Of a DNA stretch of 46,232 nt, positions 1 through 46,232 are shown one piece after another. A program made the position numbers and the translations under genes. The notes under the pieces are model-generated. The model saw nothing but the letters and a program-made list of their open reading frames with translations. It did not search any database and was not told where the DNA came from. The first letter of the stretch is position 1. Every line of letters begins with the position of its first letter. This DNA is from a virus (Duplodnaviria; Heunggongvirae; Uroviricota; Caudoviricetes): the IMG/VR virus record IMGVR_UViG_2778261384_000001. One strand, given 5' to 3'.

Positions 1-1284
1 TTACAGACTTCTGGAAGGTTGCGCAGCTCTTACAACACGCGGTTGATCTTCCGCGGCGTCTTCCAGCGCACTTAAATCACGGTCTTTCACTTCTGGCATT
101 TTCAGCGCAGAGATTAAACCAATCACTGAATATGCCATGATCATAATGGCGATCGGATACCAGGATTCCGTCATGGTGCAGAAAATACCCGCCAGGATAG
201 GACCAAAACCGGAAGCGATAAGACCACCAATTTCTTTAGAAATAGCCATCCGGGTAAAGCGGTTTTTACAGCCGAACATTTCTGCCATGGTAATGTTTTC
301 CAGAGCAAATAATCCCAGCACCGCACAGTTATGAATCACAATCAGTGCAACCATAATGGTGCTCGGGGCATAGCTTTTATCTACAATGATAGAAAGCATT
401 GGCCATGCCAGCACAATCGCGGAGGTATTCATAATAATATACGGGATCCGGCGACCAATTTTATCGGATAACCAACCAAGGAACGGAATGGTCATAAAGC
501 CGAGAATCGAACTAATCATCAATGCATCTGTTGGAATTGCTTTGTTAAACAATAACGTCTGCACTAAATAGCCTGCAAGGAAAGTCTGAATTAACCCGGA
601 GTTACCCGCCTGACCAAAACGCAGCCCTGTTGCCAGCCAGAAGGATTTGCTCTGGAACATGCTACCAGCAGGTGCAGGTTTTGCTGTGGGTTGGTTGCTG
701 TCATTAACCTTCTCAAAGACCGGGCTTTCTTTCAGATTCATACGTAACCAGATAGCAAAGACCATCACGACAACGCTCGCCAGGAACGGTATACGCCATC
801 CCCACGCCAGCAGTTCCTCTTTACTGAGAATGAAGAACATAAAGGCCCAGATTGCCGTTGCGCTCAAGGTTCCGCAGTTAGTTCCCATAGCTACAAATGA
901 GGAGATAATTCCGCGCTTACCTTTTGGTGCATATTCCGCCAGCATCGTACCGGCACCGGAAATTTCCGCACCTGCACCCAACCCCTGAATAATACGCAGC
1001 GTCACCAGCAAGATGGGGGCAAAAACACCAATCTGTGCATAGGTCGGTAACACACCAATTAAGGTGGTACAGATCCCCATCATGGTGATGGTAATAAAGA
1101 GCACTTTTTTACGCCCTATTCTGTCGCCCATTTTGCCGAAAATAAATGCTCCGACAATACGCGCCACATAACCTGCACCGTAGGTTCCCATTGCCAAAAT
1201 TAACGCCATTGCCGTTGATGATTCAGGAAAAAATATTTCATGAAACACTAACGCTGCGCCGAGCGAATATAACTGGAAATCCAT
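1..1284 (-). CDS. ydfJ: MFS transporter YdfJ (ProP/ShiA-like); 427-aa ORF that appears to begin inside the first transmembrane helix, so probably the C-terminal part of a gene split by the prophage
   Basis: ORF track 427 aa; MFS motif GKMGDRIGRKK after first helix; multiple hydrophobic helices; ATG at 1284..1282. Confidence 0.75.
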   Translation of the reverse strand: MDFQLYSLGAALVFHEIFFPESSTAMALILAMGTYGAGYVARIVGAFIFGKMGDRIGRKKVLFITITMMGICTTLIGVLPTYAQIGVFAPILLVTLRIIQGLGAGAEISGAGTMLAEYAPKGKRGIISSFVAMGTNCGTLSATAIWAFMFFILSKEELLAWGWRIPFLASVVVMVFAIWLRMNLKESPVFEKVNDSNQPTAKPAPAGSMFQSKSFWLATGLRFGQAGNSGLIQTFLAGYLVQTLLFNKAIPTDALMISSILGFMTIPFLGWLSDKIGRRIPYIIMNTSAIVLAWPMLSIIVDKSYAPSTIMVALIVIHNCAVLGLFALENITMAEMFGCKNRFTRMAISKEIGGLIASGFGPILAGIFCTMTESWYPIAIMIMAYSVIGLISALKMPEVKDRDLSALEDAAEDQPRVVRAAQPSRSL

Positions 1285-2069
1285 AATTCACAGGTGTTTT
1301 TTCCCATCCTGTGGTTTCCTTGGCGTTTTCTAGGTTTTTTCAGATAGTTGCATTTTTTAAAAAGCATCCTAAGTTCGATCTCAGTGTCTATCTGGGGCCT
1401 ATTTCTGTCCCATATATGCCCCAAAAAAACTCCCCAACAGATAAGTAGTTTTTTCATGGATTTATGCGTAAAATCAAGAACGGCTGGAAATCATTCAATA
1501 CTCACACTATCGAAAAATTTACCAGCCAACCGCAGCACGTTCTTGCATAAGGCGTGTCTGCGGTTTTTCAACTATTCAGATACATCACTCCCATCACATT
1601 CATTCCTCCGCATCAAAGGCATATAGGCTATATCACCTTGATATTTTTCTTTTTCAGATAAAAACTGTTATCTATGTATACTTTTAAACCCAATCCGTGT
1701 AGAGTCTCTGCATAAGATAGTTTGCAGTTGCCGCTTCAGCTTGCGCCATAAACCGCCTGATTTTTGCTGCCACCTGTTAGCATTCCTGTATACCTGAAAC
1801 GACAATGTTTATCTACGAACTTTAAGAACACCCAAGATAAAAATTGTCAACTATATCATATATAACACATTACTAATTCGAGGCTATATGAACAGCATAC
1901 TGATAATCACTTCTCTCCTTATCATATTCAGCATTTTTAGTCATGCCCTAATAAAATTAGGGATTGGCATATCCAATAACCCAGACAAAACCGATGTATA
2001 AGTCAACATATCCTGAATCAGACATACAATATCGCAATGAAAATCAATAATATTTTAAGGAATATCTTC

Positions 2070-2303
2070 ATGAAATCAAAAGACACCCTAAAGTGGTTCC
2101 CTGCGCAGCTTCCTGAAGTAAGAATTATCCTAGGGGATGCTGTAGTGGAAGTAGCAAAACAGGGAAGACCTATCAATACCAGAACATTGCTTGATTACAT
2201 TGAAGGAAACATAAAGAAAAAATCATGGCTGGATAACAAAGAATTATTACAAACAGCGATATCAGTTCTTAAAGACAACCAAAATTTAAATGGTAAAATG
2301 TAA
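2070..2303 (+). CDS. ydfK: small prophage cold-shock-induced protein YdfK/YnaE family (77 aa)
   Basis: Protein MKSKDTLKWFPAQLPEVRIILGD... recognised; ATG 2070 with AAGGAA RBS; the ORF-track start at 2037 is probably upstream of the real start. Confidence 0.75.
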   Translation: MKSKDTLKWFPAQLPEVRIILGDAVVEVAKQGRPINTRTLLDYIEGNIKKKSWLDNKELLQTAISVLKDNQNLNGKM

Positions 2304-2619
2304 TATAATAAACTTACTTTTTTATCATTTTTCCACTTTAACAACATTTTGCTCCACTTTTCCACGATCAAACAACTTGAAATCTGGTTAAAATAACACG
2401 CAACACTATTCTTCTTCCTTGAGTCCGCCCGGAACTCGAAAAACAAACCGAGTTAAAGCCATTTTTCACAAAATCGATTTTGGGTCTCACCAAAATTACG
2501 GGGTTGCATACGCATTCGTTTATTTTCGAACGTGTACATACAAATATGCACAAAAATAATCAAAATTATTTTCTGAGATGCATTATGATATGAACACCAA
2601 TTTCGTATAGAGTCTCACT

Positions 2620-3210
2620 ATGTCTCGAATTTTTGCTTACTGTCGGATATCAACGCTGGATCAGACCATCGAAAATCAACGCCGGGAAATCGAAAGTGCA
2701 GGTTTTAAAATCAAACCTCAGCAAATAATCGAAGAACACATTAGCGGCTCAGCAGCAACCAGTGAGCGTCCTGGTTTTAACCGGTTGCTTGCTCGCCTGA
2801 AATGTGGTGATCAATTGATTGTGACAAAACTGGATCGCCTTGGTTGTAATGCAATGGATATCAGGAAAACAGTGGAACAACTGACCGAAACAGGTATCAG
2901 AGTGCATTGCTTAGCATTGGGGGGCATTGACCTGACCAGTCCAACAGGAAAAATGATGATGCACGTAATTTCAGCAGTCGCTGAATTTGAACGAGACCTT
3001 TTACTTGAACGCACTCATTCCGGGATAGTAAGAGCCCGCGGCGCAGGGAAACGTTTTGGTCGACCACCTGTGTTAAATGAAGAACAGAAACAGGTGGTAT
3101 TCGAACGAATTAAGTCAGGTGTAAGTATAAGTGCCATTGCCCGGGAATTCAAAACCTCGCGGCAAACCATTTTAAGAGCCAAAGCAAAACTTCAGACACC
3201 TGACATATAA
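2620..3210 (+). CDS. pinQ: serine recombinase, Pin/Gin/Hin-family DNA invertase (196 aa)
   Basis: N-terminal resolvase catalytic motif (YCRISTLDQ), C-terminal HTH; position next to tail fibre genes. Confidence 0.9.
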
Positions 3211-3307
3211 AAAATAATCTCGGTGTGAGATGCTTTACGTCTTCCAAGCCCCCTTCCTTGCCGTAAATGGAAAGATACATCTAATTATAGAATTTATATG
3301 TTTTACC

Positions 3308-3883
3308 CTACGGCAGTGCTGGCCATTCAATATCCTGTGCAGTTGACGTATCAACACGGTTCAGCAACACCCGATACTTTTTCCAGGCTTCCAGCAATGA
3401 GGTTTCTTCCTCCGTTGCGATTTCCAGATCTACAGCATCCTGAAGTGGCGCAATATGCTCACTGGCTACCTGCATCAGGCTGTTTTTTGTTTCTTCCGCC
3501 TCTCGGATCCGGAACAGTTTTTCTGCTTCTGCATCTTTCACCCAGGCTGTGCCGTTCCACTTCTGAAACTCCCCTTCCGGCGATAACCAGGTAACATTTT
3601 CCGGTAACGGACCGAGTTCAGAAATAAATAACGCGTCCCCTGACGCTACGTCATAAACCGTTTTACCCCGATGGTCTTCAACGAGATGCCACGATGCCTT
3701 ATCACTGTTGAAAACAGCCACAAAGCCAGCAGGATTATCTGGTGGTGCAATATCGGTACTGTTTGCTGGCAGACCTGTATGAGGCGGAATATATGCGTCA
3801 CCTTCACCAATAAATTCATTAGTTCCGGCCAGCAGATTATAAATTTTTATGGTCCGTGGTTGTTCACTCATTCTGAATGCCAT
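3308..3883 (-). CDS. tail fibre assembly protein (Tfa, 191 aa)
   Basis: Protein [20 protein letters not shown]... matches Tfa family; immediately downstream of side tail fibre gene; start overlaps stf stop. Confidence 0.85.
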
Positions 3884-6843
3884 TATGCAAGCCTCACAAT
3901 ATAGTTAAATGCGATGTTTTTGACGGTGTTTTCCGCGTTACCAGCAGCGTTAACGGTGATGGTGTGTCCATGTGAACCAATCGCAACGGAGTGCGTATGA
4001 GCACCAATACCGACAGTATGCGCGTGTGCACCTGCAGATGCTGCTGTGCCGGACAGTGAATGGCTATGATTACCATCTGTACTGGTATTCGCTAACCACC
4101 CCGTAGACATACCTACTGAGCCTTGTACACCCCAGGTATTTTGACCTGAGCTTGTATAACCATATTGATAAGTATCTTTAAAAACACTGGGGTTAAATCG
4201 ACGGCCATCTCTATGGCTGTGATTACCAGCTGCATTCGTGCTGCCACTTAAACTATGGGTATGCGCACCAGTGTTATTCGTGGATTTAGTGCCGTAATCA
4301 AACGACGATGTGGTTTTCGTCCCCAAATCCGTACTGGATGCGCTGGCGCTGTGGGTATGCGATTTAATGCCGTCCTGTTCCTGAGACAATACGGCCCGAC
4401 CACTGGCAGGTTTGCCCTTAATCGTCCAGCCACGCATATCAGGGATCACGCCTGACGGATAAGCGGCTGCAAGTTTCGGGTATGCAGATTTGTCAAAAGT
4501 CTGCCCCTGCATCAGGGCATAGCCAGACGGAACGGTATCTGATGGCCACGGGATTGGTGCGCCAGGCGGATAAAACTGCTCTGATGGCGTATAGAGTGAA
4601 TAAACTGTACCGTCCGTTAACCCTTCCGGCTTATTAGCAGAATATGCTGGTGACGTATGAATCGTCACGCTGGCATTACTGGTATAATCCCATTGAATAT
4701 TTACACCAGTCGCATAATTTCCGATTGCAACGTAAATATCGTAAGTATCACCAGATGTATTGACCCAGGCAAAATTTGTAAACCCTGTCGATGTGCGCTG
4801 CCATAAAGCACCAGTAATCCCCTTCGGATTACCATTACCTGCACGTAAAACAAGTTCAGATATACCTGCCTGTTGAGGTGACCCCACGTTAAATCCAGCG
4901 CCACCAATCAACGTAATTGAAACAACAGAACTCGCCTGTGGCATGGTTACCGTTGCTAATTTGAACCAACCAGCACCACCGCTGAATGACATTGTTGTTG
5001 AGTTAAGCGTACCAATATCTTTCGGCGTCAGTGTTATATCCGCTGAAAGCGCCTTACCATTCACCTTACGGGCAGAAGGTACCCGACCATTCGCATTGTC
5101 ATTAGCTGCTTTCACTGCTTTCGGTGTCGCAGCAAGCGTTTCAGATGTGCTGTTGGTTGCACTACTGAGCTGGACAATTCCTTTTTGTGCTGTCGTAGCG
5201 TCCTGTGCGGTGTATTTCCCGTTAGCCAGGTCATACGCGGCCTTAACGGCTTTTGGCGTTGCCGCCTGTGACTCGGAAGTGCTGTTAGTCGCACTGCTGA
5301 GCTGAACTATCCCTTTCTGTGCTGTCGTTGCATCCTGTGCGGTGTATTTCCCGTTAGCCAGGTCATACGCGGCCTTAACGGCTTTTGGCGTTGCCGCCTG
5401 TGACTCGGAAGTGCTGTTGGTCGCACTGCTGAGCTGTACTATCCCCTTTTTCGTCGTGCTCGCATCCTCAAGCGCCACGGCGGATGCAATATCCTCTGCC
5501 CGTTTTGCTGCTGTCTCGGCGCGCGTTGCCGCGGATTCCGCCGTACTTTTGCTCTGTGCTGCCGCTGCCGCACTGCCAGCAGCCTCTGTCGCCTTCGTGG
5601 ATGCCGTCGTGGCGCTGCCCCTCGCTGCTGACGCCTGTCTGGTCGCCTCATCTTTTGAAGCAGACGCAGATGATGCCGATGACGCCGCCGAACTGGCGGA
5701 CGATGCGGCAGCCGTTTTTGAGGATTCTGCGCTGGTTTCCGACGCTTTCGCGTTCGTTTCGGATGTCTTCGCTGCGGAAGCAGACCTCGCTGCTGCGCTG
5801 GCCTGTTCAGTGGCTTCGCCAGCCTTCGTTGTGGCTGTTGAAGCGGATGATGCGGCGCTTTCTGCCGATTTTCCGGCGGCGGTGGCACTGACTGCTGCCT
5901 CCTCTGCCTTAATGGACGCCTCACGGGCCGATGATGCAGCTGCTGTCTCAGAGTCTGCCGCAGCTGAGGCGCTCTGTTCCGCTGCCGTTTCAGAAGACCT
6001 GGCATTCGTCTCGGACGTTTTTGCCGCCTTCACGGAATTTCCTGCCGCCGTTGCCGAGGAGGCTGCACTGCTGGCGCTTGTGGAGGCGTTCGTTTCTGAT
6101 GATTTTGCCGCCTCTTTGGAGGCCGCCGCATCTCTGGCTGAAGTGGCGGCTTCTGACGCTTTCGTCGTCGCAGTGGATGCAGAAGTGGCTGCTGATTTTT
6201 GTGACGCTGCAGCATTCGTTTCTGACGTTTTCGCCGCACCGGCACTGGTGGCCGCCGCGCTTTTTGAGGACTCTGCAGCGGCAGCACTTTTTGATGCTTC
6301 AGTGGCCTTTGTTGATGCCGTTCCTGCGCTGGAAGACGCCTCCTGAGCCGAAGTCGCGGCCTGTCCGGCTGACGTGCTGGCTGCACGCGCTGAGCCTGCA
6401 GCATCAGTCGCATGGGTTGCCGCCTCACGGGCAGATGTGCCGGCATCACTGGCTGACTTCTTCGCGGCTGCCGTGTTCTGTGCCACCGCGGACGCGTTAC
6501 GCGCCACCTCTTCCACCATCAGTTCAAAACGGCGCAGAGCCTCCGGACGGGCATCATCCTCCGTCATGGCACCGAGAAAATCATTCAGCGTACCGGGTCG
6601 GGAATCTTCATACACGGTGATGGTCCCGGCATGTGACGGCGGGAATCCTTCCACCAACAGAATAACGCTGTACTGACCGTACTCAACGTCCATGCTGTAA
6701 CGCCCGGCTTCATCCGGATTTTCTGAGGCCAGCGTGTTCACCACCACCGTGGTGCTGTTACGTTTTGCTTTCAGCTGGATTGTGCAGTTCTGTACCGGTT
6801 TTCCTGTGCCGTCTTTCAGTACACCTGAAATCTTTACTGCCAT
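3883..6843 (-). CDS. stf: side tail fibre protein (Stf-like, about 986 aa) with Ala/Ser-rich shaft, 44-aa tandem repeats and His-rich C-terminal domain
   Basis: N-terminus [19 protein letters not shown]... lambda Stf-like; ATG at 6843 (ORF-track start 6849 is GTG). Confidence 0.85.
5070..5465. repeat. in-frame tandem direct repeats, 132-bp period (two near-identical copies 5201-5464 plus a diverged copy upstream) inside stf
   Basis: tcctgtgcggtgtatttcccgttagccaggtcatacgcggcc... recurs at 5201 and 5333; encodes repeated [42 protein letters not shown]. Confidence 0.8.
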
Positions 6844-6852
6844 ATTCACCCC

Positions 6853-6881
6853 ACAAAAAAGCCCGCCTGAACCGGCGGGCT
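6853..6881 (-). terminator. rho-independent terminator-like hairpin between lom and stf (minus strand)
   Basis: 8-bp GC-rich stem agcccgcc/ggcgggct with 6-nt loop, followed on minus strand by TTTTTGT. Confidence 0.5.
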
Positions 6882-6907
6882 GTCATAACACTGTGTTACC
6901 TGGCTAA

Positions 6908-7507
6908 TCAGAATTTATAACCGACACCCACGATGAAACCGTCAGTGCGCCAGTCGCCACTGCCGGAGCCTTCATAAGCAATATCAATGGCCACGGATTC
7001 GGTCGGGTTAAACTGCACGCCAGCTCCCCACGCCAGAGACGTGTTGCTGTGGCGACCGTCATCACTTCCGGTCAGCACGTCGTGCGTTTTCCCCTTGTTG
7101 TCAGTTACGCGGAGATAATCCCCGGAGAAAGTCGACACACGGCTGTAAGCCACACCCGCCATCGCATACGCGCTGAACCATTCATTCACGCGCACAGACG
7201 GCCCCGCCATTACGCTGAACCAGCGGTTACGAACGGAATCTTCATGCCAGCGGGTATCGCTGTAATGGGTCAGCTGGCGATTCTTGTCTCCTGCATAGCT
7301 GAATGACGTCACCAGCCCCAGCGTATCCGTAAACTCATAACGGTATTTCACGTTAATCCCGTTCAGATCATCACTGCCGGGAACGTTGGTCCGGGCATGA
7401 AGATACCCCGCGCTCAGCGTGGACTGATGTTCAGACGCCCATGCAGGCGCACCGGATACGGCCAGACAAATGGCTGCGGACAAAATGGCGGCACAAACTT
7501 TACGCAT
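6908..7507 (-). CDS. lom: Lom/Ail-family outer membrane beta-barrel protein (199 aa)
   Basis: Signal peptide MRKVCAAILSAAICLAVSGAPAWA; ends in aromatic YKF; lambda lom position between J and stf. Confidence 0.85.
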   Translation of the reverse strand: MRKVCAAILSAAICLAVSGAPAWASEHQSTLSAGYLHARTNVPGSDDLNGINVKYRYEFTDTLGLVTSFSYAGDKNRQLTHYSDTRWHEDSVRNRWFSVMAGPSVRVNEWFSAYAMAGVAYSRVSTFSGDYLRVTDNKGKTHDVLTGSDDGRHSNTSLAWGAGVQFNPTESVAIDIAYEGSGSGDWRTDGFIVGVGYKF

Positions 7508-7577
7508 AATTACCTCTCGCTTTTCTGCAATAAAAAAGGCGTCATTCCTGACGCCATTTATTGGGGTTATAAATATT

Positions 7578-10500
7578 TCAACGAATACTGATGCCGGAAG
7601 CCGCTTTTTTGGTCACAATCACCGTACAGTCGGTGATATTGCCTGCCCCCTGATTGCCTTTCTGGAAAATCTTAAACTCCAGAGTGACGCTACCACCACC
7701 ACTAGGCATATCAATAACTGCACTGTAACTACCGGGAATGGCCCCTTTAGTTTCTCTGGATGCGATTAATACGCCGTTTTTGCGAACTTCAAAACCATAA
7801 CCCGTGTATCTTGTACCTCCCGGGTTATTTCCGCTCCCCGGATCGTCATACGCTATACCGTTAAAAATAATGGGCGGAATAATAATCTGGCGGTCAAAGT
7901 TATGATCATCGCTGATGGTGACTGTAACCGTACCGTTTGGTGTTTCCGTGTTACCCCACGTACCGACTTTTTTCGGGAAGGCTTTTGATACAGCTTTAAC
8001 GAAATCCCCTCTGACCTGGGTCGCCTCCAGCATGCCCTTAATCGTACAGTTCTGGTTAATCGTGACATTGTTGAGCGTTCCTGAGTTCGCATTCACACTA
8101 CCACTGATATCCGCATTTTTAGCGGTCAGCTTTCCGTCTGATGTCAGGGAAAATACCGGAGGACTGCCACCGCTGGTAATGGCGGGGGCTGTCAGGCGCT
8201 TCAGGAACACGTCGTTCATGAATATCTGGTTGCCCTGCGCCACAAACATCGGCGTTTCATTCCCGTTTGCCGGGTCAATAAACGCGATACGGTTAGCGGC
8301 AACCAGAAACTGGCTCAGTTTGCCTTCCTCCGTGTCCTCCATGCTGAGGCCAATACCCGCGACATAATGTTTGCCGTCTTTGGTCTGCTCAATTTTGACG
8401 CCCCACATGGCATTCCATTTATCGTTAGCGTCCTGCCACTCTTTCGAAAACTCATCCAGTCTGCTGGCGTTATCCTCCGTCAGATCAACTTTTTCCAGCA
8501 GCTCCTTGCCGAGATGGGATTCGGTTATCTGGCCTTTGAAAAAATCCAGGTAACCTTCCGCATCATCGCTCGCCCGACCGACGGCCTCCACGAATGCCGA
8601 TTTGCCAACGGTGTTCACACTGCGGATATAAAAGTAATAATCATGGCCCGGTTTGATATTGATACTGGCGGCTATCCAGTACAGCGCCGTACCAAGATAG
8701 CGGGCTGTGGTTTCTACCTGCCTGATATCGGTAATCCGCGTTTCCGAGAACCAGAACTCAAACTGTACCGTCGGGTCATAAACGGCAAGATGTGGCGTGG
8801 CGGTTATCTGAAAATAGCCCGGCGTCAGCTCAATCCGCGACGGCACTGCAGGTGCGGCAATCCGGAACGATACCGATGCCGGATCGCCCTGCTGCCCCCG
8901 GGCATTTACCGCCCGGACTGTCAGCCTGTAGTTCCCCAGCGCCAGTTGTGTGAAGCGGTATGTGGTTTCCGCCGTCCGGGCTGTGCTGACCAGCCGCTCA
9001 CTGCCGTCATCCGCTGCCACGGTCAGGCGAAGCATGAAACTCACGCCCTTCACCACCTTCGGCGTATCCCAGCGGGCCAGTACCTGATACTCCCCGCTGT
9101 CTGCGGTAACTTCGGCAGTCAGGTGCTGCACTGCTGGCGGCGTGACACCATTCACCGTGCCGCTCTGGTCGCCGTCAAAGTGCGCCCCGTTATCCACGAT
9201 GGCTTCTTTTTCCGGTACATGCTGCACGGCGGTGATGGCATACGTGCCGTCGTCGTTCTCACGGATACTCACGCAGCGGAACAGGCGCTGGCGCAGCGTC
9301 GGCAACTTCAGCCCCCACACACTGTATTCTGCAACGCCGTCAGGAACCCGGTTCACTTTCACCTTAAGTCCGTCGGTGACGGACTGGACCTCCACGCTGA
9401 CCGGATTACCACTTCCGTCAACCAGGCTTATCAGCGTGGTACCGGAGGATGGCAGCGTGATTTCACGGTCGAGCGTCAGCGTCCGGGTCTGGCTGTTCAC
9501 CGCCAGCACGCGACCACCGGTGCTGATACCGGCATAGTCATCATCGCAGATTTCAATGACATCGCCCGGTACATGGCGAAGCCCTTCAGCACCCACGCTG
9601 AAATCCACGGTCTGCGTCTCCAGCAGTTCCGTTTTAATCAGCCACAGCCCGGCGCGGTGTGCCTGCCCCCGGCTGGTACAGCCAAAGGCATCCATCTTCG
9701 TGACATTACGACCGTAACGGGCAATGGCCTGCGTATCTTCAACAAGCTCTGTCGCCGTCTCCCAGCCGTTGTCCGGGTCAATCCAGTTCACCTCAACGGC
9801 ATTATGGCGGTCCTTCAGGGCGCTGAAGCTGTAGCGGAACGGCGCGCCATCATCCGGCATCACCACATTACTGCGGTTATAGGTCCACACCTTATCCGAC
9901 GGTCGGTCCTGCACGAACGTCAGCGTCTGCCCGTTCCATACCGGCATACAGCGCATCGCCGAGCAGAAATCACTGAGCACATCCCACGCCTTGCGCTGTG
10001 TGGTCAGGTACGCATTACAGGTGATGCGCGGCTCCGTGCCGCCAAAGCCGTCCGGCACTGACTGGTCGCAGTACTGGCCGATGACATACAGCGCCCATTT
10101 GTCCACATCCGCCGCACCAAGACGTTTCCCCATGCCGTAGCGTGGATGGGTCAGCATATCCCACAGACACCAGGCCATGTTATTGCTGTATGCCGGTTTT
10201 AACGTTCCGTCCCAGATACCGCTGTATTGCCGCGTCTGCGGGTTATAGTTCGACGGCACCTGCAGAATGCGCCCGCGAAGATGATAATTACGGCTCACCT
10301 GCTGGCTGCCGAACTGCTCCGAATCCACCTGTACGCCGACCAGTGCCGTATTCGGGTAGCACTGTTTCACATCGATGATTTCGGTGTATGACGACCAGAG
10401 CGTTTTGTTCTGCAGCTGGTCTGTGGTGCTGTCCGGCGTCATCCTGCGCATCCGGATACTGAACGGGCGCGGCGGCAGGTTATCCACCACCACCGAGGCC

Positions 10501-10991
10501 AGATACTGCGAGGTGGTTTTGCCCTTAATGGTGATGTCTTTTTCCGTCACCCAGCCACCATTACGCTGTATCTGAACCAGCAGGCGAACTTCCGACGGAT
10601 TCCGGTCCCCCTTTGAGGTGGTTTCCACCAGTGCCTGCACACCGAAGGTAAAGCGCAGTCGGTCAATGTTTGCCGACGTGATGGTCCGGGTGATCGGCGT
10701 GTCGTATTTCACTTCCGTACCCAGCACCGTCTCGGAGCCGGAGGATTCAAATCCCTCCGGCGGTGTCTGCTCCTGCTCACCGGCCCGGAACACCACCGTG
10801 ACGCCGGAGATGTTGGTATTCCCCTCACTGTCCAGCACCGGCGTACTGTTCAGCAGCACGCTTTTTAATCCATCCACCGGACCTTCAATCGGCCCTTCGC
10901 TGATGGCATCGATCACACTCAGCAACTGCGTGGACTTCAGGTTGTCCTTCGTTTCGCGCGGAGTATGCCCCTTACTGCTGCCTTTACCCAT
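7578..10991 (-). CDS. J: tail tip / host specificity protein J (1137 aa)
   Basis: Size and position as lambda J; N-terminus [26 protein letters not shown]... Confidence 0.9.
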
Positions 10992-11051
10992 TCCTCACGC
11001 TCCATAAACGACAAAACCGCCCGGAAGCGGTTTCACATAAAACGTTTTTCA

Positions 11052-11699
11052 TCAACGACCAATCACCACAACCTGACCACCGTCCCCTTCGTCTGCCGTG
11101 CTGATCTCCTGAGAGACCACCCGCGACCCCACGCGCATTTCACCGTACAGAACGGGCAGAACATTGCCCTGGGCAACCATGTTATCCAGTGAGGAGAAAT
11201 AGGTGTTCTGTTTGCCGTTATCTGTACTTGCTGCCGTGGGCGTCCTGGCTTTCGGTGCCAGCATCTGCGCCACTCCGCCCAGGATCATACTGGCCCCTGC
11301 CGCATACATGCCCGATACAGCCGCGGCACCCAGCCAGCCCACAGGGTTCCACCATGACACCGCAATCAGCGCCGCCCCCAGCACCACCTGAAACACACCG
11401 CCACTTTTAGCTCCCGCCAGACGCGGCACGATGTGGATCACGGCACCATTTGCCAGCGGCTCATTCAGACGGGCAGACAATTCGGTTTCACCTGCATCAC
11501 GCCCGGCAATGCGTACCTGGTACCAGCCGTCGCTCAGTTTCTGACGAAACGCCGGGATCTGCATGGCCAGCGCCCGGATGGCTTCGGACCCCGTTTTCAC
11601 TCGAAGGTCGATGCGGCGGCCAAATCGTTGTAAATCCCCGTAAAGGCAGATGCGTGCCATGCCCGGTGACGCCAGAGGGAGTGTGTGCGTCGCTGCCAT
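11052..11699 (-). CDS. I: tail tip assembly protein I (215 aa)
   Basis: MAATHTLPLASPGMARICLYGDLQRFGRRIDLRVKTG... near-identical to remembered lambda I. Confidence 0.9.
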   Translation of the reverse strand: MAATHTLPLASPGMARICLYGDLQRFGRRIDLRVKTGSEAIRALAMQIPAFRQKLSDGWYQVRIAGRDAGETELSARLNEPLANGAVIHIVPRLAGAKSGGVFQVVLGAALIAVSWWNPVGWLGAAAVSGMYAAGASMILGGVAQMLAPKARTPTAASTDNGKQNTYFSSLDNMVAQGNVLPVLYGEMRVGSRVVSQEISTADEGDGGQVVVIGR

Positions 11700-12340
11700 T
11701 TGTCGGTGTACCTCTCTCGTTTGCTCAGTTGTTCAGGAATATGGTGCAGCAGCTCGCTGTCACCACAGTAAATGGCGGCATGATTCGGCACCGATGAACC
11801 AAAACAGCACAGCAGCACATCGCCCGGCTGCGCCGCTGACAACGGCACCTGATACAACCCTGTGGCCTCCAGATTATCCAGATAGAGATTCTGACCGTGA
11901 CGCCACCAGTCATCCTCGCGATGAAAATCCGGCATCTCAATCCCCGCCAGATGGTAAGCATCCCGGAACAGCGTGTAACAGTCCGTCACCCCGTGCTCAA
12001 AGCGCCGCCCGGAAAGATGTGGCACACAGCGGAACTTGTGAATCGCCCCCCGGCAAACCAGCCACCACGGCAAATCACTCTGCACCTGCAGCCGCCGGTC
12101 GGTCTCACTCAGCCAGGGCAGACCACCGGGGTGGCTGTGGACCAGCGCCACAATCTCACCCTGCATCTCTGCCCGCAGCCAGTCCTCCGGCGACATCCGG
12201 AAATACGCCTCCGGCTCACCGGAGATATTCACGCAGGGAAAATATCTTTCCCCCTCCGGTGTTCTCACCACGAAGCCGCACGACTCTGCTGACGCACATC
12301 GCCGGGCGTGCGCCAGAATCGCTGATTCTGTCTCTGTCAT
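11597..12340 (-). CDS. K: tail tip assembly protein K (MPN/JAB plus NlpC/P60-like); start uncertain (ATG 12340, or internal ATG 12196 giving a 199-aa lambda-like product)
   Basis: HSHPGG...S..D metalloprotease-like motif and Cys/His downstream; 3' end overlaps gene I by about 100 nt as I recall for lambda K/I. Confidence 0.8.
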   Translation of the reverse strand: MTETESAILAHARRCASAESCGFVVRTPEGERYFPCVNISGEPEAYFRMSPEDWLRAEMQGEIVALVHSHPGGLPWLSETDRRLQVQSDLPWWLVCRGAIHKFRCVPHLSGRRFEHGVTDCYTLFRDAYHLAGIEMPDFHREDDWWRHGQNLYLDNLEATGLYQVPLSAAQPGDVLLCCFGSSVPNHAAIYCGDSELLHHIPEQLSKRERYTDKWQRRTHSLWRHRAWHASAFTGIYNDLAAASTFE

Positions 12341-12345
12341 GGGAT

Positions 12346-13044
12346 TCACTGCGAAAGTTTGTTAATGGAAAGGAAGCCGCCAAAGTTGCCGACGTTATTG
12401 CGGAACTTACAACCGCTCAGGCATTTGCTGCATTTATCCTTCGTGATATCGGACGTTGGCTGGTCATATTCATCCGCGACCGCCGGACCGTGATAACCGC
12501 ACTCATCGCCGCGATAGGTCCAGGTGCAGGTGTTGGCCAGCATGATACGTCCCGGAAAAACAGCGCCGTCCGTTTCCGTCGGCGTGGACAGTACAAAAGA
12601 GGCACTCACCGCGCTCAGTTCGCTGCACTGCTCAATGCGCCAGCGGCTGATCACCTCCTGCTCCGGATCGGCGTCACTGTTTCCGTTGACGAAGTTCACC
12701 GCATCCAGAAAACGGGCGTAAACCTTACGCCGGACCACCGTTCCTCCGACCAGACTCTGCAGGTCTTCCGCCATCCCGGTGACCATGCCGTGCAGGTTAG
12801 AAACCGTCAGTGTCGGACGGGCAGCACTGCCTTTGCCGTTCAGTTCAAATCCCGTCCCCTGAATGGGATACGCCTGATACTGTCGCCCCTGCCAGGTGAC
12901 CGGCTCACCTTTATCGTTCTGCTCATTACAGAAAAAATAACGTTCTCCACCGACCACTGTCAGATCGATTTCCCAGAGCACCACCTGGGCTGACTGAGTG
13001 AGGCATGTCGTCTCATGATGTGTTTCCTGTGGAATATCCTGCAT
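12346..13044 (-). CDS. L: minor tail protein L (232 aa)
   Basis: Length and position identical to lambda L; Cys cluster near C-terminus. Confidence 0.9.
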   Translation of the reverse strand: MQDIPQETHHETTCLTQSAQVVLWEIDLTVVGGERYFFCNEQNDKGEPVTWQGRQYQAYPIQGTGFELNGKGSAARPTLTVSNLHGMVTGMAEDLQSLVGGTVVRRKVYARFLDAVNFVNGNSDADPEQEVISRWRIEQCSELSAVSASFVLSTPTETDGAVFPGRIMLANTCTWTYRGDECGYHGPAVADEYDQPTSDITKDKCSKCLSGCKFRNNVGNFGGFLSINKLSQ

Positions 13045-13053
13045 CAGAGACTC

Positions 13054-13383
13054 CTATGCCACGACCTGTTCAAAATCTGCCGTTATGGTTACCCACAACG
13101 CCCCCACGCTTGCCGACCATTTACGACAAACCACCCTGATCGGCTTCCAGTCATAAGGTGGCGTCCACTGAAATGCGCGGACGCCACCGTGCCGTTCCAG
13201 AAAGGCTTTTAAAGATGGGTGTTCACATTTACGAACACGTATCGTCACGCTGTAAATCGACAACTGGTTATTCAGTCCCGCCGCACGACGCTGTTCATAA
13301 CCATCGCCCAGCTTCACTGTCACCACTTTCGGCTCTGATACCACATTCATATCCGGGCGCACTTTCCAGTGAAACGTCTCCAT
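13054..13383 (-). CDS. M: minor tail protein M (109 aa)
   Basis: 109 aa as lambda M; ATG overlaps H stop. Confidence 0.9.
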   Translation of the reverse strand: METFHWKVRPDMNVVSEPKVVTVKLGDGYEQRRAAGLNNQLSIYSVTIRVRKCEHPSLKAFLERHGGVRAFQWTPPYDWKPIRVVCRKWSASVGALWVTITADFEQVVA

Positions 13384-16300
13384 TACCGATATGCTCCACT
13401 TAACCGACCACCATCACGGGCCTGCTGTTGCATAAAGTCCGCTGCCGCTTTTTTCCCAAGGTCATAAACCACCTTCAGGGCAGCCGGACCTATCTGCCCG
13501 TTCGTGCCATCGTTATTGATCTCGATGTTGTACTGCGGGGCAAACATCGCCATACCTGAACCACCAATATCCGCCACAACCCCCAGCTTACCGTCAGCAC
13601 CACGACGCAGTGGCAGAATGGCTTCAGGTCCAGCTTCCCCCATCACACCCGCGCCTTTTGCAAAAGCAAAAAACGTCGGACGGTTAACCACCGTGCCACT
13701 GTAACGACTCAAATCAGCAGACTGATAAATCCCCCCATTGGCATTCAGGGAAAGGCTGCTGAGATCAAATCCCAGTACACTGCCAATCCCTTTTATCGAT
13801 TTCATCATGGTTGCCTGCGCCAGGATTTTCGCCATATCTGACAGCACCGAAGAGGTGAAGGATTTGAAGTTGAGTTTGCCGGTAGTGACAAAAGTTGCCA
13901 GGCCATTTCCCATGTTGCTGAAGGCTGACGAGAACACCTGTTCTGCTGTTCCTGCCGTATTATCTGCATCCACGGTAAAATCCTGAAACGCACGCAGGAC
14001 TCCGTTTTTCCAGTTACCCTGCACAACTTCAAGCTGTTGCCAGTAACGGCGATTCTCATTCAGTTGTCGGTTCAGGCTCTCCGTCAGCGCCTGCTCGGCC
14101 TTTCTGTAGTCATCCGTGTTATATGTCCCTTTCTGCTCACTATCCCGCCTCAACTGCTCCAGCTGTTGCTGGTATTTCTGGCGAAGACTCAGTTGTACCT
14201 GATATCGCTGCCGCTGCTGATCACCCATACCCACCGTGGCGATATCCAGGTCATGTTGCTGGCGCTGAGCGCGCTCTTCTTCAGCCAGTTGACTGGTCAG
14301 CTGAATTGTTTTTTTCTTCAGATCGTTGAGTGCCGTCTGTTTCTGAAGCTCCTGCTGTTTTACATCCAGCAGCGTCAGTGCCTGAATCAGTTCATCTTTA
14401 CGGGCCAGCACACTCTTTTCATCTGCCGTCAGTTTTTTCCCGTCCAGATCGCTGATGCGCTGCTGCAGAGCCAGAAGCTGTTTATGCGCTTCTGTCATCT
14501 TTTCAGTGGCAATGCCTGCTGACTGTCTTGCAGCAGCAATCTGTCCTTCCACCTGTGCCTGTTGCTGACTGTACTGCAGCAATAACCGGGTGGCCTCATC
14601 ATTACGGGTTTCGCGTGTTTTTTTCTTACCGGATGCCAGGGCTTTCTCGTAACGTTCATTTTCACGTTGTATCGCTGCATCCCTGACAGCCTGATCGGCG
14701 TACTGCATGGAATTAATACGCGCAATTTCACGCTGATGTCGTGCTGCTTCCGTTTCATTCATCCGGTTCAGAGCAGCATTTTCAGCATTACGTCGTTTCT
14801 GTTGCTCCTGATAATTCCGCTCTGCCTGCTCTTTTGCATCCTGCAAATCCTTCTGGCGTTTTTTCTCCTGAAGATCGTTAAGACGCTGCTGATCGTATTC
14901 AACCTGAGAAGATGATGCCGTCCAGGGGAGTCTTTTCGCCCGCGACACTTTCTCCTGTAAAGCGGCAATCTGTTCATCCAGCGAGTCTTCACGACCAATA
15001 TTCATGGCCGCATCCCAGAAACGACTCCACAAATCAGACAGATACTTCAGCGTACTGCCAAGCGCATTGAGGTTATTATCAATATCCGCAGTACGCCGAC
15101 CGGTTTCCTCTGCCAGTGCAGACATGGCTATCCGTGCAGCATCACTGGACCGCCCCTGCTCCCCAAGGACGCGTATCTGCTCAAGCTGAGTGGCAGTAAG
15201 AAAATGCAGCTCATTGTCCAGAGCCTTCGCGGCATTTACAGGATCATCCTTCAGCCGCTTAAACTGATTTATGGTATCGCTGACCGACTGGCCAACCGAT
15301 CGCTCCATCTGTGCGGCAGCTCTCGCCACCATACCGATATCGTTTCCACGAAATGCACCACTCCCCACCACCTGAGCCAGCGCACCGGCTGCAGCATGTT
15401 GCGTGATACCATTCCCGGAAATAGCACGACTGAGCGTCCACAGCTGCCCGGCAGTGACTCCGGCATAATGCCCCGTCAGCGACAACTGGCGGTTAAATTC
15501 TTCCCCCTCCTTCTGACCGTCATACCAGGCTTTACCCAGACCATAGACGGCCGCGGCAATACCGCCAATAACCCCGCCAAGCATCATGCCTTTCGGTGAC
15601 ATCAGTGTGTCTATCCATCCGGCACGGTTAGCCAGCGTTATCCCGGATCCCCTCAGCGCCCCTAAATTGCCGCGGGCCAGTTCACCTATCAGAACGCCTA
15701 TCTCCTGGCGGGCTGCTGCACTTTTCAGACCCAGCGAATGCGTGGCTTTTCCTGCCTGCTCCATTTTGCGGATATACACTTCTGCAGCACTGCTTACCCC
15801 CAGCTGGGCTGCCTTGGCACGAAGCAACTCAGAAGATGAAAGATTCTGGCGGGTTGCCTGCTCTTTAAGCTGACGGATAAACGCCACTTTCTGTCGGGTA
15901 GCCTCTTCCTCAGCCTGTGTAAGAACACGGGTTTTCGCAGTAACCTCAGAAATCAGCGCCAGATAATCCTGCTGACCAATCCCGCCACTGTTTCTGGCCT
16001 GTCGGATCTGCTGCTGAATACGCTGTAATTCCTGCAGCCCCGCACTGGCCTGTTTCACACTGTCAATCTGACGATAAAACGCAGCAGCCGCTTTATCCTG
16101 AGCCTCCGCCAGAGCCATGGCCTGCGCCTGTTCCTCGCGCATTTTCTGGCTCAGCGCCTCCATGCGCTGGCGGGTTTTCTCCACCTCGCGGGCCATGCGT
16201 TCATGAGCCTGTGCGTTCTTCTCCACCGTCTGCGCATGGACGGATGCGGCTGTTGCAGCCGAAGAAGCCGCCTGCGTTGTCTGCCGGGCGGCCTGAGTCT

Positions 16301-16448
16301 GACGCTCCATAAAACGCTGCATACGGGCAGAAGACCGTTCTGCATCGCTGGCTGCACCATTCAGAAGGTTTTTGATACGGGGAATTTCATTTTTAAACTC
16401 TGCCGCATCAATCCCCAAATCAATGACCAGGTTGGCTATCTGGTCCAT
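13383..16448 (-). CDS. H: tail tape measure protein H (about 1021 aa)
   Basis: Long coiled-coil-rich protein; start MDQIANLVIDLGIDAAEF resembles lambda H N-terminus; ORF-track start 16478 is TTG, ATG at 16448. Confidence 0.9.
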   Translation of the reverse strand: MDQIANLVIDLGIDAAEFKNEIPRIKNLLNGAASDAERSSARMQRFMERQTQAARQTTQAASSAATAASVHAQTVEKNAQAHERMAREVEKTRQRMEALSQKMREEQAQAMALAEAQDKAAAAFYRQIDSVKQASAGLQELQRIQQQIRQARNSGGIGQQDYLALISEVTAKTRVLTQAEEEATRQKVAFIRQLKEQATRQNLSSSELLRAKAAQLGVSSAAEVYIRKMEQAGKATHSLGLKSAAARQEIGVLIGELARGNLGALRGSGITLANRAGWIDTLMSPKGMMLGGVIGGIAAAVYGLGKAWYDGQKEGEEFNRQLSLTGHYAGVTAGQLWTLSRAISGNGITQHAAAGALAQVVGSGAFRGNDIGMVARAAAQMERSVGQSVSDTINQFKRLKDDPVNAAKALDNELHFLTATQLEQIRVLGEQGRSSDAARIAMSALAEETGRRTADIDNNLNALGSTLKYLSDLWSRFWDAAMNIGREDSLDEQIAALQEKVSRAKRLPWTASSSQVEYDQQRLNDLQEKKRQKDLQDAKEQAERNYQEQQKRRNAENAALNRMNETEAARHQREIARINSMQYADQAVRDAAIQRENERYEKALASGKKKTRETRNDEATRLLLQYSQQQAQVEGQIAAARQSAGIATEKMTEAHKQLLALQQRISDLDGKKLTADEKSVLARKDELIQALTLLDVKQQELQKQTALNDLKKKTIQLTSQLAEEERAQRQQHDLDIATVGMGDQQRQRYQVQLSLRQKYQQQLEQLRRDSEQKGTYNTDDYRKAEQALTESLNRQLNENRRYWQQLEVVQGNWKNGVLRAFQDFTVDADNTAGTAEQVFSSAFSNMGNGLATFVTTGKLNFKSFTSSVLSDMAKILAQATMMKSIKGIGSVLGFDLSSLSLNANGGIYQSADLSRYSGTVVNRPTFFAFAKGAGVMGEAGPEAILPLRRGADGKLGVVADIGGSGMAMFAPQYNIEINNDGTNGQIGPAALKVVYDLGKKAAADFMQQQARDGGRLSGAYR

Positions 16449-16749
16449 AACGCACACCTCCGGAAATACCTTCCCCAAGATGCATCAGTTCTTCGTCCGT
16501 TCGCTCCGGTATCCCGTTCTCTTCCGGTAAAAGGCTGAAATCAGCCACCGCAGCATCACTGCTGCCGGACACCATTCTCACGATCAATGCCTTCAGCGAG
16601 GCAAACTGCGCATCCATCCACACATCACTGAAGCTCTGCATCCGGAAATAATCGCCCCACTCACCAAGCTCAGTGGCCGACATTTCCGACAGCATCCGCC
16701 GCCAGTCTGCCCGCCTGAACTCCCGGGCAAGCCGCATGACAAACTGCAT
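16420..16749 (-). CDS. T: tail assembly chaperone T segment, expected to be expressed as a G-T fusion by -1 ribosomal frameshift
   Basis: ORF in -1 frame relative to G, open from 16782 through the G stop; position between G and H. Confidence 0.7.
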   Translation of the reverse strand: MQFVMRLAREFRRADWRRMLSEMSATELGEWGDYFRMQSFSDVWMDAQFASLKALIVRMVSGSSDAAVADFSLLPEENGIPERTDEELMHLGEGISGGVRYGPDSQPGH

Positions 16750-16757
16750 TTCCCGCG

Positions 16758-17147
16758 TCAGGACTTTTCCGGCGTCAGCACCTCATGCTCCAAATCCCCG
16801 GCATTCTCAATGGCTCCCATACCGCTCAGCGACAGAACCATCTCCGCCCCCGTTCCCAGGGCATCATACGACCATGTTGTAATAACGGATGCGCAAAGCG
16901 TCTCAACATCCTGAGACTGTTCCGCATTCCACAGTGAGCGGGAAACCAGCCAGGCATTGATATCCATCCCCATCCGCAGAAAAGCAATCTGTCGTTCAGC
17001 CTCCGGCAGTTCTCCCTCTTCGGCATCAAACTTTGCCGTTCGCTGCTGAACAAACGCCAGATATTCAATTCTCTGCAGCCCGGACAGCTCACTGAGCACC
17101 ACGGACTGCTTTTCATAATTAAACGTGCCCTGTTTCAGAAACATCAT
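16758..17147 (-). CDS. G: tail assembly chaperone G
   Basis: MMFLKQGTFNYEKQSVVLSELSGLQRIEYLAF... resembles lambda G; ATG 17147 with GGTGGAG RBS (ORF-track start 17186 is TTG). Confidence 0.85.
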   Translation of the reverse strand: MMFLKQGTFNYEKQSVVLSELSGLQRIEYLAFVQQRTAKFDAEEGELPEAERQIAFLRMGMDINAWLVSRSLWNAEQSQDVETLCASVITTWSYDALGTGAEMVLSLSGMGAIENAGDLEHEVLTPEKS

Positions 17148-17160
17148 GTTCTCCACCTGC

Positions 17161-17184
17161 AAAAAAGCCCCGGATAACCGGGGC
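17161..17184 (-). terminator. terminator/attenuator hairpin downstream of major tail gene V
   Basis: Stem gccccgg/ccggggc, loop ataa, followed on minus strand by TTTTTT. Confidence 0.5.
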
Positions 17185-17204
17185 AAATGATGAGTATCGT
17201 CCTG

Positions 17205-17948
17205 TTAACCTGCGGCGCTGACAGCCACCGTAGCCACTGCCACAAAATCGCCGTCAGAAGTCATGCCCACAATGCTGACACTGCCCTGCTTCACGCCTTT
17301 CACCGTGGCCACAAGCCCGTTCAGGGTCACCGTGGCAGTCTGTGGATCTGTCGAATGCACACTGATCGCTTTGTCACTGGCTCCGTCAGGTTTTACTGTA
17401 AAGGTCAGCGTGGTGGTTGCTCCCACTTTTACACTGGCAGATGCCGGTGCCACCGTCAGCCCGGTAACGCCCACGGTTTCAGTGCCTTCCTCTGCCAGAT
17501 ACGGACGCCCCACACCGCTGATTTTCACTGTGCGGGTCATCACGTCTTTTGAAGCAATGGTTTTACCCAGTGAACTCAGCCAGCCACGGAAAACATCAAC
17601 AGTACCGTTGGGATATTTGATACGAAACGCGCAGACTTCACCGGAGTCGAACAACTGAACCAGTTTTTTCTGCCCGCTGTCCCCCGGACGCCAGGCCAGC
17701 GTCGCCGAAGTATCACCGACTGATTTCTGCCCCTGGGTTGTCGTTTTCCAGTCTGCATCTTCATCATCGAGATAAGTGTCATCTTCTGCATCAGCGGTCA
17801 TTTCGCCAGGTTGCAGATCCTTCACCATCGCAAGACGCAGCCAGTCAGTGTCCGATAAAGGGTTCACAAACGCATCGCCCTTGCCGGTATACATCCAGAA
17901 CGTCGTTCCCGCACCTTTCGTTTTTGCCAGTGGATTTGGTGTGGTCAT
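17205..17948 (-). CDS. V: major tail protein V with C-terminal Ig-like domain (247 aa)
   Basis: Start MTTPNPLAKTKGAGTT with AAGGAGG RBS; C-terminal TVAPASASVKVGATTTLTFTVKP... Ig-like repeat; lambda V size. Confidence 0.9.
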   Translation of the reverse strand: MTTPNPLAKTKGAGTTFWMYTGKGDAFVNPLSDTDWLRLAMVKDLQPGEMTADAEDDTYLDDEDADWKTTTQGQKSVGDTSATLAWRPGDSGQKKLVQLFDSGEVCAFRIKYPNGTVDVFRGWLSSLGKTIASKDVMTRTVKISGVGRPYLAEEGTETVGVTGLTVAPASASVKVGATTTLTFTVKPDGASDKAISVHSTDPQTATVTLNGLVATVKGVKQGSVSIVGMTSDGDFVAVATVAVSAAG

Positions 17949-17958
17949 TACCACCTCC

Positions 17959-18360
17959 TTAATTCGTGTACGTGATCTGGTACGTGATTTCCGCCATCGC
18001 CCAGGTGGCCATCTCATTATCACGTTGATAGTTAAAACCGAGTGGGATCAGGGTGTCGATGAGTCCGGAAAGTGCTGGTACATCATTCAGGGCCGGGAAA
18101 ATGGTGCTCTCCATCCACATATCCAGCTCTGAATCCGGTGCCTGTGCCCGGATGAAGACAGCAATATGCAGAACAGCCTGCCAGTCATCTTCATCCGTCA
18201 TTTTTCCGGTGTACTGAGCATCACTCAGCCACACCGCCACGGCAGGCAGTTCCTGCGCATCAACAAATGCCGGAAGCCCGTCAAAAAACGTGGCGCTGTC
18301 TCCACACTGTTCCCGAAGGCGTGCCAGTACGACCTGGCGGATTTGTGTATGTCGGTTCAT
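17959..18360 (-). CDS. U: tail terminator protein U
   Basis: ATFFDG..PAVAVWL..YTG.. and PDSELDMWMES motifs as in lambda U; ATG 18360 overlaps Z stop. Confidence 0.85.
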   Translation of the reverse strand: MNRHTQIRQVVLARLREQCGDSATFFDGLPAFVDAQELPAVAVWLSDAQYTGKMTDEDDWQAVLHIAVFIRAQAPDSELDMWMESTIFPALNDVPALSGLIDTLIPLGFNYQRDNEMATWAMAEITYQITYTN

Positions 18361-18947
18361 CGGGTCAGCCATAACCTCAGTTGTTGTTTCAGTGCATACC
18401 CCAGCTGTTTCGGCATTTCCGCAGCAATGATGTGGTCGCGGGCATCTTCAAATGCCTGTGTCAGCGGTCCGGACAGCGGGATTTTCACCACATCAATGGG
18501 GTAACGATTTTTGCCATCAATACGTCGCATCACATGCCAGCGACCATTCGCCAGTTGCTGAATAAACGCATCCCGGAAAAGATATTTACCCACCTTCAGC
18601 ACACTGCCACGGTACTGCAGTTTTCCACCACGCCGGGCCAGTCTGACCCGGGCTGTCCCCAGCTTAATGGCGGGCAGATTGCCCCGGTTAACGCGGATCC
18701 TGGCCGTCATTTTTCCTGACGGACTGGCTTTAAACACCCGGACACGCTGACGTACCAGTTTCAGGGGGATCCCTTTCACCTGGTTATCTCCCGCAACGGT
18801 ATTCCCGGCAACCTGCCGGGTGGCAACCGAGACCGCTTTCTGTGCCACACGGTTTATCGCCCATGCGCTGGCCTGTGGCACCATACGGGTATCAAGGCTG
18901 TTCAGATTGCGGATGGCATTCTCAAGCCCCTTCATCCCACACCTCAT
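18357..18947 (-). CDS. Z: tail completion protein Z-like
   Basis: About 192-196 aa, immediately upstream of U as in lambda; alternative ATG at 18935. Confidence 0.75.
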   Translation of the reverse strand: MRCGMKGLENAIRNLNSLDTRMVPQASAWAINRVAQKAVSVATRQVAGNTVAGDNQVKGIPLKLVRQRVRVFKASPSGKMTARIRVNRGNLPAIKLGTARVRLARRGGKLQYRGSVLKVGKYLFRDAFIQQLANGRWHVMRRIDGKNRYPIDVVKIPLSGPLTQAFEDARDHIIAAEMPKQLGYALKQQLRLWLTR

Positions 18948-19222
18948 TACTCAATAAAGATCATTGGCTTACCGTTAAAACGTTCATGCCGTGTGACCGT
19001 CCATTGTTGTCCGTCATAAACAACGCGATCCCCGCGCCGTGGGCGGTATCCCGAAGAAAACACCACCAGAGAGACCGCAGGTCCGGACAGAGCATTCAGC
19101 TCTGCCAGTGTTTCTCCCGGGATCACAGTCATATCGACATCATTAATCGAGGCTGTCTTTCCCATCTTTCTGACCGTGATCGCATCCATACGCGCTGCCA
19201 GCCGGGAAAAGGGATCAGACAT
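18947..19222 (-). CDS. head-tail joining/adaptor protein (FII position), 91 aa
   Basis: Position between head genes and Z; size typical of head-tail joining proteins. Confidence 0.55.
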   Translation of the reverse strand: MSDPFSRLAARMDAITVRKMGKTASINDVDMTVIPGETLAELNALSGPAVSLVVFSSGYRPRRGDRVVYDGQQWTVTRHERFNGKPMIFIE

Positions 19223-19538
19223 TGAGTTTTACCGGCACTTCTTCTGCACTGGTTCCGGCATCTGCCCAGACAACCCCGACCAGCGGATCAGAGCCGCTGT
19301 TAGTCAGCTGAACTTTTCCTGACTTCAGATAAACCTTCTTACCCGTTTTCATGTCATCCGTTTTCAGCTTAGGCAGCATAAACACACCTTCGGTTATGCC
19401 GTCGCCTGTTTCTCCCTGTGGAATATCGGTCAGCGCCACCGCAAAAACATCACCCACCTGCACCAGATCTCCGCTGCTGATGGCTGCACTTGCAACAATC
19501 GCCACCGTTTTTCCTTCTTCTACAAAATTCTTTGCCAT
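19215..19538 (-). CDS. small head-associated protein (FI/D position; possibly decoration/cement type), 107 aa
   Basis: ATG 19538 with GGAGA RBS; located directly downstream of the capsid gene. Confidence 0.5.
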   Translation of the reverse strand: MAKNFVEEGKTVAIVASAAISSGDLVQVGDVFAVALTDIPQGETGDGITEGVFMLPKLKTDDMKTGKKVYLKSGKVQLTNSGSDPLVGVVWADAGTSAEEVPVKLNV

Positions 19539-19581
19539 AACTGTCTCCGCACAGCCCCGTTCAGGGGCTGATTTCAGGTAC

Positions 19582-19601
19582 AAAAAAAGCCCTTACGGGC
19601 C
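19582..19601 (-). terminator. weak terminator-like hairpin just downstream of the capsid gene
   Basis: Stem gccc/gggc with ttac loop followed on minus strand by a run of 7 T. Confidence 0.35.
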
Positions 19602-19624
19602 ATCAGAGTTGTTGTCTGCGACGT

Positions 19625-21583
19625 TTACGCCGTACATTTCACCAGGCCGCGGTGATCAACTGGCGCAACACCAGCGTCAATACGCACTTTCGTTGTCACG
19701 CCATCCACACTGAAGCCCTCCATCTGATCAATATATGGCGTATCCACACCGTTGAGATAAGCCACTTCAATCGTATCGGAGCCTTTGGACGCAGCCAGGT
19801 AGAAGGTGGTCTGGCTGTTATCATCAAGACGAGGCTCTGCAATAACGGTCGCAAAATCTTTCACCGGGTTAATAATACCGGCGTTAATGTCAGCCCCCTT
19901 GACACTTGAGGAGCGAATGACCTGGTTAGCAACAGACTCCATCGCCGTCGGTACCAGTACGAACGCAGGACGAATATTCAGATGACGCTCACCCTCTTTC
20001 TGAACGCGCATCAACTGGCGGGCTTTATCCAGCGATGCCACGTCCATTGCCGCGCTCTCCAGTACGTTTGCATGTTTCGCTTTATCGAACAGACTTACAT
20101 TATCTGTGGAGATTTTCGGGTTAGACGTCAGAATGGCATAAACCAGATCGGCAATAGTGGATTTCGCCGCACGGCCCAGCTTCATCGGGACATCGGTCAG
20201 CATATTCAGATCATCATTGATAATGGCCTGACGGGTGATACTGAACAGCTCGCCATAGGTCGCCAGTGCAATAGTGGCCTGTTTATCTCCGGTGGTGACG
20301 TATTTATATTCTGCCCCTTCACGCACCTGACGCAGAGCACTGAAGCCCCCCATACCCACACGATGGGCAATTTTAAAATCAGACAACTGACCTTTCCGCG
20401 TCCACTGTTCATAGGTTTCAGGGGCATCTTCCCAGCCCTGCAGAATGGCTTTGTTCGCAACATCCAGCAGAATATTACCGAAGTCAGACGTACTGTGTAT
20501 GAACGCCGCACCGACCATCTGCATCGGGTTATAACTGGAAACACCAATACCACGTTCAGTCAGTGACATACGGGCATATTCACGCAGGGTCATCCCGTTG
20601 TAGACATTATCACGTTCAGTTTTTTCAAACCCGGCGCGCGCCATCAGCGCCTGGCGGATCCCGTCCCCCACAAAATTACCGTTACCGGCATAAATATGAG
20701 CCGGGGTATTTTTATTGGATGGCGTGGACTCGCGCCCCATCTCGTTCAACAGCTTTTCGCGGGCCTGCTCCAGCGAACATTCAGGATCGGCAAGACACTG
20801 AGCCTGCAACGACTGATAACGCCCGCCAAACATGGCAAACAGATCATTAATACCGTTTACACGCGCTTTTTGCTCTGCCAGGACCTGCGCACGGATGCTG
20901 TTTTCATCCACCACGGGTGCTGCTGCCTGCACTGGCGTCCGGGAGGCTGCAGGTCCATCATCCTGTACGCGTGGAGCACTGTTGCGTGGCGGAGTAATCA
21001 TATTTCGAATGGATTCCGGCATCTTTTTAAATTCCTCTGTACGTTTTGACTGAATACATGCCATTGCCTTAACGGCTGGTGTCACCTGATCAGCAAATCC
21101 CTGTGCCAGACATTCGGCACCGGACATCCAGGTCTCATCCGCCAGCATGGCAGCAATTTCATCGGTGGTTTTCCCGGTTTTCTGTGCATAAGCGGGTAAC
21201 AGAACCGCCTCAACTCTATCGAGCAGGTCGGCATAGGTGCGCATGTCCTCCGCATCACCGCCCGTAAAGCCAAATGGTTTATGAATCATCATGAAGGTGT
21301 TTTCCGGCATAATGACCGGGTTTCCTACCATCGCAATGACCGACGCCATTGACGCCGCCACACCGTCGACATAAACGGTAATGGACGCACCATGTGTTTT
21401 CAGCGCATTAAAAATGGCGATGCCTTCAAAGACATCGCCACCCGGTGAATTAATATGGAGATTAATGTGGGTGATATCGCCCAGTGCATTCAGATCACTG
21501 ATAAACTGCTTCGCTGTAACACCCCAGAAACCAATCTCGTCATAAATATAAATATCCGCGTCACTCTGGTGACCAGCCTGCAT
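19625..21583 (-). CDS. fused ClpP-like prohead protease / scaffold-like linker / major capsid protein (about 652 aa)
   Basis: N-terminal ClpP motifs INSPGGDVFEGIAIFN, GVAASMASVIAMVG (Ser), MMIHKPFG (His); central helical region; C-terminal capsid-like domain; ATG 21583 just after portal stop. Confidence 0.8.
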   Translation of the reverse strand: MQAGHQSDADIYIYDEIGFWGVTAKQFISDLNALGDITHINLHINSPGGDVFEGIAIFNALKTHGASITVYVDGVAASMASVIAMVGNPVIMPENTFMMIHKPFGFTGGDAEDMRTYADLLDRVEAVLLPAYAQKTGKTTDEIAAMLADETWMSGAECLAQGFADQVTPAVKAMACIQSKRTEEFKKMPESIRNMITPPRNSAPRVQDDGPAASRTPVQAAAPVVDENSIRAQVLAEQKARVNGINDLFAMFGGRYQSLQAQCLADPECSLEQAREKLLNEMGRESTPSNKNTPAHIYAGNGNFVGDGIRQALMARAGFEKTERDNVYNGMTLREYARMSLTERGIGVSSYNPMQMVGAAFIHSTSDFGNILLDVANKAILQGWEDAPETYEQWTRKGQLSDFKIAHRVGMGGFSALRQVREGAEYKYVTTGDKQATIALATYGELFSITRQAIINDDLNMLTDVPMKLGRAAKSTIADLVYAILTSNPKISTDNVSLFDKAKHANVLESAAMDVASLDKARQLMRVQKEGERHLNIRPAFVLVPTAMESVANQVIRSSSVKGADINAGIINPVKDFATVIAEPRLDDNSQTTFYLAASKGSDTIEVAYLNGVDTPYIDQMEGFSVDGVTTKVRIDAGVAPVDHRGLVKCTA

Positions 21584-21596
21584 CCTGAACCAGGAA

Positions 21597-23105
21597 TTAT
21601 TCTTCGGACTGGTCGTCGGTGTGCTGCGGCTCCTGTCGTTTCGTTGCGGCACTACTGCCTCCTTTATCACTGGCCGGATCGGTATCAAATACCAGATCCA
21701 GATTGCGGTTTTCATCAATTTCGGCCTTGCGCCGACGTTTGACATCATCCGGATTACGACCACCAGCACGTACCCAGTCTGATTCTGTCGCCGCTCCACC
21801 ACGAATCTGGATTTTCCAGGCCTCAGCCTCCTTAACAGGGTCAATCCACGGCATCACTGGTCCGGAATACACCGCGGTATACAGTGAAGAACGGTCAAGA
21901 TCGCGGGGTAGCCTGATAACACCGGATGCCACAGCCTGTTTCAGCCATGCACGATACATCGGGCGGGTGACGGCACCAATAAACCAGTCCTGCAGGATCA
22001 GGTAGCCATCAGTGGATTCAACCAGCTCCTGACGCTGGGCGCTGTAAGTGCCGTTATAGTTGCGCGCTGTACTGGAAAAACTCAGACGACTGCCCGCCGC
22101 CACGGCACGCAACTGACCATTACGAAAAGTTTCAAGGTTAGGATTGGGGCGATCCGACTTCACCATTCCGATTTCTTCGCCGGGTTTCAGATCGTCGTAA
22201 ATAATGCCCGGCTGAATGGTAAGCTCACGTTCATTCTCCTTTCTGCCATTACCATCCGGTTCATAGCTCTGCCCGTCGCCTTTCCGGATGTACATCCCCA
22301 GAGCAGCGGCGATCCTTGCTGCAGTCAGCTCAGAATCTTCATATTCTTTCAGGGCACTGAGGCGGATCAGCACACCGGACAACAAAGACGTCCCGCGCAT
22401 CTGGTGCAGACGGCGAACAAATTTAAGATGCAGCATTCGCTCTGCATCCACTTCTTTGGTTTCCATCTGCCGTCCGGATACGGGACGGCTTTTATACACC
22501 AGATATTTTTCGGGACGCCCCCAGTCATCAACAAACACGCCCTGATTCAGCCTGTTGCTCTCATCACTGGTCATGGGAATAAAGTCCGGCTCGAGCGCCT
22601 CCAGCCAGAAATGAACACCGGCAGAAGGCGCCAGGCTGTTTATGCGCCCGGAAACCATCTGGGCAAACACCTCACCATCGCGCAGCCAGGTACGAAGCAT
22701 CAGACGTTCCAGCATCGGACGGGTAAACTGCCCGGTGACTTCCGGGCTGACAGACCATTCACTCCATCGGGTGCGAATCTCCGCAGCCAGGTCACGGGCA
22801 ATGGCCCCATTGCGTAATACCGGATGTGGCTCGACAATAATCCCGTTTTTCCCCACCACCCGTTCTTCCAGCTTGTCAAATACACCAATAACCAGATCGT
22901 GGTTGTTATCAAGGTAACGGGCCTGCTCACGTAACGACACGGCCCCGTACTGGCTTAACTGGTCGGCAGTTCGGTTCTCCCGTCGGGCTTTGTGTGTCCG
23001 CGTCGTTTTTACGGCCTCATAAGCCTGGATCACCGCACGGGAACGCAGCCTTGCCGCTTTCCATCCTGGTGAAAAAACGCCAATCACATCATCAAGAATT
23101 GCCAT
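21597..23105 (-). CDS. portal protein (about 502 aa)
   Basis: Size and position between W-like/terminase and the protease-capsid gene; ATG 23105 overlaps W stop (TGATG). Confidence 0.85.
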   Translation of the reverse strand: MAILDDVIGVFSPGWKAARLRSRAVIQAYEAVKTTRTHKARRENRTADQLSQYGAVSLREQARYLDNNHDLVIGVFDKLEERVVGKNGIIVEPHPVLRNGAIARDLAAEIRTRWSEWSVSPEVTGQFTRPMLERLMLRTWLRDGEVFAQMVSGRINSLAPSAGVHFWLEALEPDFIPMTSDESNRLNQGVFVDDWGRPEKYLVYKSRPVSGRQMETKEVDAERMLHLKFVRRLHQMRGTSLLSGVLIRLSALKEYEDSELTAARIAAALGMYIRKGDGQSYEPDGNGRKENERELTIQPGIIYDDLKPGEEIGMVKSDRPNPNLETFRNGQLRAVAAGSRLSFSSTARNYNGTYSAQRQELVESTDGYLILQDWFIGAVTRPMYRAWLKQAVASGVIRLPRDLDRSSLYTAVYSGPVMPWIDPVKEAEAWKIQIRGGAATESDWVRAGGRNPDDVKRRRKAEIDENRNLDLVFDTDPASDKGGSSAATKRQEPQHTDDQSEE

Positions 23106-23317
23106 CAGAACCTCGCCAGCCGGTACCCGGGATGCCCCCGTCGTCGTGTAATCAGAGCCGCAAGGCGGCGCTCCCACTCCTGCCGTCCCTGCCGGATCTC
23201 AGATAAGTTTTCCATGGTCATCTGCTGACCATTAAAGGTGACGGATTTTCCGTCCAGCACCGCCATTTCAGCTTCCGTATAACGCTGAATCATGGCTTCG
23301 ATATCATTCTGGTTCAT
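23105..23317 (-). CDS. head-tail joining protein W-like (70 aa)
   Basis: Small protein after terminase large subunit; GGAGG RBS 6 nt upstream of ATG 23317; start overlaps terminase stop. Confidence 0.7.
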   Translation of the reverse strand: MNQNDIEAMIQRYTEAEMAVLDGKSVTFNGQQMTMENLSEIRQGRQEWERRLAALITRRRGHPGYRLARF

Positions 23318-25413
23318 AACCATCCTCCGGAAGTCAGCCAGGGGTTAACATCGTCAGTTACTGTTTTCTTCCGTTTTTGTTTTTTAACAGGCGTGGATAC
23401 CGGTTCCGGTGAGGATGACGGTTCGGTACTGTCCTGGACACACTCCAGCCAGGTCTCCCGGCTCGCCCACTCCGGTGCATCCGGCCAGCGGATCTTTTCG
23501 TATCCATGCAGAATGACCAGAGCCTCGGCATACACCATCAGGTCAAAAGCTTCGTTGGCACCGCGACCCGGCTTACTCCATTTCCCGTCACTGCTCCGCT
23601 CTTCATACATCAGTTCGTCGTAAAACCAGCTCCCCAGCCAGTCAGGGAAATGCACATAGCCTGGACCTGGCGAGTCACGCCATAACGCGTTATTCACCCG
23701 GTCTTTCAGGGCATCCGTCTGAAGAAGCCAGAGCGGCACATCACCTGCGGCCTGCGCCCGGCGGCCCGTTCGTCCGGTGTTATCAGGGAATGTACGGCTG
23801 ATCAGTTTTGCGCGCCGGATGCTGTCACCCTTAAACAGGTAAATACGTTTACCAAGGCCATCACGACGGCAACGACGCCAGAATTTATAGGCATTATCAG
23901 TGACCCCGTCTTCACCGCCGGAGTCCACCGCCATTGCCATCAGTCGCATTTGTTGAGAAGGATCGGAGGCCAGCGGCCAGCTTTTATGAAAAACATCCGT
24001 CAGCAGGACATCCCAGTCTTCCGGATAGCTGGCCGGATCAATTCGCTGGCTCTCCCCGTCGCAGTCACTGCGCAATGACTGCGTGATGTTGTAACGATCA
24101 ATAATCCAGCGTTCGCCACGACTGCCATAGCCCGTTACCTGAACCACAAAACGGCGATGACGTCCCGCCTGCACATCCACTGTCGCCACAAGGAAATTAA
24201 CGCCATCCGGCACACTGCGGGAAGGAACTGGCTCTGCCCGCTGCTCAAGCAGTTCACTTTTTCGTTGCTCCATGCTGGCACGAGGAAGATAAGGCAATCC
24301 CCAGTCGGTGTTGATAACCGCCCTGAGTGTTTCTTCGCTTCCTGTCGCTTCATACTCCTGTTCTGCAGTCAGTAATTTGTAAACCAGTTGCGCCCAGGTC
24401 TGATACGCAGCAGCTGGCCCTTCCATCCAGAAACTGGCGATACGGGAGCGGCGCGGTTCACCGGAAACGTTGCCGTTACGATCAATGACCTGACCTTCAC
24501 GCAACCAGACTCCTGCACTATTGAGCTCACGCTTTTTCTCCGCAGTGATAATGCCGCTGCAGTGCGGGCAAAGTAGATACGCCGCCTCACTGGCTTTAAA
24601 GGGATCCGGTTCATTACGGTAGCCGGTCATGGCATCCATGGCTGGCTGAAAATATTCACCGCAGTGCGGACATGACCAGTACCAGCGGCGGCGGTCACCA
24701 CGATTGTAAAGGGAAAGAATACCAGTCGTCGGTGGCGCTTCATGAGGCGACTTACGTCGCCATTTGCTGTCGCAGATGTCACGTCCCGGCGAGCTCTCCA
24801 CCAGAGTCATCCCGGCGGACATAAATGTGGTGGTACGTTTTGAGGCCAGGGAGAAACCATCACCCTCGCTGTCGATATTCTCCGGAAAACGGTCGTAATC
24901 GGTTAAGGCGACAAACCGGTAATCCGACGACGACATAATGTTGACCGAGGGCCAACCAATTTTAAGGAACGAGCCATCCCTGAACGTCTTATCATGGACA
25001 TTATTGTCGTTACGACGTGGACTCATTCTTTTCTTTACCGCCGCACTGCTTCTGAACGTTCTGTCGAGGCGCTTTTTAGAATGCTCGCGGGCCTTATCTT
25101 CGGTCATCTGCACAACGAGCATGTCCGAAGGATCGCAAACGATGGTATAGACAATCCATCCATCGATCAGACCAATGGTCTTCCCTGTTCGCGCAGGACC
25201 AACAAAAATCACCGCATCGTATTCACGCGATGCCAGGCAGTTCATGGGCTCAATGATGTAGGGTGTCAGTTCAGGATCCCATGGCACCGAGTTACCAGCC
25301 CCCTTGGGAACACGCATGAATTTTTTAACAGCCTCCGAAATCGGCATGCGACGTGGTGGGGAAAATCCTGCCGATATGTCCCTTCCCAAATTTCGGGCTG
25401 ATGAAAAACCCAT
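23314..25413 (-). CDS. terminase large subunit (lambda GpA family, 699 aa)
   Basis: CPHCGE zinc-ribbon motif as in lambda A; AGGAGG RBS; size. Confidence 0.9.
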   Translation of the reverse strand: MGFSSARNLGRDISAGFSPPRRMPISEAVKKFMRVPKGAGNSVPWDPELTPYIIEPMNCLASREYDAVIFVGPARTGKTIGLIDGWIVYTIVCDPSDMLVVQMTEDKAREHSKKRLDRTFRSSAAVKKRMSPRRNDNNVHDKTFRDGSFLKIGWPSVNIMSSSDYRFVALTDYDRFPENIDSEGDGFSLASKRTTTFMSAGMTLVESSPGRDICDSKWRRKSPHEAPPTTGILSLYNRGDRRRWYWSCPHCGEYFQPAMDAMTGYRNEPDPFKASEAAYLLCPHCSGIITAEKKRELNSAGVWLREGQVIDRNGNVSGEPRRSRIASFWMEGPAAAYQTWAQLVYKLLTAEQEYEATGSEETLRAVINTDWGLPYLPRASMEQRKSELLEQRAEPVPSRSVPDGVNFLVATVDVQAGRHRRFVVQVTGYGSRGERWIIDRYNITQSLRSDCDGESQRIDPASYPEDWDVLLTDVFHKSWPLASDPSQQMRLMAMAVDSGGEDGVTDNAYKFWRRCRRDGLGKRIYLFKGDSIRRAKLISRTFPDNTGRTGRRAQAAGDVPLWLLQTDALKDRVNNALWRDSPGPGYVHFPDWLGSWFYDELMYEERSSDGKWSKPGRGANEAFDLMVYAEALVILHGYEKIRWPDAPEWASRETWLECVQDSTEPSSSPEPVSTPVKKQKRKKTVTDDVNPWLTSGGWL

Positions 25414-25421
25414 TATTCCTC

Positions 25422-25949
25422 CTAGAGACTCTCTCCTTCCTCATCAGGAATTAATTCAGCAGCACAAGCCTCGTAGGATTTTTCCTGAAGAGTGTATCGC
25501 AGGTCATCAATGGCCTGCTGTACAACGCCGACGGCCTGAGGAGTCAGGGCGCAATCGCGTTCAAGAACATCCGGAATTGTCTCCAGAACCTGGACGACAG
25601 CCTTTCTCATGGACGAATAGACGATGACTACTTCATCAACGGGGATGAGTTTTCGCTGCTCCTTTTCCAGCTTGATCCTTTCATTTTCAGATTGGTACCA
25701 GTCCTTTCTCTCTTTCGGCTCCATACGGGATGGATCATGAACAGAGTCTGCTGCCTCATGCTTCACACTAAACAGGGCTGGCCCGACATGCTGCAGGGCG
25801 TAAACGGGGTTCCCCCTGATAGTCGCAGCCACAGGAGTGTTGGCCGCGAGGAGCCGTTTTTTTACTGTGTCCCGGTGAAGCCCAAAGGCCTCAGCGATTT
25901 TAAAAACACTCCAGTAATAAGCATCACCGATCCCGCTCACATTTGACAT
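25422..25949 (-). CDS. terminase small subunit (Nu1-like, HTH at N-terminus); start uncertain (ATG 25949 has a GGAG RBS; upstream ATGs at 25961 and 25979)
   Basis: Immediately upstream of terminase large subunit and downstream of cos; HTH-like YWSVFKIAEAFGLHRDTVKKRL. Confidence 0.75.
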   Translation of the reverse strand: MSNVSGIGDAYYWSVFKIAEAFGLHRDTVKKRLLAANTPVAATIRGNPVYALQHVGPALFSVKHEAADSVHDPSRMEPKERKDWYQSENERIKLEKEQRKLIPVDEVVIVYSSMRKAVVQVLETIPDVLERDCALTPQAVGVVQQAIDDLRYTLQEKSYEACAAELIPDEEGESL

Positions 25950-26128
25950 AAGCAACTCCATCTGGCAGGTGAAAATCATGTTTATTTATATATTTCAATT
26001 AATTGCAAACTGGTCTAATGACAGGGAGAAAAAAATATTGTACAGGTGAAAAGAGAAATAACTTTTAATTATCAATAAATTACCAAACATGCTGCCGCCG
26101 CCATGGAAATGCAAAAACTAGCCTTTTT

Positions 26129-26150
26129 CCGCGACGCTCCCGCCCCGTGG
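26129..26150. other. candidate cohesive-end site (cosN-like)
   Basis: Minus-strand reading GGGGCGGGAGCGTCGCGG followed by AT-rich DNA parallels remembered lambda left end GGGCGGCGACCTCGCGGG; about 180 bp upstream of Nu1. Confidence 0.5.
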
Positions 26151-26333
26151 CAGGGGCCCCCACCGGGAGGACCCGACAGCCTGACAGCCTGACAGCCGTG
26201 ATGAGCATCTGATACAGCGCTTTACATAATGGCATAGGAATAATTCAGAAGGACATCACAGCATGCCCACACAAATTAGTGTGAGTGTCCTGTTTCTTCC
26301 TACGCACAGGACTGACGAGCATGAGGGGAAAAT

Positions 26334-26501
26334 ATGCGAACCATAAATGCCTCATCTTCAGCAATGCAACCGGCATCCGAACAGGACGATATTGTAAATT
26401 CACCTAATTACGAGGACATTGCAGTAGTTGAATTGCAGCTCTGTATTAGCCTGACAGTGACAGAATGCGATATTGACTCTGTCACAGGTGAAATAGTTTG
26501 A
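26334..26501 (+). CDS. hypothetical small protein (55 aa)
   Basis: ATG 26334 preceded by GAGGGG RBS; not in ORF track (below 60 aa). Confidence 0.25.
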   Translation: MRTINASSSAMQPASEQDDIVNSPNYEDIAVVELQLCISLTVTECDIDSVTGEIV

Positions 26502-26521
26502 ATGATTAGCAGTTATGGTGC

Positions 26522-26728
26522 TCAGTCAACCACCAGGGAATAATCCTTCGAATTCTTATCGTGCTTCACCAACGCTGCCTCAATTGCCCTGAATGCTTCC
26601 AGAGACACCTGATGTTCTATACATGCAATTACAACATCCGGGTAACTCATAGAAATGGTGCTATTAAGCATATTTTTTACACGAATCAGATCCAACGAGA
26701 GTTCATCAGCAGATTGTTCTTTATTCAT
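26522..26728 (-). CDS. hypothetical small protein (68 aa)
   Basis: ORF track; GGAG RBS 9 nt upstream of ATG 26728. Confidence 0.45.
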
Positions 26729-27028
26729 TTTGTCGCTCCATGCGTTTGCTCGTCATCTAGCGGTTAAAATATTACTTCAAATCTTACTGCATAAAAGAGG
26801 AAAAGTATGAAAGTTTGAGTACATCGACCTTACATACATCTGTCGGTTGCATATCCCTCCTGGATGCCAGCAAGGCTCAATTTTGTTACGCAATCAACAC
26901 TATTCATCAAAAACAGGCTTAATATTTGACATAAATCATCAACAAAACACAAAGAGGTCAGACCAGATTGAAACAATAAACACGATAATGCTAACTACGC
27001 GCCATCGTATCACATGGAAGGTTTACCA

Positions 27029-27439
27029 ATGGCTCAGGCTGCCATTTTTAAAGAAATATTCGATCAAGTGCGTAAAGATTTAAACTGTGAATTATTTTAT
27101 TCTGAGCTAAAACGTCACAATGTCTCACTTTATATTTACTATTTAGCCACAGATAATATTCACATTGTGTTAGAAAACGACAACATAGTGTTAGTAAAAG
27201 GACTCAAAAAGGTTGTAAATGTTAAATTCTCCAGAAACAAACATCTTATAGAGACCTCCTATAATAAGTTGAAATCAAAAGAAATCACATTTCAACAATA
27301 CAGGGAAAATCTTGCTAAAGCAGGAGTTTTCCGATGGGTTACAAATATCCAGGAACACCAAAGATATTACTATGCCTTTGATAACTCATTACTATTTACT
27401 GAAAGCATCCAGAAAACTACACAGATCTTACCACGCTAA
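27029..27439 (+). CDS. ydfO: DUF1398-type prophage protein, YdfO-like (136 aa)
   Basis: Protein [18 protein letters not shown]...[27 protein letters not shown] recalled as YdfO family; GGAAGG RBS before ATG 27029. Confidence 0.6.
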
Positions 27440-27590
27440 ACCATAACGTCCGGCTTCTCTCACTCCTGAGCCGGACTGCATTGGTTTAATAAAAACCATC
27501 AACAATTGTGATTTAGATATTCGGAACCATTCAAATATAACAAAACCCCGTAAAAACGAGGTTTATGGATAAATTTTATTATTGAATACA

Positions 27591-27764
27591 TCAGATTAAA
27601 TTAATCTTGACATCATAGCTTTCAAGACCCGTCATTTTTTCCCGTGCGGTAAACTGAATACTGGTAACTTCTTTCCCGGTCTTTTTCTTAAGTTCAATAA
27701 TTTTTTTTGTTATATATTCAGAAATATCTGCTTCTGCTTTTGTTTTTAAGTTTTCAATATTCAT
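27591..27764 (-). CDS. gnsB: GnsA/GnsB-family small protein (57 aa)
   Basis: Translated MNIENLKTKAEADISEYITKKIIELKKKTGKEVTSIQFTAREKMTGLESYDVKINLI; not in ORF track (below 60 aa). Confidence 0.7.
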   Translation of the reverse strand: MNIENLKTKAEADISEYITKKIIELKKKTGKEVTSIQFTAREKMTGLESYDVKINLI

Positions 27765-27935
27765 CATTTCCTCTTTTAGTCTGTTATGACTTTCCAGTTA
27801 CACAGTAAGTCGATTATATGGTGCAAACGTGTAAAAGATAAGATGAAACATCGCAATAATCAACATACGATAGTCTAAATTTTACACAAACAGACAAAGA
27901 GAATTTTCCTGAATTATCAATACAATAGCATCAAA

Positions 27936-28166
27936 TCAACTCAAGAGCCTTATTGCTGCTTCCAGAATTTCTTCTGAAGTAACATGTCGATCCGCGGCTA
28001 CATAAATGACTTTATGATCTCCGGTCAGAGATGGAAACCCTGCGGCCATTACAGTAAGGTGTGTTTTTTCGCCATTTGGATATTCACGCATGATGGTGTT
28101 AACTCCAGTCATCGCTGGCACTACCACTGCTGGTTCAGAGTTAAAAAAAACTATGATTTTTTTCAT
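27936..28166 (-). CDS. small prophage protein, possibly YnfN-like; start uncertain (ATGs at 28166, 28112, 28091)
   Basis: ORF track 90 aa with TTG start overlapping the cspI terminator, so real start must be internal. Confidence 0.4.
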   Translation of the reverse strand: MKKIIVFFNSEPAVVVPAMTGVNTIMREYPNGEKTHLTVMAAGFPSLTGDHKVIYVAADRHVTSEEILEAAIRLLS

Positions 28167-28210
28167 GATGTTACCGTAGTATGTGAGTATCCATCGAATA
28201 GATACCAAGC

Positions 28211-28230
28211 AAAAAAGCTCCCGAAGGAGC
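28211..28230 (-). terminator. rho-independent terminator downstream of cspI
   Basis: Stem gctcc/ggagc with cgaa tetraloop, then TTTTTT on minus strand. Confidence 0.5.
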
Positions 28231-28437
28231 CTTCATTTTCACTTTTTTAAATCCAACGACAGACGGCTGGCATTTAAGTATTGTGAAATATTATCAAATG
28301 TAATCATCATTGATTTACAAAAGATACATTTTGCCCCGAAAGGATTCATGTCAGAAACATCAAAAGATGATGTTCTATACTGGGAACCATGACAACACGG
28401 GCATCTAAAGTGAATATGGTTTGTAATATTGTCTACC

Positions 28438-28650
28438 TCAAAGCGCCACTACATGAACAGCGGCAGGACCTTTAGGTCCGTTCTCAATACCAAATTCAAC
28501 TTCCTGATTCTCAGTTAATGTTTTGAAATCGTTGCTCTGAATTGCTGAGAAATGGACAAACACATCTTTGCTGCCATCTTTCGGCGTGATGAAACCAAAA
28601 CCTTTTTCAGGGTTAAACCATTTCACTAAACCAGTCATTTTGTTAGACAT
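28438..28650 (-). CDS. cspI: cold shock protein CspI (CspA family, 70 aa)
   Basis: [23 protein letters not shown]... with RNP1/RNP2 motifs. Confidence 0.9.
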
Positions 28651-29012
28651 AATTATTACCTTTTGAAGAAATTAGCCCTTGGGCAGAATGGTCCGAAAAA
28701 AAATATCAGAGAGAAAAACCAACAAGGAAATCTCAAGAGGTACAAATAATAAAATTATAACAATGACTGCTTCAGATAAATTTGTAACAAACCAGAACAC
28801 CATTAACGCATGATTAACCACCCATAGCAAGGATTACTTTTGTAAAGAAAAACACAGCAATGAAAGAATAGCCTTATTTATTAATAAAACGTGTCATTCT
28901 GATTAAGACCTTTTATCTTACCCTTAAGATTTCAGGAATTTTGGCTCATGGAAGAGTCCTTTTTATTTAAATTTTACATTCCGCGATGTAAATGTTCCGA
29001 TTTAATATTACC

Positions 29013-30036
<1,024 letters not shown>

Positions 30037-30040
<4 letters not shown>

Positions 30041-30348
30041 ATATATTTATGATGAGGACGCTCGTGCTTATTGGCAGGATTTTCAATCTTAAAGGAGTAC
30101 TGATGCTGCAGATAAGACTCAACTTTTTCTGACAATTTTTCTGCTACTTCCAGGAAGACTTGCCGGACGCTCCTTCTGGCTGCTGCCTCATAAAACTCCA
30201 GCGCAGCTCCTTCAACACGGTCCATGGCGACATCCAGGTCAAAAATTTCACCGTCAAAGCGTTCCTTGTCCTGTAAGGCTACAGTTACCGTAACTTTATT
30301 CTCAAAATTACGGACTCCTTTCACAACCAGTTCATAGTCTTGAGTCAT
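30037..30348 (-). CDS. ydfR: DUF1327-type protein YdfR (103 aa)
   Basis: Recalled YdfR-like sequence; sits between holin and endolysin; ATGA overlap with endolysin start. Confidence 0.7.
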
Positions 30349-30352
30349 TGGA

Positions 30353-30568
30353 TTACTCTCCTCTCGCAGCCTTACGCCTGTCTTCTTTAATCTTGAAATA
30401 AAGATTTGTCAGATACGTCAGCAGGCCAAAAACCAGGCTACCCAGCACACCGATTGCAGCCCACTGTGACGGAGTTACTTTATCGAGTAACTGTAATGCC
30501 CAGAAACCAGCATTACCCGCCGATGTGCCATAGGCAACACCTGTTGTTAACTTATCCATTGATTTCAT
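30353..30568 (-). CDS. essQ: class II holin (pinholin, S21-like), 71 aa with dual start MKSM
   Basis: [71 protein letters not shown]; two TM helices; GGGGTGAGGA RBS. Confidence 0.85.
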
Positions 30569-30788
30569 ATCCTCACCCCGATGTACACGGATGGTGCAAT
30601 ATGTTTGAAAAAGATCGGAGTCTACGGGGTAGTTTTGACAGCACACGTTGTTCTCAACGGCGCTAAAGAAACATACACATTAAAAATGTGAGTAATTATT
30701 TTGAAAGAAAGTCATATATAAAATAATAATACGAGAAATGTTTTCATATTTAGTGTACTGTATACGGCCATTTATACAGGAAAAGCCT

Positions 30789-30959
30789 ATGTCAGAACGT
30801 AAAGACTCAAAATCACGCCGTAATTATCTCGTTAAATGTTCCTGCCCAAACTGCACCCAAGAGTCAGAACACAGTTTTTCAAGAGTACAAAAAGGTGCCC
30901 TTTTGATCTGCCCTCATTGCAACAAAGTATTCCAGACAAATCTTAAAGCTGTAGCCTGA
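30789..30959 (+). CDS. small zinc-ribbon protein (56 aa), hypothetical
   Basis: CxxC...CxxC (CSCPNC ... CPHC); AGGAAA RBS before ATG 30789. Confidence 0.4.
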   Translation: MSERKDSKSRRNYLVKCSCPNCTQESEHSFSRVQKGALLICPHCNKVFQTNLKAVA

Positions 30960-31013
30960 TTGATTTTATTAGCAACAAGTATTTTTTATATTTTAATAAT
31001 ATATTTAAAGCAG

Positions 31014-46232: not shown

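What the first reader, a model, noticed from the sequence alone, without database searches (positions are those of the whole stretch)
19625..21583. Single ORF fusing a ClpP-like protease, scaffold-like linker and major capsid domain
One uninterrupted 652-codon frame. The N-terminus has ClpP-type serine protease motifs (INSPGGDVFEGIAIFN; GVAASMASVIAMVG; MMIHKPFG). The C-terminal 300 aa look like an HK97-fold capsid protein. This differs from the lambda C/Nu3/D/E arrangement although the tail genes are lambda-like, indicating a mosaic head module with self-processing capsid maturation.
Basis: partly seen in the sequence, partly recalled or inferred. Interest (0 to 1): 0.45.

Follow-up and report, generated by a model that had tools for sequence, protein, structure and literature searches.

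The report
Known protease–scaffold–capsid fusion gene
This is the already-described "tripartite" head gene of Gifsy-2/mEp460-type lambdoid prophages, in which a ClpP-like protease, a scaffold-like middle part and the major capsid protein share one reading frame; it is ordinary, except that it carries a very strongly conserved internal ribosome-binding site and start codon suggesting it also makes a second, protease-less product.

Summary
It lies on the minus strand and most likely starts 69 nt further upstream: GTG 21652 with an AAGGAGG Shine-Dalgarno (SD), giving 675 aa rather than 652.

The protein matches NCBIfam NF045540, [quoted passage not shown], end to end (980 bits, cut-off 475). Its DNA is 100% identical to genes that PGAP names this way in many E. 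coli chromosomes. It is 99.5% identical to phage mEp460 gp05 and 70% identical, with conserved gene order, to the Gifsy-2 "tripartite capsid gene" (Effantin 2010).

The frame is intact in all 8 phage orthologs and 75 of 79 genome loci examined. More than 150 clusters at 50% identity share the fused length. The fusion is therefore not an artefact and not new.

One added result may be new. Met188, just after the protease domain, is ATG in 75/75 diverse orthologs. It is always preceded by AGGA, whose G is the most conserved synonymous site in the gene. It also sits in the least-structured mRNA stretch. A sister fusion family with an unrelated N-terminal domain has canonical SD+ATG-Pro at the same boundary. 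This points to a Nu3-like nested scaffold–capsid product (P about 0.6, untested).

The parts
19625..21652 (-). Complete CDS of the protease-scaffold-capsid fusion (675 aa plus stop) from the most likely start, GTG 21652-21650.
   Evidence: ORF list and translation; PGAP annotates the identical gene as 675 aa; start-site comparison in 8 orthologs; NF045540 full-length match.
21658..21664 (-). Shine-Dalgarno AAGGAGG, 5 nt upstream of the GTG start, lying inside the end of the portal gene.
   Evidence: The same motif precedes the equivalent GTG in 1720a-02, Kp4865-4 and mEp213. Among the 75 orthologs the best upstream start has an SD of at least 5 nt in 48.
21083..21559 (-). ClpP-related head-maturation protease domain (residues 9-167 in 652-aa numbering). 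Candidate catalytic residues: Ser78 (21350-21352), His101 (21281-21283) and Glu150 (21134-21136, at the position of the ClpP Asp).
   Evidence: NF045542 at 215.5 bits (cut-off 120) and PF00574 at E=8.9e-36; residue-by-residue alignment to ClpP 1y7o; Ser78, His101 and Glu150 invariant in 75/75 orthologs.
21033..21037 (-). Internal Shine-Dalgarno-like GAGGA, formed by codons 183-184 (Glu-Glu), 10 nt upstream of the Met188 ATG.
   Evidence: AGGA present in 75/75 orthologs although codon 183 encodes Glu, Gln or Lys. Its third-position G (74/75) is the most conserved synonymous-capable site of 607 columns apart from one Trp-dominated column. It is the only SD-like tetranucleotide among the 8 of 2171 positions that are at least 97% conserved.
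21020..21022 (-). In-frame ATG of Met188, the candidate internal start of a 465-aa (50.6 kDa) scaffold-capsid product.
   Evidence: ATG in 75/75 orthologs and Met-Pro invariant with variable flanks. The -30..+20 RNA window is at the 95th percentile of least structure in 24 lineages, P=9e-6. An equivalent SD+ATG-Pro is present in the sister family.
20903..20992 (-). Hypervariable Pro/Ala/Gln-rich spacer (residues 198-227) with indels between orthologs.
   Evidence: 16-44% identity to orthologs, versus 61-92% in the protease and capsid domains.
20714..20902 (-). Conserved helical middle domain (residues 228-290), a candidate Nu3-type scaffold domain.
   Evidence: Three helices at residues 227-281 with pLDDT 62-82 in an otherwise poor AF2 model. 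The middle fragment hits phrog_53 (lambda C family) at E=0.006 in the Nu3 part, and Nu3 hits phrog_133 at E=2e-6. The HMM-vs-Nu3 score is reached by 3 of 2000 shuffles, but hhalign is not significant. No Pfam family matches.
20525..20713 (-). Conserved junction (residues 291-353, TPSNK..HIYAGNGN..DNxYNGMTLRE). It contains the still unknown maturation cleavage site and/or the capsid N-arm.
   Evidence: 46-85% identity to the orthologs with several invariant motifs. The position of cleavage was not determined here.
19628..20524 (-). Major capsid protein domain, Mu gpT / Phage_capsid_4 type (residues 354-652).
   Evidence: PF25209 at E=9.6e-55 and PF10124 at E=3.7e-8; profile hits to solved capsid proteins 8rkc/8rkx (E=6e-8) and 9jod (E=9e-6).
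19578..19601 (-). Intrinsic-terminator-like hairpin (GGCCC-GTAA-GGGCT) plus T-run, 24 nt after the stop codon.
   Evidence: scan and sequence. A terminator is annotated at the same place in mEp460 and mEp213.
19215..19538 (-). Downstream 107-aa cement/decoration protein gene (Phage_cement_2, formerly DUF2190), partner of the capsid.
   Evidence: PF09956 at E=2.8e-20. It is syntenic in Gifsy-2, F10, Providencia and 1720a-02 phages. No BLASTP similarity to lambda gpD.
21597..23108 (-). Upstream lambda-family portal gene, whose 3' end overlaps the fusion gene's start.
   Evidence: PF05136 Phage_portal_2 at E=7.7e-82; annotation of the identical prophage.

Best explanation
The ORF is the tripartite head gene of a Gifsy-2/mEp460-type lambdoid prophage, here sitting at the E. 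coli Qin/ydfJ locus. One frame encodes three parts: a ClpP-fold serine protease (Ser78/His101, with Glu150 in place of the ClpP Asp); a flexible spacer plus a helical Nu3-like scaffold domain; and a Mu gpT-type HK97-fold major capsid protein.

Inferred mechanism, by orthology with Gifsy-2: the capsid domains assemble on the lambda-type portal into a T=7 procapsid with the N-terminal parts inside. The tethered protease then removes everything N-terminal of the mature capsid protein, the shell expands during packaging, and trimers of the downstream cement protein stabilise it.

Added inference from this work: the gene most likely makes two nested products. One is the full-length 73.5-kDa protease-scaffold-capsid protein from the GTG at 21652. 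The other is a 50.6-kDa scaffold-capsid protein initiated at the conserved internal GAGGA-N10-ATG (Met188). On this view the protease is delivered as a capsid-tethered subpopulation, much as lambda makes C and Nu3 from one frame.

What is shown: the domain identities, the family membership, the orthology and synteny, and the nucleotide-level conservation of the internal SD/ATG. What is inferred: cleavage, T number, decoration, and actual use of the internal start.
For: Identity and family:
- NF045540 match at 979.7 bits (cut-off 475) over profile positions 2-651 of 652; phrog_133 full length.
- 100% identical DNA with that PGAP product name in E. coli chromosomes, and at least 80% coverage in 1988 of 5426 complete genomes.
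- 99.5% aa identity to mEp460, 70% to Gifsy-2, 56% to Pseudomonas F10, all at 100% coverage, with the same gene order.
- The frame is intact in all 8 phage orthologs and 75 of 79 genome loci. More than 150 representatives at 50% identity, most 640-750 aa and matching end to end, score E<=1e-97.

Internal start:
- ATG in 75/75 and AGGA in 75/75 orthologs. The third-position G is kept across Glu/Gln/Lys codons; naive P=4e-10 over 23 lineages. It is the most conserved synonymous-capable site of 607, apart from one Trp-dominated column.
- It is the only one of 10 conserved in-frame start codons that always has an SD-like motif.
- The mRNA window around it is at the 95th percentile of least structure, compared with the 84th for the annotated start.
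- The sister family, with an unrelated N-terminal domain, has SD+ATG at the same boundary in 25 of 42 loci, against 0.017 expected.
- Homology between the two families begins at residues ~186-197.
Against: - No experiment was done here. Cleavage, the cleavage site, T number and decoration are all taken from orthology with Gifsy-2, and the primary paper could not be read.
- The internal SD in this family is short (AGGA in 55 of 75) and its 9-10 nt spacer is longer than optimal.
- SD-like sequences inside genes can also act as pause sites.
- Met-Pro and the acidic residues upstream could be conserved for protein-level reasons.
- 17 of 42 sister-family loci lacked a strong SD+ATG by my criterion.
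- The AF2 model was too poor (pLDDT 35) to confirm the folds structurally.
- Similarity of the middle domain to Nu3 is only marginal.
Confidence: 0.6

Rival explanations
1. It is the same known tripartite gene, but only the full-length polypeptide is made. Every capsid subunit starts with its own protease and scaffold (1:1:1 stoichiometry). The conserved AGGA-N9/10-ATG is then not an initiation site: it could be a translational pause element that lets the protease domain fold, or a by-product of some other constraint.
For: The fused frame is universally intact. Annotation and the curated family treat it as one protein. The SD is only 4 nt in most members, with a long 9-10 nt spacer. By my own estimate (not a tool result), 415 copies of a ~38-kDa N-terminal part would fill only about 40% of a T=7 prohead, so a 1:1 design is physically possible.
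Against: A pause site does not need an invariant ATG at a fixed distance. The site lies in the least-structured RNA of the gene in 24 of 24 lineages. Sister-family members carry canonical AAGGAGG-N5-ATG or AGGAG-N6-ATG at the same boundary, 35-fold above background.
Confidence: 0.35
2. The fusion is an artefact: a sequencing or assembly error removed a stop codon or frameshift between separate protease and capsid genes.
For: None found. A few database entries are chimeric or truncated (P0006, P0033 and others), and the VT1-Sakai copy is interrupted by IS629. This shows that damaged copies do exist.
Against: The DNA is identical in many independently finished E. coli chromosomes. The frame is intact in 8 phage genomes down to 56% identity and in 75 genomes from four bacterial orders or families. 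A curated HMM exists for the fused architecture, and more than 150 diverse representatives have the fused length.
Confidence: 0.01
3. The N-terminal ClpP-fold domain is catalytically dead and serves only as an extra scaffold; another protease does the processing.
For: The third triad residue of ClpP (Asp) is replaced by Glu150. No other head protease gene was looked for outside the head module.
Against: Ser78, His101 and Glu150 are invariant in 75/75 orthologs, within conserved GxAASMAS and MMIHKP motifs. The domain scores above the cut-off of the 'head maturation protease, ClpP-related' model NF045542. No separate protease gene lies between the portal and tail genes.
Confidence: 0.03

Closest known systems
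Salmonella phage Gifsy-2 tripartite capsid gene (NC_010393 22471-24561; Effantin et al. 2010, Virology 402:355, PMID 20427067)
   Same: 70% aa identity over 100% of the protein. Same three-part layout and same neighbours: gpA-type terminase, small adaptor, lambda-type portal, fusion, cement protein, PF13856 protein, then lambda Z/U/V/G/T/H tail genes. It also has the Met-Pro internal ATG with AGGAG upstream.
   Different: The hosts differ (Salmonella versus E. coli). The spacer is unrelated in sequence (20% identity) and the annotated start is 33 rather than 23 codons upstream. Structural data exist only for Gifsy-2.
Phage mEp460 gp05 / phage cdtI gp05, and the PGAP 'ClpP-like prohead protease/major capsid protein fusion protein' (NCBIfam NF045540)
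   Same: 99.2-99.5% aa identity to the phage proteins, and 100% DNA identity to many E. coli prophage copies. This is the same gene.
   Different: Nothing substantive differs. GenBank annotations disagree on the name (protease, Nu3, major head protein, even 'terminase protein') and on the start codon.
Lambda C / Nu3 nested genes followed by D and E
   Same: The protease is followed in frame by a scaffold. Nu3 is made from an internal in-frame start in C (annotation). There is marginal reciprocal profile similarity between Nu3 and the middle domain. The portal, terminase and tail genes belong to lambda families.
   Different: Lambda's protease is family S49, not ClpP S14. Its capsid protein E is a separate gene of another family. 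The decoration protein D is unrelated in sequence to the PF09956 cement protein. Nu3's start lies inside the protease fold, whereas Met188 lies after it.
HK97 gp4 protease plus gp5 (delta domain-capsid)
   Same: The scaffold function is fused to the N-terminus of an HK97-fold capsid protein and removed by a phage protease. The protease gene lies immediately upstream (gp4 ends at 4025, gp5 starts at 4028). The proposed internal-start product would be the direct analogue of gp5.
   Different: In HK97 the protease is a separate gene of a different family. There is no detectable sequence similarity of the delta domain or of gp5 to this protein. HK97 cross-links its capsid instead of using a cement protein (established knowledge).
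Sister fusion family NF045541 / phrog_4523 (e.g. Stenotrophomonas phage S1 gp8, 'major head and protease protein')
   Same: It has a homologous scaffold-capsid part from residue ~186-197 onward (398 bits against NF045541, below that family's cut-off of 525) and the same SD+ATG-Pro at the domain boundary.
   Different: Its N-terminal domain is unrelated, is not ClpP, and has no Pfam match.
Protease-capsid fusions of Arthrobacter phage clusters AM/AU/AN and Rhodococcus phage RRH1
   Same: Independent reports that capsid and maturation protease can be one gene (PMC5513430).
   Different: These are different phage groups. Sequence relationship to this family was not tested here.

Membership tests
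NCBIfam NF045540 (ClpP-like prohead protease/major capsid protein fusion protein) | Whole-protein score above the curated cut-off, with end-to-end coverage of the profile | tested here: met
   979.7 bits against a cut-off of 475; residues 9-651 align to profile positions 2-651 of 652.
NCBIfam NF045540 (ClpP-like prohead protease/major capsid protein fusion protein) | N-terminal ClpP-related head maturation protease domain | tested here: met
   NF045542 at 215.5 bits (cut-off 120); PF00574 at E=8.9e-36.
NCBIfam NF045540 (ClpP-like prohead protease/major capsid protein fusion protein) | C-terminal major capsid domain in the same uninterrupted frame, also in relatives | tested here: met
   PF25209 at E=9.6e-55. 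The frame is intact in 8 phage orthologs and 75 of 79 genome loci.
Gifsy-2-type tripartite capsid gene / head module | Orthology and conserved gene order (terminase gpA type, adaptor, lambda-type portal, fusion, cement protein) | tested here: met
   70% identity at 100% coverage; synteny.
Gifsy-2-type tripartite capsid gene / head module | Proteolytic removal of the protease and central domains, T=7 shell, trimeric decoration at the 3-fold axes | not testable with these tools
   Known for Gifsy-2 only through citing papers. It needs virion proteomics or cryo-EM.
ClpP / MEROPS S14 peptidase | Ser-His-Asp catalytic triad at the ClpP positions | tested here: inconclusive
   The Ser (GVAAS78M) and His (MIH101KP) align with the ClpP residues. 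The Asp position is occupied by an invariant Glu150. This is chemically plausible but not the canonical triad.
ClpP / MEROPS S14 peptidase | Tetradecameric barrel working with an AAA+ partner | not testable with these tools
   No reliable structure model was obtained. This is not expected for a capsid-tethered domain.
HK97-fold major capsid proteins | Membership of a capsid family with solved HK97-fold structures | tested here: met
   Profile hits to the capsid shells 8rkc/8rkx (Mu GpT domain, E=6e-8) and 9jod (E=9e-6); PF10124 Mu-like_gpT. That these structures have the HK97 fold is established knowledge.
HK97-fold major capsid proteins | Predicted 3D structure showing the A and P domains, E-loop and N-arm | tested here: inconclusive
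   AF2 with a 22-sequence alignment gave mean pLDDT 35, below 50 throughout the capsid part. No fold search was run on it.
Lambda C/Nu3/D/E head-gene set | S49 protease, separate E-family capsid gene, gpD-family decoration protein | tested here: not met
   The protease is CLP_protease, not S49. The capsid is Phage_capsid_4 and is fused. The decoration gene is PF09956 with no BLASTP similarity to gpD.
Lambda C/Nu3/D/E head-gene set | Scaffold made from an internal in-frame start downstream of the protease (the Nu3 principle) | tested here: inconclusive
   There is strong comparative evidence for a conserved internal SD+ATG at Met188, but no expression data.

The most novel reading that the evidence does not exclude
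The 'fusion' is really a nested two-product gene. A deeply conserved internal ribosome-binding site and ATG (Met188; window 21020-21037, minus strand) yields a protease-less scaffold-capsid protein, an HK97 gp5 analogue that may build most of the shell. The full-length protein would then be a capsid-tethered vehicle that brings the protease inside. The same SD+ATG-Pro sits at the domain boundary in a sister family with an unrelated N-terminal domain. This suggests that such fusions arose when a protease gene read through into a downstream scaffold-capsid gene that kept its own start. It also suggests that nested expression is a general rule for tripartite head genes. I found no description of this in the searchable literature, but the primary Gifsy-2 paper could not be read.
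Probability: 0.6. Interest if true: 0.45.

Novelty: already known. Interest (0 to 1): 0.28.

Why it matters
As a gene, it matters little. It is a curated, widespread prophage head gene whose Salmonella ortholog was studied by cryo-EM in 2010.

It has practical relevance for annotation. The same gene is variously labelled 'protease', 'Nu3', 'major head protein', 'ATP-dependent Clp protease' and even 'terminase protein'. Start codons are called inconsistently, and one capsid-prediction pipeline failed to obtain an HK97-fold capsid protein for Gifsy-2 (PMC8814770).

The internal start, if real, would explain how a gene that hard-wires protease, scaffold and capsid at 1:1:1 could still control protease dosage. 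It would link the lambda (C/Nu3) and HK97 (gp4/gp5) solutions in one locus, and it gives a simple mutational test.

Tried and rejected
- Structure prediction. The full-length protein was folded with a 22-sequence alignment (75-99% identity) and gave mean pLDDT 35. I judged it unusable and ran no fold search.
- HK97 delta domain and HK97 gp5 compared with this protein by hhalign: no similarity.
- Cement protein compared with lambda gpD by BLASTP: nothing.
- Middle domain against Pfam at E<=10: only noise.
- Middle domain against Nu3 by hhalign: E=0.23, and 44 of 300 shuffles reach the score. This is not significant on its own, so the Nu3 relationship rests on marginal PHROG cross-hits.
- Reading Effantin et al. 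2010: not held, and no PMC id could be found in four citing papers.
- Literature searches for an internal start, or for other descriptions of the triple fusion: nothing relevant. The CBASS preprint concerns T1-like protease-scaffold fusions with a separate capsid gene.
- Other conserved in-frame Met codons (79, 85, 92, 98, 99, 114, 331, 525) as internal starts: rejected, because they carry SD-like motifs in only 0-21% of orthologs.
- A Nu3-equivalent start inside the protease fold (Met114): no SD, and not conserved in Gifsy-2 or Fels-1.
Full report
**Observation.** The plus-strand translation of 19625-21583 is full of stops, while the minus-strand translation is open for 652 codons from ATG 21583. 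The maximal frame runs up to 21844. The three quoted ClpP-like motifs are all present.

Chance is excluded by the HMM scores. Pfam CLP_protease matches residues 23-168 (E=8.9e-36) and Phage_capsid_4 matches 354-649 (E=9.6e-55).

**Start codon.** Twenty-three codons upstream, GTG 21652 follows AAGGAGG with a 5-nt spacer. The same SD+GTG occurs in phages 1720a-02, Kp4865-4 and mEp213, and ATG starts preceded by GGAGG, GGAGAG or a weaker purine-rich stretch lie 32-33 codons upstream in F10, Fels-1 and Gifsy-2. PGAP annotates the 100%-identical gene of E. coli D3 as 675 aa from that GTG. The gene is therefore best given as 19625..21652 (-), overlapping the portal gene's last 56 nt.

**What it is.** The protein matches NCBIfam NF045540, [quoted passage not shown], at 979.7 bits (cut-off 475) over essentially the whole profile. 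It also matches the domain model NF045542, "head maturation protease, ClpP-related", and PHROG 133 over its full length.

- The DNA is 100% identical to genes with that PGAP name in many finished E. coli chromosomes. 1988 of 5426 complete E. coli genomes carry a copy covering at least 80%.
- At protein level it is 99.5% identical to phage mEp460 gp05 and 99.2% to phage cdtI.
- It is about 77% identical to a set of Stx-converting phages, 72% to Fels-1, 70% to Gifsy-2, 64% to a Providencia phage and 56% to Pseudomonas phages F10 and MD8, always over 100% of its length.
- The window itself is a complete lambdoid prophage at the Qin/ydfJ locus. An integrase lies at one end, a truncated ydfJ at the other, and Qin-type genes (ydfK, pinQ, tfaQ, essD, rrrQ) in the identical prophage of strain D3.

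**Prior knowledge.** Two papers in the library cite Effantin et al. [quoted passage not shown] Another paper lists the capsid as T=7.

From my own memory of the abstract, not verifiable here, the paper describes an N-terminal ClpP-like protease, a ~200-residue central domain with a possible scaffolding role, and a C-terminal capsid protein. The paper itself is not held. Protease-capsid fusions have also been reported in Arthrobacter and Rhodococcus phages.

- The frame is uninterrupted in all eight phage orthologs aligned. It is also uninterrupted in 75 of 79 loci recovered from species-representative genomes of Enterobacterales, Pseudomonas, Shewanella and Pasteurellaceae; the other four are N-terminally short or cut by a contig end.
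- An exhaustive HMMER search of 1.84 billion representatives returned at least 150 clusters at 50% identity. Most were 640-750 aa long and matched end to end at 35-59% identity. The list was still at E about 1e-97 where it was cut.
- Damaged copies do exist: one interrupted by IS629 in VT1-Sakai, and some chimeric database entries. They are exceptions.

**Anatomy (652-aa numbering).**
- Residues 1-170 are the protease. In the alignment to S. pneumoniae ClpP (1y7o), Ser78 and His101 coincide with the catalytic Ser and His. The catalytic Asp position is Glu150. All three are invariant in 75/75 orthologs.
- Residues 171-197 are a short conserved segment.
- Residues 198-227 are a Pro/Ala/Gln-rich spacer with indels, only 16-44% identical between orthologs.
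- Residues 228-290 are a conserved domain. It is the only part that AlphaFold modelled with moderate confidence: three helices at pLDDT 62-82.
- Residues 291-353 are a well-conserved junction.
- Residues 354-652 are the capsid domain. A profile of this part hits solved capsid shells annotated "Mu GpT domain-containing protein" (8rkc/8rkx, E=6e-8) and a "major capsid protein" (9jod, E=9e-6).

The full-length AlphaFold model was poor (mean pLDDT 35) because the alignment was shallow, so I did not use it for fold searches.

**Is the middle part scaffold-like?** It has no Pfam family and no similarity to the HK97 delta domain. Against lambda Nu3 the evidence is mixed but suggestive.
- hhalign aligns 47 columns at 36% identity but is not significant: E=0.23, and 44 of 300 shuffles reach the score.
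- An HMM of the middle domain scores Nu3 higher than 1997 of 2000 shuffles.
- Nu3 hits this protein's PHROG (phrog_133) at E=2e-6, although part of that alignment covers the last helices of the protease fold.
- The middle fragment alone hits lambda C's PHROG (phrog_53) at E=0.006, within the Nu3 part of that profile.

I treat "Nu3-type scaffold domain" as moderately supported.

**Context.** Terminase (GpA ATPase and nuclease domains) and portal (Phage_portal_2) are lambda families. The tail genes Z, U, V (with a Big_2 domain), G, T and the tape measure are lambda families. The gene after the fusion is a 107-aa Phage_cement_2 (DUF2190) protein with no BLASTP similarity to lambda gpD. A terminator-like hairpin follows the fusion gene, as annotated in mEp460 and mEp213.

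The order TerS-TerL-adaptor-portal-fusion-cement is the same in Gifsy-2, F10, the Providencia phage and 1720a-02.

**A feature not in the finding: a conserved internal start signal.** In the eight orthologs the only conserved in-frame ATG with an SD-like motif was Met188, immediately after the protease domain (GAG GAA TTT AAA AAG ATG; window 21037-21020, minus strand). I tested this on the 75 diverse genome orthologs.

- Met188 is ATG in 75/75 and Pro189 is invariant, while residues 186, 187, 190 and 191 vary freely.
- AGGA lies 9-10 nt upstream in 75/75.
- The codon supplying its "AG" encodes Glu (62), Gln (7) or Lys (5), always as the G-ending codon. The single exception is a shifted GGAGAC.
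- Of 607 codon columns able to vary synonymously, this third position is the most conserved apart from one Trp-dominated column: 74/75, against a gene mean of 0.53 and a 95th percentile of 0.80.
- Multiplying each lineage's own G-ending usage over 23 clusters (below 80% identity) gives 4e-10. These include Pasteurellaceae, where only 17-30% of such codons end in G. This figure ignores residual phylogenetic dependence.
- Of 10 conserved in-frame start codons, only Met188 always has an SD-like motif; the others have one in 0-21% of orthologs.
- Of 2171 tetranucleotide positions only 8 are at least 97% conserved, and this AGGA is the only SD-like one.
- The -30..+20 RNA window at Met188 is among the least structured of the gene in all 24 lineage representatives. 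Its mean percentile is 0.95 (Wilcoxon P=9e-6), with -1.4 kcal/mol against a median of -10.6 in the window. The annotated upstream start, used as a positive control, averages 0.84.

The sister fusion family (NF045541 / phrog_4523) gives independent support. Its homology to this protein begins at residues ~186-197, and its N-terminal domain is unrelated with no Pfam match.

- Stenotrophomonas phage S1 has cAGGAGcacaccATG (Met207-Pro), and Ralstonia phage YO178_1 has AGGAaaacaccATG (Met244-Pro). In S1 this is the only in-frame ATG between residues 100 and 340; in YO178_1 it is one of two and the only one with an SD-like motif. Both lie in weakly structured RNA.
- Among 42 divergent viral-contig relatives, 25 have an ATG with an SD of at least 5 nt (spacer 4-10) within 60 codons of the expected boundary, usually ATG-Pro. 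Examples are AAGGAGGcatttATG and cAGGAGGgtaatATG.
- The same criterion gives 3 hits in 21,749 codons elsewhere in those ORFs, or 0.017 expected per window.
- The amino acids encoded across the SD differ (KE, QE, EE, TE, LE, PE), which points to selection on the nucleotides.

**Interpretation.** The most economical reading is a functional internal initiation site. It would produce a 465-aa (50.6 kDa) scaffold-capsid protein nested in the 675-aa (73.5 kDa) protease-scaffold-capsid protein. This is the principle of lambda C/Nu3, and the shorter product would be architecturally equivalent to HK97 gp5. In HK97 the protease gene ends 3 nt before gp5 starts. A plausible origin is therefore read-through of a protease gene into a scaffold-capsid gene that kept its own ribosome-binding site.

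The caveats are real. The SD in this particular family is short, with a long spacer. Internal SD-like sequences may cause pausing rather than initiation. There are no expression data. I could not read the primary Gifsy-2 paper, so I cannot exclude that precursor species or an internal start were already described. The searchable library returned nothing. I put the probability of real internal initiation at about 0.6.

**Mechanism, with status of each step.**
- Shown here: domain identities, the catalytic Ser and His, family membership, orthology and synteny with Gifsy-2, and the conserved upstream and internal start signals.
- Inferred from Gifsy-2 and from general knowledge of HK97-fold phages: co-assembly on the portal into a T=7 procapsid with the N-terminal parts inside; proteolytic removal of protease, spacer and scaffold; expansion; and binding of the cement protein.
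- Unknown: the cleavage site(s), somewhere between residues ~285 and ~355, which would give a 32-39 kDa mature protein; and the ratio of the two putative products.

**Verdict.** The finding is correct, well interpreted and already known, so its interest as a discovery is low. The conserved internal SD/ATG is the one element that might be new, and it is cheaply testable.

Noticed in passing
window 21597-21652 (minus strand): The likely GTG start and its AAGGAGG lie inside the last 56 nt of the portal gene in another frame. Public annotations of the same gene disagree on the start: 652 aa in mEp460 GenBank, 675 aa in PGAP, and 8 to 33 extra codons in the other phages' annotations.
   Followed up: yes
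window 16749-16790 (minus strand), junction of the gpG-like (16758-17147) and gpT-like (16420-16749) genes: The tail-chaperone G/T pair is present (Pfam Phage_TAC_2 and Phage_tail_T), but lambda's canonical GGGAAAG slippery heptamer is absent at the junction. The G frame ends ...ACG CCG GAA AAG TCC TGA. Where and how the expected -1 frameshift occurs was not worked out.
   Followed up: partly
window 1-1284 (-) and 44937-46232 (+): The window is a whole prophage. A truncated MFS transporter gene (ydfJ) flanks the tail-fibre end, and a tyrosine integrase with an Arm DNA-binding domain sits at the other end. It is an intact relative of the defective Qin prophage of E. coli K-12.
   Followed up: partly
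window 18947-19222 (minus strand): The 91-aa protein after the cement gene belongs to Pfam PF13856 ('Gifsy-2', described as 'ATP-binding sugar transporter from pro-phage'). PGAP names it 'DNA breaking-rejoining protein', and mEp460 RefSeq calls it 'minor tail protein'. Its position between head and tail genes suggests a head-tail connector, so these names look like misnomers.
   Followed up: no
window 42122-44593 (+) and 36060-37394 (+): In the early region there is an 823-aa protein with only a C-terminal Rv2179c-like 3'-5' exonuclease domain (residues 642-813) and a long unassigned N-terminus. There is also a 444-aa FRG-domain protein. Strain D3, whose fusion gene is identical, carries a DUF4209 gene in its early region; whether it occupies the same position was not checked.
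   Followed up: no
phage VT1-Sakai AP000400 23248-26507 (hit H117) and database proteins P0006, P0033, P0061, P0079: One Stx1 phage copy of the gene is split by IS629. Several database 'proteins' join this gene to terminase, portal or tail domains; these are probably frameshifted or chimeric gene calls.
   Followed up: no
L046, L048, L051, L087 (genome loci): In four genome relatives the match starts only at query residue 81-141 and the frame from the match start is 518-569 codons long. These may be N-terminally damaged copies or copies with a different N-terminus. They were excluded from the 75-sequence analysis, as was L082, which is cut by a contig end.
   Followed up: no
window 21134-21136 (Glu150 codon): The residue aligned with ClpP's catalytic Asp is an invariant Glu in all 75 orthologs. 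This suggests a Ser-His-Glu arrangement in this phage branch of the ClpP fold.
   Followed up: partly

Follow-up and report, generated by a model that had tools for sequence, protein, structure and literature searches.

The DNA analysed here, called the window throughout, is a stretch of 46,232 nucleotides from a tailed virus (Caudoviricetes; IMG/VR record IMGVR_UViG_2778261384_000001), and its packaging locus is read on the minus strand. The small terminase subunit gene (terS, DUF1441 family) lies at 25422..25961, with its start at 25961, giving 179 amino acids as in the cdtI annotation, or at 25949, giving 175 amino acids as in the Tritos and RefSeq annotations. The large terminase subunit gene (terL, 23314..25413) belongs by Pfam to the lambda gpA family with ATPase and endonuclease domains, and a lambda-family portal gene (23177..21597, minus) comes after it. 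Upstream of terS the minus strand reads ...TCATCA CGGCTGTC AGGCTGTC AGGCTGTC GGGTCCT CCCGGTGGGGGCCCCTGCCACG GGGCGGGAGCGT CGCGGAAAAAGGCTAGTTTTTG... From sequence comparison we read positions 25966-26174 (minus) as the cos site of a lambda-like E. coli prophage, in which the elements appear to run cosQ, spacer, cosN, I2-like segment, cosB, terS and terL, the same order as in lambda; we put the probability of this reading at roughly 0.86.

The window matches a prophage region at the Qin locus in many E. coli chromosomes, and it is 99.99% identical over 7.7 kb to the prophage at that locus in E. coli strain 190. Three phages carry a TerS 99.4% identical to that of the window, namely cdtI (AB285204/NC_009514), Tritos (OV696610, E. 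coli LF82 prophage 3) and HannyBb (PP925841). All have the same cosQ, cohesive end, I2-like segment and cosB, and depart from the window at a few single positions in the spacer and cosB. The cos region of Tritos is 99% identical to that of the window, as is its terminase, and HannyBb is 95.9% identical over the region. In the RefSeq annotation of strain 190 nothing is annotated in the cos interval, and in the HannyBb record hypothetical coding sequences are called across the cos site. These look like over-annotation equivalent to the open reading frame at 26080..26235 (minus, 51 amino acids), which we rejected as a gene: it has no Pfam match and spans cosQ, cosN and cosB.

The predicted cosN, CG|GGGCGGGAGCGT|CG or, by halves, CG|GGGCGG GAGCGT|CG, lies at 26132..26147 (minus) and was placed by its match to lambda and by the starts of phage records. 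Aligned with the lambda left cohesive end, it gives a predicted 12-nt 5' cohesive end, GGGCGGGAGCGT, at 26145..26134 (minus). Homology and the linearisation of two phage records together place the predicted nicks at 26146/26145 (minus strand) and 26134/26133 (plus strand), which would leave 5'-ACGCTCCCGCCC as the complementary right-end overhang. The two records are the GenBank entries of cdtI and Tritos, both of which begin GGGCGGGAGCGT with base 1 at window position 26145 by BLAST, in register with the lambda left end GGGCGGCGACCT; these record starts may have been chosen by homology, and the cdtI entry bears the label circular. In the Tritos paper cos goes unmentioned and no ends are mapped (PMC9928086). 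No end mapping for this cos was found in the literature searched, and none of the phage papers in the library searched contains the exact string of the cohesive end.

The first-pass annotation had proposed a lambda-like cosN core here, and the core is indeed present, as GGGGCGGGAGCGTCGCGG at 26146..26129 (minus) with AT-rich DNA after it and the cdtI and Tritos records beginning at 26145. The alignment to lambda cos that it had suggested as a check was run against the lambda genome (J02459): the cohesive end is identical at 8 of 12 positions (1-6, 10 and 12) and differs at 7, 8, 9 and 11, both flanking CG dinucleotides are kept, the cosQ heptamer matches, and CGCGG directly follows GGGCGGGAGCGT on the minus strand as it follows the nick in lambda. 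Counted from the predicted nick, GGGCGGGAGCGTCGCGGA of the window matches GGGCGGCGACCTCGCGGG of lambda at 13 of 18 positions (mismatches at 7, 8, 9, 11 and 18); the likeness to the lambda left end claimed earlier stands at 13 of 18, with the correction that the original alignment was offset by one G. Two-fold symmetry covers 8 of 16 bp in this cosN and 10 of 16 in lambda. For Feiss and colleagues a phage counts as lambda-like if it has 12-base 5' extensions resembling those of lambda; they find natural cosN variation concentrated in bp 7-12, with bp 1-6 and the flanking CGs conserved; the cosN of Gifsy-1, for example, differs at 8, 9 and 11 (PMC4669245). The differences in the window fall in the naturally variable half and fit that pattern exactly. 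A search for the composite pattern GGGTCCT-N18-26-CGGGGCGG-N6-CG gave a single match in the 46-kb window (26174..26132, minus) and no match in 100 dinucleotide shuffles.

The cosQ-equivalent heptamer GGGTCCT, identical to that of lambda, lies at 26168..26174 (minus), 22 nt from the predicted nick as against 23 nt in lambda. Among lambda-like phages the 7-bp cosQ is strongly conserved, and the nicking that terminates packaging requires it (PMC4669245). Between cosQ and cosN is a 22-nt spacer, CCCGGTGGGGGCCCCTGCCACG (26146..26167, minus), which is GC-rich and conserved in the cos subfamily with DUF1441-type TerS, whereas the lambda spacer, TTCCGGTGATCCGACAGGTTACG, has 23 nt. The first-pass annotation had pointed to an unusually GC-rich tract next to cosN, and the tract is real: the GC content is 0.75-0.83 at 26120-26179 and 0.20-0.33 in the adjacent 25960-26080. 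As judged from the sequence, it is cosQ plus the subfamily-specific cosQ-cosN spacer and no additional element. A reading of the GC tract or the neighbouring octamers as a transcription terminator or promoter was rejected, as the scan returned no terminators there and a single weak promoter-like site at a distance upstream, which is no excess over shuffled sequence. Likewise rejected was a structured RNA or DNA element, as the fold of the 111-nt segment is not unusual (z = +0.5; equalled or bettered by 135 of 200 shuffles) and Rfam gave nothing at E <= 1.

Scanning IMG/VR with GGGTCCT-N19-25-CGGGGCGG and classing the matches by the proteins encoded downstream gave two cos subfamilies. Nu1-type loci have the spacer TTCCGGCGATCCGACAGGTTACG and, after cosN, CGCGGGTTTTCGCTATTTATGAAAATTT; DUF1441-type loci have the spacer CC(C/T)GG(T/C)GGGG(T/G)(G/C)(G/C)CCTGCCACG and, after cosN, CGCGGAAAAAGGCTAGTTTTTG. 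In dozens of independent loci cosQ, cosN and the I2-like segment keep the same order and spacing before terS-terL, although the invariance of GGGTCCT and GGGCGG in these samples is forced, at least in part, by the search patterns. A few loci (L009, L027) join the GC-rich spacer to a Nu1-type right side, mixed sites that point to recombination within cosN. Other members of the DUF1441-type subfamily are mEp213/LLS, mEp460-type phages, Gifsy-2, Fels-1 and Stx/VT1-Sakai-type prophages, which share with the window the TerS family, the GC-rich spacer and an I2-like CGCGG(A/G)AAA(A/C)GGCTAGTTTTT. A putative end, GGGCGGCGCGCT, has been given for mEp213/LLS (PMC12315714). In Gifsy-2, a Providencia phage and one further locus (L247), AGGTACT replaces GGGTCCT. 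The cosN of Gifsy-1, as cited by Feiss, was compared along with these sites.

Numbering base pairs from the left end, with bp 1 at 26145, the I2-like segment CGCGGAAAAAGGCTAGTTTTTG covers bp 13-34 (26112..26133, minus). It is shared across DUF1441-type cos sites, even where the identity between their TerS proteins is only ~40%, and its likeness to the lambda I2 counterpart, CGCGGGTTTTCGCTATTTATGA, is only partial. I2, between cosN and cosB, is needed for termination (PMC4669245). Conservation in cosB and the spacer was measured in 59 loci (28 haplotypes) of the window's own clade. Base pairs 1-23, 35-53, 63-79 and 168-214 are invariant, and the variants are located in the spacer and in the distal of two copies of TTTTCACCTG. 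Within the spacer they fall at -22, -19, -17, -15, -12, -11, -10 and -5, and the last 4 bp before the nick are invariant, the final CG being forced by the search pattern.

At the position of R3 lies CATGGCGGCGGCAGCATG (26088..26105, minus; bp 41-58), an imperfect GC-rich palindrome and the candidate recognition site for the small terminase; lambda R3 is at bp 50-65 (PMC9026076). In relatives collected through their TerS proteins, the position holds CATGCTGGCGGCAGCATG in a phage with an 83% identical TerS and CATGCTGTCAGCAGCAGG in a Providencia phage, and other TerS groups have unrelated blocks. In nine of nine sequences, which fall into three types, the kind of block goes with residues 25-28 of TerS, part of the predicted recognition helix, an agreement that could be linkage alone given that the two features are <150 bp apart. 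CATG(G/C)(C/T)G-N4-CAGCA(T/G)G goes with H/N-R-D/G-T (the window, the 83% relative and the 56% Providencia phage), CATGGGGACACCACCA with D-R-K-A/V (P0016, P0022 and P0044) and GATCGCCATCATCAGCA with D-R-A-T (P0023, P0029 and P0033), and this sorting cuts across overall TerS identity. The window has no lambda-type R sequences, and no R2 or R1 copies of its own R3 block were found in its cosB, so its cosB layout is not demonstrably lambda-like. Other DUF1441-TerS phages (mEp213/LLS, Gifsy-2, Fels-1 and others; TerS ~35-57% identical to that of the window) instead have (CAT)n-like or GGGACACCACCA blocks at the R3 position, each clade with its own block in inverted and direct copies in a lambda-like R3-I1-R2-R1 arrangement. 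The simple cosB of N15, with a single critical R3 (PMC4669245), offers another comparison; N15, however, has a Nu1-type TerS and lambda packaging specificity, whereas the window has the other TerS family and an internal 77-bp cosB duplication.

An exact IHF consensus, TATCAATAAATTA, lies at 26070..26082 (bp 64-76) on the plus strand, which is the bottom strand from the left end. It is the sole exact match to WATCAANNNNTTR in the whole window on both strands; with 2.4 such matches expected by chance window-wide, it is the position and not the number that counts as an argument. The best IHF match in lambda is on the same strand at bp 79-91, likewise just after R3, and the consensus in the window is a candidate for the I1-equivalent bend site. 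A diverged direct duplication with an offset of 77 bp (bp 60-103 and bp 137-180; 25966..26086, minus) was missed by a seed-7 repeat search and detected by a custom diagonal test, with 29 of 44 positions matching at offset 77, a score reached in none of 300 dinucleotide shuffles (maximum 27). In both copies an IHF-like core comes before TTTTCACCTG (26052..26043 and 25975..25966), and the second core, at 26005..25993, has one mismatch to the consensus. We considered TTTTCACCTG as the main TerS site, and that candidate was weakened: bp 98 and 100 of the distal copy are variable, and the 83% TerS relative preserves neither of the two. The TerS-proximal copy is nevertheless invariant in the clade and recurs in the Providencia phage and in two further loci (L243 and L250).

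The first-pass annotation had named the downstream gene Nu1 and had called its distance from cosN the expected one. The distance is similar, the predicted left end being 184 or 196 bp from the terS start (ATG at bp 185 or 197) compared with 190 bp in lambda. The gene name does not hold: TerS occupies the same position, but its sole Pfam match is PF07278/DUF1441 (4e-44), it falls in PHROG 141 'terminase small subunit' (1.8e-64), a BLASTP comparison with lambda Nu1 shows no similarity (E = 4.6), and it does not match Phage_Nu1 (PF07471). A sequence search against solved structures found no similarity either, and sequence homology to Nu1 or to any solved structure was discarded. An AlphaFold (AF2) model built from a 44-sequence alignment (pLDDT 83) folds residues 12-60 into a strand-HTH-wing (strand 12-14, helices 15-22 and 26-35, beta hairpin 40-51) and continues with long helices. 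The best local Foldseek matches are to MerR-type winged HTH domains (RacA, BldC, Xis and 7lwr_A, a viral packaging-motor entry), with target-normalised TM scores of 0.6-0.74 and all E > 0.03, and lambda Nu1 itself has weak MerR/HTH Pfam matches. This TerS plausibly works like Nu1 though it stands outside the Nu1 family. No experimental description of DNA recognition by the DUF1441 family was found in the literature searched. The large subunit matches GpA_ATPase (4e-80) and GpA_nuclease (5e-86), and, as a gpA-family TerL encoded just downstream of cos, it is the enzyme expected to nick cosN.

Directly upstream of cosQ, and abutting it without a gap, is the octamer array CGGCTGTC AGGCTGTC AGGCTGTC (26175..26198, minus), which on the plus strand reads as two copies of GACAGCCT plus GACAGCCG. 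The three tandem octamers described at first pass thus exist as a perfect period-8 repeat: Tandem Repeats Finder reports 26175-26197, 2.9 copies with 100% matches and the consensus GACAGCCT. The double unit is found nowhere else in the window (0.05 expected). There are three copies in the window and in Tritos, two in HannyBb and E. coli HS (CGGTTGTC AGGCTGTC) and none in cdtI, where GATAATCAC..., a lambda-like sequence, stands upstream of cosQ instead; lambda has the palindrome GATAATCATTATC where the window has octamers. Among 121 IMG/VR loci with at least one unit beside cosQ, 88 have two copies, 22 have three, one has four and ten have a single copy, some of the single-copy matches being probably due to chance. 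Arrays of two and three copies occur beside TerS proteins at least 90% identical to that of the window and beside others only ~42% identical to it, and a 30-nt context upstream of the array is common to nearly all of the IMG/VR octamer loci. A PhoB-box-like reading of the CTGTCAG repeats was set aside, because their period is 8 bp and Pho boxes are spaced at 11 bp. No paper linking cosQ to a Fur box was found in the literature searched.

An unbiased sample of cos sites was also classed by the 45 nt upstream of cosQ. Of 92 distinct loci, 49 had a GATAATCATTATC-type palindrome, 13 a terminator hairpin, 8 octamers and 22 unrelated sequence. In E. coli genomes, homology breaks off at cosQ and again ~35 bp past cosN, which delimits modules. 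Many E. coli genome matches start at query positions 153-157, equivalent to window 26178-26174, and homology with cdtI and many E. coli prophages begins approximately at cosQ. On the simplest reading of these sequences, the octamers would belong to the upstream (ybcW-side) DNA module independently of TerS type, and they are most likely a dispensable repeat, prone to replication slippage and variable in copy number, dispensability here being read from natural variants.

The octamers had initially been put forward as possible binding elements for terminase or a host factor, and a wider form of this idea is that the array is a functional accessory cos element, which binds terminase, portal-associated factors or a host protein and through its copy number tunes cosQ-dependent termination. 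The placement of the array against cosQ with no spacer would suit such a role, as would the fact that at least one AGGCTGTC unit beside cosQ is common in IMG/VR and that the cosQ-adjacent octamer is the best conserved, with variation mostly in the distal unit (CGGTTGTC versus CGGCTGTC). In other lineages, about half of the cos loci have a conserved GATAATCATTATC at the same position, which may thus not be neutral. Yet cdtI has a TerS 99.4% identical to that of the window and the same cosQ, cosN and cosB, and it has no octamers. Neither the presence nor the copy number of the array is conserved among phages that share this TerS, copy number (1-4) has no link to TerS clade, and the array, always accompanied by the same upstream 30-nt context, behaves as part of the upstream module. 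What stands upstream of cosQ can be exchanged between lineages, being a palindrome in some and a terminator hairpin, octamers or unrelated sequence in others, and the array itself has no terminator, promoter, unusual fold or Rfam match. With 0-4 copies beside the same TerS and cos, the octamers are probably not binding elements, and we regard an accessory cos function as improbable. A shade less probable again is the broader proposal that the segment upstream of cosQ is an unrecognised fourth cos subsite affecting termination or processivity, represented here by 1-4 octamers tuned by slippage and in other lineages by the GATAATCATTATC palindrome or a terminator hairpin. In a weaker companion to that proposal, the packaging specificity of this TerS clade would be new and would depend on a palindromic R3 of the CATG-N10-CATG type, not on lambda-style R3/R2/R1.

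The site could also be a cos-like relic in a defective prophage, no longer used in packaging, given that the window matches the Qin-locus prophage region of many E. coli chromosomes, that many such prophages are cryptic, and that the near-identical copy in E. coli strain 190 carries an IS1 insertion near cos. However, the window itself is without IS1, all cos subsites are intact, and terS, terL and the portal gene have full-length reading frames. Tritos, 99% identical in cos and terminase, is a siphovirus that produces virions and forms plaques (PMC9928086), and HannyBb was deposited as a phage with E. coli as host. Decay of the site is therefore unlikely, more so than a function for the octamers. 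Least credible, at odds we consider close to negligible, is that the match to lambda cosN is a coincidence of GC-rich sequence and that packaging starts from another site or is headful: the composite pattern is absent from all 100 shuffles, cosQ, cosN and the I2-like segment keep their order and spacing before terS-terL across dozens of independent loci, and the TerL belongs to the gpA family, which is associated with 5' cohesive ends (PMC12315714). We conclude that the locus is a real and intact cos site of lambda type, within the DUF1441-TerS subfamily.

By analogy with lambda, packaging at this site might proceed as follows. The DUF1441 TerS would bind cosB through its N-terminal winged HTH, probably at the near-palindromic block at bp 41-58, and binding would be assisted by IHF bending at bp 64-76. 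The bound TerS would position the gpA-family TerL for staggered cosN nicks, generating 12-nt 5' ends with 5'-GGGCGGGAGCGT at the left. Packaging would then proceed toward the head genes and end at the next cos, where cosQ (GGGTCCT), cosN and the I2-like segment would be needed, and the octamers upstream of cosQ would not be needed for packaging. The homology to lambda, the gene content, the conservation pattern and the repeat polymorphism are observed; the nick positions, protein-DNA contacts and IHF use in this scheme are inferred from the lambda system.

The analysis places the packaging origin and the predicted virion ends, with a 5'-GGGCGGGAGCGT overhang, for a prophage family that is common at the Qin locus of E. 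coli and has the CDT-I-converting phage and the LF82 prophage Tritos among its members. It also offers a concrete cosB map for a DUF1441-type small terminase, and natural variants indicate which cosQ-adjacent sequences are dispensable. The significance is mainly one of annotation, and the established lambda-type packaging model is unchanged.

In lambda (locus 47800-48502), an exact palindrome, GATAATCATTATC, lies 7 bp upstream of cosQ (in the region about 8-20 bp upstream), whereas the window lacks this palindrome and carries the three tandem octamers (26175-26198) in its place. Among 92 distinct lambda-like cos loci sampled from IMG/VR (L007-L126), 49 have GATAATCATTATC within 3 mismatches at 4-9 bp from cosQ, and these 49 include loci of both the Nu1 and the DUF1441 small-terminase types. 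By sequence, the palindrome resembles a Fur box, with the lambda copy differing at 3 positions from the 19-mer consensus. In the literature searched, no paper connects cosQ with a Fur box.

Some IMG/VR contigs contain two or three cos-like sites each (L008, L023, L028, L036, L067, L077, L097, L098, L101, L123 and L124). Many of these sites have a terminator hairpin, GGCCGGAGAAATCCGGCTTTTTTT, upstream and no terminase genes downstream, and they look like the cos sites of PICI-type satellites located beside or inside prophage regions.

On the ybcV/ybcW side of cos, about 1 kb upstream, the window has a second short tandem repeat (27162-27203; period 21, 2 copies, 85% matches). Further along, an inserted IS1 in E. 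coli strain 190 (3921-4688 of its locus) separates the DUF1398 (ybcV-like) gene from the cold-shock/GnsA-like moron genes. The IS1 is absent from the window (equivalent position approximately 27635-27642); apart from it, the two sequences are 99-99.99% identical. A minus-strand ORF of 51 aa with an ATG start (26080-26235) covers cosQ and cosN together with a portion of cosB. In HannyBb, hypothetical proteins are annotated over the equivalent stretch (CDS 364-519 and 501-596, with cosQ at 417 and the cohesive end at 446), and these CDSs are probably over-annotations.

Where cosQ is expected, AGGTACT replaces GGGTCCT in several DUF1441-type relatives (among Gifsy-2, L242; Providencia phage PSTCR8lys, L241; L244, L247 and L248), and in Gifsy-2 the two flanking CG dinucleotides enclose 14 nt (GGTGGCTTCGGGCT), not 12. 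Because of these differences, cosQ and cosN are less invariant in the DUF1441-type subfamily than one would expect from published work on Nu1-type phages. The IMG/VR loci L009 and L027 are hybrid cos sites: their left side carries the GC-rich cosQ-cosN spacer of the DUF1441 type, and their right side a Nu1-type I2/cosB and a Nu1 gene. The right halves of their cohesive ends are novel (GGGCGGAAGGCG and GGGCGGCAGCGG). This architecture suggests recombination within cosN.
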